Positions 1 through 64,000 of a stretch of DNA of 64,000 nucleotides are shown piece after piece (within the stretch, counting starts at the first letter, position 1; each line of letters opens with the position of its first letter). The stretch is from Candidatus Saccharimonadota bacterium. GTDB taxonomy: Bacteria > Patescibacteriota > Saccharimonadia > CAILAD01 > BJGX01. The notes under the pieces are model-generated. The model searched no databases. It was not told the origin of the DNA and was given only the letters and a program-made list of their open reading frames with translations. The stretch covers positions 204,530-268,529 of the forward strand of contig JAXLZU010000001.1 of assembly GCA_046350735.1 (NCBI GenBank), given 5' to 3'. Made by a program: the position numbers and the translations under genes.

Positions 1-13
1 CAGGAAACTATAA

Positions 14-1054
14 ATGAGTAAAGTTTTTGTTGGGCTTTCGGGTGGGGTAGATAGTGCAGTTGCCGCAGCGCTACTTAAAGAGCAAGGCTATGAAGTAACA
101 GGCGTTTACATGAAGAATTGGAGTCGGGATATCGCTGGGTTTCAATGCCCATGGCAAGAAGACTTGTCAACGGCTCGACTCGTGGCGGCACATTTGCAAA
201 TTCCTTTTAAGATTTATGATTTTGAAAAAGAATATTATGAGAGTGTTACACAGTACCTACTCGATACTTACAAGAAGGGACAAACACCAAATCCAGATGT
301 AATGTGTAATCAATCAATTAAGTTTGATGTATTTTACAAACAATGTCGCAGAGACGGTGCAGAGTTTATTGCTACCGGTCACTATGCAAGTATACAAGAT
401 GGGCAGTTACGTACTGCTGCCGACACAAGTAAAGATCAAACCTATTTTCTCTATCGAATGAATCCGAGAATAGCAAAGCATGTTATTTTTCCTCTTGGCC
501 GTCTAAAAAAGCTAGAGGTAAGAAAGCTAGCAAAGACATTTGCGCTCCCTAATTATAACCGACCAGATAGTCAGGGTTTGTGTTTTGTAGGCCCAGTGCC
601 AATGCGAGATTTTTTGAGTGAATTTATTCGACCCAAAGCCGGCAATATTGTAGATGAAACTGGAGAAAAAATCGGCCAACATAATGGGGCTTATGCATAT
701 ACTATTGGTCAACGTCATGGTCTCGGCATAGGCGGTGGCCAACCATACTTTGTTTATGCAATTGATACAAAGAAAAATATTGTGTACGTTACAAGTAATG
801 CAGAGTCAGATTTGCTAAATAAAACTGAGTTTGTAATACGTGACTGTGTTTGGTGGCAACAGCCAAAGCCTAGAGACAAAGGACTGAAAGTGCGAGTTAG
901 ATATCGAAGTAAGACTATCGCATGTACACTTACAGTACTTAATGACACTACTTGGAAAGTTGTATTAGATAGACCCGAGCGAGCGATAGCAGCCGGACAG
1001 TCGGCAGTTTTTTATAAAGGCAATAGTGTATTTGGTGGCGGTATTATCGGCTAA
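14..1054 (+). CDS. mnmA: tRNA-specific 2-thiouridylase MnmA
   Basis: N-terminal PP-loop SGGVDS followed by the conserved MnmA core; 346 aa. Confidence 0.9.
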   Translation: MSKVFVGLSGGVDSAVAAALLKEQGYEVTGVYMKNWSRDIAGFQCPWQEDLSTARLVAAHLQIPFKIYDFEKEYYESVTQYLLDTYKKGQTPNPDVMCNQSIKFDVFYKQCRRDGAEFIATGHYASIQDGQLRTAADTSKDQTYFLYRMNPRIAKHVIFPLGRLKKLEVRKLAKTFALPNYNRPDSQGLCFVGPVPMRDFLSEFIRPKAGNIVDETGEKIGQHNGAYAYTIGQRHGLGIGGGQPYFVYAIDTKKNIVYVTSNAESDLLNKTEFVIRDCVWWQQPKPRDKGLKVRVRYRSKTIACTLTVLNDTTWKVVLDRPERAIAAGQSAVFYKGNSVFGGGIIG

Positions 1055-1086
1055 AAAGTCTATGCTCTTTTACTAAGCATAACCAT

Positions 1087-1983
1087 TTGGCCTATAATAC
1101 TAGTATGAAGACCAGTGATGTTCATACGCGTAATACTGAAGTGCAAGATAAGCTCGACGAAGCTAAGAGTGCTCAATTAACTGCCGATTTACAGAGGTTG
1201 GCAGGTGCTGTAGATACAGCAGATGACGGGCATAAAGATCCTAACAATGGCCCAAATAGTACCGAAAAAGAAAACAAAACCGAGACAGACCAACAGACCT
1301 TAATTGAAGATTTAAAGAAGTTAATTGAGCAAGAATTTGATCAATTGAGAAATGGTATCGAGCGTTACAAGTGGATGCAAAGAGATATAGAGGCGCATAT
1401 TCGCAATATGTTACATATAGTGCATGCCGAACATTCTAGAGATAGCCAAGTAGAGCGAATGGTAGCCCAGGTGGCAATAGATATTGCAGCCACAACTATT
1501 GGCGAAGACATGCAGGGATCGATTTCTCTGAAGGGCTATAGCGAGCAGTTTTTGGCCGAAGTTGACCAGCTTGGCGAAGTGTATCGTTCAAGAGAAGCTG
1601 AGATAGTTGATGCACTCGAGCAAAGCAAGACTGACGAACTTAGTGGTAAACGTGATGCATTTATTGATGAGTTGGTTCGTAAGCCACTAGAACATACAAA
1701 GAGCGCAATGTATTCGACAGATGCTGAGTTGATAAGACTTTTACAAGAGCAAAAACGTACCATTCGTGAAAACTTAAATGCGTTTCAGCAACTCCAGTAT
1801 TTTCAAACTGACGATGTCTGGCAAAACCCAGCTTATCGCTTGTTACAGGAATATTGCGATAAAGTAATTCAAGTTATTAATACCCAGCTGAATAATTTGT
1901 ATAGTCAAACAGAAAGTGATGAAAAGCAAATTGATGGTTTAGCTAGAGAATCGCTATTGGTAATACAAAAAGTGCAAAGCTAA
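1087..1983 (+). CDS. hypothetical coiled-coil protein
   Basis: 298-aa ORF, charged and coiled-coil rich, no TM segment. It sits upstream of the tandem paralogue array. The real start may be the internal Met at MKTSDVH. Confidence 0.5.
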   Translation: MAYNTSMKTSDVHTRNTEVQDKLDEAKSAQLTADLQRLAGAVDTADDGHKDPNNGPNSTEKENKTETDQQTLIEDLKKLIEQEFDQLRNGIERYKWMQRDIEAHIRNMLHIVHAEHSRDSQVERMVAQVAIDIAATTIGEDMQGSISLKGYSEQFLAEVDQLGEVYRSREAEIVDALEQSKTDELSGKRDAFIDELVRKPLEHTKSAMYSTDAELIRLLQEQKRTIRENLNAFQQLQYFQTDDVWQNPAYRLLQEYCDKVIQVINTQLNNLYSQTESDEKQIDGLARESLLVIQKVQS

Positions 1984-1994
1984 AAACTACAAAG

Positions 1995-2660
1995 ATGAAA
2001 AAAGATACAACACCAGACAATCAAAATACTCAAGGAAAAACAGTTGCTATAGTGCTGCTAGTATTGTGTATTGTAGTTGCTTTAGTTCTGAGTTTTTTAG
2101 CATTTAGCTCGCGAGCGCAAGTATTGACTGAATTAAGCGATACACAAAACCAGCTACAAATATCGAGAGATCTTAATGCTCAATTACAAACTCAAGTAGA
2201 AACAATGCGCAGTGCAAATAATAATGCTCAGTATATACTTATTACTGATATGGGCGTGCGTATACCAAAAACAGCAGATTTACAGGATGTAGTAGTTGGC
2301 GTAGAGACGGTTGCTAACCCTAAGCAACCATTTGCGCATTTTACAAGTGCAGAGATTTTGGCAGCAGTAATGAGTAACCCTGCCGGACCATATAGTAGTA
2401 ATCAGTGTGCGCTGGGTGATAGTCCTCTAGGAGTAATTACACGGTACAGCTCTGGTAGTACTGTATATGGCAAAAAAGTAGAAACTATCTCTGATGCTAA
2501 CGTAAAAAAGATAGGTGATTATTACTTTGTATACTCTAACTCTGCCACTTCGTGCACAAGTAATAAGATAGTATCTGACTACATTACCGCACAGCAGCAA
2601 AAATTTGCAGCCGCCTTTGCAAATCTTGAAGCTATTACATCTTCTGTAAATACTCAATAA
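1995..2660 (+). CDS. membrane-anchored two-Cys surface protein, paralogue 1 of 4
   Basis: N-terminal TM anchor and a coiled-coil. The C-terminal domain has conserved C..LG..PLG..KKV...VKKIG..YY.V...C; this domain is shared with 2703 and 4065. Confidence 0.6.
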   Translation: MKKDTTPDNQNTQGKTVAIVLLVLCIVVALVLSFLAFSSRAQVLTELSDTQNQLQISRDLNAQLQTQVETMRSANNNAQYILITDMGVRIPKTADLQDVVVGVETVANPKQPFAHFTSAEILAAVMSNPAGPYSSNQCALGDSPLGVITRYSSGSTVYGKKVETISDANVKKIGDYYFVYSNSATSCTSNKIVSDYITAQQQKFAAAFANLEAITSSVNTQ

Positions 2661-2702
2661 CGTGGTATAATAAGCACAAGAATTAAATAGGAAACCAGCG
2701 AT

Positions 2703-3389
2703 ATGGAACCCCAACAAGTACACCCACAAGCCTCAGGCCTCGAGCCTACTACACAAATGCCAGAATCTAACCCAATGCCACCTAAGAAAGGTGGTAAGGG
2801 CTGGATGATAGTGGCAATTCTTGCCATTATTATTCTTATAGTAGTAAGTGCATTTGGCTATTACAAATGGCAAGCGTATCGCACCAAGGTTGGTGATTTG
2901 GGTGCTCAAGTAAATGCTTTGCAAGCGCAGGTTGATACACTCACTGCTGCGGCAGCATCCACCACTGTCTTAAAGATAAGTGAATTTGGTGTGCAGATGA
3001 CCAAACCAACTGATGCCAAAGATGCCTATTATTATGTCTCGAAAAATGCCGAAGGCAACCAAGTTGCTTCGTTTACCTCGCCTGGTTTACAAAACTTGGC
3101 GGCCACCAACCCATCTACTCCTGCAGTTAGTAACGCATGTGGTCTCAATAGTGCCCCGCTTGGTACAATTACCCAAGTTAAGGCCGGAAGCCTTATTAAG
3201 GGTGTAAAAGTAGAAGATGTTAAGAGTAGCGATACTCTCATTGTGAAGAAGCAAGATGTTTATTACTACGTGTATACAGCACCAACAACACAATGTTCTA
3301 CAGTAAAGACAGTACAAGATTTGCAAACCAAACAAGCCAAATCGCTTCAAGAAAGCTTTAATACTAGCCTAGCAGTCTTGGCAAAATAA
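2703..3389 (+). CDS. membrane-anchored two-Cys surface protein, paralogue 2
   Basis: TM anchor, AQVNALQAQV coiled-coil, and the same two-Cys C-terminal domain (NACGLNSAPLGTI...YYYVY...QCS). Confidence 0.6.
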   Translation: MEPQQVHPQASGLEPTTQMPESNPMPPKKGGKGWMIVAILAIIILIVVSAFGYYKWQAYRTKVGDLGAQVNALQAQVDTLTAAAASTTVLKISEFGVQMTKPTDAKDAYYYVSKNAEGNQVASFTSPGLQNLAATNPSTPAVSNACGLNSAPLGTITQVKAGSLIKGVKVEDVKSSDTLIVKKQDVYYYVYTAPTTQCSTVKTVQDLQTKQAKSLQESFNTSLAVLAK

Positions 3390-3400
3390 GTAGGTAACAA

Positions 3401-4000
3401 ATGAAAGATCAAAACCAAAACACACATCAACCAGTACATAATCCATCAAGTGATCATATTCAGCTTCCCAAAAGAGATAGAGCAAAAACCATTTGGATAG
3501 TAGTAGCAATTATTGCTATTGCAGCACTTATTGGCCTGGCAGCATTTGGATATGTAAAAGTAAAGAATCTCAACAAACAGATTAGCGACCAACAATCGCA
3601 GATAAATGAATTGAATAATACCAAGAAAACACTAGAAGATGCGGCAGCTGCAGCTGCAAGTGCTGCAGCCGCTGCAGCTACAAAAAGTGCTATAAATACT
3701 GTTACTACAAGCGGAACAACAGACACTGCGCTTATTGAAGCTACAAAAAATCATTACATGAGGAATCCTAATATAAAAACTGTAAATGCTACTGTTCAGG
3801 ACAAATCTGGTGATTTTGCGCATGTAAGTGTAAATTTTGGTGAACCAGGTACAAGCAGAACAGCTATTTTTAAAAAAGTGAATAATACTTGGCAGTATAT
3901 TTATGGTGGCACCCAGGCGCCTTGTTCTGATTATGCAGCACTATATGGTCTACCAAGTGGTTGGTATATGGTAGAAAAATGTACAACTACACCGGACTAG
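3401..4000 (+). CDS. membrane-anchored surface protein, paralogue 3 (mosaic)
   Basis: The N-terminus, TM and coiled-coil are nearly identical to 4065 (NLNK.ISDQQ.QINELNNTKKTLEDAA). The C-terminal domain is different and contains two Cys. Confidence 0.6.
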   Translation: MKDQNQNTHQPVHNPSSDHIQLPKRDRAKTIWIVVAIIAIAALIGLAAFGYVKVKNLNKQISDQQSQINELNNTKKTLEDAAAAAASAAAAAATKSAINTVTTSGTTDTALIEATKNHYMRNPNIKTVNATVQDKSGDFAHVSVNFGEPGTSRTAIFKKVNNTWQYIYGGTQAPCSDYAALYGLPSGWYMVEKCTTTPD

Positions 4001-4064
4001 TTTCTATATCTATCTTTTGTTTTTCAAGAAAACTTAATTATTGTAATAATGAACTGGAGTAAAT

Positions 4065-4751
4065 ATGAAAGAAGAAAAAACAGAATTACAAACCGATGAA
4101 CATAATAGCTCAATGCCAAGCAAAAATAATGGCAAAATGATTTGGATAATTGTGGCGATAGTTGCAATTGTTGCACTACTTGGCTCAATAGCTTATGGCT
4201 ACATAAGCATGAAGAACCTCAACAAAAAGATTAGTGATCAACAAGCACAGATAAATGAGTTGAATAATACCAAGAAAACACTAGAAGATGCGGCAAAATC
4301 AGCTGCTTCAGGAGTTGCAAATGCGGTACTGGAAAATAAAGGTACAAGAAATATACCTGAGTTAGGTGTAAAGTATACTGTATCTAGCGATAATGCGAAT
4401 ACGACGTATGCATTTCAGACAGTAGGTGAAGAGAGTTCCAAAGCAATTGGTCTATCGACTACAGATCTAATGAGTACAAACGCAAATGTTATTGGTTCTA
4501 CTAGTGAAAATAAATGTAATGCATATGCAAGTCCTTTGGGCAGAATTATTATGTATAAACCAGGTGTAATTTTATTCGATAAAAAAGTCGAAGATCAAGT
4601 TGGTCCGAATGTGAAGAAAATTGGGAATAATTACTTCGTAAAACAGCCTGCACAATTTGTCTGTTCTGAGAATCCATCGGTTTTTTCACTTATTAAAACA
4701 TTGAATCCGAAAGTTTTAGATTCTATCTTCAATAGTTTACAGGCACAATGA
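4065..4751 (+). CDS. membrane-anchored two-Cys surface protein, paralogue 4
   Basis: The N-terminal half resembles 3401. The C-terminal domain resembles 1995 and 2703 (KCNAYASPLGRI...VKKIGNNYFV...VCS). Confidence 0.6.
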   Translation: MKEEKTELQTDEHNSSMPSKNNGKMIWIIVAIVAIVALLGSIAYGYISMKNLNKKISDQQAQINELNNTKKTLEDAAKSAASGVANAVLENKGTRNIPELGVKYTVSSDNANTTYAFQTVGEESSKAIGLSTTDLMSTNANVIGSTSENKCNAYASPLGRIIMYKPGVILFDKKVEDQVGPNVKKIGNNYFVKQPAQFVCSENPSVFSLIKTLNPKVLDSIFNSLQAQ

Positions 4752-4790
4752 ATATAAACTTAAAAGCTCGCTCTCTATCTGATTTCTTGC

Positions 4791-4796
4791 TATAAT
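4791..4796 (+). promoter_or_regulatory. extended -10 box TGCTATAAT, 7 nt upstream of the alaS ATG (leaderless or very short leader)
   Basis: Sequence ttgctataattactggcATG. The same motif recurs upstream of many genes in this window. Confidence 0.5.
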
Positions 4797-4803
4797 TACT
4801 GGC

Positions 4804-6627
4804 ATGACTACCAGTGAAATTCGTTCTAAATTCTTAGAATTCTTTAAAGAAAAAGATCATCAAATAATTCCATCAGCTCCAGTGGTGCCAGAACATGACC
4901 CGACCGTACTATTTACTACTGCCGGTATGCATCCGCTTGTGCCGTATCTTTTAGGTACACCACACCCTCAAGGTAGACGTTTGGCCGATGCCCAAAAATG
5001 TATTCGCACAACCGATATCGATGAGGTGGGTGACAATACGCATTTAACATTTTTTGAAATGTTAGGTAACTGGAGCCTGGGCGATTATTTTAAGAAAGAA
5101 TCAATTGCTTGGAGCTGGGAGTTTCTTACCAGCAAACGTTGGCTCGGTATTGATCCTCACAAACTCTATGTAACGGTATATGAGGGCGATGGTGAAGTGC
5201 CAAAAGATGAAGAATCTATTGCGCTATGGATAGAGCAATACAAATCTGCCGGTATAGATACTCAAGAAGGAGACAGGATTCTCGCACTTGGGCGAGAACA
5301 TAACTGGTGGGAGCAAGGCGGAGTGGCTACTGGCCCAGCCGGACCAGATACCGAAATATTTTATTATGTAGGCCAAGAAAAAGACCCTAAATTTAGTGAA
5401 GACAATGATGATTTTGTAGAGATTTGGAACAATGTGTTTATGGCGTATCAACGTCAGGCCGATGGCAGCTATAGTGAGCTAGAAAATAAGAATGTTGATA
5501 CTGGCATGGGCTTAGAACGAACCAGTTTTATCTTGCAGGGACTAAATAATGTGTACGACACAGATATGCTTTCTCAAATAAAATCGGCAGTACATAACTA
5601 TGCTGCCGAGGTTAGAGAGCCGAGTTTTGTGGCTACCCATCCAGACACGGCCGAGCGAGCTGAGAGAATTATTACTGACCATAGTAGAGCAATTACATTT
5701 ATGGCGGCTGACGGTGTTGTGCCAAGTAATAAAGACCAGGGCTATGTTATGCGACGTTTGGCACGCCGAGCTATTCGCGAGGCATTGGTAATAGGTATTC
5801 AGCACGATCTCTTTGCTCGAATTGTTCCACGTGTGGTTGCTCTCTACGAAGATGAGTATCCAGAGTTAGGAATCAATCAAATACAAATTATGGAAGTGCT
5901 CAAACGCGAAGAAAATGCGTTTAGGCAGACACTTACTCGAGGTCTAAAGGAATTCGAAAAACTTCTTACTAATAAAAAAGAACTTGATGGCCATACCGCT
6001 TTTACGCTATATGACACCTATGGTTTTCCAAAAGAACTCAGTCTTGAGGAAGCTAAGCGGATTAATCTTTCTATCTCAAAATTATTTGAGGCCGAGTTCG
6101 ATCAGCAATTAGAGGCCCAACGCAGTAGAAGTCGTAGTGCTACTGCTGGACAATTTAAAGGTGGGCTGGCCGATAATAGCGAAATTGCCACGCGCTACCA
6201 CACCGCAACACATTTAATGTATAAAGCTTTACGCAATGTGTTGGGTGACCATGTAATGCAGAGGGGAAGTAATATTACCGCCGAGCGTATGCGGTTTGAC
6301 TTTAGTCATGGCGAAAAAATGACGCCTGAGCAAATCAAACAAGTAGAAGATATGGTAAATGAGCAGATTGCCAAAGACCTACCAGTAACGTTTACCGAGA
6401 TGAACAAAGACAAGGCATTTGAGGCTGGAGCTCTGGGTGCCTTTGGTGAAAAATATCCAGATACAGTAAAGGTATATACTGTCGGTGATCCAGAAGGAGA
6501 TTATTACTCTAAAGAAATTTGTGGTGGCCCGCACGTAAGTAAAACGTCTGAGATAGGCAAGTTTAAGATAGTAAAAGAAGAGTCGAGCTCGGCCGGCGTA
6601 CGGCGTATAAAAGCAGTTATAGAATAG
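4804..6627 (+). CDS. alaS: alanine--tRNA ligase, short form lacking the C-Ala domain
   Basis: Class II catalytic core, HxxxH editing motif (HTATHLM) and CGGPHV zinc site. The ORF ends after the editing domain at 607 aa. Confidence 0.9.
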   Translation: MTTSEIRSKFLEFFKEKDHQIIPSAPVVPEHDPTVLFTTAGMHPLVPYLLGTPHPQGRRLADAQKCIRTTDIDEVGDNTHLTFFEMLGNWSLGDYFKKESIAWSWEFLTSKRWLGIDPHKLYVTVYEGDGEVPKDEESIALWIEQYKSAGIDTQEGDRILALGREHNWWEQGGVATGPAGPDTEIFYYVGQEKDPKFSEDNDDFVEIWNNVFMAYQRQADGSYSELENKNVDTGMGLERTSFILQGLNNVYDTDMLSQIKSAVHNYAAEVREPSFVATHPDTAERAERIITDHSRAITFMAADGVVPSNKDQGYVMRRLARRAIREALVIGIQHDLFARIVPRVVALYEDEYPELGINQIQIMEVLKREENAFRQTLTRGLKEFEKLLTNKKELDGHTAFTLYDTYGFPKELSLEEAKRINLSISKLFEAEFDQQLEAQRSRSRSATAGQFKGGLADNSEIATRYHTATHLMYKALRNVLGDHVMQRGSNITAERMRFDFSHGEKMTPEQIKQVEDMVNEQIAKDLPVTFTEMNKDKAFEAGALGAFGEKYPDTVKVYTVGDPEGDYYSKEICGGPHVSKTSEIGKFKIVKEESSSAGVRRIKAVIE

Positions 6628-6635
6628 CTAATAAA

Positions 6636-6661
6636 ATGAAGCGAGCCCCTGCGGATGCAGG
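6636..6661. terminator. bidirectional hairpin gagcccctgc-ggat-gcaggggctc between alaS and the convergent high-GC gene
   Basis: Perfect 10-bp stem. A T-rich tract (ttcattttatt) follows when read on the minus strand. Confidence 0.45.
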
Positions 6662-6698
6662 GGCTCTGAGGTGGACGCCACGTCGGCGTTTGGTCGAG

Positions 6699-7217
6699 TC
6701 AGGGGAGAGGGAGACCGTACTGGAGTCCCTCGGTGCTGACGCAGGTGGCAGGGGCCGAATCCTGCCTTTCGAAGGGCACGGCCTCGAAGGAGGCGATGCC
6801 GAACGACTGCCCGTCGTCGCTGACCAGGACAGGGGCGGTGCACCTCTTCTGCTGCACCTCACCCTGGGTCCAGGTGGCGACGAGCTGATCACCCTTGTAG
6901 GTGACGCTCATCGACACGAGCGGCCCGACACCCGGGTCGGTGTCGTTGAAGCGTGCCCGGAGGACCGCTTCGGCCTTGACGCGTGTCATCTCCCTCTCTG
7001 CCTCGCCGTTGTCACCGCGCGAAGCGATGAAGGCGACGAGAGCCACGACGACCACCACGGCGGCGATGACGAGCACCCACGTGTTGCGGGTGTTCTTCTT
7101 CGCCTTGCCGCGCTGCGGCTCGGGCTTCGCCTTGGCGGGTGTAGGGCCGGTCGGCTGGTTGATGGTACTGGTCACTTCTGACCTCTTTCCTCTCGTTCTA
7201 CGATGGAACATTAGCAT
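6699..7217 (-). CDS. high-GC (about 65%) membrane-anchored two-Cys protein, paralogue of the adjacent low-GC gene 7375..7941
   Basis: Basic N-terminus, one TM, and an extracellular domain. It shares AERE...CTAPV...DD...AVPFE...C with its neighbour. Start taken at MLMFHRR (start codon 7215-7217); the six-frame ORF extends to 7280. Confidence 0.55.
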   Translation of the reverse strand: MLMFHRRTRGKRSEVTSTINQPTGPTPAKAKPEPQRGKAKKNTRNTWVLVIAAVVVVVALVAFIASRGDNGEAEREMTRVKAEAVLRARFNDTDPGVGPLVSMSVTYKGDQLVATWTQGEVQQKRCTAPVLVSDDGQSFGIASFEAVPFERQDSAPATCVSTEGLQYGLPLP

Positions 7218-7374
7218 TATACGCCACAAACATAATAAAGTCAATACTTTTTGACAATTTATTTTAGCTAAATAAAGCAATAAAAAGATATTATTATCAG
7301 TACTATATTAACAATTATTAACAAATAAAATACCCACATCTCTTCGATGTGGGAAAATTGTTTATAGACTCTAT

Positions 7375-7941
7375 TTAATTAGCACCCAAACCTGCTAATG
7401 ATACTGTGGCTACACACTTATATCGAGAAGTTGCTAAGTTTTCGAGCGGAACCGCATCAACTCTATCTACCCAGTAGAGATTGTGTTGATCATCGGGTGG
7501 GTTAACCGGAGCGGTGCAATGAGCATTGCCCTGTGAGAAGCTTACTTCCATAGGGCTGCCAAAGGGATATTGTACCGTAACACTATCAATATCAACTTGG
7601 TTATTGCTTGGTAACTTCTGATTGAGAATAGTTGCGTAGGCTTTTAGCTCACGCTCAGCCGTAGTGCGGTCTAGCTCGTGACGATACGTCAACCATATCA
7701 AAGTAACAATGCCCACCAGTAAAAGTGTAATCAGAATAGAAATACCGGCTGTAACAAAGCTAGAGCCTCTCTTTGCAGCCTTCTTGTTACTTGCAGAACT
7801 GGGTGTCTGGCTGGGCAAAACACCAAAATCACGTGCTTCCACGTGCTGGCGTGCCAACTCGCGCTCTTCATCGGTTAATAGTCGCCTACTTGCTTGCAGA
7901 CTATGCTGCTGAATATCAGCAACTGCTTGCTCTGTGCTCAT
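7375..7941 (-). CDS. membrane-anchored two-Cys protein, native low-GC paralogue
   Basis: 188 aa: cytoplasmic N-terminus, TM, and a C-terminal domain with CTAPV...AVPLE...KCVA, homologous to 6699..7217. Confidence 0.6.
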   Translation of the reverse strand: MSTEQAVADIQQHSLQASRRLLTDEERELARQHVEARDFGVLPSQTPSSASNKKAAKRGSSFVTAGISILITLLLVGIVTLIWLTYRHELDRTTAERELKAYATILNQKLPSNNQVDIDSVTVQYPFGSPMEVSFSQGNAHCTAPVNPPDDQHNLYWVDRVDAVPLENLATSRYKCVATVSLAGLGAN

Positions 7942-8016
7942 GTTGTCAACCTTCTGGTAGGTGCAACCTACTCCGCCCGAATATAATAGTAGTAAGTCTA
8001 TGTTATGTCAAGCAGA

Positions 8017-9297
8017 CTATACCGAGAGAGTACGACTGAGTCGCTGTAAGATATTTTCGCCTACCGAGTCGCTACCAACAATATCGAGTGCCAAGTTGGC
8101 GAGCCCCATTGGTGTAATATCTTGTGGACTAGTAAGCTCGCCAGTACTATCAATTACCCTGTTTACTTCTTTGGGTTTTACAAAATCTACCGTCGGCTTG
8201 CGAGTAAAGGGCAGACCTTTATACCAATTTTCGTGCGTTAGGGCTTCTTTAATTTCTGGCAGTGCAGAGCCACCTCCACAGAGCAGAATACGATTTGGTA
8301 GGTGCTCTAAATTATCAAATTCACCAAGAGCCAACTCTACACCACTTATCCAGGTCTGAGCATCATTTTTTAGAGCTTCACTAACTTCTTTTTCTTTCTT
8401 AGCCTCTAGCTTGCCAGCAGAATGATCGAGCTTAAGTTTTTCGGCTGAATCGAATGTTATACCGAGGCTGGTTGCAATACGTTTGGTAAAGCTACGCCCC
8501 CCAATGGCAAACATCTGCGTGCCCTCGACGCCACCATTATTGACAACTGCTATATCGCTTGTACCGCCGCCAATATCAATAAATATAGCCGAAAACTCTG
8601 TACTGTCATCTGCACCAACACTTTTGGCTACAGCAAATGGCTCGGCTGCAATATTAACAAGGTTGAGATCTAAATCGGCTGCAACGGTTTGTAAGGCCCC
8701 CAAGTGCACCATTGGTGCAAAGGCGTTAAAAATTTGGATAGTAACGTCTTTACCCTGAAACCCAACTGGGTTAGTTACTCTATAACCATCAATATGCACA
8801 TCCACGACCGCCGCATTTACTAGCTTTACTTCTAGCTCTTTTTTGCCAGTTTCCCACATCAGCTGCTTGCGCACTTCTTCGTACGCTTGTTTTTGTATGC
8901 GCCCTATTATATCCATCATCTCGGCTTGGTCTATTTTTACATCTGGTCTAGCACGCCGATAACTCACACTAGTCGTACCACCTTTAACAAGCTCACCAGC
9001 AATACCAAGTACAGCGTCTTTGGCAACAATCTCGGCCATTTCTTCGGCTCTACGCAGGGCGGCATCGCAGTTTTCTACTACGCCGGCAATATCTGTTACA
9101 GCGCCACCTGCCATATCTGTTAGACGTTGTCGTTGACGGCCAACACCAATAACCTCTACTACTTGATAGGCTTTACCAGCAGAATCGGTATGTTCTTTTA
9201 CCTGGCCAATGAGTGCCTTGGCATATTCAGTGCCAATATCGAGCGCTACCAAATATTGGCCAGACTTTTTCTTTTTGGTAAATCCTGGCAATTTCAT
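8017..9297 (-). CDS. ftsA: actin-like ATPase, probably cell-division protein FtsA
   Basis: ALDIGTEYAKALIG phosphate-1 motif and DIGGGTSD phosphate-2 motif of the Hsp70/actin fold; 426 aa, FtsA-like length. Confidence 0.55.
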   Translation of the reverse strand: MKLPGFTKKKKSGQYLVALDIGTEYAKALIGQVKEHTDSAGKAYQVVEVIGVGRQRQRLTDMAGGAVTDIAGVVENCDAALRRAEEMAEIVAKDAVLGIAGELVKGGTTSVSYRRARPDVKIDQAEMMDIIGRIQKQAYEEVRKQLMWETGKKELEVKLVNAAVVDVHIDGYRVTNPVGFQGKDVTIQIFNAFAPMVHLGALQTVAADLDLNLVNIAAEPFAVAKSVGADDSTEFSAIFIDIGGGTSDIAVVNNGGVEGTQMFAIGGRSFTKRIATSLGITFDSAEKLKLDHSAGKLEAKKEKEVSEALKNDAQTWISGVELALGEFDNLEHLPNRILLCGGGSALPEIKEALTHENWYKGLPFTRKPTVDFVKPKEVNRVIDSTGELTSPQDITPMGLANLALDIVGSDSVGENILQRLSRTLSV

Positions 9298-9372
9298 AGA
9301 TATATTGTAGCGCTTATGCTGCTAGTTGACCAGTCGGGAAGGTTTTACACTTTGCTGTGTTTTTGATATAGT

Positions 9373-10323
9373 ATGCGCGTATCTAGACCTGTCAAAGGGG
9401 GTAGAGGCACCTTGTCGAATCGGTCAACCTCACAATCTACCAGAATGCAGAGGCTGGTGTATTTTCCGAGCCTTCATGGCAAAGAAAGTACATTGGTAGT
9501 TCCGTTTAAGTTTATTTTCGAAGTAATTGCCAAACTTACAATTTGTTGGTGGGCGTTACCATTAACATGGGTAGGCGAGAAAACACGACAGAATTGGCTT
9601 GTAATACTTATTAAGCAGATCCCAAATGCGCTAAGCTTTGTACGTATTATTGTTACGCCCTACATCTGTGTAAGGCTGGTAATGTATATCGCTAACAATA
9701 ACCATAGTAGTGCAGAAAACTGGTTTTTCTTGTTAATGTTGGTTATTAGTCTCGATGCACTTGATGGCCCCGCTGCCCGCGACCTCGATGCAGTGAGCGA
9801 GTTTGGAGCGCGGCTTGACCCTGCGAGCGATAAGTTTTGCTTTACCTTAATTGTACTGAGCTATTGTGTCGCTAGCTTGTTTGAATACAGTGTGGCATTT
9901 TGCGCCGTGGCAATTGGCCTGGCTCTGTGGTGTTTGCATGTAGAACTAAAGCTTATTAGGCTCTCAGTTGGGCCATTTAGACGTTTGTTGATAGTTCTCA
10001 AAAGCTACGATCCTGAATTTTCCGACCCAGGAGCGTTTATCTCGGGTAAGATTAAATTCAATCTTCAGGTTGCTGCCTGTGCTATTGGCTGGGCTGGTCT
10101 TATCTGGTTTCCGGCAGACCCGACAGCCATCTTACTGATGGTGATTATCTTGTTTGCTGCTCGTAGCTTTGGTGACAAGTCGCTAGGTATGCACAGGCAA
10201 GAATTTGCGTGGTTGGCAGTGGTAGCAATAATTTTGCAAAACTCGACTGGTTTAAAAGAAATAACTTCTACCGACTCAGATGAGCCGCCAGGCAACGTGT
10301 ATCCAATTCGTAAGCCTGCTTGA
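9373..10323 (+). CDS. CDP-alcohol phosphatidyltransferase (PgsA-like); true start probably downstream of 9373
   Basis: IPNALSFVRI N-terminal signature and D-G-x2-A-R...G...D-x3-D motif (DALDGPAARDLDAVSEFGARLDPASDK). Multiple TM segments. Confidence 0.6.
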   Translation: MRVSRPVKGGRGTLSNRSTSQSTRMQRLVYFPSLHGKESTLVVPFKFIFEVIAKLTICWWALPLTWVGEKTRQNWLVILIKQIPNALSFVRIIVTPYICVRLVMYIANNNHSSAENWFFLLMLVISLDALDGPAARDLDAVSEFGARLDPASDKFCFTLIVLSYCVASLFEYSVAFCAVAIGLALWCLHVELKLIRLSVGPFRRLLIVLKSYDPEFSDPGAFISGKIKFNLQVAACAIGWAGLIWFPADPTAILLMVIILFAARSFGDKSLGMHRQEFAWLAVVAIILQNSTGLKEITSTDSDEPPGNVYPIRKPA

Positions 10324-10460
10324 GGCCTATTACTCCGAGAACATCTCGGAGTTTTTATTTATGCCTCTTTTTTTACGTCACATCAAAATGCTCAAGCTAG
10401 TTATTTTGCGTAGGATAGTCTCTGCAAGCGTAAGACGTTTGCGCTATAATAAATATAACT

Positions 10461-12116
10461 ATGTCCGAAGAACATACACCAGATATTATTTACCTCGAAG
10501 CTGATAGCGAAATTACCGAAGCTATCGATAAGTTTAAGGCTGCCAAGGCTCATGAGGTGCGCGTGGCTGTACCTGCTCGTTCTACACTCTTGCAGAGCGC
10601 GGTTAATATTAAGCTATTTAAAAAAGCTGCCGAAAACAATAAGAAGAAATTGGTGCTTATTAGTAATGATAAAGCCACCCTTAGCTTGGCAGCAGGTCTT
10701 GGTGTACTGGTGGCCAAAAACGTCAAAGCCGAGGCGGCTATACCAGAGGCACTTACGGGCTCTATAGGAGAAAAGGCTGCAAACGAGCCAATTGTTATAG
10801 AACAAGAAAATCCACCAGAAGGGTCTACTAGCCAAAAAGGCAAAAAAGCCAAGCAGAGTAATAGTTTTCAAAAGCAACACATTGCCCTAGACGGTGAAGA
10901 CACTAAAACCGAAGAAGCAGAAAACTCTCAGCATCAACCCGTTGCTAGTCACCCTGCCAAAGAAAAGAAAGTGCCAAATTTTGGCGGTCTTAACAAGAAA
11001 ATATTCTGGATAGTTGCCGGTATCGGTGCCCTAGTGTTACTAATACTCGGCTATATATTCTTACCAACTGCCAAGGTGGCACTAATAGCAAAAGCACAGA
11101 AAACACCAGTAAACCTCAAGTTTACTCTCGATGCAGGTACAAAACGTTCGGATTTTTCTAGCGGTGATGTTGCGGCCGATACTATCTCTACTACAAAAGA
11201 AGTAAGTGGGCAGTTTAATGCTAGTGGTAAAAAAGACGTAGGCACCAAGGCAACCGGCAATATTACTATTAAGAACGCAGCTAGCTCGAATGCTATTAGT
11301 TTGCCTGCCGGAACAACGGTTGTCTCTGACGGTAAGGGCTTTACAACTAATCAGGCAGTTAGTGTTCCTGGGGCATCTGTTTCTGGTGGCCAAATAGTTC
11401 CTGGCACTGCCAATGTGGCAATTACCGCAACTCAAAGCGGCGATAGTTATAACTTTGGCAGCGCCGCCTTCTTGGTAAATGGCTATAGTGGCCTTACAGC
11501 TACCGGTTCTACAAGCGGCGGTGTTTCTAAGACTGTTACTGTAGTTACACAGGCAGATATAGATAAGGCTCAAAAAGCACTCATCGAAGATGCTACCAAC
11601 AATGTCAAAACTGAGTTGCAAAACAAAGCTGGTGATAATGAGTATGTCTTTGAACAAACACTTACCACCGAGGCAACATCGGTATCTAGCTCGGTTCCGG
11701 TTGATAGCGAGGGGAGTATTGTTACACTAACAGCTCAAATAAAATTCTCAGAGCTCGCTGCTAAAAACTCTGACTTAGATGAGTTGTTTAGAACCCAGAT
11801 ACAAAGTAAGGTGCCAGGGGGTAACGATATCTACCAAAGCGGTGCGAGCGATGCTACATATACCCTCGTAAAGAGTTATGGCGCAGACAAAGCTGACATG
11901 GCGGCTAGTAGTAACGCATTTTATGGGCAAAGTATAGACAAAGACCAAGTAGCCAAATCGATAGCCGGTAAAAGCAAAAAAGATGCTGCCGACATTATTA
12001 AACCTATCTATCCACAAGTAACCCAAGTATTGGTTGAGACGAATCCATGGTTAAGTCCTAATCTGCCATTCTTTGCTAATCGAATTAAGGTAGAAATTAG
12101 AGTCCAGACAGACTAA
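10461..12116 (+). CDS. hypothetical membrane-anchored protein with a large Ser/Thr/Gly-rich ectodomain
   Basis: 551 aa: cytoplasmic N-terminal domain of about 180 aa, one TM (IFWIVAGIGALVLLILGYIFL), then low-complexity S/T/G-rich ectodomain. Confidence 0.55.
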   Translation: MSEEHTPDIIYLEADSEITEAIDKFKAAKAHEVRVAVPARSTLLQSAVNIKLFKKAAENNKKKLVLISNDKATLSLAAGLGVLVAKNVKAEAAIPEALTGSIGEKAANEPIVIEQENPPEGSTSQKGKKAKQSNSFQKQHIALDGEDTKTEEAENSQHQPVASHPAKEKKVPNFGGLNKKIFWIVAGIGALVLLILGYIFLPTAKVALIAKAQKTPVNLKFTLDAGTKRSDFSSGDVAADTISTTKEVSGQFNASGKKDVGTKATGNITIKNAASSNAISLPAGTTVVSDGKGFTTNQAVSVPGASVSGGQIVPGTANVAITATQSGDSYNFGSAAFLVNGYSGLTATGSTSGGVSKTVTVVTQADIDKAQKALIEDATNNVKTELQNKAGDNEYVFEQTLTTEATSVSSSVPVDSEGSIVTLTAQIKFSELAAKNSDLDELFRTQIQSKVPGGNDIYQSGASDATYTLVKSYGADKADMAASSNAFYGQSIDKDQVAKSIAGKSKKDAADIIKPIYPQVTQVLVETNPWLSPNLPFFANRIKVEIRVQTD

Positions 12117-12517
12117 TGGCGGGTTATTTAGCGTTTGACTACGGAAGCCAAAGAATTGGTGTTGCGATGGGCGGGGGAAAACTTGGGAGGCCACAAGCAC
12201 TGACAATTATTCCTAACGACCAGTATAGTATTAGTACTATCCAATCACTTATTAAAGAGCATAATCCTACAAAAATTATCGTTGGGTTGCCTCATAATCT
12301 AGATGGCGAAGAAACTAACCAATCTATAGAGTGTCGTAACTTTGCTCGCCAGCTTGAGGCATTTAATAAGCAAGTGGTTTTGTATGACGAATCTCTATCT
12401 TCGCAGCGGGCTGAGCATCGCTTAGGTTCGTTATCGATACGTAAAAAAAAGCGACAACTCGATGCTCTAAGTGCACAAATAATTCTCGAGGACTACATAG
12501 CTCATGCAACCAAATAA
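12116..12517 (+). CDS. ruvX: putative pre-16S rRNA nuclease / Holliday-junction resolvase-like YqgF (RuvX)
   Basis: FDYGSQRIGVAMG N-terminus and IIVGLPHNLDG motif. Confidence 0.8.
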   Translation: MAGYLAFDYGSQRIGVAMGGGKLGRPQALTIIPNDQYSISTIQSLIKEHNPTKIIVGLPHNLDGEETNQSIECRNFARQLEAFNKQVVLYDESLSSQRAEHRLGSLSIRKKKRQLDALSAQIILEDYIAHATK

Positions 12518-13598
12518 TCATCATCAAATACCGCCACATACTCCTAGCCCAAAACTGCCAGAAGACAAGTCTGCGCAGTCTAGCAAGAAGGAATTAAGAA
12601 AAACTCCCTTGTGGCTACTTGTATTGCTTGGTGTTTTTGGGGTAATTACGGCGGTATTTGTAGCTGGCATTATTTGGCTTTTTTCGACGGTCTATGCAGT
12701 CAGAACCAATGTCTCGGTAAATGGCCAGATTTTTGAGGTAAAAAAAGGTGAAAGTATCAGTGAGATTGCCAATGAGCTGGCTCAACAAAGTCTAATAGAC
12801 AATCCCAACGCATTTGTGCTCTATGCCAAGTTAGGGCCGGCACATGGCCGGCTTATTCCTGGGCCGTATCTTATTCGCCCATCAAGCTCAATTGCATCGA
12901 TTGTAGGCGATATGAGTAGTGGCAGGATAGCGCAGAACAAAATTACGTTTCCAGAAGGTATAACCATGGCCGATATGGCAACCCGGTTTGCTAACGCTGG
13001 TTATGGCAGCAAAGAAGAGTATCTTTCGGCGGCCAAAAGCTTGGCGACAGATTATAGCTTTATTCCTGCTAGTGCTAAGGACAACCCAGAGGGCTACTTG
13101 TTTCCTTCTACCTATACATTTATACCCAACAGAGGTGCTACCGAGCTTGTAAAAAAACAATATGAAGCCTTTAATAGCGAGATGGTACCATTACTCCAGA
13201 GTAAGCAAGTTGCTAATCTTACGCCTAACCAAGTATTAACCCTAGCTTCTATTGTTGAGAAAGAAGCCCTAACTGAAAAAGACAGAAAGCTTGTTGCGGG
13301 AGTATTTTTGAATCGTCTTGCCAAAGGTATGAAATTTGAGAGTGATGTAACGGTAAATTATGCTACTGGTAAGAAAATCACCTCGCCAGCAGATTTAAGT
13401 GTTAATTCACCATACAACACGTATAGGATAGTTGGTTTACCACCAACCCCTATTAACAATCCAAGTACAGATAGTGTAGAAGCAGTGCTAAATTATACTC
13501 CTAACGACTATATTTTCTTTATTGCTGGTAATGATGGGGTGGTATATTATGCCAAAACATTGTCAGAACACAACCAAAATATCAAAAATCACCTATAA
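12504..13598 (+). CDS. mltG: endolytic murein transglycosylase MltG (YceG family)
   Basis: N-terminal TM and LTLASIVEKEA...VFLNRL signature. Confidence 0.8.
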   Translation: MQPNNHHQIPPHTPSPKLPEDKSAQSSKKELRKTPLWLLVLLGVFGVITAVFVAGIIWLFSTVYAVRTNVSVNGQIFEVKKGESISEIANELAQQSLIDNPNAFVLYAKLGPAHGRLIPGPYLIRPSSSIASIVGDMSSGRIAQNKITFPEGITMADMATRFANAGYGSKEEYLSAAKSLATDYSFIPASAKDNPEGYLFPSTYTFIPNRGATELVKKQYEAFNSEMVPLLQSKQVANLTPNQVLTLASIVEKEALTEKDRKLVAGVFLNRLAKGMKFESDVTVNYATGKKITSPADLSVNSPYNTYRIVGLPPTPINNPSTDSVEAVLNYTPNDYIFFIAGNDGVVYYAKTLSEHNQNIKNHL

Positions 13599-13914
13599 AA
13601 CAGCATTTTATGCTTTTATATAAGCAAAAAAATGCTCTTGCACACCGCTTTTCTTCGTGCTAGTATAGGCAACGTACTCTTTCTAAGGATAAGCATTTAG
13701 CTCTAGATTATGGTTTGTGAGCTTATCTTTGAAAGCGTTCCTGCAAATACCTTATCAGCAGAAGGAAAATAGAACAGTTTACCTGTTTTGAAAGATTAAT
13801 TAATAAGGTCGAATTTCCTGGTTCCAAAGCAAGCTTTGGAAGACGATAAGCTGCAGCGATTTCTCATCTCTTACGAAACGATGGGAAAGGGAGAATTTTA
13901 TTCGTAAAAAAGTA

Positions 13915-15105
13915 TTGGGATTGCCCCTACAAGTGCGCAGTGAATCTTTCACAAGCGTGGGGCAGCAAGATCAGCTCTCTAAAACAAACAATCCCAACCA
14001 AATAAACGCAGATGCTTCGGATCCATTGCCGAAAGCCTCTGCTGTAGTTGACCCCAAAAACCGACTCTTCTCGAGTCTTGGTAGCAACAGTAAAACCAAA
14101 AATCGCAAAAAACTGCACGTATCATCACGCTATGTATTGCACGCCGCATTTATTGTAGGTGTTGTTTTGGCTGTTGGTGCAGGTAAAGTACAATCTCAAG
14201 CTGGCTTAGTCTCGGCTAATAGTGACACACCACTCGATAAGACATCTATGATTACTACAGGTGCTGTACTAGCCCAGAGCTCGGTAAGTCTGGTTAACTC
14301 AGATCTTAATCAAGAAGCCAAAACCATCAACTCACAAACCACGATGGCAACAGCAGGAAACGAGTTCTTACAGAAGGGCCAACCAGTATTAGTAGGTAGC
14401 CAAAGCCGCGATATTACTACGTATGCTATTCAGAATGGTGATACTCTTAGCAGTATTGGCCAGAAGTTTAATATTACTACCGATACTATTAAGTGGGCTA
14501 ATAATATTACTGACGAAAACAGTATTAAGCCTGGTGATAAAATTGTCATTTTGCCGGTATCGGGTGTACTCTATACTGCTACTGGCGGAGACGATTTGGT
14601 AGCTGTAGCAGCTCGTTATCAGGCCAATGTAGCACTGATAGATAGTTTTAATAACTTAGAAGGTAAATCGCCTGTAGCTGGGCAGAAATTAGTTATACCA
14701 GACGGTGTTATTGCAGCTCCTGCCCCTGCTGTAGCAAAGACAACTGTTGCTACTACCAGCCCTACACCAACAAACGTTATTACTGGGTTTCATGGTGGCG
14801 GCGGTAGCTCGAGCAATAGCTACTCGTATGGATACTGTACTTGGTATGTTGCTACTCGTCGGTATGTTCCTCCTTTCTTGGGTAATGCCAATCAGTGGCC
14901 AAGTAATGCTCGCCGTGCAGGGATGAGTGTGGGTAACTCTCCTGTAGCGGGTGCTGCTGGTGTGTCTCGATATGGCAACCATGTTGTTTATATCGAACGT
15001 GTAGAAGGTGGAACAGTCTTTTATACCGAGATGAACGGCCCTGCTGGATGGGGACGCGTTAACTCTGGTACTGCTTCGGCCGGCAACTTCATCTACGTTT
15101 ACTAA
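13915..15105 (+). CDS. secreted peptidoglycan hydrolase with two LysM domains and a C-terminal CHAP domain
   Basis: LysM repeats (YAIQNGDTLSSIGQKF...; YTATGGDDLVAVAARY...) and CHAP core GYCTWYVA...H. Start uncertain. Confidence 0.75.
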   Translation: MGLPLQVRSESFTSVGQQDQLSKTNNPNQINADASDPLPKASAVVDPKNRLFSSLGSNSKTKNRKKLHVSSRYVLHAAFIVGVVLAVGAGKVQSQAGLVSANSDTPLDKTSMITTGAVLAQSSVSLVNSDLNQEAKTINSQTTMATAGNEFLQKGQPVLVGSQSRDITTYAIQNGDTLSSIGQKFNITTDTIKWANNITDENSIKPGDKIVILPVSGVLYTATGGDDLVAVAARYQANVALIDSFNNLEGKSPVAGQKLVIPDGVIAAPAPAVAKTTVATTSPTPTNVITGFHGGGGSSSNSYSYGYCTWYVATRRYVPPFLGNANQWPSNARRAGMSVGNSPVAGAAGVSRYGNHVVYIERVEGGTVFYTEMNGPAGWGRVNSGTASAGNFIYVY

Positions 15106-15115
15106 TAAAATTATT

Positions 15116-15146
15116 AAAAAACCCACTTTGATCCGTGGGTTTTTTG
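15116..15146 (+). terminator. rho-independent terminator (acccac-N8-gtgggt-TTTTTT) after the LysM/CHAP gene
   Basis: Hairpin plus T-run at 15141-15146. Confidence 0.6.
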
Positions 15147-15174
15147 TAATAAAAAAGCAGATCTTTAGGATCTG

Positions 15175-15540
15175 CTACGCATCTTCGCTAGCGAAAGAGT
15201 GTCTAAGAGCTGAATTTGCCCAGCCGGCAATTGTTTTAAACTTTGCAAGAGTCATTACCACATCTCCGTCTTCATTAATAAAGAGACTTCCGTCATTTCC
15301 GGGTCCATTAGGTAAACCGCCACAGGCACGTAGGAATGCTTGAGCATTCTCAGCAGAAAGAAACTCACCACTTCCTGTAGGCCAAGCAAAAAAGTGATCA
15401 CCGTGCAGTTCAGACTGGTCGTGTCCAGCCCGTTTAGTACAGTATCTTCCATGCGGTAATTCTGGATGAAATAGTTCGAGGCAAGTTGAATCAATATATT
15501 CTTGAGACACATATTTCATATCTGGTTGGCGTTTTGCCAT
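15175..15540 (-). CDS. hypothetical protein
   Basis: 121-aa ORF with its own hairpin/T-run terminator (15151-15175 on the minus strand). Confidence 0.45.
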   Translation of the reverse strand: MAKRQPDMKYVSQEYIDSTCLELFHPELPHGRYCTKRAGHDQSELHGDHFFAWPTGSGEFLSAENAQAFLRACGGLPNGPGNDGSLFINEDGDVVMTLAKFKTIAGWANSALRHSFASEDA

Positions 15541-15605
15541 CGATACTCCTTTAGGGTGCGAACAAAACTGTAGAAATTATAATATTACTATGCTATAATG
15601 TCAAT

Positions 15606-16868
15606 ATGTTTATAGATGTAGCTACAGTAAAAATACAGGCCGGTAACGGTGGTAATGGCTATCTTAGCTTTCATCGTACCAAAGGTAATGCCAAAGGTGG
15701 CCCAGATGGCGGTGATGGTGGTAATGGTGGTGACGTTATTTTGCGTGCCAGCCACAATACTAGTACCCTCTCTAAATATCGTACTAGCAAGCTCTGGGCA
15801 GCCCAAGATGGCGAGCAAGGTGGTAGCAATAGACGTCATGGCAAAAATGGCGAGTCGGTAGTGCTTTTGGTGCCACCGGGTACTGTTGTTTTTGATAACG
15901 AAGAACTGTTGGCAGATCTTACCAAAGATGGCCAAGAGGCTGTTATTGCCAAAGGTGGTAAGGGTGGCTTTGGTAATACTCACTTTAAAAGTTCTGTTCG
16001 TCAGGCTCCACAAATGGCCGAGTTAGGCGAACAAGGCGAGGCTAAGACACTAAAGCTAGAGTTAAAAATTGTTGCCGACGTTGGCCTTATTGGTCTGCCC
16101 AATGCTGGTAAGAGCACGCTACTTTCGGTAGTTAGCTCGGCCAAGCCAGAAATTGCCAACTATGCGTTTACAACGTTAGTGCCTAACCTAGGAGTGGTAG
16201 ATATCGATGGCAAAAGCCTCCTGCTGGCTGACATACCAGGATTAATAGAAGGTGCAAGTAAGGGTAAAGGTCTGGGGATAGAATTCTTACGCCACGTAGA
16301 GCGTTGTAGAGTGTTGTTGCAACTTATTGATGCCACTTCTACATATTGGGGTAAAGATTATCAGACTGTCAGAGACGAGTTGTCGTTATATTCTGCAGAA
16401 CTTGGCAAGAGACCATACTTGGTGGTTATTACTAAATCAGAAAGTGTTGCAAAGGCCGATTTAGAGAAAAAAGTTGCCAATTTTAGCAAACAAGCCAAGC
16501 TGAAAAAGAGTGAGATATATACCATTTCTGCAGTGGCTAATACTGGCATAGTTACGCTGCTCCGTGCCGCGCTAACTATGGTAGAGAAGAGCAACAAACA
16601 ACGCGAGCACGTACAGCCAGAAGAAGAGCTAGAAGTTATTACACTTGCACCTGGTGAGACTTGGGAAGTTAGCAAAGAAAAAGAAGGCTACAAAGTTAGT
16701 GGTACGCGTCTAGAGCGTTTTGCAGCTCGCACTAATTTTGATCAGCCCGATGGTATAAGACGATTGCGCGACATTCTAACGCGCGAGGGTGTTGGCCGCG
16801 AGCTGACTCGCCTTGGTGCCGAGCGTGGCGACACTATAATAATTGCTAAGAAAAAGCTGCAATGGTAA
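15606..16868 (+). CDS. obg: GTPase Obg
   Basis: Gly-rich Obg fold (GGNGGNG), then G1 to G4 GTPase motifs (GLPNAGKST, DIPG). Confidence 0.9.
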   Translation: MFIDVATVKIQAGNGGNGYLSFHRTKGNAKGGPDGGDGGNGGDVILRASHNTSTLSKYRTSKLWAAQDGEQGGSNRRHGKNGESVVLLVPPGTVVFDNEELLADLTKDGQEAVIAKGGKGGFGNTHFKSSVRQAPQMAELGEQGEAKTLKLELKIVADVGLIGLPNAGKSTLLSVVSSAKPEIANYAFTTLVPNLGVVDIDGKSLLLADIPGLIEGASKGKGLGIEFLRHVERCRVLLQLIDATSTYWGKDYQTVRDELSLYSAELGKRPYLVVITKSESVAKADLEKKVANFSKQAKLKKSEIYTISAVANTGIVTLLRAALTMVEKSNKQREHVQPEEELEVITLAPGETWEVSKEKEGYKVSGTRLERFAARTNFDQPDGIRRLRDILTREGVGRELTRLGAERGDTIIIAKKKLQW

Positions 16869-17416
16869 ATGTAGATGTAGCCGATATTCGTTTGCGCTGC
16901 GAAACCCAGCCAGACTTATTCTCGCCCAAAGGTCTCGATACTGGTTCTCGGCTTTTGCTAGAGACTATTATTAAGCAAAATACACCTTACCAATCTATTT
17001 TAGACTGGGGCTGCGGATGGGGAGCAATTGGTCTTGTTTTGGCTGCTCAGTTTGGTTCTGCCAAGGTAGTGGCTGTAGACTCTGATATTGCTGCTATTGC
17101 TACCACCAAAGAGAATATAGCAATTAATAAGCTAACCAATATAGAAGTAATTGCGAGCCATGGTTTTAGCGAGATAGCAGAGCAGCAGTTTGGTCTTATT
17201 GTTTCTAACCCACCCACACATCGTGGACGAGAGGTAGTAGACAATATGATACGCCAAAGTTACGAGCATTTAGATACCGATGGAGTATTGGCAATTGTTG
17301 TGGAGGCTCGCTTAAAGCCCTGGGTGGCTAGACAAATGAAGTTGGTGTTTGGCAATTACAAAATTGCGCAGCGTGGCCCCAAACATGTGGTTTTAATTGC
17401 AAAAAAATCGGAATAA
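16862..17416 (+). CDS. class I SAM-dependent methyltransferase (RsmC/RsmD-like MTS domain)
   Basis: LDWGCGWGAIG motif I and NPP(T)H motif IV, typical of rRNA m2G/m6A methyltransferases. Confidence 0.65.
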   Translation: MVNVDVADIRLRCETQPDLFSPKGLDTGSRLLLETIIKQNTPYQSILDWGCGWGAIGLVLAAQFGSAKVVAVDSDIAAIATTKENIAINKLTNIEVIASHGFSEIAEQQFGLIVSNPPTHRGREVVDNMIRQSYEHLDTDGVLAIVVEARLKPWVARQMKLVFGNYKIAQRGPKHVVLIAKKSE

Positions 17417-17431
17417 ACTTATGATTAGACT

Positions 17432-17641
17432 ATGGAAAAACGCGAACATAAGAACACTGCAGCTAGCCAGTTCTTTAAAGAAGGCAAAGAGCTACAAGCA
17501 CGCGATATAGCCCGAAGCGCTCACTACACCTATCGTGATGGGTTTAGACTGGGCCTTGGTATATTTATTGGTTTTTTGGTTGGCGCATTAGCACTTGTAC
17601 TTGTTGTCTATCTACTCAATCTTCTCTTACGGCTTATCTAA
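17432..17641 (+). CDS. small hypothetical membrane protein
   Basis: 69 aa with a C-terminal TM helix. Confidence 0.3.
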   Translation: MEKREHKNTAASQFFKEGKELQARDIARSAHYTYRDGFRLGLGIFIGFLVGALALVLVVYLLNLLLRLI

Positions 17642-17710
17642 TTGTTAAAACAGCTATTTTCTGATAGAATTATTGCGTTCTAGAAACAAAAAAGTTTTCA
17701 TAAAAATTAC

Positions 17711-17787
<77 letters not shown>

Positions 17788-17919
17788 GCAATCATATACA
17801 AGGTACACCAAACAGGCGCTCACTATTCGTAGTCGGACGCCTTTCTATTTGTGTGTAGGGATTTGGCTGTTTGTCAAACGACCAGCTGTTTGAGACAATA
17901 CATAACATAAGCAATATCT

Positions 17920-20229
17920 ATGTCAGAAAGAACTCCATCACCAGCAGAGCCTCTGTATCGTAAATATCCAGATTTGCACAAATCTCAGTCAGTAGAGCAC
18001 GAGGTTGCTCGTCTGCGTCAGCATGGTGAGCGTATTCCCAACGAGCCGGCACCCAAGCTAGAAGCTTGGCTTCGGTTATTAGAGAGAACCCACACGGGTA
18101 AAGGTGGTAGTGAGGCCCGCCAAGCCGCGCAGCCACAAGTATACGAGCGCATAAAAACTCTCTACCATCGTCCAACTCAAGAAGGTGGCTATATTACTGG
18201 TCTTGACGATACCTCTATAGAACGGTATTTACGTCATCAAGCTCGTATTGCCCACGAGCAAGGCCACGGCGCTATTGAAGATATTATGGCCCGAGCGAAT
18301 GACCAAGTGCGAGCCGAGGCCAGAGAGACGATTCGAACCGACCAAGAACGTAGTCTCGATGCCTGGCTAGATTACCTTACCTCTGATGATGCCACGTACC
18401 CAATGTGGTTTAAATACTACACCTTCCGCAACATTACCCGTCTGGCCGAGTACGACAAACAAAAGGGTGAGTTCCCCAAGCGTTCTAAATCTACCACTGC
18501 ACCGTTCCCAGATATTAATCGCGAAGCCTTGGCGTATATGGAAGACAGCTTAGCCAAACACTATGGCCTCAAAGATATTGATCCAGATAACCCTAAGGAC
18601 GCTATCGACCCAGAAACTCAAGCGCTCTTAGACAAAGATGCCAACTTTGCCAGTCTCTACAGGCGTGCCATTGAATACGCTGCCCCCAAACACGCCGAAC
18701 AGCTCAATGTTACTGATGGTCGGTGGGTAAAGTACGACCAGACAAGTGACGAGAGTAAGAGTAAAGAGCTAGCCCACTCATTACATGGCTATGGCACAGG
18801 TTGGTGTACCGCCGGTGAGGGCATGGCGCATAGCCAACTGAGTGGTGGTGACTTTTATGTCTACTATACCAAAAGCGAAGATGGTCAGTACTCGGTACCT
18901 CGTGTAGCTATCCGCATGCAAGAAGAATATGGCCAGCAACACATTGCTGAGGTGCGGGGAATTGAAGCCGACCAGAACATGGAAGCAGCGTTGGTACCAA
19001 TTGCCGATGCCAAGCTTGCTGAGATAGACCCTGCAGGTGCTGAACGATACAAGAAACGCTCAGAGGACATGCGCCGCCTCACCGAGATAGACAACCTGCT
19101 CAAAGCTAATCCGAGTGCCGAGCTTAGCAAAGACCAGCTGAGATTTCTCTACGAACTAGATAGTAAGATTGAAGGCTTTGGTTATAACAAGGACCCACGG
19201 ATTGCCGAGATATTACAAACTCGCAACCCAAGGGTTGATTTGGCCTTTACATTAGATGTACAGCCCGAACAAATTAGTCTAACAAAAGAAGAGGCGTTGA
19301 GGGGCAATATAATCTATCACTATGGTAATCTCAACCTCAGCGGCCTGACCTCAGCCGAAGGCTTACAGCTGCCCGAGACGATCGGTGGTAATCTCGACCT
19401 CAACGGCCTGACTTCAGCCGAAGGCTTACAGCTGCCCAAGACGATCGGTGGTGATCTCGAACTCAGAAGCCTGACTTCAGCCGAAGGCTTACAGCTGCCC
19501 AAGACGATCGGTGGTTATCTCGACCTCAACGGCCTGACCACGGCCGAAGGCTTACAGCTGCCCGAGACGGTCGGTGGTGATCTCAACCTCAGCGACCTGA
19601 CCACGGTCGAAGGTTTACAGCTGCCCAAGACGGTCGGTGGTTATCTCGACCTCAGCGACCTGACCACGGCCGAAGGTTTACAGCTGCCCGAGACAATTGG
19701 CGGTGATCTCTACCTCAGAAGCCTGACCTCAGCCGATGGCTTGCACCTGCCTAAGACGATCGGTGGTGATCTCAACCTCAGAAGACTGACCTCAGCTGAT
19801 GGCTTACAGCTACCCAAGACGGTCGGTGGTGATCTCTACCTCAACGGCCTGACCACGGCCGAAGGTTTACAGCTACCCAAGACGGTCGGTGGTTATCTCA
19901 TACTCGAAGGCCTGACCACGGCCGAAGGTTTACAGCTGCCCGAGACGGTCGGTGGTGATCTCTACCTCAACTACCTGACCTCGGCCGAAGGTTTACAGCT
20001 ACCCGAGACGGTCGGTGGTGATCTCTACCTCAACGACCTGACCACGGCCGAAGGTTTACAGCTACCCAAGACGGTCGGTGGTGGTCTCATACTCGAAGGA
20101 CTAACCTCAGCCGAAGGCTTACAGCTGCCCGAGACGATCGGTGGTTATCTCGACCTCAGCAGCCTCGGTGCTGCAGATATAGCTACCCTGAGACAGCAAT
20201 ACCCTCTATTAGCAGACATGATTTATTAA
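17920..20229 (+). CDS. large hypothetical protein: 460-aa N-terminal domain plus 13 tandem 20-aa LRR-like repeats
   Basis: 769 aa with no signal peptide. The C-terminal third is LTSAEGLQLPxTIGGxLxLxx repeated 13 times. GC is about 52%, above the local background. Confidence 0.7.
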   Translation: MSERTPSPAEPLYRKYPDLHKSQSVEHEVARLRQHGERIPNEPAPKLEAWLRLLERTHTGKGGSEARQAAQPQVYERIKTLYHRPTQEGGYITGLDDTSIERYLRHQARIAHEQGHGAIEDIMARANDQVRAEARETIRTDQERSLDAWLDYLTSDDATYPMWFKYYTFRNITRLAEYDKQKGEFPKRSKSTTAPFPDINREALAYMEDSLAKHYGLKDIDPDNPKDAIDPETQALLDKDANFASLYRRAIEYAAPKHAEQLNVTDGRWVKYDQTSDESKSKELAHSLHGYGTGWCTAGEGMAHSQLSGGDFYVYYTKSEDGQYSVPRVAIRMQEEYGQQHIAEVRGIEADQNMEAALVPIADAKLAEIDPAGAERYKKRSEDMRRLTEIDNLLKANPSAELSKDQLRFLYELDSKIEGFGYNKDPRIAEILQTRNPRVDLAFTLDVQPEQISLTKEEALRGNIIYHYGNLNLSGLTSAEGLQLPETIGGNLDLNGLTSAEGLQLPKTIGGDLELRSLTSAEGLQLPKTIGGYLDLNGLTTAEGLQLPETVGGDLNLSDLTTVEGLQLPKTVGGYLDLSDLTTAEGLQLPETIGGDLYLRSLTSADGLHLPKTIGGDLNLRRLTSADGLQLPKTVGGDLYLNGLTTAEGLQLPKTVGGYLILEGLTTAEGLQLPETVGGDLYLNYLTSAEGLQLPETVGGDLYLNDLTTAEGLQLPKTVGGGLILEGLTSAEGLQLPETIGGYLDLSSLGAADIATLRQQYPLLADMIY
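19324..20163 (+). repeat. 13 near-identical in-frame 60-bp tandem repeats
   Basis: Each unit is ctgac(c/t)(t/a)c(a/g)gccgaaggcttacagctgccc(g/a)agacg(a/g)tcggtggt(g/t)atctc... and encodes 20 aa. Confidence 0.85.
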
Positions 20230-20338
20230 TGCCTTGAAGAGAGTTTGTATAAGTGAATGGTAAGCGCGACAATAGATCGCGCGATGAAAACCAATTCACC
20301 TCAACCATCAGCTAACAAGTAAATGTTATAATATAGCT

Positions 20339-20620
20339 ATGTCGTTTCAGGCCTACTTAGACAATATAGAAGAAAAAACTGGCAAAACTCCAAACCAGTT
20401 TATAGAGCTGGCAAAAGCAAAGGGTTTTGGTAAAGATACCAAATCTGGCGAGATAGTAGACTGGCTAAAACAAGATTACGATTTGGGCCGAGGCCACGCT
20501 ATGGCGTTAGTATATGTAATAAAAAATGGGCCAAAAATACGTGATAAACATGTAAATAGTGGTGGTACCCATAGCGATGCTAGTAACGAGTTAAGACTAG
20601 ACGGTATAAAAAACAGATAG
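20339..20620 (+). CDS. DUF4287-like protein
   Basis: N-terminal MSFQAYLDNIEEKTGKTP matches my recollection of the DUF4287 family. Confidence 0.6.
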   Translation: MSFQAYLDNIEEKTGKTPNQFIELAKAKGFGKDTKSGEIVDWLKQDYDLGRGHAMALVYVIKNGPKIRDKHVNSGGTHSDASNELRLDGIKNR

Positions 20621-20727
20621 AATGTATCGATACAAAACAGCCCCATAGGGGTCTTTTTTGTAATTAGCCTATGCTTTTAATTACTTCTCGTCGATTATAC
20701 AATTGCCTAAGCACCCGCATAGATACC

Positions 20728-20745
20728 AAAAAAAAGGGGGGGTTG
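20728..20745 (+). repeat. homopolymeric tract A8G7 immediately upstream of the 20750 ORF start
   Basis: ccaaaaaaaagggggggttgagaaATG. Confidence 0.8.
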
Positions 20746-20749
20746 AGAA

Positions 20750-21082
20750 ATGCCCACCAAATCAGAACCAGTCTATTTTTGGCTATGTGCCGATTGCGAT
20801 TTTTCTGTAATTGGCAGTGCAGAAGAAGCTGGCAAGCACTTTGGGCAGAAGGGTTGTTGGGGGCATTATATTTATGAATTTGTTTTAGAAAAAGATAGGC
20901 CTCTTCCATTTTCGGCTACAGGATCAGAGATACATACATCAGATTCATTGGTTGCCGATTACTATCTATCGCCCCGCAGCGAAGATGTAGATTATGTCTA
21001 TAAGACATTCTTTAAAAGAAAGTATAATGCGGCTGTAGAAAAATTATTTGCCAAACCAGTTGCAGCAAATAGCGACTCCTAG
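20750..21082 (+). CDS. hypothetical protein with a CxxC...CWGH zinc-ribbon-like motif
   Basis: 110-aa ORF; terminator hairpin at 21076-21104. Confidence 0.45.
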   Translation: MPTKSEPVYFWLCADCDFSVIGSAEEAGKHFGQKGCWGHYIYEFVLEKDRPLPFSATGSEIHTSDSLVADYYLSPRSEDVDYVYKTFFKRKYNAAVEKLFAKPVAANSDS

Positions 21083-21245
21083 TATTACTAGGAGTATTTT
21101 ATTGTTACCAATTGGCATAGCAAACTATGCAATTAGCTCTCACTATCTAGTGTGGCTACTTGCGCAGTGCATAAATATAGAAAAATATCTATAAATATGG
21201 TAAAATACCGAAGTTCTAGTCAGCACCTTCAAAAAAGGGAGCCAG

Positions 21246-23078
21246 ATGCTCACAGAGGCCATTGCATTGGCACTAAGACACGGCACATATGTGTATGACA
21301 ATAAAGGCATTCTAGATAAAGAAAAAGCAACCTTCTGTTTTGACGATGGCGACTTTACACCCAACTACTCGCGCGAAGACTTTGCTGCATCAGAAGCTGC
21401 TTTGCTAAATAGACACATCCAGGGCTTGCAGGCAATGTCGCCGCAAGATGAACACTTAAGGGCTTTGGGGCCACAGTACGTTAGTACACGGCTAGGTAGC
21501 CAGAACCGCAAAGATGCACTACGAAATGCACGCAAACACACATTCTTGCCAGTAACACCAGAGTGGACAGATAGAGATGTCGAGTACCAGCTAACTCTGT
21601 TGGGCACTTGGCTAATGCGAGAGGCTCAGCGGAATTTGCCGTTTGGTTGCGTAGAAGCTGCCATTGGATTTTCGCAAAAGAGTCTAAAAGAGCGAGAAGA
21701 GAGACTTAAGGTAGTTTTTGAATATCTTCTGTGCAGTAATTGGTACGCAATTAACGAGTATCGAGCCAAAAAGTTTGCAGAAGAAAAGCGACATAACCCA
21801 CTAGAGGTGTTGCCTCGACAGTACGGCCAGTATCCATCGAGTCTGGTGCGGCCGAATTGCTTAGGTATTAGTGCTATGCTCTGTGGCTGGTGCGAGCTAG
21901 CTGGTGTGGAGTATATGTATGTAAATACTGTTCGCGATAGAAGCAGTACATTTGCTGAGATGTTGGTAGAAACCATTAAGTACTCACTTGCTTGGTGCCA
22001 GCAGCACGAAATTACTCTCTCCGAGGGAGATCTTTTTGCAATGCAGTCTCAGCTAGATGAGTTTACAAACCCCCATAGCGCAAGCCGTTTTCATCATTGT
22101 GTGGCAGTAAAGATGGCAGACGATTATTGGCTGATGTTAGATCCGTACCAAGAGCTATTGTTGCCCATCTCGCCTATAAATCACAGAACTGGCGACAGTA
22201 TAGAAGAAACGTATAGGCTGCTTTGTAGGATGCAAAGCAGCCTACCAGGTGTAGTTGTGCAGTATGAGTCAGAAGACTACGAAGCTATTCGAGGACCAGC
22301 CGAGAATCGTATTCAAGATAGTTTTGTGAGTGCGGTAGATGCTAAGTTATATATACAGTATTTTGGTAAAGACCCAGATACGTTATTTGGTGCAATTAAT
22401 CTTGCTCTCAAAGAAGGGTGGTTTGCGAGCTTTTGGGAAGATAATTGGCAGTCTTGTGGAATTTCGGGTAGCCACTTAGCATTTCCAGATAAAAAACGAG
22501 GTATTAACCATAGAACCTTTTATGAATGTATGTACGGTTGGGTAGGTGCATCAATACTAAACCTTGCCTCTGGCTATCGGTTTTCGAGTCTCGAAAAGTT
22601 AAAAGCCTATTATTCTGCAAACGAGGGTTTTGCTTACCGATACAGAGAATTGTTTCAGGCACTACCAATTATATTGTTTGTGCAGCAAATGCAGAAGTAT
22701 GTGTATGATGACAAATCTCAATATAACCACTTTGTAGTAGAATTTGGTAACCCGGCTTTTCAATTAGCGTGCAATACACTTAATCATTTGAGTGCATGGG
22801 ATGAAGAGTTTTCTGCTATGGTCTCACCGTTTGATATTGCAAAATTTAGTGGTAGCCAACTTATCTGGCACGATGCCTTGGCAAGGTGGTATAATACTGA
22901 CCAGTCTCACCAGGATGCTGAGTGGGAGACGTACCTTATTTCTCAACTTTGTAAATTAGAGAAGTACCAATGGCACTTCCAAACCCGGCAACTACTCACT
23001 TACCCCGACCAGGAGGAACCCAAAGATGCCGAGAATGACGAAAGAGCAGAAGGCAGCCGAGATCATGAAGCTGCGTAG
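21246..23078 (+). CDS. hypothetical 610-aa protein with a transglutaminase-like Cys-His-Asp core
   Basis: NCLGISAMLCGWCELAGVEYMYV (Cys) and HHCVAVKMADDYWLMLDPY (His, Asp), spaced as in TGase-like cysteine peptidases. The last 16 codons lie in the high-GC segment. Confidence 0.55.
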   Translation: MLTEAIALALRHGTYVYDNKGILDKEKATFCFDDGDFTPNYSREDFAASEAALLNRHIQGLQAMSPQDEHLRALGPQYVSTRLGSQNRKDALRNARKHTFLPVTPEWTDRDVEYQLTLLGTWLMREAQRNLPFGCVEAAIGFSQKSLKEREERLKVVFEYLLCSNWYAINEYRAKKFAEEKRHNPLEVLPRQYGQYPSSLVRPNCLGISAMLCGWCELAGVEYMYVNTVRDRSSTFAEMLVETIKYSLAWCQQHEITLSEGDLFAMQSQLDEFTNPHSASRFHHCVAVKMADDYWLMLDPYQELLLPISPINHRTGDSIEETYRLLCRMQSSLPGVVVQYESEDYEAIRGPAENRIQDSFVSAVDAKLYIQYFGKDPDTLFGAINLALKEGWFASFWEDNWQSCGISGSHLAFPDKKRGINHRTFYECMYGWVGASILNLASGYRFSSLEKLKAYYSANEGFAYRYRELFQALPIILFVQQMQKYVYDDKSQYNHFVVEFGNPAFQLACNTLNHLSAWDEEFSAMVSPFDIAKFSGSQLIWHDALARWYNTDQSHQDAEWETYLISQLCKLEKYQWHFQTRQLLTYPDQEEPKDAENDERAEGSRDHEAA

Positions 23079-23274
23079 GGCTGGTATGAGCGATGCTCAG
23101 ATCATCGCCGAGCACAGCAACTTGCAGGCCGGCTACGTCTGGCTGCAAGAGAACCCCGATGGCACAGCCGAGGCCGAGTCGCCGAAGCGCCCCGTTGGTT
23201 CTGGCTCGTCGCCAGCACGTCTGCAGCCACAGCCGAGCTACGGTGCCGAGTTTCGCACCCCTCAGCTCAGCTAG
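23026..23274 (+). CDS. small ORF in a high-GC (about 62%) segment, HTH-like N-terminus; possibly a gene fragment
   Basis: MPRMTKEQKAAEIMKLRRAGMSDAQIIAEH resembles a resolvase or transposase-type HTH. Followed by Pro/Ser/Gly-rich low complexity. Confidence 0.3.
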   Translation: MPRMTKEQKAAEIMKLRRAGMSDAQIIAEHSNLQAGYVWLQENPDGTAEAESPKRPVGSGSSPARLQPQPSYGAEFRTPQLS

Positions 23275-23282
23275 AACGTTTA

Positions 23283-23309
23283 CCAGTCTTTAACGAGACT
23301 GGTTTTTTT
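23283..23309 (+). terminator. rho-independent terminator ccagtct-ttaacg-agactgg-TTTTTTT
   Basis: 7-bp stem plus T7. Confidence 0.6.
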
Positions 23310-23379
23310 ATTGTAACTTTTGTTTATGAGAGAAAATTACCCTATAATTATTTTACTTTCTCTATAGAAAGAGGAGCAA

Positions 23380-23778
23380 ATGAACCTTTTAGATGTATTG
23401 CCAGAGCGGTTTTTTATCGATACTCTCACGATTGCAACATACGATGAATTCTTTGCGCTTGGGCCTCCATGTATGTATTGGTGGCAAGATCCTCAAAAAG
23501 ATCAACCGTGGCCAACGATACAGTTAGCACAAAAAACAGCTGTTAGGCTGTGGCATGGTAGAGTGCAGGTTATTCGCATGGGTGACTATTTGGTGTGGTG
23601 TAATTCAGACCCAATAGAGATAGGGGTAGTTAGGTATAGTGCACATGAGATTAATGACTTAAAAATAGTATCGGTACCAGAAATAGCTAGCTCTCTCAGT
23701 GAAGACCTGTGGGTAGCATGGATAGTAAGTAAAAAGCTAACTCATCAAGAAAGTGATGAGCTCAATAGTGACTTCTAG
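23380..23778 (+). CDS. hypothetical protein
   Basis: 132-aa ORF; hairpin terminator at 23772-23796. Confidence 0.45.
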   Translation: MNLLDVLPERFFIDTLTIATYDEFFALGPPCMYWWQDPQKDQPWPTIQLAQKTAVRLWHGRVQVIRMGDYLVWCNSDPIEIGVVRYSAHEINDLKIVSVPEIASSLSEDLWVAWIVSKKLTHQESDELNSDF

Positions 23779-23835
23779 TACAACTAGGAGTTTTTTATTG
23801 TCACAAAATTTACTTGTCTACGTTATTTCTGTATC

Positions 23836-24282
23836 ATGAAAGACAAGATGGATACAGTAAAACATATTAGTAAAAAAGCTGCCGAAAAAGCCCAGAAACA
23901 GGCCCAAAAACACGCAAGCGGGTTTATGCAATTTATTCGCGAGCAAGGCGTAGTAACTCTTGCAGTTGGGTTTATATTGGCTGCTGCTGTTACTAAGACT
24001 GTCAACTCGCTTGTAACCGACATTATCAATCCCATACTGGGCATATTTCTCGGAAAAACCAATCTAGGAAGTGCCACATGGCAAGTGGGTGGTGTTACTA
24101 TCGCCTGGGGCAATTTTGTAAGTGCCTTAATAGATTTTTTAGTTATAGCTCTGGTTGTGTATATTGGCTTTAAAGTTTTACATCTCGATAGACTCGATAT
24201 TGATAAGAAAAAACGCGAAAAAGAAGCCGAAGATGCCGCCAAAAAAGAACAAGCTAGCGAAAAAACTATTAAGAAGAAATAA
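23836..24282 (+). CDS. mscL: large-conductance mechanosensitive channel MscL
   Basis: FMQFIREQGVVTLAVGFILAAAVTKTVNSLVTDIINPILG matches the MscL TM1 signature. Two TMs and a charged C-terminal helix. Confidence 0.85.
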   Translation: MKDKMDTVKHISKKAAEKAQKQAQKHASGFMQFIREQGVVTLAVGFILAAAVTKTVNSLVTDIINPILGIFLGKTNLGSATWQVGGVTIAWGNFVSALIDFLVIALVVYIGFKVLHLDRLDIDKKKREKEAEDAAKKEQASEKTIKKK

Positions 24283-24297
24283 CACCACCAATTTTCT

Positions 24298-24606
24298 ATG
24301 GTTATATTTGCCACCCTCACTCTCGTCGTAGCTTTTTTATACTGGACAGGTATACAAGTAGAAACTGGTAGAAGAAAACCTCAGCCCAAAGACCCATTCT
24401 TTCCTCTTTTTGGTAGAAATATTGATTATGTTGTGGGTAGCGCAGGAATATTGGTAGCGACAGGAATAATAATTGAAGCACTTGGCTTAAGTGTAAACTC
24501 TTATACATTAATCGGTATTGGCCTAGTGTGTATTATTGTTGGTGTTATTCGCCCATATCTTAACCCCAAAAAATTTGGCCCACGATGGATAAAGACTAAG
24601 GGCTAG
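24298..24606 (+). CDS. small hypothetical membrane protein
   Basis: 102 aa, 2-3 TM segments. Confidence 0.4.
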   Translation: MVIFATLTLVVAFLYWTGIQVETGRRKPQPKDPFFPLFGRNIDYVVGSAGILVATGIIIEALGLSVNSYTLIGIGLVCIIVGVIRPYLNPKKFGPRWIKTKG

Positions 24607-24678
24607 TTATATTGCGTATTGACTTCGTAAGTCGAAAAATCTACCATACAGTTACGTACCTCGAAAAAAGGTGGGGCT

Positions 24679-25440
24679 ATGTCAACTACTCCCTATATTG
24701 GTGTAACAGGCTTTATGAGCAGAGCACAAGTAGAAGCTGCCTTAGAGGGTTTTCCGTTTTCGCCGTTTGTTAAGCTAATGGTTGGTGTATTAGTAAGTGA
24801 TAAGACGCTATCGGGTGTACCCAATAGTCACCCCAATAGCTTTCCTCACCCCGATGATATTGCAGAAATTTTTGTTGATGACCCCCGGGTCTTAAACTTG
24901 GTGCATTATAATACACACGACCAAAAAGGATTGGCGCGACAGTTAGATAGACTTTTTGATACCGCGGGGCCAAACTGTCATGGTGTACAACTCAATATTA
25001 CTTGGCCAAATATAGAAGAGTTAAAGCTGTTTCATGCGGCCTGGCGCGACAAGGTTATTGTTTTGCAGTTAGGTAAAGAAGCCTTTGAGGCTAAGCAAAG
25101 CCCAGAGATTGTTGCTAAGTATCTCAGTTATTACAAATACCTAATTGATTATCTTCTTTTTGATATGAGTGGTGGATTTGGTGTAGAGATAGATATAGAC
25201 TTGGCCTCAGAGACTATTGGTCAGTATTTAAGGCAAGGGCTAAGTAAGCATTTCGGTTTTGGCTTGGCAGGTGGGTTAGATGCCGAAAAGCTTGCAATGC
25301 TTGCTCCGTTACTGCGTACCATGCAGACAATTAGTATTGATGCCCAAGGTCGGCTACGCAGTGACGACCAGCTCGATTTAGAAAAAGTGAAAGCTTATAT
25401 TCGGGCAGCTCTGTTACTATACCGACGTGTTAAGGTATAA
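24679..25440 (+). CDS. TrpF-like (phosphoribosylanthranilate isomerase family) TIM-barrel protein
   Basis: YIGVTGF...VGVLVS...VLQLGKE...ISIDAQGRL pattern resembles PRAI. Terminator at 25447-25474. Confidence 0.4.
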   Translation: MSTTPYIGVTGFMSRAQVEAALEGFPFSPFVKLMVGVLVSDKTLSGVPNSHPNSFPHPDDIAEIFVDDPRVLNLVHYNTHDQKGLARQLDRLFDTAGPNCHGVQLNITWPNIEELKLFHAAWRDKVIVLQLGKEAFEAKQSPEIVAKYLSYYKYLIDYLLFDMSGGFGVEIDIDLASETIGQYLRQGLSKHFGFGLAGGLDAEKLAMLAPLLRTMQTISIDAQGRLRSDDQLDLEKVKAYIRAALLLYRRVKV

Positions 25441-25490
25441 ACTATTCTCCGAGACGTGAGCTCGGAGTTTTTTAGTGTTAGAATATAGCA

Positions 25491-26765
25491 ATGAAGCAAC
25501 TCGCCAAAAACGTTATTGTTAGGCAATTAAATAAGAAAGTTCGTAAGCTACTAGCGTTGCATAATATTACGCTTATAGAAGTAACTGGTACAGTTGGTAA
25601 AACCAGCACTAAGGTAGCAATAGGAAAAGTATTGTCTTCTCAGCGCAAAGTCAGATACAGCGAAGATAGCTATAATACCGATATTGGTATTCCACTAAGT
25701 TTGTTTGACAGCAAGGCACCTGCTCAGTTGTGGAATCTTAACTCTTGGCGAAAGATATTTGCGCAGATTGATGCACAAATTAGTAATTATCCATTCGATA
25801 CTGTTGTGCTCGAGCTGGCAGAAGACGAGCCGGCTATGATGGCTAGAGTACAAAAAATTCTCCCACCAGATATTACGGTAATTACCGAGGTAACACCTGC
25901 GCATATGGAGAGAATGCACGATATCAAAACCTTGCTTCATAATGCCTGGAAGATAGCTGCGCGTGGGAAATACATTTTTTACAATGCAGATAGCGAAGGA
26001 TTGCGAAAAAAAGCTTATAAAACTGGCACTACTGGTTATGGCTTGGCGTATGGCCAAGTAACATTTACCAATATTAGACGCAATAGCCAAGGTCTTTTAA
26101 AAGCTAAATTGCTATTAGGTAAAAACAGTACAGAAATACAGACCAAGATGTGTGGCCAGCAAAACCTACATGCATTATTGGCAGCAGCATCGGTGGCAGA
26201 CCATCTGGGTATGTCATTTACCAGTATCGTTAATGAGCTACAAACTATCATGCCCGTGAGGGGTCGTATGAATCTGTTACCGGCAATAGAAGGTGCTCGA
26301 CTTATTGATGATAGTTATAATTCAAGCCCCGACGCGGCCTTAGCCGCCCTACAGACACTCTCTGAGTTTAAGACAAGAAAAATTGCAGTACTTGGCAATA
26401 TGAACGAGCTAGGCCAGCATAGCCCAACCGAGCACGAACGCGTTGGCAAGGCTGCATCAGAAGTTGTAGATCTGCTAGTAGTAGTAGGGCCGCATGCCGA
26501 AAAATATCTGGCTCCGGCTGCAGAGCAAGCGGGGTTAGCGGCGGAAAATATCAAACGTTTTCGTACTCCATACGAGGCCGGACATTATATTAAATCAATC
26601 TTACAAAAGGGTGATGTGGTACTGGTAAAAGGAAGTCAAAATGGTGTATACAGTGAAGAAGTAAGTAGAATACTGCTAGACCCCAAGCTAGATCCTAGCG
26701 AAAACCTAGTTCGCCAAAGCAAAGACTGGCGACGTAAAAAGAAAAAAGCTTTTGCTTTGCATTAA
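25491..26765 (+). CDS. murF: Mur ligase family protein, most like UDP-MurNAc-tripeptide--D-Ala-D-Ala ligase MurF
   Basis: GTVGKTSTK P-loop and IDDSYNSSPDA motif. Confidence 0.7.
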   Translation: MKQLAKNVIVRQLNKKVRKLLALHNITLIEVTGTVGKTSTKVAIGKVLSSQRKVRYSEDSYNTDIGIPLSLFDSKAPAQLWNLNSWRKIFAQIDAQISNYPFDTVVLELAEDEPAMMARVQKILPPDITVITEVTPAHMERMHDIKTLLHNAWKIAARGKYIFYNADSEGLRKKAYKTGTTGYGLAYGQVTFTNIRRNSQGLLKAKLLLGKNSTEIQTKMCGQQNLHALLAAASVADHLGMSFTSIVNELQTIMPVRGRMNLLPAIEGARLIDDSYNSSPDAALAALQTLSEFKTRKIAVLGNMNELGQHSPTEHERVGKAASEVVDLLVVVGPHAEKYLAPAAEQAGLAAENIKRFRTPYEAGHYIKSILQKGDVVLVKGSQNGVYSEEVSRILLDPKLDPSENLVRQSKDWRRKKKKAFALH

Positions 26766-26776
26766 AACAGCGTACA

Positions 26777-27487
26777 ATGACGCACATGGGAGAAATAGTA
26801 ATGTCACAAAAAAGTGAGCAAGCACCAGAACCGGTAGATATTTATTTAGATGTTGATCATGTTTGGCAACTCGACCCAGAACATAATATTCCCGAAAACG
26901 AACGCCGTACAATTTGTGCAATTGCCTGCATGAAGATGATTATCGACTATGTTGTGCCAGATAAAGCCAATCTTAGCTTGCATAGTATATTTAATGAAAT
27001 GCGAGATTCTGGTGGGCAAAATAGTAATATGCACTGGAAACATGCTGACGAAGTTAATTATTTTAAGAAACTCAATCTAGTATCGTGGCGAAGAAATTGG
27101 CTGGCGCCAAATCCAGACCCAAAATGGTTTGCCGAAAACGAGGAATATAATAATCAACAGCTGGTAGCTGTATCAGAACAAATGAAAGATGAGAGTCTTG
27201 CAGGTGGTTATACTAAACAGGCTCTCCATAGTATCCGTCAATCATTAGATGCTAACTTGCCAGTAATTGTGAGCGTGGCAGCGGGTTTTAGTGAAAACAG
27301 ACAAGATCATCAGATTGTTGTTAATGGGTATGGCAGCGATGGAAAGAACGAATGGTTATATTATGTAGACCCAGTTCTTTCTCCAGAAAAACATCAAGAT
27401 AGACAGAAAGTATCACTCGAGTATTTCTTAAAATTCTTTAATAACAGAGCAATCTTTGTAAAACAACCTACGCCATCTGAAATTTGA
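26777..27487 (+). CDS. hypothetical protein with a papain-fold (C39-like) Cys...His...Asp signature
   Basis: RRTICAIACMKMIIDY (Cys) and DHQIVVNGYGSDGKNEWLYYVDP (His, Asp). No signal peptide. Confidence 0.45.
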   Translation: MTHMGEIVMSQKSEQAPEPVDIYLDVDHVWQLDPEHNIPENERRTICAIACMKMIIDYVVPDKANLSLHSIFNEMRDSGGQNSNMHWKHADEVNYFKKLNLVSWRRNWLAPNPDPKWFAENEEYNNQQLVAVSEQMKDESLAGGYTKQALHSIRQSLDANLPVIVSVAAGFSENRQDHQIVVNGYGSDGKNEWLYYVDPVLSPEKHQDRQKVSLEYFLKFFNNRAIFVKQPTPSEI

Positions 27488-27964
27488 CAGGTGGCTATTT
27501 TTTTAATACTCTAGTAATTATGCAACGAACACTACTCAATCTATTCGGTTTATTACTGCCACAGGCGGTTCGGGTTAGTGTACGTTAGATAATTTTTAGA
27601 TAAGACTACCACCCAAGCCGCCATAAGAATGGTGGTTTTTTTGTTGTTCGCCTTCGGCTTACAGATTCTGTAGGTCGAAGCCCGCACCACAAAAGGAGAA
27701 AACGTTGAGCGATACGGTTTCGCCAAAAGAAGTAGAGCAGCCCAAACCACCGAAAAAAGTTGATACTTCTCAGGCTGAGAGCTCACCAGGTAAGGCCAGT
27801 CCGGTTTGGCCTTGCTTTAATGCACAGTATCCCGATGGCTTGCTGCCATATGCATAACGCTCTTTGATAGTTCCCTTGCGGGCACTGGCTCTGGGGTAGG
27901 TAAAACTACCCCAGAGCCGCGCTCGATTACGTTCTTGGTATAAATGAGGTAAAATAAGTACAGT

Positions 27965-30808
27965 ATGAAAAACTATGATCCCAAAGAGATAGAAGCCAAG
28001 TGGCAAAAAATTTGGCAACAAACAGATTTGTATAAAACTCCAGAGAATCCTAAAAAACCATTTTATAACTTGGTAATGTTTCCCTATCCAAGTGGCGATT
28101 TGCATGTGGGGCACTGGTACAACTTTGCTCCTGCAGACACGCTGGGAAGATTTGCCCGCATGCATGGCTATGATGTGTTGCAGCCTCTTGGCTATGATGC
28201 TTTTGGTTTGCCCGCCGAGAATGCAGCTATTAAGCGAGGTATACCGGCAGACGAGTGGACTGCCAAAAATGTCGCTAATTTTCACCAACAATATCTTAAT
28301 CTTGGTGGCATGTATGATCTAAGTAAAGAAATAAATACATCGAGCCCAGAATATTATCGCTGGACCCAATGGTTGTTTTTGCAATTATTTAACGCCGGCA
28401 AAGCCGTGCAGAAAGAGGCTTATGTCAATTGGGATCCAGTAGATAAAACTGTGCTTGCCAACGAGCAAGTAATAGACGGCCATGCCGATAGAAGTGGGGC
28501 CAAGGTAGAGAGAAAATTACTTAAGCAATGGTTTTTTACTATTACCGATTATGCCGATGAGCTTATTGATGATCTCGAAGGACTAGACTGGCCAGACAGA
28601 GTAAAACAACAACAGATAAATTGGATTGGTAAAAGCCATGGAGCTCTTGTGAAATTTCCATTGGTTGATGCCGATGACTACATAGAAGTTTACACTACCA
28701 GAATTGACACTATTTTTAGCGGTACATTTATTGTGCTTGCACCAGAACATCCAATGATAGCCAAACTAACAGAAGCCAAGTACAAAAAAGAAGTAGAAGA
28801 ATATATCGAACAAGCTGGCTCTAAAACCGATGTGGATCGCCAAGAAGCCAAAGAGAAGACAGGCGTATTTACTGGTAGCTATGTAACTAACCCGGCCAGT
28901 GGAGAAAAAATGCCTGTTTGGGTGGCTGATTTTGTGTTGGGCGGATATGGTACCGGCGCTGTCTTTGCTGATGCGCATGATGAGCGTGATGTAGAGTTTG
29001 CTCGCAAGTACAAGATTCCTTTAAAAGAATCTATCGAGCCGGTTACTGGTACACCTCAAGAAAATCCAGAGTTTCGACGAAGTATTGTTGCATTGGTGAT
29101 AAACCCAGAGACTAATGAAGTACTCACCATCAACTGGGGCAAAAACAATGGCGGCCATATCTTTATTGGTGGTGGTGTTGATGAAGGCGAAGACATTATT
29201 GAGTGCGCCAAACGAGAAATTGCCGAAGAAACTGGCTATAACGACATTAGCTTTATTAAACAGACAGAAAACATTCACCATCATTATTTTGCACATTCCA
29301 AAAATGTGGCACGCGAAATTTTAGCTACCGGCCTACTATTTGAATTAAACTCTGACAAGCAACAAGATCAGAAGTTAGAGCACGATGAAGAGGGTAAATT
29401 TAGTGTTGAGTGGCAACCACAAGCTAAGGTAGATCAACTGGTTACTGACGAGCTTCACCAATATGTATTCGACAGACTCATTAATAACAAAATATGGTCT
29501 GGTGATGGTATTTTGTATAACTCAGACCAATTTGATGGCATGACATCTAGTCAGGCTCGCAAAGAAATTACTGATTGGTTGGCAGAAAAAGGCTTGGCCG
29601 AACATAAGACACAGTATAAATTGCGCGATTGGCTAATAAGCCGTCAACGGTATTGGGGTGCACCTATCCCAATAATTTATTGTGAAAAGTGTGGAGTTGT
29701 GCCAGTACCAGAAGAAGACCTCCCTGTGCTATTGCCTCTTGGACAGAAATTTGATGCCTCTGGGCAATCTCCTCTCTTGCGTGATAGTTTTACCAAAACA
29801 GTATGTCCTACTTGTGGCGGCAGTGCCAAAAGAGAAACTGATACAATGGACACATTTGTAGATAGTAGCTGGTACTATTTGCGATACCCGAATACTCAAT
29901 ACACCAAAGCTGCTTTCGACCCAGACGCCGTAAAGACATGGCTACCAGTTGATAGATATATGGGCGGAATAGAACACGCTATTTTGCACTTGCTCTATGC
30001 TCGGTTTATTACTAAATTCTTGCATTCCGTAGACTTAATTGACTTTAACGAGCCATTTACCAAGCTAATTAACCAAGGTATGATCTTAGGCCCAGATGGC
30101 AATAAGATGAGCAAATCTAAGGGGAATGTTATTGACCCTATGGAATACCTCCAAAAATATGGTGCTGATGCACTGCGATTATATCTAATGTTTATGGGTC
30201 CATACGAGGATGGGGGTCCCTGGGATACCGGAAGGTTTGAGGGTACATTCCGCTTTATCAATAAGGTCTACAATTTAGTTATTGAGCCATACCGTCAGAC
30301 AGATATCGACACGATAATAGAAGCAGATGTAGAAACCCGACTGCACAAGGCTATTAAGAAAGTTGGCGAAGATTTGGGAGCTGTTAAATTTAACACGGCT
30401 ATTGCATCACTAATGGAATTTGTTAATTTCCTTACCAACATCAAGCAGGCCGGCAACATATCTGAGTCTGCTTGGCAGCAGACAGTTAATACGCTTATTA
30501 AAGTTATGGCGCCACTTACACCATATCTAGCTGAAGAGTTATGGGAACACATAGGAGAGGGAGAGAGTGTGCATTTGCAAGCTTGGCCAAAATACAGCGA
30601 AGACAAAGTTAAAGATGATGTGGTAACTATTGTGGTTCAGGTAAACGGTAAGCTCAAAAGCGAGTTCGTTGCCACCTCAGGTAGTAGCCAGGAAGAATTA
30701 GAGACAATGGCGCGCAATTTAGATAAAGAAAAGAATTTTACTAAAAATGGTGAGATAGTAAAAGTTATTGTAGTGCCAAATAGACTTGTAAATTTTGTAG
30801 TAAGATAA
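27965..30808 (+). CDS. leuS: leucine--tRNA ligase with an inserted Nudix hydrolase domain
   Basis: HVGH and KMSKS motifs, CP1 editing domain (TTRIDT, GTGAV..AHD). A perfect Nudix box GGGVDEGEDIIECAKREIAEETGY is inserted at about aa 368-505. Total length 947 aa. Confidence 0.9.
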   Translation: MKNYDPKEIEAKWQKIWQQTDLYKTPENPKKPFYNLVMFPYPSGDLHVGHWYNFAPADTLGRFARMHGYDVLQPLGYDAFGLPAENAAIKRGIPADEWTAKNVANFHQQYLNLGGMYDLSKEINTSSPEYYRWTQWLFLQLFNAGKAVQKEAYVNWDPVDKTVLANEQVIDGHADRSGAKVERKLLKQWFFTITDYADELIDDLEGLDWPDRVKQQQINWIGKSHGALVKFPLVDADDYIEVYTTRIDTIFSGTFIVLAPEHPMIAKLTEAKYKKEVEEYIEQAGSKTDVDRQEAKEKTGVFTGSYVTNPASGEKMPVWVADFVLGGYGTGAVFADAHDERDVEFARKYKIPLKESIEPVTGTPQENPEFRRSIVALVINPETNEVLTINWGKNNGGHIFIGGGVDEGEDIIECAKREIAEETGYNDISFIKQTENIHHHYFAHSKNVAREILATGLLFELNSDKQQDQKLEHDEEGKFSVEWQPQAKVDQLVTDELHQYVFDRLINNKIWSGDGILYNSDQFDGMTSSQARKEITDWLAEKGLAEHKTQYKLRDWLISRQRYWGAPIPIIYCEKCGVVPVPEEDLPVLLPLGQKFDASGQSPLLRDSFTKTVCPTCGGSAKRETDTMDTFVDSSWYYLRYPNTQYTKAAFDPDAVKTWLPVDRYMGGIEHAILHLLYARFITKFLHSVDLIDFNEPFTKLINQGMILGPDGNKMSKSKGNVIDPMEYLQKYGADALRLYLMFMGPYEDGGPWDTGRFEGTFRFINKVYNLVIEPYRQTDIDTIIEADVETRLHKAIKKVGEDLGAVKFNTAIASLMEFVNFLTNIKQAGNISESAWQQTVNTLIKVMAPLTPYLAEELWEHIGEGESVHLQAWPKYSEDKVKDDVVTIVVQVNGKLKSEFVATSGSSQEELETMARNLDKEKNFTKNGEIVKVIVVPNRLVNFVVR

Positions 30809-31139
30809 TACATATTCAGCCGGTTCTCAGTTTTGCCAAGTAAAGTAATAGCTAGGTAGCAAGGGGACTGTCGCAGTGATATTGTTGGGGTTGCAATTTT
30901 GAGTAATTTTTGCTACAATACTCCGTGAAATGCTTAAAGTTTAAGTCGTTTTATACGGCTTTGGCATTCTGGAGAATCCAGGTGTGACACCAATGGTGTC
31001 ATAGGTCTTTGTCTCTCTCTTTAGACCAAGACTTGTTGATTTCGAAGTCACATACATACTTGTGGCGTCGTTTAGTTCAGTACCTCTCTAGAATTATTTA
31101 GGTGTTTAATAACACAATTAAACCAAAGGAGGCATTGCT

Positions 31140-31310
31140 ATGCCAGTACCAAAAAAGCGTCGTACCAGCGCAACTCGTGGTCAACGTCGTAGTCACGACA
31201 ACCTAGAAAGTTTGCAGCTAATGTACGAAAAGAATTCCAAATTAAATGTACCTCGTCGCCTTAAAAAAGCAGCCGAACTCGGCCTTTTAAAGACTCGTCG
31301 AAGTATCTAA
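31140..31310 (+). CDS. rpmF: 50S ribosomal protein L32
   Basis: MPVPKKRRTSATRGQRRSHDNL... (56 aa). SD aaggagg lies 8 nt upstream. Below the length cutoff of the ORF track. Confidence 0.85.
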   Translation: MPVPKKRRTSATRGQRRSHDNLESLQLMYEKNSKLNVPRRLKKAAELGLLKTRRSI

Positions 31311-31361
31311 CTAAAAGTTTCCAATCCCCCATAAAGTACGTTACAATTAAAAGTAAGAACT

Positions 31362-31976
31362 ATGGCATCGAACCGTCACCTCTGTAGAATAATCGCCTTG
31401 CAAAGTTTGTATGAATACGACTTTCGCACTTCTTTAGATATGGAAGATCTCAAAACCGATATGGATGAAATATTGGCACGAAATCTTGCAGTCTATGCAG
31501 ATTCTTTAGAAGAAGATGATTTTGTAGTAGACCTAGTAAAAGGCACACTAAAAAATCAAGATAAGCTCGATGCTCTGATAGTTCCGGCAGCTCCAGAATG
31601 GCCAATTGATCAGATTGCCAAAATTGACAAAGAGATATTGCGTCTGGCTACATACGAGCTTATGATAAAGCGCGATGTACCACCAAAAGTTGCTATTAAT
31701 GAAGCAGTAGAACTAGCCAAAAGTTTTGGCGGTGATAACTCTAGTAAGTTTATTAACGGCGTACTTGGCACAATCTATAGAAGTAGTGAAATATATGAAC
31801 CAGAAGAAGACAAAAAATTCCAGGCAGAAAAGCAGGCGATGGCGCCGCAGTCAGCAGAATCAGCAAAAGCAGACAAACCAGCAAGCGCCAAACCAAAGCC
31901 AGTCAAATCAGGCGACAACGACACCGCAGGTGCAAGTTCAGAATCAGAACCAAAATCGCCAGCCAAATCGGAATAA
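31362..31976 (+). CDS. nusB: transcription antitermination factor NusB with a low-complexity C-terminal tail
   Basis: [17 protein letters not shown] NusB signature. The core is about 140 aa, followed by an A/S/P/K/E-rich tail of about 60 aa. Confidence 0.8.
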
Positions 31977-32460
31977 GAAAAAACATCCCGGAGAGCATAC
32001 CCAGAAAGTTGCTCGTCAAAAAGCTGTCCGCGAATATTCTAGCGGAGGGATTGTTTTTCGTGTAGTTGATAGTTCTATAGAGATTTTACTCTTGCAAGAC
32101 CTTAAGACGCGTTGGTCTATTCCGAAGGGTCATATAGAATCTGGCGAAACCCCCAAACAAGCAGCTTTACGTGAAGTTTCCGAAGAAACCAATCTAAAAG
32201 AATTAAAGATACATTCTAAGCTCGATAAAATTCACTTCTTCTATCGAATGGAGGGTAAGCTTATCTTTATGACCAATTTTATTTATCTTATTGAGTCTAC
32301 CAACCACAATGAAACTATTAAGACAGAAGATGATGCGCCATGGATTACCGATGTGCAGTGGTTTGAAGCCGAACAGGCATATGATATCCTAGAGTATAAG
32401 GCAACCAAAATTATCTTGCGAGAGGCAATTAATCGCATTAAGGCTCTGTACAATCTCTAA
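31795..32460 (+). CDS. Nudix hydrolase; start uncertain, overlaps the nusB 3' end in another frame
   Basis: Nudix box [23 protein letters not shown]. There is no in-frame ATG between the nusB stop and the Nudix fold. Candidate starts are ATG 31795 and ATG 31726. Confidence 0.6.
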
Positions 32461-33152
32461 TGGTATACAACAAAGAAAAAGTAGAAGCAGTGTTGGGAGT
32501 GACGTTTGAAAACGAAGATCTCTTAAAGACTGCATACACACACAGAAGTTACTTAAACGAGCATCGTCGAACGAGTTTAGAACACAACGAACGAATGGAA
32601 TTCTTGGGCGATGCTGTTTTAGAACTAGTTGTAACAGACTATCTTTATCGTAATTATAAGAATCCCGAAGGAGAGTTAACTTCTTGGCGCTCTGCTTTGG
32701 TAAAAACCGAGTCGCTCGCCGAACTAGCCGAAAAACTTCAACTTGGGCAGTTTTTGCTTATGAGTCGTGGTGAGGCAAAAACAGGTGGGCGTACTCGTCA
32801 GGCACTGCTTGCCAATCTTGTCGAGGCTACTATCGGCGCAATTTATTTAGAAAAAGGATACGACGAAGCCAAAAAATTTATCGAGAACAATATTGTTATT
32901 AAGCTAGACGAAATTATCAAGACAGGTGCGTATATAGACGCCAAGAGTCAGTTTCAGGAATTATCGCAAGAGAGTCATGGAGTTACTCCTAGCTATAAAG
33001 TTCTTGAAGAATCGGGCCCAGACCACGACAAAACTTTTTTGATGGGTGTATATCTTGGCGACAAAGAGTATGGTCGCGGAGAAGGTAGTAGTAAACAGGC
33101 TGCCCAGCAGAGTGCTGCACTAGATGGCTTAAAAAAATTACAAAAAAAATAG
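32460..33152 (+). CDS. rnc: ribonuclease III
   Basis: ERMEFLGDAVLELVVTDYLY catalytic signature and a C-terminal dsRBD. Confidence 0.9.
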   Translation: MVYNKEKVEAVLGVTFENEDLLKTAYTHRSYLNEHRRTSLEHNERMEFLGDAVLELVVTDYLYRNYKNPEGELTSWRSALVKTESLAELAEKLQLGQFLLMSRGEAKTGGRTRQALLANLVEATIGAIYLEKGYDEAKKFIENNIVIKLDEIIKTGAYIDAKSQFQELSQESHGVTPSYKVLEESGPDHDKTFLMGVYLGDKEYGRGEGSSKQAAQQSAALDGLKKLQKK

Positions 33153-33240
33153 TTTTCAAAATCATAAAAAATCGCTAGACTTAAGCTAACAGCTTGCAGA
33201 GTAAGTTGGGTACCTCTAGAGTACGAGGAGGTTAGAGCGT

Positions 33241-34011
33241 ATGAGCTTCTCAACATTGACAATTTCTGGCACATTGGCACCTCCACCCAGTCGGGTGTAT
33301 TACGAGCCTATCTTGAGGGTATGTTATAAATACAGCCGTACCAACACATTTTTTGAAACTATTTTCTTACTGGGTCTGGGAGATATTATTCGGGCTGTTG
33401 ATGAGCTAGATAAGAAATACTTTGTAGGTAATAATAACACCTTTGTATTGCTTGGCCACTCGCAAGGCGGATTAATTGCTAGCCTTCTAGCAATGCGTTA
33501 CCCAACAAGAGTAAAGGCGGTAATAGCCATAGCAACACCATTTAAAGGTACCACTTGGGTAGACCCGGTAAATATGCCAATTCGCGGCGCTATAGAGATA
33601 ATAACTAGATTAACACTCGGCAAAGTACGTCTTAAGCCAACACTGCGGCAAATGATTATCCCTATTTTGCCAATTGTTCGCGATCTTGGTGCACATAGTG
33701 ATGTTTGTGAAAGAATTGTTGAATATCTAGAAGATCAGATTGCGGGACACGAAACCTTTGCAATAATTGGTAGTAATGATATGTTGGTGTTTCCGCATCG
33801 TAGCGCTAATCCTGTAGGCCCATTAGTAACTAACTATATTGTTGCGCCGCATGGTGAATATAAAAAGCTTTTACCAGTCTTACCTCACGATCTCAACCAT
33901 ATTAATTCACGTGCCGGACATGTCTCGATTGTTCGTAACCCAGAAGTACTTGCGTTAATAGATAAAATTATTACACAAAAAGCAAACGGTTTACCGGCTT
34001 ATAGCGTATAA
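33241..34011 (+). CDS. alpha/beta-hydrolase (lipase/esterase-like)
   Basis: GHSQGG nucleophile elbow. Terminator hairpin 33993-34021 overlaps the stop codon. Confidence 0.6.
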   Translation: MSFSTLTISGTLAPPPSRVYYEPILRVCYKYSRTNTFFETIFLLGLGDIIRAVDELDKKYFVGNNNTFVLLGHSQGGLIASLLAMRYPTRVKAVIAIATPFKGTTWVDPVNMPIRGAIEIITRLTLGKVRLKPTLRQMIIPILPIVRDLGAHSDVCERIVEYLEDQIAGHETFAIIGSNDMLVFPHRSANPVGPLVTNYIVAPHGEYKKLLPVLPHDLNHINSRAGHVSIVRNPEVLALIDKIITQKANGLPAYSV

Positions 34012-34080
34012 GCCGGTTTTCTTATAGGCATAATAATTTTGGTAATAATACATCTGGTTATGGCATGATACAATAAGGGA

Positions 34081-36600
34081 ATGAAGAGTGAGGGTCAGAT
34101 TCTACAGAGTCTAGAGATAGCTGGGTTTAAGTCTTTTGGTAAACGAAAAAAACTTGATTTTTCAAATGGAATTACCGCTATTGTTGGCCCAAATGGATCT
34201 GGTAAAAGTAATGTGGCCGATGCATTGCGTTGGGTACTTGGCGAGCAACGTACCTCGCGTATGCGTAGTGGTAAGTCAGAAGAACTTATCTTTCATGGCA
34301 CCGAAAGTAAGGCCATGGCAAGTGTTGCCGAGGTAACACTGGTACTCAATAACACAAATAATTTATTTGCCTTACCGGCCAGTCAAATAGAGATTAGTCG
34401 CCAACTTTACCGATCTGGCGAAAGTAGTTATCGACTGAATGGTCGTAAAGTAAACTTTGCGCGCGTTGAAGAACTATTGGCTAGTGCAGGTATTGGCAAA
34501 AATAGTTATGCAGTAGTTGGTCAGGGCACGATTGATCAACTATTAACAATGGATGGCAAGGATCGTAAAATGCTCTTTGATGAAGCATCTGGAATTCGAC
34601 AATACGAAATTCGTCGCATTGCCGCCAAACGCAAGCTTGAGCAGTCTAGTGCCGATTTAGAAAAAGTAACCGCTATTGTAGAAGAACTATTGCCAAGTTT
34701 GTCTGTATTACAGAAGCAAGCCGAGGTAGTGAAAAAACAAACTATTCTAGCAGATACTCTAAAGCAACTTAAAACTAATTATGTGTTGTACTGGCAAGAT
34801 AATTATCAGAAAGAAAAAGCTACTCTGCAGTCGTCTATGCAAAAAGATATTTTGTTACTCGAAAAAATCGAAAATAATCTCTCTCGGGCACGTCAAGACT
34901 CACAACAGCCCGACAATACAAAAAAAATGCAGCAGATAAAACACTATCAAGCCCAGATACAATCAGCCGAAAAAGAAAAATCGGCAATGGTTACTGCTCT
35001 AATTCAGCTTGAGGCGGAGATTGCTAGCTTACAAACTAATATTGATAGTATTAGTACTACTTCTGCCGCAGCAATAAAAGGTAAGGTTAATCACGAAACT
35101 GAGCAACAGGCCAAAATTCAAAAAAGCTTAGCTTTGCACACACAAAAGGTTGCTGAATATGACAATTTAATTAAAGATATTAATTCACAGTTAAAGACAA
35201 TCTCTAATACCCTAAATGAAACACGTAAACAATTAGAGAAGAGTCAGAAACGTGAATTTTTTCACCATGCTAGCGGTCTTATTACAACTGCACGCACTCA
35301 ATTACGCAATGCTACTGCAAGACGAGAAATAGATATTACCATGCAACGTCTTGCCGATATGATACAAATTGCACTAACCGACGATGCTACGGAATTGGCT
35401 CTTACTATTAACAAATTACAGCAAAAAATCAGTACGAGTATGGCTGAAAGAGAAGAGGTAGTGGAGGCACAGACAAAAGAAATTATTAAGATTAGATCAC
35501 TCGAGTTAGATTATTCGGCCAGTAAAGAGCGACTCAAAAACTTCCAGACCGAATTAGACACATTGCTAAGTAACGATCAGCTCAAAAAAGAGTCTATTGC
35601 AAAACTAAAAACAATGATAACTGACCAGTCTGCCTATAAGCGCAAGATAATCGTATTTGAGAAAGATATTTCTGTACTGCAAAATAAGCTGCTAACGCAG
35701 CAGCAAAACTTGCATCAAAAAGCCTCAAACGACATGTTTGCTCAGTTCGAAAAGTTAGTATCAGAACAAAAAACACTTGAGTTGCACATTGCGAATAATA
35801 AAGAACAACTCGAATATATTAACTCTCGAGAAACCGAACTGAGTAATTATAGAAAAGAATGGTTTGGTATAAAAAAGATTACTGGTGAGATACCGGTACA
35901 GCCCGTTAGATTAGAAGAGATTACAAAAATAGAGTCAGAGTTGAATGTTATTGATGATATTGATGCTGGTGCACTAGAACAGGCAAATGAATTATCCCAG
36001 AGGGTAATTTTTTTACAGACCCAGAAAAAAGATTTGCAAAAAGCCATAGCAGATAGTGAGCAGTTTATTCAAAAAATTGAAGCGCAAACTAAACAAAAAT
36101 TTATAAAGAATTTTGAAAAAATTAATGCCCAGTTTCAGAAATATTTTGTGATACTTTTTGGCGGAGGTACGGCAAAGCTAAGTTTGGTTACTAAAGAAGA
36201 ATTTGCTATAGATATTATAACTACACCTCCAGGCAAACGGACGCACAGTATTACTGCTCTTTCTGGCGGCGAAAAATCTCTGGCATCACTAGCTCTTCTA
36301 GCTGCTATTCTAACCAGCAATCCCACGCCATTTATTTTTCTCGATGAAGTTGACGCTGCTTTGGACGACGAAAACTCTACTCGGTTTAATACTATTCTAA
36401 AAGATCTTGCCAGGCATTCACAGATAATTGTCATTACACATAATCACGAAACTATGCAGGCTGCAAAACAATTGTTTGGTATTACTACTAGCCAGAAAGG
36501 CGATAGTGAGGTATTAAGTCTACAACTGCAACAAGCCGATAGCCTTACCCAAGAAGCTCAGGCGGCCAAACCTGTTGACAAGGCAGTGTCTTTGAAGTAG
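34081..36600 (+). CDS. smc: SMC-family chromosome segregation ATPase, short form
   Basis: N-terminal Walker A GPNGSGKSN, a long coiled-coil, and C-terminal LSGGEKSLASLALL signature with IFLDEVDAALD Walker B. The protein is 839 aa and has no obvious hinge domain. Confidence 0.75.
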   Translation: MKSEGQILQSLEIAGFKSFGKRKKLDFSNGITAIVGPNGSGKSNVADALRWVLGEQRTSRMRSGKSEELIFHGTESKAMASVAEVTLVLNNTNNLFALPASQIEISRQLYRSGESSYRLNGRKVNFARVEELLASAGIGKNSYAVVGQGTIDQLLTMDGKDRKMLFDEASGIRQYEIRRIAAKRKLEQSSADLEKVTAIVEELLPSLSVLQKQAEVVKKQTILADTLKQLKTNYVLYWQDNYQKEKATLQSSMQKDILLLEKIENNLSRARQDSQQPDNTKKMQQIKHYQAQIQSAEKEKSAMVTALIQLEAEIASLQTNIDSISTTSAAAIKGKVNHETEQQAKIQKSLALHTQKVAEYDNLIKDINSQLKTISNTLNETRKQLEKSQKREFFHHASGLITTARTQLRNATARREIDITMQRLADMIQIALTDDATELALTINKLQQKISTSMAEREEVVEAQTKEIIKIRSLELDYSASKERLKNFQTELDTLLSNDQLKKESIAKLKTMITDQSAYKRKIIVFEKDISVLQNKLLTQQQNLHQKASNDMFAQFEKLVSEQKTLELHIANNKEQLEYINSRETELSNYRKEWFGIKKITGEIPVQPVRLEEITKIESELNVIDDIDAGALEQANELSQRVIFLQTQKKDLQKAIADSEQFIQKIEAQTKQKFIKNFEKINAQFQKYFVILFGGGTAKLSLVTKEEFAIDIITTPPGKRTHSITALSGGEKSLASLALLAAILTSNPTPFIFLDEVDAALDDENSTRFNTILKDLARHSQIIVITHNHETMQAAKQLFGITTSQKGDSEVLSLQLQQADSLTQEAQAAKPVDKAVSLK

Positions 36601-36677
36601 AATAAGTCAATGTTGTATTGCTTCTCGAATAAGCCGAGGGCATTCATAATCAAAAATAAGGAAAACATTCAGAATCT

Positions 36678-37163
36678 ATGTTAGTTATTCGTCTGGCCCG
36701 TCATGGCCGAAATAAATATCCTGTTTATCGTATTGTTGCTGCCGACAAACGCCGTGCTGCTACTTCTAAGTATGTAGCTATTTTAGGTAACTATAATCCT
36801 CATACCAAAGAGATTGTTCTCAATAAAGAAAAAATTGAAATGTATCTTAGTAATGGCGCTCAGGCAAGTGATAGAGTGTTACGTTTGCTAAAGGCAGAAG
36901 GTATTAAACTTCCTAGCTGGGCCAATATTCACGATCGCAATAAAGCTCCAAAGAATCAAGAAGAAGCTAGTAGCGACGCAGCTCCAGAAGGTGTAGAAAC
37001 AGCAGAAGCTACTGCAGATGTGACAGAAGCGAAAGCCGAAGATCAAAAAACCGATGTCGGTACTGCCAAAGAAGCCGATGAGGTAAAAAACGAGGCAGAG
37101 GCCCAAGAAAAAGCTGCCGAAGCTGCCGAAGAAGCTAGTAAAGAAGAAAAACAACCAGAATAA
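36678..37163 (+). CDS. rpsP: 30S ribosomal protein S16 with an acidic Ala/Glu-rich C-terminal extension
   Basis: MLVIRLARHGRNKYPVYRIVAADKR... bS16 core of about 85 aa plus a tail of about 75 aa. Confidence 0.9.
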   Translation: MLVIRLARHGRNKYPVYRIVAADKRRAATSKYVAILGNYNPHTKEIVLNKEKIEMYLSNGAQASDRVLRLLKAEGIKLPSWANIHDRNKAPKNQEEASSDAAPEGVETAEATADVTEAKAEDQKTDVGTAKEADEVKNEAEAQEKAAEAAEEASKEEKQPE

Positions 37164-37232
37164 CCACTGGTTGTTTTTGTTATTACCACATTTGTTGTAT
37201 AATGAAGATATTAATAAATAGGAGACCAAGAT

Positions 37233-37664
37233 ATGGCTGCAACAGAACACGACCAAGTTTTTCTCGAATACGTAGTAAAAGCATTGGTAGACCAACCAGA
37301 TAAAGTCGAAATTAAACGAACCGTTGATGAGCGAGGCGTACTCTTAGAGCTTACTGTAGACCCAGAAGATATGGGCAAAATAATTGGTAAAGCAGGTGCT
37401 ACTGCAAAATCTATCCGTACCCTGCTTCGTGTACTTGGTGCTAAAGACGATGCACGATATAACTTAAAAATTGTTGATCAAGAAGGTAGTGAGAGACCTG
37501 CTAGAGAAGACAATACTGATAATGAGCCAAGTAACGAGGTTGTAAGTGAAGAGGCTGCAGAACCTAGCGAAGAAGCACCAGTCAAAAGTGATGAAGACAG
37601 TAAGGCTGAAGATATTAAGGCCAAAGCTCGCGAAGGCTTAGAAGATCTCGACACAGACATCTAA
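37233..37664 (+). CDS. KH-domain RNA-binding protein (YlqC/UPF0109-like) with an acidic tail
   Basis: GKIIGKAGATAKSIRTL KH GXXG loop. Confidence 0.75.
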   Translation: MAATEHDQVFLEYVVKALVDQPDKVEIKRTVDERGVLLELTVDPEDMGKIIGKAGATAKSIRTLLRVLGAKDDARYNLKIVDQEGSERPAREDNTDNEPSNEVVSEEAAEPSEEAPVKSDEDSKAEDIKAKAREGLEDLDTDI

Positions 37665-37822
37665 GCGGTCTATTCTCTTTGCACATTCTACGTTACAAGT
37701 TCTAAGTCCGCACTCGCTGTATCTTAATTACAGGTTGTTTGCGGGCTTCACTTGTTTCTTAAGACGAGCTAAAGAAAATCAATCTCTGCAAAAGAATATC
37801 TAAAAAAAGTAATATCTAAAAT

Positions 37823-38500
37823 ATGAAAAAAATCGCCATCATTACACTTTTTCCAGAAATGTTCGAGCCTGTACTAAACACTAGTATGTTATTAAAGGCC
37901 CAAAAACATCAATTGGTAGAATTTAATGTAGTAAATCTGCGGGATTTTGGTATTGGCAAGCGCAAGACAGTTGATGATACTCCGTATGGCGGAGGTGCTG
38001 GTATGATTTTAAAACCAGAACCAATTTTTGATGCAGTAGAGTTTGCTAGCAAAAAAATGTTGCAGCCAAAGGTGCTGCTAATGAGCCCACGCGGTAAACC
38101 GTTTAATCAACTTGTAGCCAAAGAACTAAGCAATGTAAAAGAATTAATTATTCTTTGTGGACACTACGAAGGCTTTGACGAGCGCGTAATGAGTATTGTA
38201 GATGCCGAGATTTCGATGGGCGACTTTGTGCTTACCGGTGGAGAAATTCCGGCTATGGCGGTTGTAGATGGAGTGGTACGTCTTATTCCGGGTGTACTGG
38301 GTGACGAGCAGAGTAATAAAGACGAGTCATTTTCTCAGGGTTTATTAGAGTATCCACAATATACCCGACCAGAAGAATTTAGAGGTATGGAAGTACCAGA
38401 AATCTTAAAGAGTGGAAACCATACCGAGATATCTAAATGGCGTAGGGGACAAGCGATAAAGAAGACTCAGTTGAACAGACCAGATTTAATTGACTTTTAA
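37823..38500 (+). CDS. trmD: tRNA (guanine37-N1)-methyltransferase TrmD
   Basis: SPOUT-fold TrmD motifs ([25 protein letters not shown]). Confidence 0.9.
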
Positions 38501-38700
38501 TTAAATTGATTGCTATTCTCAATGCCTGCATGGATCGTCATGGTAGTCGGTGGACCGGGCTTCATTAGATTATGGATCTGCTCTCCGAGAAGTGGTGAGT
38601 CAATTTCTAAAGTACAGAAATATAATTATATGTTTTGGGAATTATTACATAATACAAAAATAGGGCCTAGTTGCCCTATTTAACATACATATTTAACTTT

Positions 38701-38775
38701 TGGCTGGGACGGAAGGATTCGAACCTTCGATCTCCTGAGCCAGAATCAGGCGCCTTACCACTTGGCCACGTCCCA
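38701..38775 (-). tRNA. tRNA-Gln (anticodon CUG), CCA encoded
   Basis: Reverse complement folds as UGGGACG-UG-GCCAAGUGGUAAGGC-G-CCUGA-UU-CUG-GC-UCAGG-AGAUC-GAAGGUUCGAAUCCUUC-CGUCCCA-G-CCA. Confidence 0.8.
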
Positions 38776-38859
38776 TAATATTTGCAATTCAATCTCGTAT
38801 TTTAGCTGAAAAATTAGATTTTTACTAGGGGGTAATGTCTAGCTACCAACATAACACTT

Positions 38860-39366
38860 ATGCTAAACTATGCTAAAGGTAATAAAATGAGTAAAAAAAT
38901 ATCAGGATTAATTCTACCCGGCATGTTAATACTTGCTTGGATATTGGCGTTAAGTGGTGTAACCTCTCCAGGTCATATGGCTAGCGATACTAGTGCTGTT
39001 TCATATATACGATGGTTACTATACTTTGCGGGCTTTGTTTTTATCTTTTCTGCTATTATGCATTCAGTGTTTGCCAAAAGTATGGCAGCCTCTATTGGCT
39101 GGAAGACAAATGGGTTTCAGTATGAGATAGCAGCTGTATCGTTAGGTTTGGGCTTAGGTTGCTTTTATGCAGTGTATCATGGTGTAGAAGCTTGGGTAGC
39201 AATATCGCTACCAATAGTGTCGTTTCTCTTCTTGGCTGGGGTTAATCACCTTTATGAGATGGTACGCAAAAAGAATTATGCACCAAATAATAGTTTGATA
39301 TTAATTTGGGATTTTGGCCTACCAGTATCATTACTTGCTCTACTAGCGGTAATTCTTAAGTTCTAA
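38860..39366 (+). CDS. hypothetical polytopic membrane protein
   Basis: 168 aa, 4-5 TMs. Confidence 0.45.
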   Translation: MLNYAKGNKMSKKISGLILPGMLILAWILALSGVTSPGHMASDTSAVSYIRWLLYFAGFVFIFSAIMHSVFAKSMAASIGWKTNGFQYEIAAVSLGLGLGCFYAVYHGVEAWVAISLPIVSFLFLAGVNHLYEMVRKKNYAPNNSLILIWDFGLPVSLLALLAVILKF

Positions 39367-39436
39367 CACCAAAATCTCCCAAATAGTAGTTTGGGAGATT
39401 CTAGTTTTAGACAAAGTTTTGGGAAAAGAAGTCTAA

Positions 39437-39949
39437 TTATTGTACTTGTTGGTCTGAATCTTGAGGTGGTTGTGGGTTGTTTGAGGACATCATCTTGCCT
39501 CTATGATGCTTACCGCCAGCTGGCCCCATTACACCGGCAGGGATTCCATTATCTTTCTCCCATTGCTGCATTTCATTACGTAGGGCATCGAGAGCTGTCT
39601 TGCGCTCGGCTGGGTTAGAAATTTGGCGTGCCGCCTCCATCTTTGGCTTCATTTCTTCGAGCTTAGCGATAATCTTGGCTTCTTGGTCACTGGTAATTTT
39701 ACCGTCTTGTACTAACTTATCGAGATGTTGCTTTAGTCTATCTTGATGTTGCTGGTCAATAACTTTCTGTACGTCATCTTTGTTAAGATTGAATTTAGAT
39801 GCTATAGCTTGGGCTAAACCGCCTGGTTGGGCATTTGAAGTCTGGGCAAAAGCTACGCCACCAACAATTAATGTACTGGCTAGTGCGGCTGAGGCTAAGC
39901 TAGTCGCCAAAATAGCCTTCTTCTTTTTTGCTGTTCTCATACGCTTCAC
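39437..39949 (-). CDS. hypothetical secreted protein
   Basis: Signal peptide MKRMRTAKKKKAILATSLASAALASTLIVGGVAFA, then a Q/K/E-rich helical region. Confidence 0.5.
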   Translation of the reverse strand: MKRMRTAKKKKAILATSLASAALASTLIVGGVAFAQTSNAQPGGLAQAIASKFNLNKDDVQKVIDQQHQDRLKQHLDKLVQDGKITSDQEAKIIAKLEEMKPKMEAARQISNPAERKTALDALRNEMQQWEKDNGIPAGVMGPAGGKHHRGKMMSSNNPQPPQDSDQQVQ

Positions 39950-40090
39950 TCCTTTATTAGTTACTATACATATTTACCAGTGAAACAAGTACTTGTGACT
40001 AAATGATATCTATGAAGTCACTACTTTATTCTATCTGGCATACATATACACTAGATCATTAGACTGAAAATAGGCTGAAAACAGAAAAAA

Positions 40091-40429
40091 TTATTTTATT
40101 AGTTTCTTTTTGCCGGTTTTTTCTCTTTCTTTTGCTCTTTCGACGGCACGCTCACCAGCACGGCGTACAAATAAATTTGCGAATGTTACAATGACTCCGA
40201 TACCCCCTAAAATATAGAATATATCAACAATCTTTCCTAAATTGGTTTGTGGCGTAAAATCTCCGTATCCAACAGTTGCTAAGGTAACAGTACAAAAATA
40301 AAAACTATTTAGCCAACTCCATTTTTCTTGATAATGAAAAAATATTGCACCCCCAACTAATAATACCAAAGCTATAAGAGCTGTTAGACGAAAAAGACGT
40401 TTTGTGCTAAATATCTGAGCGGGTTCCAT
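40091..40429 (-). CDS. two-TM potassium channel (KcsA-like)
   Basis: Selectivity filter TVGYGD in TVTLATVGYGDFTP, flanked by two TM helices; 112 aa. Confidence 0.7.
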   Translation of the reverse strand: MEPAQIFSTKRLFRLTALIALVLLVGGAIFFHYQEKWSWLNSFYFCTVTLATVGYGDFTPQTNLGKIVDIFYILGGIGVIVTFANLFVRRAGERAVERAKEREKTGKKKLIK

Positions 40430-41103
40430 TATCTTGTGTTTCCAAAAATCCTTAACAAGAATAAGAAGAGATTGATAAAATCTAAGTAGAGTGCCAACGC
40501 ACCCATAATAGCTAATTGATCTTTTTTATCAGACTCATAAAAGCCTTTAATTTTTTGCGTGTCATAAGCAGTTAACCCTAAGAATATCGCAACTCCTAGA
40601 TATGAAATAATAATCTGAACGGCATTAGAGTGTAAGAAAATATTAACGATAGTGGCAATAATTATACCGATTAAGCCCATTAACAATATTCCGCCAAGAC
40701 GGCTGAGATCTTTCTTGGTGATATATCCAATAATAGCCATAAAAAAGAACATACTTGCTGTAATAAAAAAGATGCGCATTATGGATGTGCTAGTGTAGGC
40801 TAGAAAAATATAGCTGAGGGTGATACCAAGCAGTGCAGCATACGCCAAGAAACCTGCCCGAGCAGCCATTGGAGACATTTTGGTTATCCTGGCAGCCAGT
40901 AAAATAACTACTCCTAATTGAGCGGCAATGAGTAGTATAAGTGTAATAGGATTACCAAAGAATGCTTGTTGTGCAACAGAACTGTGTGCCACAAACCAGG
41001 CTACAATTCCACTAACCGTTAGTCCGGCAAACATCCAAGCAAACACACCGGCAAAATAATTTGCTATTTCTGCTTCGGCATTTTTACTTAATGTTTGTTC
41101 CAT
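40429..41103 (-). CDS. Bax-inhibitor-1/YccA family membrane protein
   Basis: Seven TMs and a C-terminal ...AYDTQKI... motif characteristic of the BI-1/UPF0005 family. Confidence 0.7.
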   Translation of the reverse strand: MEQTLSKNAEAEIANYFAGVFAWMFAGLTVSGIVAWFVAHSSVAQQAFFGNPITLILLIAAQLGVVILLAARITKMSPMAARAGFLAYAALLGITLSYIFLAYTSTSIMRIFFITASMFFFMAIIGYITKKDLSRLGGILLMGLIGIIIATIVNIFLHSNAVQIIISYLGVAIFLGLTAYDTQKIKGFYESDKKDQLAIMGALALYLDFINLFLFLLRIFGNTR

Positions 41104-41138
41104 ATAGTTTTAGTATAACAAAATATATTCAAGTTTGT

Positions 41139-42122
41139 TTACTTATGACTGCCAGTCTTCTTTTTGGTGCCATGTACTTTTTTAGACAAAGCGTCTAGTT
41201 GTGAGTCGAGTTGATGTTGGACTTTTTGAAGGGGAAGAAATATATATACTAGAGTAAAGATGACACCCAACACCAAGCAAACTAACCCAAAGTTTCTGGT
41301 TGTAGCAAAAAGGTAAGAAGATGCGCCGTTTATAAGACCATTTACCTGCTCGCCTATAATCGGATCATTATTTCGTGCGCCAAATACTCCTACTAGCGCA
41401 GGGAATAACCAGCTACCAAGTAAAACAATGACTGCAGGTGTGCCAAATATCCAGGCCAATGTCTTAGCTAGTCGACGCAAATTACGTAGATTGAGTAGCA
41501 GAATAATGATAAAACCTATTGGTATAACCCACCATAACACATTCACCACCGTATTTACGGTTCGCAGAGTGTCTCGCATTTTTATTAAAAGCATTATTGG
41601 GTTATTAGGGTGCTTAGAATTATCAATAATGGTTAATTCTTGAGGTACTGAGTTAATGAGAGATTGAGCCGGTTCTTTAAGGGCATCTGCCAGGCCAAGG
41701 CCATTAACGTAGTTGATGGCCTGATCTTTATAGGTAGCAGTGGCAATAACAACCTTATTGTTTTGAATTGTGGTTGGTGTATCAACTGCTTTGTACGTAA
41801 GGCGTAAACCTGGTTGAGCAAGCTTCTCTATGTTTTCAGCCGTAATAATGTAGTCCATAAACTTATTAATAAGTGTAAGTTCTATAACATTACTCTTAAT
41901 CTTTTCTGGAAGCTTATCGGATATCTCTGCTTTAATAATGTCTGCAGTATAGCTAAACGATTTACTTTCGTGCAGAAATATTTGCAACTTTGCTGCAGTA
42001 GAAAAGTTTGCCAAAAGTGCACCACCATAACAAACGACAATTAAAGAGATGGTAACTATAGCTGCAATTAAACGATTCCAGCCGCCATGTTTGGCTGGAG
42101 TAGTTTTTGTTTCATTCTTCAT
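41139..42122 (-). CDS. hypothetical membrane protein
   Basis: 327 aa: N-terminal TM, a periplasmic domain, and C-terminal TMs. Confidence 0.5.
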   Translation of the reverse strand: MKNETKTTPAKHGGWNRLIAAIVTISLIVVCYGGALLANFSTAAKLQIFLHESKSFSYTADIIKAEISDKLPEKIKSNVIELTLINKFMDYIITAENIEKLAQPGLRLTYKAVDTPTTIQNNKVVIATATYKDQAINYVNGLGLADALKEPAQSLINSVPQELTIIDNSKHPNNPIMLLIKMRDTLRTVNTVVNVLWWVIPIGFIIILLLNLRNLRRLAKTLAWIFGTPAVIVLLGSWLFPALVGVFGARNNDPIIGEQVNGLINGASSYLFATTRNFGLVCLVLGVIFTLVYIFLPLQKVQHQLDSQLDALSKKVHGTKKKTGSHK

Positions 42123-42128
42123 ATAGCC

Positions 42129-42683
42129 TTACTTTCTTTTGGCGGGAGATTTCTTACTTGATTTGGTAAAGAAGCTTGCGACCACCAGCAGGATACCGGT
42201 AAGAATTGCATATGCACCAATTATCCAGACGAGTGTAAGTGCACCAGCGAGTGGGTTAAAGAGCATATAAACGCCGAAGATCATCGATAGTACACCAGTT
42301 AGAATCATAAACCAAGCACCACTAATTTTCTCAGACGAAGCTGCAAAACCAGCATATAAGTCTACTACACCAAAGGCTAGGGCCCATATTGCAATGAGTA
42401 GGGTAACAACACCTGCGGCAATTTCAGGACGGGCAATGAGAAAAATGCCCAGAATAACACCTAGCAAACCAAGTAGTGCTGTTAATACTGCATGGGGGTT
42501 AGACTTATCAAACAGCGGCTCAAATATAGCAAACATACCAACAATAAGAATATTAATTGCAAATATCAAAATAAGAATATAAAGAGTAAGTCCAGGCCAT
42601 GCAACTGCCACCAAACCAAAAATTACGTTTAATATACCGCGCAGTACTAATGTGCTACGACTTGGGTTTCCTACGAGTTCCAT
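42129..42683 (-). CDS. HdeD/DUF308-like membrane protein
   Basis: Repeated G-x-x-x-G-(I/V)-L small-TM pattern typical of DUF308. Confidence 0.5.
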   Translation of the reverse strand: MELVGNPSRSTLVLRGILNVIFGLVAVAWPGLTLYILILIFAINILIVGMFAIFEPLFDKSNPHAVLTALLGLLGVILGIFLIARPEIAAGVVTLLIAIWALAFGVVDLYAGFAASSEKISGAWFMILTGVLSMIFGVYMLFNPLAGALTLVWIIGAYAILTGILLVVASFFTKSSKKSPAKRK

Positions 42684-42724
42684 TTTTTGTCTCCATTAAT
42701 TTATTATCTTTATTGTAATATTTC

Positions 42725-43807
42725 TTAAGCTGAGTTGGCAAGCACTTGATCACGCATATTCGAAATTGTCTTGAGAAAAAGTATTAGCCAGACAAAAGTT
42801 AGACAAAATGCCAGTAGCTCATATGCAGTTTGACTAAAGTAGTGCAGTGGTTGCCACACAATAAAACTACCAAGCAATATTGCTAATATTGCATAAGAAT
42901 TTACCAGGAATGAGTTACTTATTTTGGGTATTAAGTATTTCAAACTCGCTATAAGTATAGTAAAGAAAATAACTAATAAATAAGCAGATGATGTATGAAG
43001 GGTGGGGTGAATGTCCCACGGGAATAACCCAACACCTGCAAAACTGAGGCTAAGACTAATAAATAATATCTTAATTATTGAAATCTTTCGAGAAATATTA
43101 TTATTGGTTCCTTTTAATATTATTTCTAAATCTTGAAGTAAATGATCAGTTAAACACAGTAGCAATAAACCAGAAAGTACTAAAGTAATGTTAAAGCTAT
43201 ACGCTGATAAATTATTGCTTGTACCAAGACTTGAAAAGTTTATTTCCCACCACTGTGGGTTTTGGGATGTTGCCATACTAAGAAACACACCTCCACCAAC
43301 AAAAAGAGCTATGGCGTTTACAATGTTATTACTTCGTAAATGCACAGAAGTGGTAATAATTCCATATGTGGTTATAGTTGCAATTATCCCAATAATAAGA
43401 CTTGCAGATAGCGGAGGCATGGCAAGACCTGTAAATGCGGCACTTATTCCGATAATTAAAAAGAGCGTAAAGGCAAATACAATTATTGTATAGCCTATAG
43501 ATAGGGTTATGCAGTCAAACACTAACTTTAGCTTTGAAATATGTAGCTTTTCTGAATCAGGTAAAAGTTTTTGTCCGCGTAGATACCCAAAAATAAAACC
43601 AAAAAAAGCAATAATAAGAGCATCTATTAATAGGGCTGTTGCGAGCGAGGGCCAACTACTAAGGGTTACAGCCCTATGATAAGAGCTAAAGATAAGCCAC
43701 CATACCGTCCCAAGAATAAGCCCAACTGGCAAAGCGAGATTGAGAGCAAGATTTTCTCCATGACTATTTCTTTTGGACTGGGCAATTTGTGATGATCGAT
43801 TCTTCAT
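42725..43807 (-). CDS. hypothetical polytopic membrane protein
   Basis: 360 aa, at least 9 TMs. Confidence 0.5.
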   Translation of the reverse strand: MKNRSSQIAQSKRNSHGENLALNLALPVGLILGTVWWLIFSSYHRAVTLSSWPSLATALLIDALIIAFFGFIFGYLRGQKLLPDSEKLHISKLKLVFDCITLSIGYTIIVFAFTLFLIIGISAAFTGLAMPPLSASLIIGIIATITTYGIITTSVHLRSNNIVNAIALFVGGGVFLSMATSQNPQWWEINFSSLGTSNNLSAYSFNITLVLSGLLLLCLTDHLLQDLEIILKGTNNNISRKISIIKILFISLSLSFAGVGLFPWDIHPTLHTSSAYLLVIFFTILIASLKYLIPKISNSFLVNSYAILAILLGSFIVWQPLHYFSQTAYELLAFCLTFVWLILFLKTISNMRDQVLANSA

Positions 43808-43852
43808 TCTTTTTCTAAATAATCAGTACAATTTAGGGTAAAATTATAGACT

Positions 43853-44878
43853 ATGCTGCTTTCTGACTACAATTATATACTACCCAAAAAGAATATTGCT
43901 CAATTTCCTACTAAAATACGGGGTACTGCTAAGTTACTAGTACTCGATAGGGCTTCTGGCAAAACTACAGATAACAATTATGGTGATATTCTAAATTATC
44001 TTAAGAGCGGTGACGTACTAGTACTTAATGATACTAAGGTAATTAAAGCACGTTTATTTGCTAAGGATACATCTGGTGTTTCTCACGAGCTTGTTTTGCT
44101 GGAAAAACATGCAGGTAGTGAAGATAATTATCATCATGACGTGTTGTATCGAGGTAAACTAACACTTAACGAGACGCTCTATATAAATAATGAAGAAATG
44201 AACGTAGTTGCCATAAAGGATGGCGGCATAGCAACAATAAAAGCTAACCTAGACGTAGACCAACTGGCAGAACAGGCTGGTAACGTACCCTTACCACCAT
44301 ATATGAAGCGTGATGCTTCACCAGACGATGTAGTGCGCTACCAAACAGAGTTTGCAAGACACAAGGGCTCAGTAGCTGCACCGACAGCAAGTCTTAATAT
44401 GACTAAAGAATTAATAGACAACCTAGAGGCTCAAGGTGTGATAGTTTGTTATCTTACGCTGCACGTAGGACTGGGAACATTTTTGCCAATTCGAAGCGAT
44501 AAGATAGAAAACCACACCATGCATAGCGAGTGGTATTCTATTCCGCAACCAACCATTCGGGCAATACAACAAGCTAAATCATCTGGTAATAGAATAACTG
44601 CTGTGGGTACAACAGTTGCGCGTACTCTAGAGTACTGCGCTGAAGATCTGCTAAAGGCAGACCAACCATTAAGTGGAGAAGCCGATATTTTTATATACCC
44701 TGGTTATCAATTTCGCTTAGTCGATCAATTACTCACTAACTTCCATGCGCCAAAAAGCACGGTACTTATGCTGGTTGCAGCCTTTGCTGGTTGGCCAAAT
44801 TTATTACATGCATATACGTATGCCTTGCAGCACAACTATATGTTCTTAAGCTACGGCGACAGTATGCTAATACATTAA
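43853..44878 (+). CDS. queA: S-adenosylmethionine:tRNA ribosyltransferase-isomerase QueA
   Basis: MLLSDYNYILPKKNIAQFPT N-terminus and the conserved QueA core. Confidence 0.9.
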   Translation: MLLSDYNYILPKKNIAQFPTKIRGTAKLLVLDRASGKTTDNNYGDILNYLKSGDVLVLNDTKVIKARLFAKDTSGVSHELVLLEKHAGSEDNYHHDVLYRGKLTLNETLYINNEEMNVVAIKDGGIATIKANLDVDQLAEQAGNVPLPPYMKRDASPDDVVRYQTEFARHKGSVAAPTASLNMTKELIDNLEAQGVIVCYLTLHVGLGTFLPIRSDKIENHTMHSEWYSIPQPTIRAIQQAKSSGNRITAVGTTVARTLEYCAEDLLKADQPLSGEADIFIYPGYQFRLVDQLLTNFHAPKSTVLMLVAAFAGWPNLLHAYTYALQHNYMFLSYGDSMLIH

Positions 44879-44921
44879 TTTACTTGATAAAAATATAAAT
44901 TTAGTACATAATGATTATCTA

Positions 44922-46127
44922 ATGAAGCAATTTTCTTTTAGTATTACCTCGGAGCTAAACAATAGCAAAGCTCGTGTAGGAACTATCTCTACGCCGCATG
45001 GTGATATAAAAACACCAGCCTTTATTACTGTGGGGACAGCTGCTACCGTAAAGGCACTTACGCCCGAGCAAGTGGCGAGTGTAGGTGCACAAGCGGTGCT
45101 GGCAAATACCTACCATTTGTATTTACGACCTGGAGAAGCGGTAGTAAAAAAAGCTAGTGGATTGCACAAATTTATGCATTGGCAGGGGCCAATGTTTACC
45201 GATTCTGGCGGATTTCAAGTTTTTTCGTTAGGCGAAGCCTTTGGTAAAGGTATTAGCAAAGTTGCGACCGGCGATAATTCTAAAAGCTCGGTAAATGAAA
45301 GAATGAGTCAGGCAAAAAAAGCTAAGATTACCGATGAAGGAGTAACGTTTTATTCGCATATTGATGGCAGTAAACATGTACTTACCCCAGAAAAATCAAT
45401 GCAAATTCAACACACCTTGGGTGCCGATATTATTTTTGCGTTCGATGAATGCACTAGCCCACATGCAAAGCGTGAGTATCAAGAGATTGCATTACAAAGA
45501 ACCCACACTTGGGCTAAGAGGAGTTTGGTAGAGCATCAAAAACTCAATGCTAAGCAAGCTCATTATCAGGCGCTTTATGGCGTGGTGCAGGGTGGGCAGT
45601 TTAAAGACCTACGCGAGTACTCGGCAACCACACTTGGTGATATGGAATTTGATGGCTTTGGTATAGGCGGTAGCTTTACCAAAGACGATATTGCAACGGC
45701 AGTCGGTTGGGTAACAGATAAGTTACCTAAAGATAAGCCCAGACACTTACTGGGCATGGCGGAAGTAATAGATTTGTTTGAGGGTATAGAGGCGGGTATA
45801 GATACCTTTGATTGTGTTAGCCCGACTAGGATTGCGCGGAACGGTACAGTGTTTACCAAGAACGGTAGAATAAGTCTGGGTAATGCAAGCTATAGACAAA
45901 AGTTAGATCCGATAGAAGAGAATTGTCGGTGCTATACCTGTCAAAACTTTACCTGTGCGTATTTGCATCACCTTGTAAAGGCCCAAGAAATGCTCTCAGC
46001 TACATTGCTTTCTATTCACAACCTTTATTTTATTACACATTTGGTTGATCTTATTCGAGAATCAATTGAGAATAATACCTTTTATAATCTTAAAAAAGAC
46101 GTTCTCAGTAGTTATTATGCAGAATAA
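44922..46127 (+). CDS. tgt: queuine tRNA-ribosyltransferase Tgt
   Basis: TPAFITVGTAATVK, catalytic Asp DSGGFQV, and Zn site CxCxxC...H. Confidence 0.9.
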   Translation: MKQFSFSITSELNNSKARVGTISTPHGDIKTPAFITVGTAATVKALTPEQVASVGAQAVLANTYHLYLRPGEAVVKKASGLHKFMHWQGPMFTDSGGFQVFSLGEAFGKGISKVATGDNSKSSVNERMSQAKKAKITDEGVTFYSHIDGSKHVLTPEKSMQIQHTLGADIIFAFDECTSPHAKREYQEIALQRTHTWAKRSLVEHQKLNAKQAHYQALYGVVQGGQFKDLREYSATTLGDMEFDGFGIGGSFTKDDIATAVGWVTDKLPKDKPRHLLGMAEVIDLFEGIEAGIDTFDCVSPTRIARNGTVFTKNGRISLGNASYRQKLDPIEENCRCYTCQNFTCAYLHHLVKAQEMLSATLLSIHNLYFITHLVDLIRESIENNTFYNLKKDVLSSYYAE

Positions 46128-46192
46128 TTGACCAATTCTAAATATTTGTTTATAATTACATTCCAATCGCACCTTTAGAAGAAGGAGACGGT

Positions 46193-46810
46193 ATGCTACA
46201 AGCTTACCCGGATATTAATCGCGAACAGTTTATGGCCGCAATTCAGCCATATTTTACCCAGACAGAAATGAAAGATATCGAGGCGGCATATTTCTTCTGT
46301 AAATACGCACATCGAGGACAGAGGCGTGATGATGGCCGTAGGTATTTTGATCATCCGCGCGCAGTGGCTTGGATACTGGTAGATGAGCTGTGTATTGATG
46401 ATGTAGCAGTAGTAATTATTGCTCTCTTGCACGACCTGCAAGAAGATTCATTTATTATGACTGAAGAACGTATTGAGATTAATTTTGGCCGAGTTGTGAC
46501 GCTGGGTGTACGGAATATGAGCAAGAACACTACTGCTAAAGACAATTATTGGCCTCGATTTATGACCTTTGCACAGTGGCGAGAAGTTATCTGTAAGTTG
46601 GCCGACCGTTTGCACAATCTGCGTACTCTAGGTGTCTGCACCATAGAAAAGCAGCGACGTAAGATTGCTGAGACCAAGTCTGTCATCTACCCTATGTTTG
46701 AAAGAGCAAAATTGCTGTCGCCAGAGGTATACCTACCTTCTGTTAATCGTCTCTGTACGATGATAGAACAAGAAGTTGATTTGGTAGAGACTAGGTTGGC
46801 TAGTGAGTAA
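46193..46810 (+). CDS. small HD-domain hydrolase, RelA/SpoT-like (p)ppGpp hydrolase domain only
   Basis: H...HD...D pattern (HRGQRRDDGRRYFDHP...LHDLQED) typical of the SpoT/Mesh1 HD domain. Confidence 0.6.
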   Translation: MLQAYPDINREQFMAAIQPYFTQTEMKDIEAAYFFCKYAHRGQRRDDGRRYFDHPRAVAWILVDELCIDDVAVVIIALLHDLQEDSFIMTEERIEINFGRVVTLGVRNMSKNTTAKDNYWPRFMTFAQWREVICKLADRLHNLRTLGVCTIEKQRRKIAETKSVIYPMFERAKLLSPEVYLPSVNRLCTMIEQEVDLVETRLASE

Positions 46811-47298
46811 TTTTTACCCATCCACACAATGTGGATGGGTATTTATGTATCTAAAAAACATAATTATTGTCAAAAAATATTGACATTTAATAATTTATAT
46901 GCTATATTGGTAAGTATCAATATTACTTCTTGCGAGAACTCGGGCGCGAGAAGACCACCTAAATAGTTATGAACCCAGATACAAAGGCTTAATTTCTCAA
47001 ATTTTAAAGGCGCGATTCGGACATATGAGCCGAATGCCCTAACACTCGCGATGTTTTCGCAAAACAACAAAGAATTTTGAGCCTTTCTATCTGGTCTCTT
47101 CGCATTATTATGATTTTTATAAAAAAAAAGTAAGCGCAAGCGCTTGACTTAGCATAAGCGTATGTTACTATAGATAGCACTATGAGTAACATAGCAACCA
47201 AATTAATTACATTTTTCCGCACACTTGGCATGGCCACTGTGCCGGTTCGTGCAACCTATGTCTCGAGAAAACTACGATAATTAGCAATTATATATAAA

Positions 47299-47335
47299 AG
47301 CTCGAGACTGGAAACACTCTCGAGCTTTTTGTTTT
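47299..47335 (+). terminator. strong rho-independent terminator agctcgaga-N10-tctcgagct-TTTTgTTTT at the end of a 600-nt non-coding region
   Basis: Perfect 9-bp stem plus T-run. Confidence 0.6.
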
Positions 47336-47414
47336 GAGCGAAAAAACGCTCCAAAAAGCACCATCCTGTGCTTAATAGGCACATCCACCTTAACAACCAA
47401 ATAGAGGAGAAACC

Positions 47415-49196
47415 ATGAAGGGTTTACAGAGTTATTTAACACTGTATAGAATGCTTGTACAACAAAATGGTGCCAAGCAGAACCTGACAAGACTAAAAAA
47501 GCTATCTATGCATGCATTTGTGTGGCTTATTTTGGTTGAATTTGTCGTGGTTGCTCAAATTTATCCTGTAAAATGGTTTATTGATGGCCTAACCGCCAAC
47601 CAAGATATGCAATACTTTGCTGCTTTGGCAGGTGTAATCTTTGCAGTATACCTATCAGGATCACTTCTGTATGCCAGAATGGATCACTTTCGGCTTTGGG
47701 CAATGTGGATGAACTTCTTAACCATTCTTGGATATTCGCATCAGCACTTGTTGTTGCTCGATACAGCCTGGCACGGCGAACACAGTACTGGAGAAAAAGA
47801 ATCTGTCTTAAGTAAAAACATTCGTAAGATAGATCGGTTAACGGACGAGCTAATTTTTCAGGCTCTACCCTCTGCCTTGCGTATTGTGTTTATCTCGTTT
47901 GGTGTTCTGCTAATTGGCTGGCAATATTCGCTTTTGGCAGTACTAACAACGCTTGGGTATTACCTGGCTGCAGCGCGTACAGAACGCCGATATGAGCCAT
48001 TACGACTAAAGGCGCACGAAGAAGATAAGGCTTTTAATCGTCGTGGTAGCGAGCAGATAAGTAATTGGCGCACAATTAAGCAGTTTGGCCTCGAGAGAAA
48101 GCAGAGCAGGCAATATATTCAGATGCTTGATGATTTTGTTGAGGCCGAACATTTGCGTTTTGATGTTTGGCTAAAAGACATTCGTATTCAGGATGCTATT
48201 GTATCGTCTAGCCGTGCAATGCTGTATTTGTTTATGGGCTTTCAGTTTGTAAACGGTAGAGTATCGATAGGCGAGATAGTACTTGCTACAGCATGGCTTG
48301 AGAAGATATATAGCAATCTGTATCAGTTTGTTCACTTTCAGCGTTACAAAAATGAGGGTGAAGAAGCGTTACATGAGCTTGCTGAGATGTTGAGTACAAA
48401 ACCACGTGTAGCTCAGAAAGAGAATGCTATAGAGATTGATGATATTAAAGGTAGAGTAACATTCGAAAATGTTAGCTTTGCTTACTCTGACGATAGTCAG
48501 CCGGTACTGCGTAATATCGATTTCGAAATCAAACCACACCAGACTGTTGCCCTCGTTGGCCCGTCTGGCTGTGGAAAATCTACTACTGTTAGTTTGGTTT
48601 TGCGTGAGCACGACCCTACATTTGGCCGTATCTTAATTGATGGCATACCTCTTACCGATATCGACTATGATTGGTTTCGACAAGAGGCAGTAGGTATTGT
48701 TGATCAAAACATCAAAATGTTCGAAACAACCATTGCCGAAAATATTCGACTTGGTTGCCCAAATGCTAGTGACGAAGAAGTTGTGGCAGCTGCTAAGAAG
48801 GCAGATATTCATAACTTTATTGTTAGTAAACCGAAGGGGTATCAAACCCTCGTTGGCGAGGACGGTATTCGTCTTAGTGGTGGGCAAAAACAACGTATTG
48901 CCATTGCTCGGGCGTTGGTAAAACAGCCATCACTGTTAATTCTCGATGAAGCCACGAGTAGTCTAGATGCTATTTCTCAGGCAGAAGTACAAAAGGCCAT
49001 TGATAGTCTGATTGCTGCCAGAGAATGTACTATCTTTATTATTGCTCATCGATTTTCTACTGTCGAAAGCACAGATATCGTCATTGTGCTTAACAATGGT
49101 GAGATAGAGGCTATGGGCTCGCATGAAGAAATGGAGTGTCAAAACGGTCTCTATAATATTCTTAAGAACCTCGAAAAAAATGGAGGCTTGGAATAG
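47415..49196 (+). CDS. ABC transporter, fused permease/ATPase (exporter, MsbA-like)
   Basis: Six N-terminal TMs, Walker A GPSGCGKST, signature LSGGQKQRIAIARAL, Walker B LILDEATS. Confidence 0.85.
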   Translation: MKGLQSYLTLYRMLVQQNGAKQNLTRLKKLSMHAFVWLILVEFVVVAQIYPVKWFIDGLTANQDMQYFAALAGVIFAVYLSGSLLYARMDHFRLWAMWMNFLTILGYSHQHLLLLDTAWHGEHSTGEKESVLSKNIRKIDRLTDELIFQALPSALRIVFISFGVLLIGWQYSLLAVLTTLGYYLAAARTERRYEPLRLKAHEEDKAFNRRGSEQISNWRTIKQFGLERKQSRQYIQMLDDFVEAEHLRFDVWLKDIRIQDAIVSSSRAMLYLFMGFQFVNGRVSIGEIVLATAWLEKIYSNLYQFVHFQRYKNEGEEALHELAEMLSTKPRVAQKENAIEIDDIKGRVTFENVSFAYSDDSQPVLRNIDFEIKPHQTVALVGPSGCGKSTTVSLVLREHDPTFGRILIDGIPLTDIDYDWFRQEAVGIVDQNIKMFETTIAENIRLGCPNASDEEVVAAAKKADIHNFIVSKPKGYQTLVGEDGIRLSGGQKQRIAIARALVKQPSLLILDEATSSLDAISQAEVQKAIDSLIAARECTIFIIAHRFSTVESTDIVIVLNNGEIEAMGSHEEMECQNGLYNILKNLEKNGGLE

Positions 49197-49205
49197 TTAC
49201 ATTTA

Positions 49206-49242
49206 GGCCCTACGTAAAGTAGGGCTTTTTCTTTGTTATAAT
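49206..49242 (+). promoter_or_regulatory. terminator hairpin (ggccctacgtaaagtagggc TTTTT) fused to an extended -10 (tgtTATAAT), 6 nt before the ATG
   Basis: Nearly identical to the module at 54555-54590. Confidence 0.5.
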
Positions 49243-49248
49243 AAGGTT

Positions 49249-49959
49249 ATGAATCGGCCTAAACAAATTATACTTGTCAGGCATGCTGAGAGTGCTCGTA
49301 ACAAAGCAAAATATGGCAAAGGAACAACGTATTTTGCCGATGAGTATGCCCGACGAGATATTAAAGGCATTCCAGACTATGAGATTCCGCTAACTAAAGA
49401 GGGTGAAGCCCATGCCGTAGCAACAGGTAAATATTTACGTGATAGGTTTGGAACATTTGATTATATTTATCACTCTGGCTACAAGCGTACAAAAGATACG
49501 CTTGAGAATATGTTGTTGGCGTATACCGACGAAGAACGCGAACAAATGAAAATACGACACGACGCTTTTATACGCGAGCGAGACCCGGGCTTCACATATG
49601 ATATGACAGAAGAAGAGGCAACTAAGGCGTTTCCGTGGCTACAAGAATACTGGGATACATATGGTGGATTTTTTGCCTACCCGCCCGGTGGAGAAAGTAT
49701 AGCCAAGATGACAGAGAGAGTGTATCAATTTATTGGTATGCTCTTCGATAGACGTGCTAATCAAAAAGTACTTATCGTTACTCATGGTGGAACCATTCGA
49801 GCGTTTAGATTTTTGCTAGAAAGGTGGAGTTACGAACGAGCAATTACATGGCCATCTGGTACAGAGCCGAAAAATTGTGGTATTACTGTTTATGACTACA
49901 ACACAGAAGAACATCGCTTGGTTTTAAGCGAATATAACACCGTGTGCCCAGAAGAATAA
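49249..49959 (+). CDS. histidine phosphatase family protein (phosphoglycerate-mutase-like)
   Basis: LVRHAESARN catalytic RH(G/A) motif plus a downstream His. Confidence 0.7.
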   Translation: MNRPKQIILVRHAESARNKAKYGKGTTYFADEYARRDIKGIPDYEIPLTKEGEAHAVATGKYLRDRFGTFDYIYHSGYKRTKDTLENMLLAYTDEEREQMKIRHDAFIRERDPGFTYDMTEEEATKAFPWLQEYWDTYGGFFAYPPGGESIAKMTERVYQFIGMLFDRRANQKVLIVTHGGTIRAFRFLLERWSYERAITWPSGTEPKNCGITVYDYNTEEHRLVLSEYNTVCPEE

Positions 49960-49993
49960 AAAAACCATCCACTATAATGGATGGCAAAACTCT

Positions 49994-50221
49994 TTATTGC
50001 TGCGTGTTGCTGACACTTCCTGAAAGGGGAGTATGCCCTTTGATGATGCTATCAATATCTATAATCTGCTGATGTGGCCGCATGGCCGAAGCGGCATTGG
50101 CTTCAGCACGTCGAGCCGCTGATTCATCGAATGGATTAACAAACCGGACAATATCGGCTAGATACCCAAATCGACGACGAGAACGAGATTGACTCGGGTC
50201 CTGATATATCTGAGAACTCAC
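49994..50221 (-). CDS. small hypothetical protein (antisense-oriented between two + strand genes)
   Basis: 75-aa ORF. The hairpin ccatccattatagtggatgg followed by T7 is correctly placed on the minus strand at 49960-49986. Confidence 0.3.
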   Translation of the reverse strand: MSSQIYQDPSQSRSRRRFGYLADIVRFVNPFDESAARRAEANAASAMRPHQQIIDIDSIIKGHTPLSGSVSNTQQ

Positions 50222-50356
50222 ACAGATCCTTTCTGGTTTGATAGGCTTTTGGGTACACTTCTGTTGTCAGAAGAAGATTACGATTTTAGCTTATCTATAG
50301 TTATTTGTCAATACTATTTTTGGCACCTGGGCGTAAAAACAAGTATCATAATAAGC

Positions 50357-52195
50357 ATGAGAGTTTTAAAAAGTGCCTGGCTCAAAAAATATGGTTGGCT
50401 AAGTTTTGTAAGTGTTGGGCTACTTTTCTGTCTGGCCTTATACTTATCAGGTAATACCAAATTGTCAGAAATAGGTATTATTAGTATTTGTCTTATTGGT
50501 ACTATACCTGAGGCCGTGGATATTGTTCATGATATACTGCATCGTCAGTTTGGTGTAGACATTATTGCGCTAGTGGCAGTTTTGGCTTCACTAGCACTGC
50601 ATGAGTATGCTGCTGCTGGAGTGATTTTATTGATGTTTACCGGCGGCAGAGCACTCGAAGAGTATGCAAAATCTCGTGCTCAAAAAGAACTGAGTGATTT
50701 ATTAAAGCGCAAACCTAAGCTGGCTCATATAAAACATGCGGGCGAATTTGTCGATATTGCAGCCACTAAGGTTCGCCCAGGCGACAACTTACTTATAAAA
50801 CCAGGCGAGACTGTACCGGTAGATGCACTAATCTTGCAAGAACATAGTAGCTTTGATGAATCTGCTATAACAGGCGAAAGTTTGCCACAAGCTAAATCAC
50901 CCGGGCAAGAAGTAGTGTCGGGCAGCATTAACCAGGATAGTGCAGTAATAGTAAGAGCCTTACGAACAACCGGGCAGAGTCAGTACGAGCAGATTATTGA
51001 TCTAGTGAAGGCTGCTGCCAGCTCAAAATCACCGCTTGTCCGTGTGGCAGACCGTTATAGTGTACCGTTTACAATCGTTACCTTTGGTTTGGCAGGCCTT
51101 GCCTGGCTAGCAAGTGGTAACCCAGTTAATGCTTTGGCGGTTTTAGTAGTTGCAACGCCATGCCCACTCCTTATTGCTACCCCAGTAGCGATTGTCTCAG
51201 GTATGAGTCGTGCAGCTCATGCCGGTATTATTATTAAAGATGGTGCCAGTCTTGAGAGTTTGGCAATGCTAAAAATACTTGCTTTTGACAAGACAGGTAC
51301 TCTTACGCAAAATCTTCCATCAATAGACAAGATTACTACTAATGGAGTAACCGAGCAGCAGTTATTACAGTTGGTGGCATCTATCGAAACGGGTAGTGCG
51401 CACACATTAGCCAAAACTATCGTCAACAAGGCACACTCGCTTAAGATAAAGCTTTTACCGGTACACGAGATTCACGAAGAAGTTGGCTATGGTATTTCGG
51501 CTATGGTAGGGAAAAGTCGAATATTGGTAGGCAAACATGAATATCTAACTCATCATGGTATTACGCTACCCAATAATAAGAATATTGCTCAGACTACTGT
51601 ACTGGTGGCACGAGGCCATACCTATATTGGTTCGATTAGTTTTATCGACCCAATTCGTAGTGATAGCAAAACAACCTTACAGCGTTTAAAACAGTTGGGC
51701 ATTCGGCAAACCTTAATGCTTACTGGGGATAAGTCAGAAGTAGCAATTAAGATTGCTCATCAGCTTGGTATTACTGATGTTCATGCAGGGTTGCTACCAG
51801 AAGATAAGCTAAAGGTAGTAGAGAAACATCGTCGAGAAGGGCAAATGATAGGTATGGTAGGCGACGGGGTAAATGATGCACCGGTGCTAGCAGCAGCTGA
51901 TGTAGGTATTGCACTTGGTGCAAAGGGCTCAACTGCCGCAAGCGAGTCTGCCGACGTAGTAATTATGCTCAACAACTTTACCAGGGTAGCGGCAGCTATA
52001 GCAATTGCCAAGCGAACACTAAAAATTGCCAAGCAAAGTATATTTGTGGGTATTGGTCTTAGTTTTGTACTAATGATATTTGCAGCATTTGGTAAGATCC
52101 CCCCACTATATGGTGCACTACTGCAAGAAGTGGTAGATGTTGCAGTTATTCTCAATGCTTTGCGCGCATTAATACCACATAAGGAGATTCTCTAA
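50357..52195 (+). CDS. P-type cation-transporting ATPase (P1B-like; no N-terminal metal-binding domain)
   Basis: DKTGTLT phosphorylation site, GDGVNDAP, and TM6 motif ATPCPL. Start placed at the internal ATG 50357 (MRVLKSAW). Confidence 0.8.
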   Translation: MRVLKSAWLKKYGWLSFVSVGLLFCLALYLSGNTKLSEIGIISICLIGTIPEAVDIVHDILHRQFGVDIIALVAVLASLALHEYAAAGVILLMFTGGRALEEYAKSRAQKELSDLLKRKPKLAHIKHAGEFVDIAATKVRPGDNLLIKPGETVPVDALILQEHSSFDESAITGESLPQAKSPGQEVVSGSINQDSAVIVRALRTTGQSQYEQIIDLVKAAASSKSPLVRVADRYSVPFTIVTFGLAGLAWLASGNPVNALAVLVVATPCPLLIATPVAIVSGMSRAAHAGIIIKDGASLESLAMLKILAFDKTGTLTQNLPSIDKITTNGVTEQQLLQLVASIETGSAHTLAKTIVNKAHSLKIKLLPVHEIHEEVGYGISAMVGKSRILVGKHEYLTHHGITLPNNKNIAQTTVLVARGHTYIGSISFIDPIRSDSKTTLQRLKQLGIRQTLMLTGDKSEVAIKIAHQLGITDVHAGLLPEDKLKVVEKHRREGQMIGMVGDGVNDAPVLAAADVGIALGAKGSTAASESADVVIMLNNFTRVAAAIAIAKRTLKIAKQSIFVGIGLSFVLMIFAAFGKIPPLYGALLQEVVDVAVILNALRALIPHKEIL

Positions 52196-52295
52196 GATAC
52201 CAATCTACGTCAATACGCTTGTGCTTTTTATCTAATAGGCGAATAATAAGAGTAAATAAGAACAAAAAGTAATATATGAAAGGATAAGAAGTGTT

Positions 52296-52706
52296 ATGTG
52301 GAATTTTTTAGCAATGTATTGGAAAGGCATTGGCCTGGCCACAATAGCCGCAATGATTGTTGGTTTTGTGTGGTATGCCAAGCCGGTATTTGGCAAAAAA
52401 TGGCAAGAGCTTGTGGGGCTAAAAGACAAAGATATGAAGCAAGGGATGTTTTTGCCGATGCTAATTATGTTGTTGGTAGTATTTATTACTGCCTGTGTGT
52501 TAATGCGCTTTATTGTTATTGCCAACCCAACAAGTTATGTACAGGCAATTAAACTTGCCATTTGGGTTTGGCTAGGTTTTGTGGCTACCTATGCTATAGG
52601 TGGAGGTATGTTTGAAAAGCGCCCACCCTTACTTATAGCTATTAATATTGCCAACAGCTTAGTAACACTTGTTGTAATGGCTACTATTCTCTACGCCCTG
52701 CAATAA
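52296..52706 (+). CDS. DUF1761-like small membrane protein
   Basis: 136 aa, 4 TMs. Confidence 0.45.
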   Translation: MWNFLAMYWKGIGLATIAAMIVGFVWYAKPVFGKKWQELVGLKDKDMKQGMFLPMLIMLLVVFITACVLMRFIVIANPTSYVQAIKLAIWVWLGFVATYAIGGGMFEKRPPLLIAINIANSLVTLVVMATILYALQ

Positions 52707-52740
52707 CTATTTATTTGCATACAGTGTAGTATAAAATTAT

Positions 52741-52998
52741 ATGAATTCATTTACCGATTCGGTATATAGAGTAGTGCAATCTATTCCTGAAGGCAAAACT
52801 ATGACGTATAAAGAGGTGGCTATTGCTGCTGGTAGTCCTAAGGCTTTTCGGGCAGTGGGTAATATACTTAATAAAAATTACAACCCCAGTATTCCTTGCC
52901 ACAGAGTAATACGGTCTGACGGTAATACTGGTGGATACAATCGTGGCGCAGCAAAAAAGGCTAGGCTGTTGCATGCAGAAAAATTCGCAAATCAATAA
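52741..52998 (+). CDS. MGMT-family protein (O6-alkylguanine DNA alkyltransferase DNA-binding domain, Ogt/Atl-like)
   Basis: Active-site motif IPCHRVI; 85 aa (C-terminal domain only). Confidence 0.75.
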   Translation: MNSFTDSVYRVVQSIPEGKTMTYKEVAIAAGSPKAFRAVGNILNKNYNPSIPCHRVIRSDGNTGGYNRGAAKKARLLHAEKFANQ

Positions 52999-53140
52999 AA
53001 AACATAAGCAATTTTCAGCTGTCTCTCAGTTTGGTATTTTATGCTATCTATAGCTCGAAAAAACATAGAGACAAACAAAAAAATGTGTTGACGAGCGGTG
53101 TATAATAAAAAGCGTAAGCATAGAGGGGAGGTGAGGAGCT

Positions 53141-53311
53141 ATGAAAAGCCACGCACGAGTTATGCGACGTATCCGGCGCATGCCACAAAACTTGTTGCGC
53201 GACCGCCAGATAGTAGAAGACATCTTAGATGAGATGGCTACTAAATGGGCCCGCAAAGCAGAACGTTTGCAGCACAAAGCTGTAGGACACATGCAGACAA
53301 AGACGAAGTAG
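53141..53311 (+). CDS. small basic hypothetical protein (56 aa)
   Basis: Strong SD ggaggtgagga 6 nt upstream, and a hairpin terminator after the stop. Not in the ORF track because it is under 60 aa. Confidence 0.35.
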   Translation: MKSHARVMRRIRRMPQNLLRDRQIVEDILDEMATKWARKAERLQHKAVGHMQTKTK

Positions 53312-53492
53312 CACCAGCAAATAGAAAGGCAAAAGTTTTGGGAAAAATAAACGTCTGACACGCAGATGAGTGTTTTAATCGCTCGTCTGCGTGTGCTGTT
53401 TATCCTCATAGCAAATGCCTTTTTTTATTGTAAAACATTATTAAATAGACTAGTATATAGACCATCTTGTACCTCTAAAGAAAGGTAGCAAC

Positions 53493-53705
53493 ATGTCGGT
53501 AGTTGCAATTGGTGGTGTTCGGTATGCACTTGCGTGGCAAGAAATTTGTGAGCATGTAAGCCGAGAAGATCTTCTCGGCTTAAAAGATCTTGATGAGGCT
53601 GATTTTGTTGGTGCGATTATTGGATTACTTGTGGAGAGGGGCTATGAGCCTGACGATGCAGTACAGCTACTCACACGGGCTTGTCTGCTTGAGGGAGATG
53701 ACTGA
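53493..53705 (+). CDS. small acidic hypothetical protein
   Basis: 70 aa. Its stop overlaps the next start (TGATG), so it is translationally coupled to 53705. Confidence 0.4.
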   Translation: MSVVAIGGVRYALAWQEICEHVSREDLLGLKDLDEADFVGAIIGLLVERGYEPDDAVQLLTRACLLEGDD

Positions 53706-54019
53706 TGCGTATCGGTACCAGCAAGTTAAGATTCCGTAGTCCAATCGCTACTGAAAGAGTTGGTAGAAAGCCCATAAAGTACCCCTCGCTTAATCAATGG
53801 ACCATCTATAAAGTTACCGCTGTTCTTCAAGTAATAACATCGATAGGGTGTATTGTGTGGTTAATAATGGGTTTGCGTGGGGTGGAAACCTCTATACCGT
53901 TATACTTTATTTTCATTATGGCTTTACAGGGGTTTGGTGTTCCTTACAGTCTGTCATTGCATAAGCAAGAAATATCTAGAAGAATGTATTTATATCCAAT
54001 GCGCGAATATGGCTCCTGA
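53705..54019 (+). CDS. small hypothetical membrane protein (2 TM)
   Basis: 104 aa; coupled to the upstream ORF. Confidence 0.4.
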   Translation: MRIGTSKLRFRSPIATERVGRKPIKYPSLNQWTIYKVTAVLQVITSIGCIVWLIMGLRGVETSIPLYFIFIMALQGFGVPYSLSLHKQEISRRMYLYPMREYGS

Positions 54020-54123
54020 TTAACCAGGAGTTTTTTCTTTTTAAATATAATTGATAGGCTTCTTTTAAAAAGTATATTACAATAATTGAGAAAATTTGTT
54101 CCTTCTAGACAAGAGAGGCAAGT

Positions 54124-54561
54124 ATGTTAAAGCGGCTAATATTTGCTTGGCATAGCTGGATGGATATGCCACTAGAATCTCCACAATGGTATTTAGATAA
54201 AATAGAGGGCGAAATTACAGAGCTAGCAGATGCGAGAGGATGTTGGGCTCGTCTAAGTGAGAAGGGCGATGTTCTCTACAGCTATAGCAGAGCAGAGTTT
54301 GATGGTATATCAGTTCTAGGTACTTATCACGCATATCTACATCTATATATAGCTTTATATATGGTTATAAAACTAACGTTACGCAGACTGTATTATAAAA
54401 GAGTTGGTGCGCGTATGGACCCACCAAAAGATATGAAAGCTTTGAGAAATCCTCAAAAGGATGACAATCTACGTAGTCTAGCAGTTAAACATGGATATGA
54501 TGAAATAATTTTTCTAAATACCGCCAAAAAAATTAGAAGTAGATGGTTATTTTTACCCTAG
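54124..54561 (+). CDS. hypothetical protein
   Basis: 145-aa ORF with no recognisable motif. Confidence 0.4.
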   Translation: MLKRLIFAWHSWMDMPLESPQWYLDKIEGEITELADARGCWARLSEKGDVLYSYSRAEFDGISVLGTYHAYLHLYIALYMVIKLTLRRLYYKRVGARMDPPKDMKALRNPQKDDNLRSLAVKHGYDEIIFLNTAKKIRSRWLFLP

Positions 54562-54590
54562 CGTTGCTAGGGTTTTTTCTTTGCTATAAT
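54555..54590 (+). promoter_or_regulatory. terminator hairpin (accctagcgttgctagggt TTTTTT) fused to an extended -10 (tgcTATAAT) before xth
   Basis: Nearly identical to the module at 49206-49242. Confidence 0.5.
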
Positions 54591-54596
54591 AAAGTT

Positions 54597-55394
54597 ATGA
54601 CTACATTATTTTCTTGGAACGTTAATGGCATACGTGCTGTTATAAAAAAAGGTGAGTTTCAGAAATTTATCAAAGAATACAAACCCGATATTTTGTGTTT
54701 GCAAGAAACCAAAGCCAAGCAAGGTCAGGCAGAAATAGATTTGCCAGAATATAAAGAATACTGGAACTCTGCCGAGAAGGCGGGCTATAGTGGTACGGCC
54801 ATCTTTACCAAAATCGAGCCAGTCTCTGTAACAAACGGCTTGCCAGAAGATATTGTACAAAAATACGATATGGAAGACGACTATGGCCATCCTAACAAAG
54901 AAGGTAGAGTACTTACGGCCGAGTTTGATGCGTTTTATGTTGTGACGGTATATACTCCAAATGCCAAAGACGATCTTAGTCGAGTAGCATTACGACACAA
55001 ACAGTGGGACCCTGCATTTTTAGAATACTGTAAGAGTCTCGAAAAGAAAAAACCGGTATTATTCTGCGGAGATCTTAATGTGGCGCATACCGAAGATGAT
55101 TTAGCCCGACCAAAACCGAATATTGGCAAAAAAGGTTTTACTAATGAAGAAAGAGAAGGTTTTGAGAATTTTATTAACGCTGGGTTTGTTGATACCTTAC
55201 GGATGTTTGTAAAGGGGAATGGCTACTATACCTGGTGGACCCACTGGGCAAATGCCAGAGCAAATAATGTTGGTTGGCGTATAGATTATTGGTTGGTGTC
55301 AAAAAGTTTTAAAAACCACGTAAAACAAGCCGAAATTCACCCAGAACAGATGGGGTCTGATCATTGCCCGGTATCTATAACCCTCGACATATAG
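54597..55394 (+). CDS. xth: exodeoxyribonuclease III (AP endonuclease)
   Basis: FSWNVNGIRA...LCLQETK EEP-fold N-terminus and C-terminal SDHCP. Start at the internal ATG 54597. Confidence 0.9.
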   Translation: MTTLFSWNVNGIRAVIKKGEFQKFIKEYKPDILCLQETKAKQGQAEIDLPEYKEYWNSAEKAGYSGTAIFTKIEPVSVTNGLPEDIVQKYDMEDDYGHPNKEGRVLTAEFDAFYVVTVYTPNAKDDLSRVALRHKQWDPAFLEYCKSLEKKKPVLFCGDLNVAHTEDDLARPKPNIGKKGFTNEEREGFENFINAGFVDTLRMFVKGNGYYTWWTHWANARANNVGWRIDYWLVSKSFKNHVKQAEIHPEQMGSDHCPVSITLDI

Positions 55395-55575
55395 CATCTG
55401 AAACCTAGAAATAGCGACTTACATCGTTGTAATTTCTAAGTCTCACTCGATGTAGGTTTGCTACACCTCGTTTCGAGTTTCAATTACGCCTTGTAATTCA
55501 TCTATTTCTAGGCTTCAGCAAAGATACGGTCTGGGCTTGAATATCTTGTAAATATCAGGTATACTATTCAACATT

Positions 55576-55749
55576 ATGTCTAAGAAAACACTCGAACAAA
55601 TTGTGGTAATGAAAAACAAAGCCACCGGTAGCCGTTATTACACCCGTAAAAACCCCAAAAACACTACCGACAAGCTCGAACTCAAGAAATTCGACCCTAA
55701 AACTCGTAAGGTCGAAACTTTTACCGAAGTAAAAGCCAAACTAAAATAG
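55576..55749 (+). CDS. rpmG: 50S ribosomal protein L33 (zinc-less type)
   Basis: ...YYTRKNPKNTTDKLELKKFDPKTRKVETFTEVK (57 aa). Below the ORF-track cutoff. Confidence 0.8.
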   Translation: MSKKTLEQIVVMKNKATGSRYYTRKNPKNTTDKLELKKFDPKTRKVETFTEVKAKLK

Positions 55750-55795
55750 GGTTTAGTTACTAGACTCTCTTTTCTAACCTTGCTACAATCATAAG

Positions 55796-56476
55796 ATGAA
55801 GAAACAGGGGATTAAAAAGTATTTGCCAACAATTCTTATTGTGGCAGTAATAGTAATAGTAATTGGCTTCGTGGTGTACGCTATGACGCGCTCTGATAGC
55901 TCGAGCACAACAGCTACTCAGCCGGCTACTGCAGAAGATGTAGCAGCAATTAGCCAAGGTCATACCACTGGTAATGCCAATGCCAAAGTAGTGGTGACTG
56001 AGTTTGGTGATTATCAATGTCCTGTCTGTGGCACCTGGTACCCATATCTACACAACACATTCTTACCGCTTTACCAAGACAAAGTAGCATTTGTATTTAA
56101 AAATTTTCCGCTTACCCAAGTGCATAAAAATGCTCAGATATCAGCTCAAGCTGCAGAAGCTGCAGGGCTACAAGGAAAGTTCTGGGAGATGCATAACAAG
56201 CTCTACGAAACTCAGACTGAATGGAGCGATCAAAGCGACCCTACTGGCAAATTTGCCGATTATGCAGGGCAAATAGGTATTAATGTTAATCAGTTTAAAT
56301 CAGACCTAAATAGTCAAAAAGTAAAAGACATTGTGCAAAAAGATGCCGACTTGGCAACTAAGCTGAATATTCAGGGTACACCAACCTTCTTTATTAATGG
56401 TAATCAGGTAACAATTAAAACAGGTTTTGAAGACCTAAAGAATGCCGTCGACCAAGCACTGGCCCAAACAAAATAG
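55796..56476 (+). CDS. DsbA-like thiol:disulfide oxidoreductase, membrane-anchored
   Basis: N-terminal TM and the thioredoxin-fold active site CPVC (GDYQCPVCGTW). Confidence 0.8.
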   Translation: MKKQGIKKYLPTILIVAVIVIVIGFVVYAMTRSDSSSTTATQPATAEDVAAISQGHTTGNANAKVVVTEFGDYQCPVCGTWYPYLHNTFLPLYQDKVAFVFKNFPLTQVHKNAQISAQAAEAAGLQGKFWEMHNKLYETQTEWSDQSDPTGKFADYAGQIGINVNQFKSDLNSQKVKDIVQKDADLATKLNIQGTPTFFINGNQVTIKTGFEDLKNAVDQALAQTK

Positions 56477-56915
56477 TTCACTCCTGTGGCTACTTGCTGC
56501 TATAAGTGCGGTTGGGCTAACTGATGCACTGTATTTAACTATTACTCATTACACTAAAGCACTGGTACCGTGTAACTTTTCGCATGGCTGCGAAACAGTT
56601 TTAAAGAGTCAATATGCAGAAATATTTGGTATACCCGTTGCTGCACTTGGTGTTGTGTTTTATTTCACTACTTTAGTGGTGGCAATATTTTTTGCTAATC
56701 ATCATCATTATCATTGGTTGTTGAGTATTTGGGGGCTTATTGGTTTTATATCAACTCTGTATCTATTCTACATTCAAGCATTTGTTTTACATGCATTTTG
56801 CCAGTATTGCTTGCTCTCGGCCCTCACATCAACCCTTACGTTTGGCATTACAACTCTGTTATACTTTATTAATAAGCATAAGGAGGACTCGGCACATGAC
56901 AACAACTCAATCTGA
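56442..56915 (+). CDS. vitamin K epoxide reductase (VKOR) family protein
   Basis: Four TMs, a loop Cys pair (C..HGC) and the active-site CQYC near TM4. Adjacent to dsbA. Confidence 0.65.
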   Translation: MPSTKHWPKQNSSLLWLLAAISAVGLTDALYLTITHYTKALVPCNFSHGCETVLKSQYAEIFGIPVAALGVVFYFTTLVVAIFFANHHHYHWLLSIWGLIGFISTLYLFYIQAFVLHAFCQYCLLSALTSTLTFGITTLLYFINKHKEDSAHDNNSI

Positions 56916-57243
56916 CATTATTGAATTTTATGGCGAAACCTGTCCCCACTGTCTTAGTATGAAACCAGTTGTAGAAAAAATAGAAAAAGACATGGGTATC
57001 GAAATTACAAAACTAGAAGTTTGGAATAATGCTGACAATCAGGCAACCATGAAAAAATATGAAGCTATTATTGGTGAGGCCTGTGGCGGCTTTGCTGCGG
57101 TACCTGCATTTGTAAATACTAAGACCAATCAAGCACTGTGTGGTGCACACGACGCCGAAGACATTGCTAATTTAATTAATGGCGGTGACTGTAGTGGCAA
57201 TGTTTGTAAGCCCCATAGCAAAATGCCAAAGGCAAAAGCATGA
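56896..57243 (+). CDS. thioredoxin/glutaredoxin-like protein
   Basis: Active site CPHC. SD aaggagga lies 9 nt upstream of ATG 56896. The longer six-frame ORF from 56740 is rejected. Confidence 0.7.
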   Translation: MTTTQSDIIEFYGETCPHCLSMKPVVEKIEKDMGIEITKLEVWNNADNQATMKKYEAIIGEACGGFAAVPAFVNTKTNQALCGAHDAEDIANLINGGDCSGNVCKPHSKMPKAKA

Positions 57244-57428
57244 GTCCTGCTGGTAAAAAACGTACTCGTCGTCTGGTAGCAAAAGTAAAAAATGCAGGGT
57301 TTTGGCAGCGCTTTAATAAGCCAGGTAGTAGTAGCTCAACATCAAAAGTCAGGGCTAGCGGTCAAAGTAATGCTCGCGAGTTAAGAGGACACGAACACCC
57401 TAAAGAGCCAGAAAGAAACAAAAAGTAA
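57240..57428 (+). CDS. small basic hypothetical protein
   Basis: 62 aa. Its start overlaps the thioredoxin stop (ATGA). Confidence 0.25.
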   Translation: MSPAGKKRTRRLVAKVKNAGFWQRFNKPGSSSSTSKVRASGQSNARELRGHEHPKEPERNKK

Positions 57429-57517
57429 ATTCGTACATATAACGACAATAATTGCTACTAGCTCCTTACTCTTAAGCTTGATACAATATAAGCATAAGAT
57501 TAATCAGGAGACCGTCA

Positions 57518-58528
57518 ATGATTCGAGTTGCAATAAATGGTTTTGGTCGTATTGGCCGCAATGCTTTTAAAATAGCTTTTCTAAAAAAAGATATAGAAAT
57601 TGTTGCTATTAACGATCTTACCGACAATGCAACCCTGGCCCACTTATTGCGACATGATAGTAATTATGGGCATTATAATAAAATGGTTAGCTCTGACGAT
57701 AAGCATATTATTGTCGATGGTAAAAAGATTGTTGTTACCTCAGAGCCAGACCCAGCTAAGTTACCATGGAAAGAACTAAAAGTAGATATAGTTATTGAGT
57801 CTACCGGATTCTTTACAAAAGATGATGCATCTATGGCGCATATTAAGGCTGGAGCTAAGAAGGTAGTGGTGACTGCTCCTGTAAAGGGTGAAAGCAAACA
57901 GGCTAAGACATATGTAATAGGTGCCAACGAGTCTGAGATGAGTGGTGATTATCCAATTATTTCGAATGCTAGTTGTACTACTAATTGTATTGCACCCATT
58001 ATGGCAATTCTTAGTAAAGAGATTGGTATAGAAAAATCACTCATGACTACTGTTCATAGCTATACGGCCAGTCAGGCCTTGCAGGATGCGCCTAACAAAG
58101 ATTTGCGTGAGGGTAGAAATGCAGCCGAGAATATTGTGCCGACTACCACTGGTGCGGCCATTGCCGCAGCATTAACTGTGCCAGAATTACAAAATGTGTT
58201 TGACGGACTAAGTATACGAGTTCCTACCCCGGTAGTTTCACTAAGTGATATTACATTTTTAACTAAGCGTGATACTACCGTAGAAGAAATTAATGAGATT
58301 CTCAAAAAGGCTTGTCGTGGCACTCACAGAGGAGTACTGGACTGCACCGAAGAAGAATTGGTAAGTCGTGATTTTATTGGTGACCCTCATAGCTGTATAG
58401 TCGATCTCAAGCTTACTAATGTGGTAGCTGGTAATCTTTGTAAGGTAGTTGCTTGGTACGATAATGAGTGGGGGTATAGCAATCGTCTTGTAGAAATGGT
58501 AGGGCATGTAGGAAAGGCACTAAAATAA
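57518..58528 (+). CDS. gap: glyceraldehyde-3-phosphate dehydrogenase
   Basis: NGFGRIGR NAD-binding motif and the catalytic ASCTTNC. Confidence 0.9.
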   Translation: MIRVAINGFGRIGRNAFKIAFLKKDIEIVAINDLTDNATLAHLLRHDSNYGHYNKMVSSDDKHIIVDGKKIVVTSEPDPAKLPWKELKVDIVIESTGFFTKDDASMAHIKAGAKKVVVTAPVKGESKQAKTYVIGANESEMSGDYPIISNASCTTNCIAPIMAILSKEIGIEKSLMTTVHSYTASQALQDAPNKDLREGRNAAENIVPTTTGAAIAAALTVPELQNVFDGLSIRVPTPVVSLSDITFLTKRDTTVEEINEILKKACRGTHRGVLDCTEEELVSRDFIGDPHSCIVDLKLTNVVAGNLCKVVAWYDNEWGYSNRLVEMVGHVGKALK

Positions 58529-58541
58529 CTAGGGAGATGCT

Positions 58542-58994
58542 ATGACAATATACATCTCTTCAGACCACGCTGGGTTTGTAAAAAAACACCAACTCTCAGA
58601 GCGCTTGGCGAAAAATTACGAGGTAGTAGATTTGGGCCCAGAAGTACTAAACCCAAATGACGATTATCCTGAATTCGCCGAGCGAGTAGGAAATGCCGTA
58701 GTATTAGACAAAAGTAGCCTTGGTATTATTTTATGTAAAAGTGGTGAGGGGGCAGCAATGGCAGCTAATAAAATACATGGTGTACGAGCAGCATTGGTGT
58801 GGGAGCCGCATCTTGCCATCGAAACAAGAAGTGATAATGATAGTAATGTTTTGGCCTTGCCGGCTGATGAGTTAAGTGTAGACAAGCTTGAAGAAATTGC
58901 TAACAAATTTATCACTACTCCGTTTTCTGGTGCTGAGCGACATAAGCGAAGAATTGCTGAGATACAACAAATAGAGGACGAACAAAAGGACTAA
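58542..58994 (+). CDS. rpiB: ribose-5-phosphate isomerase B
   Basis: RpiB/LacAB family pattern (ISSDHAGF...LCKSGEGAAMAANK). Confidence 0.8.
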   Translation: MTIYISSDHAGFVKKHQLSERLAKNYEVVDLGPEVLNPNDDYPEFAERVGNAVVLDKSSLGIILCKSGEGAAMAANKIHGVRAALVWEPHLAIETRSDNDSNVLALPADELSVDKLEEIANKFITTPFSGAERHKRRIAEIQQIEDEQKD

Positions 58995-58995
58995 G

Positions 58996-59643
58996 ATGAG
59001 CGTGAAGATTGTTCCAGCCATACTGACCGATTCAGTAGATGAGCTCAATACACAATTGCGTATTGCCCGGCAATTAACCGATAGAGTTCAAATAGATATT
59101 ATTGATGGCGAATACGTAGACAACACAACTATTCAGCCTGAAGATATTCAAAAGCCAATCGACTCTAAGTTAGATCTCCACTTAATGGTGAATGATGTAA
59201 TGGGCTACATTACTCAATGTATCAGTCTCAATCCGCACACTATTATTTTTCAGTTTGATGCCCTTCGGTTACAGAGGGATATTTTGGAGGCTATCGATGC
59301 AATTAAGTCTGCAGGATTTAGGGCGGGTCTTGCAATAAATCCCGAAGTCGAAGTTGCAACAATTGAGAAATTTATACCCAAGATAGATCATGTGCTCATT
59401 ATGGGTTATCCTGCCGGTTTTGCTGGTCAAAAGTTTCAGCGTGCGGTAATAGACAAGGTCGCTTTGGTACGGGCAATTCGACCAGACATAGAAGTTGGTA
59501 TTGATGGCGGGGTAAATCACCAGACTCTAAAAGTTGTGGCTAGTGGTGACTTTGATGTGGTAAATGTTAATACGTATCTTTTTCATAACCACGAGTCCGA
59601 TCCGCTCACAGTGTATTCACAACTATTGGAGGCTTTATTGTGA
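58996..59643 (+). CDS. rpe: ribulose-phosphate 3-epimerase-like
   Basis: TIM-barrel RPE family (VPAILT...IDIIDG...HLMV...GIDGG). Confidence 0.7.
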   Translation: MSVKIVPAILTDSVDELNTQLRIARQLTDRVQIDIIDGEYVDNTTIQPEDIQKPIDSKLDLHLMVNDVMGYITQCISLNPHTIIFQFDALRLQRDILEAIDAIKSAGFRAGLAINPEVEVATIEKFIPKIDHVLIMGYPAGFAGQKFQRAVIDKVALVRAIRPDIEVGIDGGVNHQTLKVVASGDFDVVNVNTYLFHNHESDPLTVYSQLLEALL

Positions 59644-60533
59644 TAGAGCAACCTCTTGATATTAAGTCTCTAGAGTTAAAAGCCGACGAAATACGCATGG
59701 ATATTATTACTATGCTTACTCATGCTGGTAGCGGCCATAGTGCCGGTCCACTGGGTATGGCAGATATTTTTACCGCACTCTATTTTGGTGGACTAATGAG
59801 TTACAATGCAAAAAATCCCAACTGGCCAGACCGCGATCGTTTGGTGCTTAGCAATGGGCACATTAACCCTGTACTATATGTTGCAATGGCACATGCGGGT
59901 TATTTTGCGCGTAGCGAGTTAAAAACCTTGCGGCAATTCGGTACACGCTTACAAGGTCATCCAGAGAGACTACGTCTACCTGGTTTAGAGACCACCAGTG
60001 GGCCGTTAGGGTCTGGACTTAGTCAGGCATCTGGTATGGCGTATGGTCTGCGTATGGATAATCAAAAGAAACCACATATTTTTTGTCTTACAAGCGATGC
60101 TGAAATACAAGAAGGAAATTATTGGGAAGCCGTAATGTTTGCTGGCAAAAACAAGCTGCACAATCTATGCGCCATAATCGATCGCAATAACATTCAGATA
60201 GATGGTTTTACAGAAGATGTCATGCCACTCGAGCCGCTAGCAATGAAGTTACAGGCATTTAATTGGCACGTATTAGAAATTGATGGACATAACTTCGAAG
60301 AAATTGCTGCCGCCATAGGCCAGGCACGGGCGATTTTCGAAAAACCAACTGTTATTATTGCTCATACAATTCCGGGTAAAGGAGTAGATTTTATGGAAAA
60401 CGATTGGCGTTGGCATGGTACTCCACCAGACAAATCAGATATTCCAGGTTCACCACCAGTCAGCGACCAGGCCAAAGTTGCTCTTGCCGAGCTTAGAACA
60501 CTAAAAGGAAAGATACAAAGTGAACATCAATAA
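59640..60533 (+). CDS. tkt: transketolase, N-terminal subunit
   Basis: TPP-binding GSGHSAGPLGMAD and GDG-like motif; split-type tkt. Confidence 0.9.
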   Translation: MIEQPLDIKSLELKADEIRMDIITMLTHAGSGHSAGPLGMADIFTALYFGGLMSYNAKNPNWPDRDRLVLSNGHINPVLYVAMAHAGYFARSELKTLRQFGTRLQGHPERLRLPGLETTSGPLGSGLSQASGMAYGLRMDNQKKPHIFCLTSDAEIQEGNYWEAVMFAGKNKLHNLCAIIDRNNIQIDGFTEDVMPLEPLAMKLQAFNWHVLEIDGHNFEEIAAAIGQARAIFEKPTVIIAHTIPGKGVDFMENDWRWHGTPPDKSDIPGSPPVSDQAKVALAELRTLKGKIQSEHQ

Positions 60534-61511
60534 AGCACAGAAACTACATTCTGGCCTGTTTCAGGGCAAGGTCGAAATGCTGCCAATTCGTAAGGGTTTT
60601 GGCGAGGGGTTACTAGAGGCTGGTAAAGAGAATGAGAGTATTGTAGCGCTTAGTGCCGACCTTACAGAGTCTACACAAATGCAGGCCTTTGCCGAAGTTT
60701 TTCCTGACCGTTTTATAGAGATAGGTGTAGCCGAACAAAACTTGGTTACCATTGGTTCTGGCCTAGCTGCTGTTGGAAAACAACCGTTTGTTACTAGCTA
60801 TGCAGGCTTTAGTCCTGGTCGAAACTGGGAACAAATTCGTACCACAATCTGTCTTAATGATAGAAACGTCAAGATTGTAGGATCGCATGCCGGGGTTTCT
60901 GTTGGCCCAGATGGTGCAACCCATCAAATGCTCGAAGATATTGCGTTAATGAGAATACTGCCGAATATGACAGTTGTTGTGCCAGCAGATAGTGTAGAGG
61001 CAAAAAAGCTACCTTGGCTTTAGCTAAAACCCAATCGCCAGCCTATTTGCGATTAGCTCGCGAGAAGACCGCAGTTATCTTTACCGATGACTCACCGTTT
61101 ACCATAGGTAAAGCCGAAGTGTTGGCAGTCGGTAGTGATGTGACAATTGTAGCCTGTGGGCCAATGGTGTATGAGGCGTTAGTAGCAGCAAATAACTTAG
61201 CAAAACATCACCTAAGTTGCGAAGTAATTAATTGCGCCACCATTAAGCCACTCGATGCTAAAACTATTTTGCAGAGCGCCAAAAAGACCCGCAGAGTTAT
61301 TACTGCCGAAGAAGGTCAGGCGGCTGGCGGCCTTGGCGGTGCTGTAGCCGAATTACTAAGTAGTCAGTTACCTACCCCGCTACACATTGTTGGTGTACAA
61401 GACAGATTTGGTCAGTCTGGCGAAGTTACACAATTATGGCACGAGTATCAACTCGATGCTCATGCAATTATGCAATCAGCCATGAAGATAATGAATAAAG
61501 GTAAGCAATGA
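60520..61511 (+). pseudogene. tkt: transketolase C-terminal subunit interrupted by a -1 frameshift in an A6 run (60520-61023 plus 61014-61511)
   Basis: Frame 1 reads ...PADSVEAKKLPWL*. Shifting -1 at gcAAAAAAg (61002-61008) restores ...EAKKATLALAKTQSPAYLRLAR..., the canonical continuation. Confidence 0.8.
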
Positions 61512-62479
61512 ACTCTCCATTACTAGTATATGGCTCGACAGGGTTTGATATTTTTGCTGTCAGTAAAAATTTTCGTGGTCAGGGTGAAGGTGTCGAACAA
61601 ACTGTTATGTTTGATCATCCTAGCCAAATTTGGCTTGACAATGCGATTACCGAGCCAGGAGGTTCTGCATTACTTGCAGCAATTACCATTGCTCGTCAGT
61701 CTATTGAGACCAATTTACTAACTGCAATTGGTAGTGATGCACCTGGTAAAGCCCTCAAGAAGGTTATACAAGAAGAAAATATTAATGAGAGTGCTATTTA
61801 TCAGACAAGCTCGCATGGTAGTGATACACATATCCACCTTACCAGCTCAGGAAGAGACCAAACAACTCTGCATTATACTGGTGCCTTCCTCTCACTTGGA
61901 AAAAAAGAAATAAATAGCAATGTACTGCCATTTCGATGGCTGCATATTGCAGACATACCTCCAGACAAAAAGACACTGCAGGCTTTACTTGCTCTAGCTA
62001 ATAAAGCCAGTGCCCGAGTTTCTATTAATCCGCGTTATGTACATACCTACCATAGCAGTTGGCTGATTAAGGTATTTAAAGAATGTGATTGGGTATTTAT
62101 TAATCGAGACGAGGCTAGCTTGTTATTGGGTGGCTATTTTTCTTTGCGCGAGGCAGCAGAGAAGCTACAAGCATCTGGAATTTCTGCTGGCGTGGTGTAC
62201 GATAATATAGATGGGTCTGCTACATTCTATGCCAATAATATCTACGAGGCAGGCCTTTATGGCAACTCTAAAATGCTCGAGCCCTCCGGCGGAGAAGCGG
62301 TCTTTAGTGCAGCATTTGTAGCAGCAACACTGCAAGAAAAAACTATCGAAGAAAGAATTACTACGGCTAGTGCACAAGCCGCCTCGGTAAAAAGTATTGT
62401 TGGTGCTCGCTCTGCAATATTAAAAAAACCCGCACTACGAACATTAAAAATAATCGCAACGAAAGGATACCCACAATGA
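61508..62479 (+). CDS. PfkB-family carbohydrate-kinase-like protein (degenerate motifs)
   Basis: Ribokinase-like fold; the anion-hole motif is degenerate (GGEAVFSAAF). Confidence 0.5.
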   Translation: MNSPLLVYGSTGFDIFAVSKNFRGQGEGVEQTVMFDHPSQIWLDNAITEPGGSALLAAITIARQSIETNLLTAIGSDAPGKALKKVIQEENINESAIYQTSSHGSDTHIHLTSSGRDQTTLHYTGAFLSLGKKEINSNVLPFRWLHIADIPPDKKTLQALLALANKASARVSINPRYVHTYHSSWLIKVFKECDWVFINRDEASLLLGGYFSLREAAEKLQASGISAGVVYDNIDGSATFYANNIYEAGLYGNSKMLEPSGGEAVFSAAFVAATLQEKTIEERITTASAQAASVKSIVGARSAILKKPALRTLKIIATKGYPQ

Positions 62480-63480
62480 AATCCAAACTACAAATGCTTG
62501 CCGTTGGCGATGTGGTAACTGACGCTTTTATTAGACTCTTGCCAGCCGAAGCCGAGATAGAGCACGATGCTAAGCGACACCCATTATTATGTATGACGTA
62601 TGGAACAAAAATTCCTTATGAAGAAGAAATAGAGGTACCGGGGGTTGGTAATGCAGCTAATGCTGCAGTAGCGGCATCAAAGCTGGGTATGCAAACAGGA
62701 TTTTTAAGCGATGTAGGCTCTGATGAGGTTGGTGAGAAGATTATTCGAAGCTTGCATGCTCATAAAGTATCGACAGAGTTTGTCCGGGTACATATGGGTC
62801 TACGCAGTAATTACCATTACGTATTGTGGTATGGTGCCGATAGAACCATTCTTATCAAGCACGAAGATTATCCGTATAATTGGCCAGAAATTAGATCGTA
62901 CCAAAAGCCAGAATGGATCTATCTTAGCTCAATTGCTGAGAGTGGCGAGCCAATCCATCGTGGGCTAAGCAAATATCTTAAGGAAAACCCAGAGATTAAA
63001 TTTGCGTTTCAACCAGGCACGTTTCAGATACGTGAAGGCCATACCAAATTATCTGGCCTATATGAGCGTTGCAGTATATTTGCTGCTAACAAAGAAGAAT
63101 TTCAGCAGATCTTACACTCTACTAGCTCGAGCGAGAAAGAACTTATTACCAAGATGCACAAGCTTGGTCCCAAAACAGTTTTACTCACAGACGGGCCAAA
63201 TGGCGCATTTGCCTCAGACGGCACCAGAATAGTCTTTATGTCACCATATCCAGACCCTCAGCCACCGGTTGATAGAACAGGTGCCGGCGATGCCTACGCC
63301 ACTACCTTTACTGTGGCTATAGCCAAGGGGCATAGTCTCGAAGAAGCTCTGGCCTGGGCAGGTATTAACTCTATGGGGGTTGTGCAAAAAATCGGTGCCC
63401 AAGCTGGCCTACTAACTTCTGCCGAGCTAAAGCACTATTTGGCAAAAGCACCAAAAAGCTATACGGCCAAAGAAGTATAG
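62476..63480 (+). CDS. PfkB-family sugar kinase
   Basis: GVGNAANAAVA and DRTGAGDAY (DTxGAGD) motifs. Confidence 0.8.
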   Translation: MKSKLQMLAVGDVVTDAFIRLLPAEAEIEHDAKRHPLLCMTYGTKIPYEEEIEVPGVGNAANAAVAASKLGMQTGFLSDVGSDEVGEKIIRSLHAHKVSTEFVRVHMGLRSNYHYVLWYGADRTILIKHEDYPYNWPEIRSYQKPEWIYLSSIAESGEPIHRGLSKYLKENPEIKFAFQPGTFQIREGHTKLSGLYERCSIFAANKEEFQQILHSTSSSEKELITKMHKLGPKTVLLTDGPNGAFASDGTRIVFMSPYPDPQPPVDRTGAGDAYATTFTVAIAKGHSLEEALAWAGINSMGVVQKIGAQAGLLTSAELKHYLAKAPKSYTAKEV

Positions 63481-63521
63481 TCTGGTAGTCTAGGGTAACT
63501 GTCTTTGCTATAATACTTCTT

Positions 63522-64000
63522 ATGCTAGATCTTATTATTATAGGTGGTGGCCCAGCCGGAATGACGGCTGGTGTATACGCAGCCCGAAAAAAACTTAAAA
63601 CTCTCATGCTTACAAAAGACATTGGTGGACAAGCAGCGTGGAGTAGTGATGTAGAAAATTATCCTGGTTTTACAATGATTAAAGGAGTAGAGCTAGCCGA
63701 AAAATTCGAGCATCATCTCGAGCAATTTTCTGATGTACTCGAGCTACGACTGGTAAATAGTGGGGTCAATAACATAGAGAAAGTAGATAATTACTTTGTT
63801 GTAACGACAGCAGATAAGAAGACCACCCATGCTCGGGCAGTAATTATAGCTGGTGGAAAGTTGCCACGACCGCTTGGTGTTTCCGGCGAAAAAGAGTTTC
63901 TTAACAAAGGGGTTACTTACTGTGCTTGGTGTGATGGGCCACTGTTTGCTGGCAAAGATGTAGTAATTGTTGGTGGAGGTAACTCTGCCCTAGATGCCGC
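63522..64000 (+). CDS. trxB: thioredoxin-disulfide reductase, 5' partial (runs off the window)
   Basis: [25 protein letters not shown] motif, redox-active CAWCDG, and a second GGGNSA dinucleotide motif. Confidence 0.85.

What the first reader, a model, noticed from the sequence alone, without database searches (positions are those of the whole stretch)
29066..29479. Intact Nudix hydrolase domain inserted into LeuRS after the CP1 editing domain
Between the end of the editing domain (...DAHDERDVEFARKYKIPL) and the resumption of the synthetase body (...YNSDQFDGMTSSQARKEITDWL), canonical LeuRS has only about 30 aa. Here there are about 165 aa containing a perfect Nudix box G-x5-E-x7-R-E-U-x-E-E-x-G-U (GGGVDEGEDIIECAKREIAEETGY). 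This predicts a catalytically competent pyrophosphohydrolase. Aminoacyl-tRNA synthetases make Ap4A and related dinucleoside polyphosphates as side products. A fused Nudix domain could hydrolyse these, or proof-read a nucleotide-linked intermediate. A second, stand-alone Nudix gene lies 2.3 kb downstream.
Basis: partly seen in the sequence, partly recalled or inferred. Interest (0 to 1): 0.75.

Follow-up and report, generated by a model that had tools for sequence, protein, structure and literature searches.

The report
Nudix hydrolase built into leucyl-tRNA synthetase
The housekeeping leucyl-tRNA synthetase of this Saccharibacteria-like bacterium carries a complete nucleotide-pyrophosphate-cleaving (Nudix) enzyme inside its proofreading domain; this old design is shared by many tiny-genome microbes, and I found no published description of it.

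Summary
leuS (27965..30808, 947 aa) is one uninterrupted ORF. A 161-aa Nudix domain (aa 354-514, DNA 29024..29506) has a perfect Nudix box. The identical protein occurs on 5 contigs from at least 3 sequencing runs, so it is not an assembly artefact.

One correction: the insert lies inside the CP1 editing domain, not after it.

The design is old and widespread.
- 61 of the 120 nearest LeuRS homologues carry the insert.
- So do all 71 full-length LeuRS genes recovered in a scan of one genome per species. These are labelled Saccharibacteria, other Patescibacteria and gut Bacilli/Tenericutes.
- Site and length (157-165 aa) are constant. Precise losses appear to recur.
- The metal-binding glutamates are 98-100% conserved over about 300 domains.

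The same Nudix subfamily also occurs:
- in 2-3 copies at other LeuRS sites;
- inside the ProRS of DPANN-like archaea;
- as free-standing genes, 6 of 9 lying next to leuS, valS, thrS, proS or argS/ileS.

The substrate cannot be assigned. No curated family threshold is met, and the best fold match is an uncharacterised protein.

My best guess is an RppH/ApnA-hydrolase-like enzyme that destroys adenylate-derived polyphosphate nucleotides (confidence 0.4). I found no literature on it. It is a new variant of known kinds.

The parts
27965..30808 (+). leuS: leucyl-tRNA synthetase, 947 aa, a single ORF that contains the Nudix insert
   Evidence: TIGR00396 976 bits against cut-off 548.4; identical protein on 5 contigs. 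Synteny with a Nudix-less orthologue.
28103..28114 (+). HIGH signature (HVGH, aa 47-50) of the class I catalytic core
   Evidence: Invariant H47, G49 and H50 in alignment A2.
28619..29023 (+). N-terminal three quarters of the CP1 editing domain (aa 219-353). It includes the T-rich motif TTRIDT (28694-28711) and HDERD with the conserved editing Asp (28976-28990).
   Evidence: Pfam PF13603, profile positions 2-148 of 185. T244, T245, R246, D248, T249, H338, D339, R341 and D342 are invariant in 49 LeuRS with and without the insert. Coordinates.
29024..29506 (+). 161-aa insertion (aa 354-514): the Nudix domain plus two short conserved linkers (IEPVTG..PQ at the N-side, [ST]G[DE] at the C-side)
   Evidence: AF2 of the insert alone: pLDDT 94, pTM 0.88. 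Same site and 157-165 aa in 132 homologues.
29075..29431 (+). Pfam NUDIX domain match (aa 371-489)
29171..29239 (+). Nudix box GGVDEGEDIIECAKREIAEETGY (aa 403-425). E409, R417, E418, E421 and E422 are the catalytic and metal-binding positions.
   Evidence: Conservation over 312 related domains: E418 99%, E421 98%, E422 100%, G403 99%, E409 91%, R417 91%.
29276..29302 (+). Subfamily-specific motif HHHYFAHSK (aa 438-446) downstream of the box. Lys446 is 98% conserved. Its role is unknown (possibly phosphate binding).
29507..29617 (+). C-terminal remainder of CP1 (aa 515-551: strand GIL, helix SSQARKEITDWLAEK, strand) that returns the chain to the catalytic core
   Evidence: Aligns to T. thermophilus LeuRS residues 377 onward. 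Secondary structure from the full-length AF2 model. In Nudix-less P0018 the Pfam editing profile continues to position 184 of 185.
30104..30118 (+). KMSKS signature (aa 714-718) of the class I catalytic core

Best explanation
SHOWN.
- This is the organism's ordinary leuS. Its catalytic and editing motifs are intact. A complete Nudix pyrophosphohydrolase domain has been inserted into a surface loop inside the CP1 editing domain.
- The architecture is ancient. It is kept at one site in Saccharibacteria, other Patescibacteria and gut MAGs labelled Bacilli/Tenericutes.
- It is under purifying selection. It appears to have been excised cleanly several times.
- The same Nudix subfamily has been recruited repeatedly by aminoacyl-tRNA synthetases. 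It occurs at extra LeuRS sites in 2-3 copies, inside a DPANN-type ProRS, and as free-standing genes abutting leuS, valS, thrS, proS and argS/ileS.

INFERRED.
- The domain is an active, monomeric, metal-dependent hydrolase of the RppH / dinucleoside-polyphosphate-hydrolase kind.
- Being tethered to the synthetase, it cleaves adenylate-derived polyphosphate nucleotides. These are Ap4A/Ap3A-type products, made when enzyme-bound aminoacyl-AMP reacts with ATP or ADP. They may be free or present as 5' caps on RNA.
- In cells with minimal nucleotide metabolism this would recycle ATP/AMP and prevent build-up of these compounds.
- The substrate is a best guess, not a result.
For: Architecture and authenticity.

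Conservation:
- 61 of the 120 nearest homologues and all 71 full-length LeuRS recovered in the scan of species-representative genomes carry a 157-165 aa insert at the same site.
- At deep divergence, insert identity is 0.44 against 0.47 for the catalytic core.
- The box is strict in 263 of 303 domains, and the metal-binding glutamates are 98-100% conserved.
- The linkers are conserved, and they are modelled with pLDDT about 83-91 in the full-length model.

Coupling to aaRS:
- Nearly all of the top 150 representatives in an exhaustive HMMER search are LeuRS or LeuRS fragments, several with 2-3 Nudix copies.
- ProRS with the Nudix insert forms 5 clusters among Nanoarchaeota/Woesearchaeota-named ProRS.
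- 6 of 9 free-standing relatives lie within two genes of an aaRS gene: leuS, argS plus ileS, proS, thrS and valS.

Kind of Nudix:
- The best, though weak, NCBIfam hits are RppH models.
- The best Foldseek hits with a known function are E. coli RppH, including its Ap4A complex 7sp3.
- A single copy in a monomeric synthetase fits the monomeric RppH/ApnA/MutT type better than the domain-swapped ADP-ribose pyrophosphatase dimers (inference).

Background knowledge: aaRS make Ap4A from aminoacyl-AMP plus ATP, and RppH/NudH also hydrolyses ApnA (my own knowledge, not tested here).
Against: - No curated family threshold is met: RppH 27.8 bits against 116-118, MutT 17.8 against 97.9.
- LeuRS is not known as a strong Ap4A producer, and ArgRS, one of the gene neighbours, makes none (my own knowledge).
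- The insert has been lost repeatedly in Saccharibacteria without a visible replacement nearby, so it is dispensable.
- A sub-branch has changed box positions E7 to Q and R15 to M/A.
- One free-standing relative sits beside fpg, which hints at a MutT-like role.
Confidence: 0.4

Rival explanations
1. Generic house-cleaning Nudix (for example oxidised or non-canonical NTP pyrophosphatase of the MutT type) that merely rides on an essential, constitutively expressed gene in streamlined genomes. There is no mechanistic link to aminoacylation.
For: - Sources label free-standing relatives 'MutT'.
- One relative is adjacent to fpg.
- Another lies in a neighbourhood with dUTPase, thymidylate kinase and NTPase_I-T.
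- The insert is dispensable, having been lost repeatedly.
- Insertion sites vary, so exact geometry seems unimportant.
Against: - Fusion recurs specifically with aaRS: LeuRS at four or more sites, and ProRS.
- 6 of 9 free-standing relatives abut aaRS genes. My rough estimate for a random gene in a genome of about 800 genes is about 10%.
- In-loop insertions are harder to obtain than end-to-end fusions.
- TIGR00586 MutT scores 17.8 against 97.9.
Confidence: 0.2
2. RNA-end enzyme acting on synthetase-bound tRNA. The Nudix domain, held on CP1 next to the acceptor end, removes a 5'-triphosphate or a nucleotide cap, or repairs a chemically blocked 3'-CCA end (for example one that has been pyrophosphorylated). 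Only clean tRNA would then be charged.
For: - The domain is placed in or beside CP1, the domain that handles the acceptor end.
- RppH is the best characterised sequence and Foldseek neighbour.
- Free-standing relatives lie beside tRNA-modification genes tsaD and miaA as well as aaRS.
- An RNA-binding ASCH domain occupies a neighbouring LeuRS site in P0018.
Against: - There is no evidence that these organisms have 5'-triphosphate or capped tRNAs.
- The similarity to RppH is far below family thresholds.
- The ProRS insertion lies between the anticodon-binding and C-terminal domains, which is not obviously near the acceptor end.
- The geometry was not measurable here.
Confidence: 0.15
3. A new kind of pre-transfer proofreading. 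The Nudix domain hydrolyses mis-activated aminoacyl-adenylates (for example norvalyl-, isoleucyl- or alanyl-AMP) released from the synthetic site, in cis when fused or in trans when free-standing.
For: The partner synthetases found (LeuRS, IleRS, ValRS, ThrRS, ProRS) are all error-prone enzymes that edit. Their editing role is from my own knowledge.
Against: - No Nudix enzyme is known to cleave an acyl-phosphate mixed anhydride.
- Editing-site residues of CP1 are fully conserved with or without the insert, so no editing deficit is apparent.
- ArgRS adjacency does not fit.
Confidence: 0.07
4. Non-catalytic module: a Nudix fold reused for tRNA or protein binding, or for stability.
For: Some branch members have altered box positions (E7 to Q, R15 to M/A). 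Tandem copies often pair one canonical box with one variant box.
Against: The three metal-binding glutamates are 98-100% conserved over about 300 domains that are otherwise 20-60% identical. Known non-catalytic Nudix folds (MutY C-terminal domain, NrtR, AraR) have degenerate boxes (my own knowledge).
Confidence: 0.05
5. Artefact: a frameshift, chimeric assembly or recent foreign/mobile insertion (intein-like) that joins a separate Nudix ORF to leuS.
For: None found.
Against: - The ORF is continuous.
- The identical protein is on 5 contigs from at least 3 runs.
- More than 130 homologues, down to 41% body identity, have the same site and length.
- GC content equals that of the flanks.
- Pfam finds only NUDIX in the insert, with no intein or endonuclease domain.
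- Intra-protein copies are only 20-45% identical, while positional orthologues are 59-61% identical, so the copies are old.
Confidence: 0.01

Closest known systems
Canonical bacterial leucyl-tRNA synthetase (TIGR00396; structures 1h3n T. thermophilus, 4aq7/4arc E. coli)
   Same: - Full-length match at 976 bits.
- HIGH and KMSKS signatures present.
- CP1 editing domain has the T-rich motif and the conserved Asp.
- 771 bits to T. thermophilus LeuRS.
- Same gene neighbourhood as a Nudix-less orthologue.
   Different: - It carries a 161-aa enzyme domain where T. thermophilus LeuRS has about 23 residues (about 358-380) and close relatives have 8-25 aa.
- No solved LeuRS covers query residues 369-510.
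- NCBI names such proteins only 'class I tRNA ligase family protein'.
RppH/NudH and Nudix-type dinucleoside polyphosphate (Ap4A-Ap6A) hydrolases
   Same: - Nudix box and fold.
- Single-domain, apparently monomeric format.
   Different: - Only 15-22% identical.
- Scores are far below family cut-offs.
- It has its own conserved motifs (W391, Y/F-x-A-x-x-K446, W483).
- It is embedded in a synthetase rather than free-standing.
- Activity is untested.
PDB 2azw, MutT/nudix family protein of Enterococcus faecalis (structural-genomics entry)
   Different: Only 15-18% identical. It is free-standing, and its entry title names no function, so it gives no substrate information.
Class I synthetases with an added enzyme domain, e.g. 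NCBIfam NF040702 'isoleucine--tRNA ligase, N-acetyltransferase domain-containing'
   Same: A precedent for a bacterial class I aaRS that carries an extra catalytic domain (the model is listed).
   Different: A different synthetase and a different added domain (GNAT). The query scores 65.6 against 1999 bits, so it is not a member.
Mycobacterial MutT1/Rv2985 (Nudix plus histidine-phosphatase domains; diadenosine polyphosphatase / 8-oxo-(d)GTPase)
   Same: A structural neighbour of the Nudix insert. The pairing of Nudix and His-phosphatase chemistry recurs here: an IleRS with a His_Phos_1 insert is flanked by Nudix genes of this subfamily.
   Different: It is a two-domain stand-alone enzyme, not part of a synthetase. 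Sequence identity is about 15-18%.

Membership tests
Bacterial leucyl-tRNA synthetase (TIGR00396 leuS_bact) | Whole-protein score above the curated equivalog cut-off | tested here: met
   976 bits against 548.4. 771 bits to T. thermophilus LeuRS 1h3n.
Bacterial leucyl-tRNA synthetase (TIGR00396 leuS_bact) | Class I signatures HIGH and KMSKS | tested here: met
   HVGH at aa 47-50 and KMSKS at aa 714-718.
Bacterial leucyl-tRNA synthetase (TIGR00396 leuS_bact) | CP1 editing domain with the T-rich motif and the conserved Asp | tested here: met
   PF13603 at 189 bits. TTRIDT at 244-249 and HDERD at 338-342, invariant in 49 homologues.
Bacterial leucyl-tRNA synthetase (TIGR00396 leuS_bact) | Leucylation of tRNALeu and hydrolysis of mischarged tRNALeu | not testable with these tools
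   Needs biochemistry.
Nudix hydrolase superfamily (PF00293) | Pfam score above the gathering threshold | tested here: met
Nudix hydrolase superfamily (PF00293) | Nudix box GX5EX7REUXEEXGU | tested here: met
   GGVDEGEDIIECAKREIAEETGY at aa 403-425. One match in the window and 0 in 100 shuffles. Strict in 263 of 303 related domains.
Nudix hydrolase superfamily (PF00293) | Alpha/beta/alpha Nudix fold with the loop-helix-loop of the box | tested here: met
Nudix hydrolase superfamily (PF00293) | Metal-dependent hydrolysis of a nucleoside diphosphate linked to X | not testable with these tools
   Needs an enzyme assay.
RNA pyrophosphohydrolase RppH (NF001936 / NF001938) | Score above the equivalog cut-off | tested here: not met
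   27.8 bits against 116-118.
RNA pyrophosphohydrolase RppH (NF001936 / NF001938) | Closest structural similarity to RppH | tested here: inconclusive
Nudix-type Ap4A/ApnA hydrolase | Specific sequence or structural similarity beyond the Nudix box | tested here: inconclusive
Nudix-type Ap4A/ApnA hydrolase | Hydrolysis of Ap4A or related dinucleoside polyphosphates | not testable with these tools
   Needs an enzyme assay.
MutT 8-oxo-dGTP diphosphatase (TIGR00586) | Score above the equivalog cut-off | tested here: not met
   17.8 bits against 97.9.
Anti-phage defence Nudix proteins (PADLOC-DB) | Significant match to a defence-system model | tested here: inconclusive
   Only a weak 24-bit hit to the candidate model PDC-S07. 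The unrelated downstream Nudix scores higher (33.6 bits) against the same model. Two free-standing relatives have no hit.

The most novel reading that the evidence does not exclude
This Nudix subfamily is a previously unrecognised, general partner of aminoacyl-tRNA synthetases in ultra-small bacteria and archaea (CPR, reduced Bacilli, DPANN). It would work in cis when fused or in trans when encoded next door, as a quality-control or repair enzyme on a synthetase-held species. Two candidate roles are hydrolysis of mis-activated aminoacyl-adenylates (a new route of pre-transfer editing) and cleaning of the tRNA acceptor end (5'-triphosphate or cap, or a toxin-blocked 3'-CCA) before charging.
Probability: 0.12. 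Interest if true: 0.9.

Novelty: new variant of a known kind. Interest (0 to 1): 0.68.

Why it matters
Enzyme domains grafted into the proofreading domain of a bacterial synthetase are rare. This one is conserved across a very wide range of uncultivated, host-dependent microbes.

The same Nudix lineage recurs in LeuRS (1-3 copies), in ProRS, and next to valS, thrS, proS, leuS and ileS. That recurrence argues that some nucleotide side-product or RNA end handled by synthetases is a real liability in cells with minimal nucleotide metabolism. These cells appear to solve it with a tethered hydrolase.

Identifying the substrate would do three things:
- link aaRS side chemistry (Ap4A-type alarmones, RNA caps, adenylates) to a dedicated clean-up activity;
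- give a function to a Nudix clade with about 2,800 representative clusters;
- improve annotation, because these genes are currently named only 'class I tRNA ligase family protein'.

The natural series of precise insert losses offers ready-made controls.

Tried and rejected
- **Frameshift or misassembly.** Rejected.
- **Recent foreign or mobile insertion, or intein.** Rejected. GC content equals the flanks, only NUDIX is found in the insert, and the copies are old.
- **Duplicate of the downstream Nudix gene.** Rejected. It is 26% identical over 82 aa, and that gene is also present in a Nudix-less relative.
- **Pfam scan of an in-silico deletion of the insert**. It did not extend the editing-domain match. 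Whether the site is inside or after CP1 was settled instead by Nudix-less P0018 and by the lengths of crystallised CP1 constructs.
- **L028, which looked like a free-standing 157-aa gene**. It is a LeuRS piece cut by in-frame TGA at conserved Trp positions.
- **P0131, first suspected to be a broken leuS.** It is a true free-standing gene upstream of valS.
- **Word-indexed search with the ProRS Nudix segment alone.** It found nothing.
- The afdb50 fold library was unavailable.
- **Six literature searches**. None found a description of a LeuRS-Nudix fusion.
Full report
**1. Observation.**
- The region lies in one ORF, 27965..30808 (+), 947 aa, with no stop or frameshift.
- Pfam finds, in order: the class I core, the LeuRS editing domain (aa 219-365, profile positions 2-148 of 185), NUDIX (aa 371-489, E=2e-13, 50.8 bits against 21.1), the class I core again, and the anticodon-binding domain.
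- NCBIfam's bacterial leuS model scores 976 bits against a cut-off of 548.
- Between KYKIPL (aa 353) and GILYNS (aa 515) there are 161 residues (DNA 29024..29506). They include the exact Nudix box GGVDEGEDIIECAKREIAEETGY (aa 403-425).
- The strict box pattern occurs once in the six-frame translation of the window and never in 100 shuffles. The GC content of the insert (0.402) equals that of the rest of leuS (0.418).
- The identical 947-aa protein is encoded on five contigs from at least three sequencing runs.

**2. Position.**
- Against T. thermophilus LeuRS, query residue 368 aligns with residue 372 and query residue 511 with residue 377. The domain therefore replaces a short loop.
- That loop lies inside CP1. 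Isolated, crystallised editing-domain constructs have about 45-55 residues beyond the insertion point.
- In the Nudix-less relative P0018 the Pfam editing profile runs uninterrupted to position 184 of 185. In Nudix-bearing proteins it breaks at about 148-151.
- 'After the CP1 domain' should therefore read 'within the last quarter of CP1'.
- The HIGH and KMSKS signatures, the T-rich motif (TTRIDT) and the HDERD editing motif are all present. They are invariant in 49 homologues with and without the insert. Synthetase and editing functions therefore look intact.

**3. Distribution and evolution.**
- Of the 120 nearest LeuRS homologues (50-99% identity; those with names are labelled Saccharibacteria/Saccharimonadales), 61 carry a 157-165 aa Nudix insert at this site. 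The other 59 have an 8-25 aa loop.
- A scan of one genome per species (185,579 species) with the insert profile found at least 512 stretches that encode a relative. Of the 80 loci kept, 79 sit in a long reading frame of about 620-1,190 aa. All 71 full-length LeuRS among them carry the insert at the same site.
- The record titles name Saccharibacteria, Paceibacterota/Parcubacteria, Giovannonibacteria, Minisyncoccia and many gut MAGs called Bacilli, Tenericutes, Mycoplasmatota or Bacillota. A few titles are implausible.
- LeuRS bodies as little as 41-50% identical to the query keep the same site and length.
- At deep divergence the insert is 44% identical, against 47% for the catalytic core.
- A simple neighbour-joining tree of 192 LeuRS bodies puts the insert at the root and needs at least 12 state changes. 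Nudix-less sequences (for example P0013 and P0029) are nested inside the query's own clade.
- P0029's leuS has exactly the same neighbours as the window gene.
- Taken together, the architecture is old, maintained by selection, and lost precisely and repeatedly. The tree is crude and the sampling is biased toward carriers.

**4. The domain itself.**
- AlphaFold2 on 31 inserts gives a confident Nudix fold (pLDDT 94, pTM 0.88). The full-length model is also confident (pLDDT 88, pTM 0.76) and has structured linkers.
- Over about 300 related domains the box positions are highly conserved: E418 99%, E421 98%, E422 100%, G403 99%, E409 91%, R417 91%. Family-specific positions are conserved too: W391, K446 (98%) and W483 (97%).
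- 263 of 303 domains keep the strict box. Most exceptions form a branch with E7 to Q and R15 to M/A that still keeps the three glutamates.
- This pattern indicates an active hydrolase.
- No substrate class can be assigned. NCBIfam hits are far below cut-off, the best being RppH at 27.8 against 116-118. PDB sequence hits cover only the box region. Foldseek ranks the uncharacterised 2azw first and then E. coli RppH, including its Ap4A complex.

**5. A wider pattern.**
- An exhaustive HMMER search of 1.84 billion cluster representatives found 2,805 relatives at E<=1e-3, 325 at E<=1e-10 and 28 at E<=1e-30. Nearly all long proteins among the top 150 are LeuRS.
- Several LeuRS carry two or three Nudix copies. 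These lie in tandem just before CP1, at the site described here, after the last CP1 helix (P0074), or near the zinc-binding loop of the core. Pfam confirms them.
- Copies within one protein are 20-45% identical. Copies at the same position in different proteins are 59-61% identical. The duplications are therefore old.
- One hit, P0229, is a class II prolyl-tRNA synthetase. Its Nudix domain lies between the anticodon-binding and C-terminal domains. Five such clusters sit among ProRS named Nanoarchaeota/Woesearchaeota.
- Nine free-standing relatives were placed on contigs. Six lie within two genes of a synthetase gene:
  - 2 nt before a leuS that itself has the insert;
  - 13 nt after argS and near ileS;
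  - near proS, twice, once a proS with its own Nudix insert;
  - 87 nt before thrS;
  - 4 nt before valS.
- The other three show fpg or nothing informative.
- My rough expectation for a random gene is about 10%, so this is a marked enrichment. The sample is small.
- In the window itself, AlaRS (4804..6627) has no such insert.

**6. Mechanism.**
- What is shown: there is an intact hydrolase domain, it is fixed to CP1, it has been kept for a long time, and its lineage has been recruited repeatedly by synthetases of both classes.
- What I infer: the substrate is something common to synthetases.
- The option with most precedent is the family of adenylate-derived polyphosphate nucleotides (Ap4A, Ap3A and relatives). 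Synthetases make these from aminoacyl-AMP plus ATP or ADP (my own knowledge). Enzymes of the RppH/ApnA-hydrolase kind cleave them, free or as RNA caps. These enzymes are among the nearest characterised neighbours.
- I put 0.4 on this.
- Rivals are: a house-cleaning enzyme without coupling (0.2); an RNA-end enzyme acting on bound tRNA (0.15); aminoacyl-adenylate hydrolysis as a new form of pre-transfer editing (0.07); a non-catalytic module (0.05); an artefact (0.01).

**7. Comparison and novelty.**
- The protein is a member of bacterial LeuRS and of the Nudix superfamily. All features testable from sequence and fold are met.
- It is not a demonstrable member of RppH, MutT or the Ap4A hydrolases.
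- A curated precedent for a class I synthetase with an added enzyme domain exists: IleRS with a GNAT domain, NF040702 (listed).
- Public sources already hold these proteins with precomputed NUDIX hits. They are named 'leucyl-tRNA synthetase' or 'class I tRNA ligase family protein'.
- Six full-text searches found no paper describing the fusion.
- I rate it a new variant of known kinds. It is real, widespread and uncharacterised, and its function is testable.

Noticed in passing
P0121, P0122, P0130, P0134, P0137, P0128, P0151, P0170, P0252 and P0074 (proteins): Some LeuRS carry two or three Nudix domains of the same subfamily at other sites. These are in tandem just before CP1, after the last CP1 helix (P0074, after query aa 537-542), or near the zinc loop of the core (about query aa 614-620). 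P0130 has two copies before CP1 and none at the site studied here.
   Followed up: partly
P0229 and P0283-P0286; loci L085 (2906-4837) and L096 (2762-4693): A class II prolyl-tRNA synthetase of DPANN-like archaea has the same Nudix subfamily inserted between its anticodon-binding and C-terminal domains. Its nearest named relatives are Nanoarchaeota/Woesearchaeota. In L096 a free-standing paralogue lies two genes upstream.
   Followed up: partly
L081-L084 (7386-10889 in L081): A 1167-aa isoleucyl-tRNA synthetase has a histidine-phosphatase (His_Phos_1, PGM/CobC-like) domain inserted at about aa 504-670. Nudix genes flank it, and argS lies just upstream. The neighbourhood is rich in nucleotide house-cleaning genes (dUTPase, thymidylate kinase, NTPase_I-T).
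   Followed up: partly
P0018 (aa 247-344); P0021, P0022, P0026, P0030, P0094 (after query aa 237): The start of CP1 is a second insertion hot spot in Saccharibacteria LeuRS. P0018 has an ASCH (PUA-like, RNA-binding) domain there. Five other proteins have an insert of about 125 aa with no Pfam match.
   Followed up: partly
L028 2940-3420 (MAG labelled Candidatus Paceibacterota, GC 0.25): The LeuRS-Nudix reading frame contains in-frame TGA codons. One lies at the 97%-conserved Trp of the motif KVEW. This suggests TGA is read as Trp (code 4-like) in this genome. The frame is still broken elsewhere under table 4.
   Followed up: partly
window 31930..32460 (+), overlapping nusB 31362..31976: The stand-alone Nudix gene (GTG start, 176 aa) overlaps the 3' end of nusB by 47 nt and abuts rnc. 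The order nusB-Nudix-rnc is conserved in a relative (L090). Its box ends in N instead of G (REVSEETNL). It is only distantly related to the LeuRS insert.
   Followed up: partly
L094 711-1175; L098 4001-4480: Free-standing members of the subfamily sit between tsaD and valS (L094) and just upstream of thrS-miaA (L098). They are therefore next to tRNA-modification genes as well as synthetases.
   Followed up: partly
P0180, P0204, P0211, P0160, P0161, P0182 and others: A sub-branch of the family, which includes full-length LeuRS, has a variant Nudix box (for example GGIEEGQTAEEAARMEILEETGY). E7 is replaced by Q and R15 by M, A or T, while the three metal-binding glutamates are kept. Tandem copies often pair one canonical box with one variant box.
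   Followed up: no
L004, L011, L013, L014, L016, L033, L040, L043, L061, L072 (record titles): Several species-representative MAGs that carry this LeuRS-Nudix are titled Gammaproteobacteria, Muribaculaceae, Roseburia or Clostridium. Their LeuRS cluster with the Patescibacteria or Bacilli-type sequences, so these labels or bins are probably wrong.
   Followed up: no
window 4804..6627 (+); 17920..20229 (+); 21246..23078 (+): The AlaRS in the window is short (607 aa, ending at the tRNA_SAD domain) and has no Nudix insert. Two large ORFs (769 aa and 610 aa) have no Pfam match above threshold.
   Followed up: no

Follow-up and report, generated by a model that had tools for sequence, protein, structure and literature searches.

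A transketolase gene split at an A_AAA_AAG heptamer in a Saccharibacteria assembly probably reflects a homopolymer undercall

The 64-kb stretch of DNA analysed here (the window) carries a compact gap-rpiB-rpe-tktN-tktC-pfkB-pfkB operon in which the upstream genes are closely packed, the first pfkB gene overlaps tktC by 4 nt and the second pfkB gene overlaps the first by another 4 nt. The 297-aa TktN product has identical copies on nine other contigs, and the downstream pfkB-pfkB order is kept in all related contigs. The genes of the operon and the features of the split tktC gene are as follows.

57518–58528, plus strand: gap, intact (Pfam Gp_dh_N/C)
58542–58994, plus strand: rpiB, intact (Pfam LacAB_rpiB)
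58996–59643, plus strand: rpe, intact (Pfam Ribul_P_3_epim)
59640–60533, plus strand: tktN, N-terminal (thiamine-diphosphate-binding) subunit, intact (Pfam Transketolase_N, E = 4e-57)
60520–61511, plus strand: tktC as a whole, if read with seven A residues (A7), C-terminal subunit of a split transketolase; a 1-nt deficit interrupts the window copy
60520–61023, plus strand: tktC 5′ fragment, frame 1, 167 aa, ending at TAG (61021–61023) after four out-of-frame codons (LPWL)
61002–61008, plus strand: run of six A residues (A6) plus G, in phase with frame 1 as A_AAA_AAG; one nucleotide short of the A7 found elsewhere
61008–61511, plus strand: tktC 3′ part, frame 0, open from 60990, stop at 61509–61511
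61508–62479 and 62476–63480, plus strand: two PfkB-family sugar kinase genes (Pfam PfkB)

The two parts of tktC meet at an A-run of exactly six bases (61002–61007) that is followed by G at position 61008. Towards the break, frame 1 reads GTA GAG GCA AAA AAG CTA CCT TGG CTT TAG, and frame 0, in which the remainder of the gene is encoded, is −1 relative to it. Re-reading one base at the A-run, which equals inserting one A, yields a product that continues as ...VEAKK-ATLALAKTQSPAYLRLAR..., and the junction peptide of this −1 product contains PADSVEAKKATLALAK, whereas the 0-frame product ends instead in VEAKKLPWL. An earlier note on this DNA held that tktC is split exactly at an A_AAA_AAG heptamer, and this description is borne out, with A6 and the following G lying in phase with the upstream frame.

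The repaired TktC is 330 aa long and comprises a Transket_pyr domain at residues 21–183 (Pfam, E = 2e-40) and a Transketolase_C domain at residues 197–317 (E = 1e-32). Residues 22–325 align with the C-terminal chain of PDB entry 6yaj (E = 1.2e-81) with no gap across the junction. Both domain matches and the ungapped alignment uphold the earlier note's further claim that a −1 slip restores a conserved transketolase sequence. Given its two domains, its full length and the adjoining Transketolase_N gene, the repaired protein is a typical split-transketolase C subunit, and its two-gene layout, tktN plus tktC, is like that of the split-chain transketolase of Carboxydothermus hydrogenoformans (PDB 6yaj/6yak). 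The natural split in that enzyme type falls between the PP and Pyr domains, that is, between tktN and tktC. The tktC break, in contrast, is a second one at residue 163, inside the Pyr domain and about 20 residues short of the end of the profile match at residue 183. We also considered whether the fragments act as parts of a three-piece enzyme, and rejected this idea because the break lies within the Pyr domain and no relative is so organized.

Same-species loci were first found by an exact look-up of the TktN protein in public assemblies and then through the species-level protein cluster. Fourteen independent same-species contigs (L001/L091, L003, L087, L089, L090 and L092–L099) carry A7 and an intact 330-aa tktC; their sources are NCBI assembly GCA_964570715.1, ENA assembly ERZ27309396, three JGI metagenomes and about nine Logan runs. 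The intact population allele reads GCA AAA AAA GCT at the site. Furthermore, the 330-aa fusion predicted from the window is 100% identical to two database proteins, P0122 and P0125, and is encoded intact on at least 15 contigs: P0122 on at least 13 from NCBI, ENA and Logan, and P0125 on two JGI contigs, of which one spans 252 kb. The species-level cluster also holds several 330-aa variants.

Among same-species contigs, L088 is the only one besides the window with A6, and every other assembly has tktC in a single uninterrupted frame. A scan of JGI metagenome contigs for the A6 or A7 pattern gave zero matches. The 165-aa downstream product (TTG at 61014 to 61511) is identical to P0121, which is NCBI MFO0862371.1 and resides on a 797,647-bp contig; its title reads ‘MAG: transketolase C-terminal domain-containing protein [Candidatus Saccharibacteria...]’. 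Neither the 167-aa and 165-aa truncated products nor P0121 turned up in exact look-ups of the gene-position index, and literature searches with the run and protein accessions returned no mention. Public annotation apparently treats this 3′ half of the gene as a protein in its own right and sets no frameshift flag.

The second A6 contig, L088, is a 1,035-nt Logan contig of run SRR26348418 that matches window positions 60895–61931. In addition to A6 in tktC, it reads the next A7 run (61900) as A6, has lost a G at 61443 and carries two G-to-A differences from the window and all other contigs. Within 1 kb, it therefore holds three frameshifting deletions in two genes, and both of its A7 runs are undercalled. 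Longer, clean contigs from the sibling runs ending in -19, -20 and -22 have A7. Such a set of errors in its sequence is typical of noisy reads rather than of biology. Separately, the contig suggests that SRR26348418 may be a long-read data set, and that Logan contigs of such runs carry systematic homopolymer errors.

Near-identical contigs together span 54.6 kb of the window. Four Logan contigs of SRR26348419 (L096, L105, L111 and L112) come from essentially the same strain and align with the window over 36,599 nt with 13 mismatches (99.96% identity, blastn). The sole indel in those 36,599 nt is the tktC A-run, and the other homopolymers of at least 6 nt agree (92 of 93). Similarly, a contig of SRR26348422 (L097) matches the window at every position of 2,944 nt but the missing A. 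The difference is thus one of a single nucleotide in the length of a homopolymer relative to same-strain assemblies, in a gene that is otherwise unchanged. The remaining homopolymer-length differences within the 54.6 kb (for example, at 23303, 37173 and 54573) are common to several strains and are intergenic or at the edges of genes, which is what real polymorphism would give.

The window differs from L001 (GCA_964570715.1) by only one SNP besides the indel in the 4.7 kb around tktC, and the broken gene therefore shows no sign of decay. Neither further lesions in tktC nor a reliable independent assembly with the same lesion, either of which would mark a genuine pseudogene, was found among the sequences compared.

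The comparison was also extended to other species. All 81 orthologous loci of other Patescibacteria species (mostly Saccharibacteria) that were examined by tblastn read through the junction without a change of frame and carry the motif EA[EKRQ]KAT there. An A-run of at least six is present at this spot in only 6 of the 81, and the nearest species reads GCA AGA AAA GCA. Taken with the 14 same-species contigs, none of about 95 relatives has the frameshift arrangement. The orthologue comparison that the earlier note had proposed as a check hence gave no conserved frameshift, and the two-frame arrangement occurs in none of the loci.

We consider it likely that the tktC split is a homopolymer undercall in which A7 was recorded as A6 in the assembly of the window. 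The most likely cause, on the basis of the comparisons above, would be an error of sequencing or assembly and not a real mutation. The earlier note had left three explanations side by side: a sequencing indel, a genuine pseudogene, and programmed or transcriptional slippage. The first of these, A6 for A7, is the one favoured by the 14 A7 contigs, and slippage of either kind does not survive. In the organism, tktC would be an uninterrupted 330-aa gene that carries GCA AAA AAA GCT at the site and is translated normally, without recoding. One undercalled A7 would have outlived polishing in a long-read metagenome-assembled genome (MAG), plausibly built from the SRR26348418 data set. The source MAG probably derives from long reads, because it apparently places the locus on a single 797,647-bp contig while short reads from the population assemble into contigs of no more than 18 kb.

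Homopolymer indel errors in long-read (nanopore, PacBio, Ion Torrent) assemblies are known to split genes into false pseudogenes. The tktC break resembles such artefacts in being a one-base change in an A/T run of at least 6 nt within an otherwise perfect gene that is intact in independent short-read assemblies of the same strain; in L088, moreover, the neighbouring A7 run is undercalled in the same way. It differs from the usual long-read artefacts in being the only event in the roughly 55 kb compared, which would mean that the assembly is well polished. We rate the tktC break as not a real biological feature and as fitting this known class of homopolymer artefact.

Two observations count against an error. 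The window assembly is otherwise accurate, as evidenced by the agreement of 92 of its 93 homopolymers of at least 6 nt with the sibling run, and one indel beside 13 real SNPs would be an unremarkable ratio. Moreover, A6 is also present in L088, which was assembled directly from raw reads, and some reads of the project therefore carry A6. These same observations, together with the status of A-runs as mutational hot spots, favour a real and very recent replication-slippage mutation from A7 to A6 in the sampled strain or sub-population, which would leave the window copy as an incipient pseudogene or a short-lived loss-of-function variant. We regard this reading as unlikely, although it is the alternative that fares best. 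The 14 other contigs have A7, including those from three sibling runs that contain the same strain, and the error-rich nature of L088 makes it a weak witness. In addition, tktC shows no further decay, the single frame in 81 of 81 other-species loci argues for strong purifying selection, and a break inside the Pyr domain makes it unlikely that the fragments work separately.

If A6 is nevertheless real, the cell would make full-length TktC solely by unprogrammed background −1 slippage, at sub-percent to low-percent levels at best. The heptamer would permit some such shifting, as the best V_VVA_AAG heptamers in E. coli shift at roughly 0.3% without stimulators and at no more than about 3.7% in an optimal 3′ context (PMC4066793). 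That the cell lives on the little TktC made by slippage on A_AAA_AAG is a very improbable proposition. Such a situation would be like that of ‘savior’ or compensated indels, in which the homopolymer indel is itself prone to shifting and a few ribosomes could restore the frame (PMC5009743). Examples are the G7 run of herpesvirus thymidine kinase and AAA-AAA in the attB1 site of pDEST17 (PMC5009743; PMC1851650). Unlike these cases, the A6 allele of tktC is real only by conjecture and comes without a selective rationale, and its expected yield is about 0.3% (PMC4066793). Were the proposition true, the leaky frameshift would act in an episymbiotic Saccharibacterium much as phase variation does, reversibly turning down the non-oxidative pentose-phosphate pathway.

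Programmed −1 ribosomal frameshifting of the dnaX or insertion-sequence type, which would yield the 167-aa and 330-aa products in a regulated ratio, is extremely unlikely. In its favour, a canonical X_XXY_YYZ heptamer (A_AAA_AAG, 61002–61008) lies in phase with the upstream frame, and a −1 shift there yields precisely the conserved protein. The coding strand is A-rich, however, and AAAAAAG occurs 49 times on the plus strand of the 64-kb window. A_AAA_AAG is in phase seven times within gene-like ORFs of the window, and six of those ORFs are uninterrupted. The heptamer is also a by-product of the indel, because any A dropped from GCA AAA AAA GCT leaves GC A_AAA_AAG CT. By these counts, the heptamer does not exceed chance expectation, and as a by-product it gives no independent signal of recoding.

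The sequences surrounding the heptamer likewise argue against programming. Folds of 61009–61060, 61009–61090, 61009–61130 and 60980–61070 gave z-scores against shuffles of −0.53, −0.08, −1.92 and −0.66, respectively, and none reveals a significant stimulatory structure; the nearest downstream element is a weak 5-bp hairpin, whereas sites of the dnaX or insertion-sequence type have a stem-loop or pseudoknot that begins 5–9 nt past the heptamer. A stimulatory Shine–Dalgarno (SD) sequence of the dnaX type sits about 10–14 nt upstream of the heptamer. No correctly spaced SD is present upstream of the tktC heptamer, where the only candidate, GAGG at 60997–61000, ends 1 nt before it. This GAGG belongs to the Val-Glu-Ala codons and is also found in the intact alleles. 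Since the A7 alleles have the same flanks, nothing at the site bears the mark of selection for shifting. The window contains no tRNA-Lys gene that could show how readily AAG decoding shifts; its only tRNA genes are those for tRNA-Ala and tRNA-Gln.

In its heptamer, phase and −1 direction, the tktC site is the same as that of E. coli dnaX, but it has no SD at 10–14 nt, no stable stem-loop and no conservation. The shifted product of dnaX is, moreover, the truncated one, whereas a shift in tktC would be needed to make the sole functional product. With IS911-type sites, tktC shares the heptamer only, as both stimulators and conservation fail. The arrangement occurs in none of about 95 related sequences, the A-run is unconserved, and the intact A7 alleles of the same strain effectively refute programming at this site.

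Transcriptional slippage, in which RNA polymerase would add an A on the A6/T6 tract and mend the frame in some mRNAs, is equally unlikely. The site is a homopolymer, and in Buchnera, Blochmannia and Thermus dnaX such slippage rescues frameshifts where poly(A) tracts are long (PMC5009743). Bacterial RNA polymerase, however, slips efficiently on runs of some nine A or T (PMC5009743), whereas the run here is 6 nt and the arrangement is unconserved. The earlier note's proposal of dnaX-type programmed or transcriptional slippage thus fails for want of conservation, of structure and of a properly placed SD, and because the run is too short.

Several other loci in the window merit description. Two further candidates for frameshifted genes were examined and rejected. 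The overlapping NusB and NUDIX ORFs at 31362–32460 are two complete genes, and the VKOR (157 aa) and thioredoxin-like (115 aa) ORFs at 56442–57243 on the plus strand, considered as a frameshifted fusion, are two genes in every independent assembly. These last two ORFs lie in different frames with an overlap of about 20 nt, and a DsbA-like gene adjoins them.

The leucyl-tRNA synthetase (LeuRS) gene at 27965–30808 on the plus strand encodes a 947-aa protein with a NUDIX domain (PF00293) at residues 371–489 (E = 2.2e-13, 50.8 bits against a cutoff of 21.1). This unusual insertion directly follows the editing (CP1) domain at residues 219–365 and precedes the second catalytic half, and the same NUDIX-containing architecture is found in the orthologue on L100–L104.

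Two sites vary among strains. The first is an island at 38500–38860, adjoining tRNA-Gln (38701–38775, minus strand), where the window lacks inserted genes and some strains (L102, 16049–18059; L103, 9020–11030) carry two sulfotransferase genes and one glycosyltransferase gene between trmD and a DUF6790 gene. At the second, window positions 15108–15565 (minus-strand ORF 15175–15540) cannot be aligned to the otherwise 97–99% identical contigs L106–L108, which carry a different 69-aa minus-strand ORF there, a pattern of a small replaced or variable cassette. A mosaic is also apparent in the comparison of L001 with window positions 55640–64000, in which 71 SNPs fall in 55640–59287 and one in 59288–64000. 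This uneven SNP density suggests recent homologous recombination between co-existing Saccharibacteria strains.

The significance of the tktC break is mainly one of quality control, in that metabolic reconstructions could wrongly score the non-oxidative pentose-phosphate pathway of this organism as broken. When A7 is miscalled as A6, a slippery heptamer is expected to remain where the gene breaks, and its presence there does not speak for recoding. A real A6 allele would add a small case of leaky homopolymer frameshifting in a gene of central metabolism.
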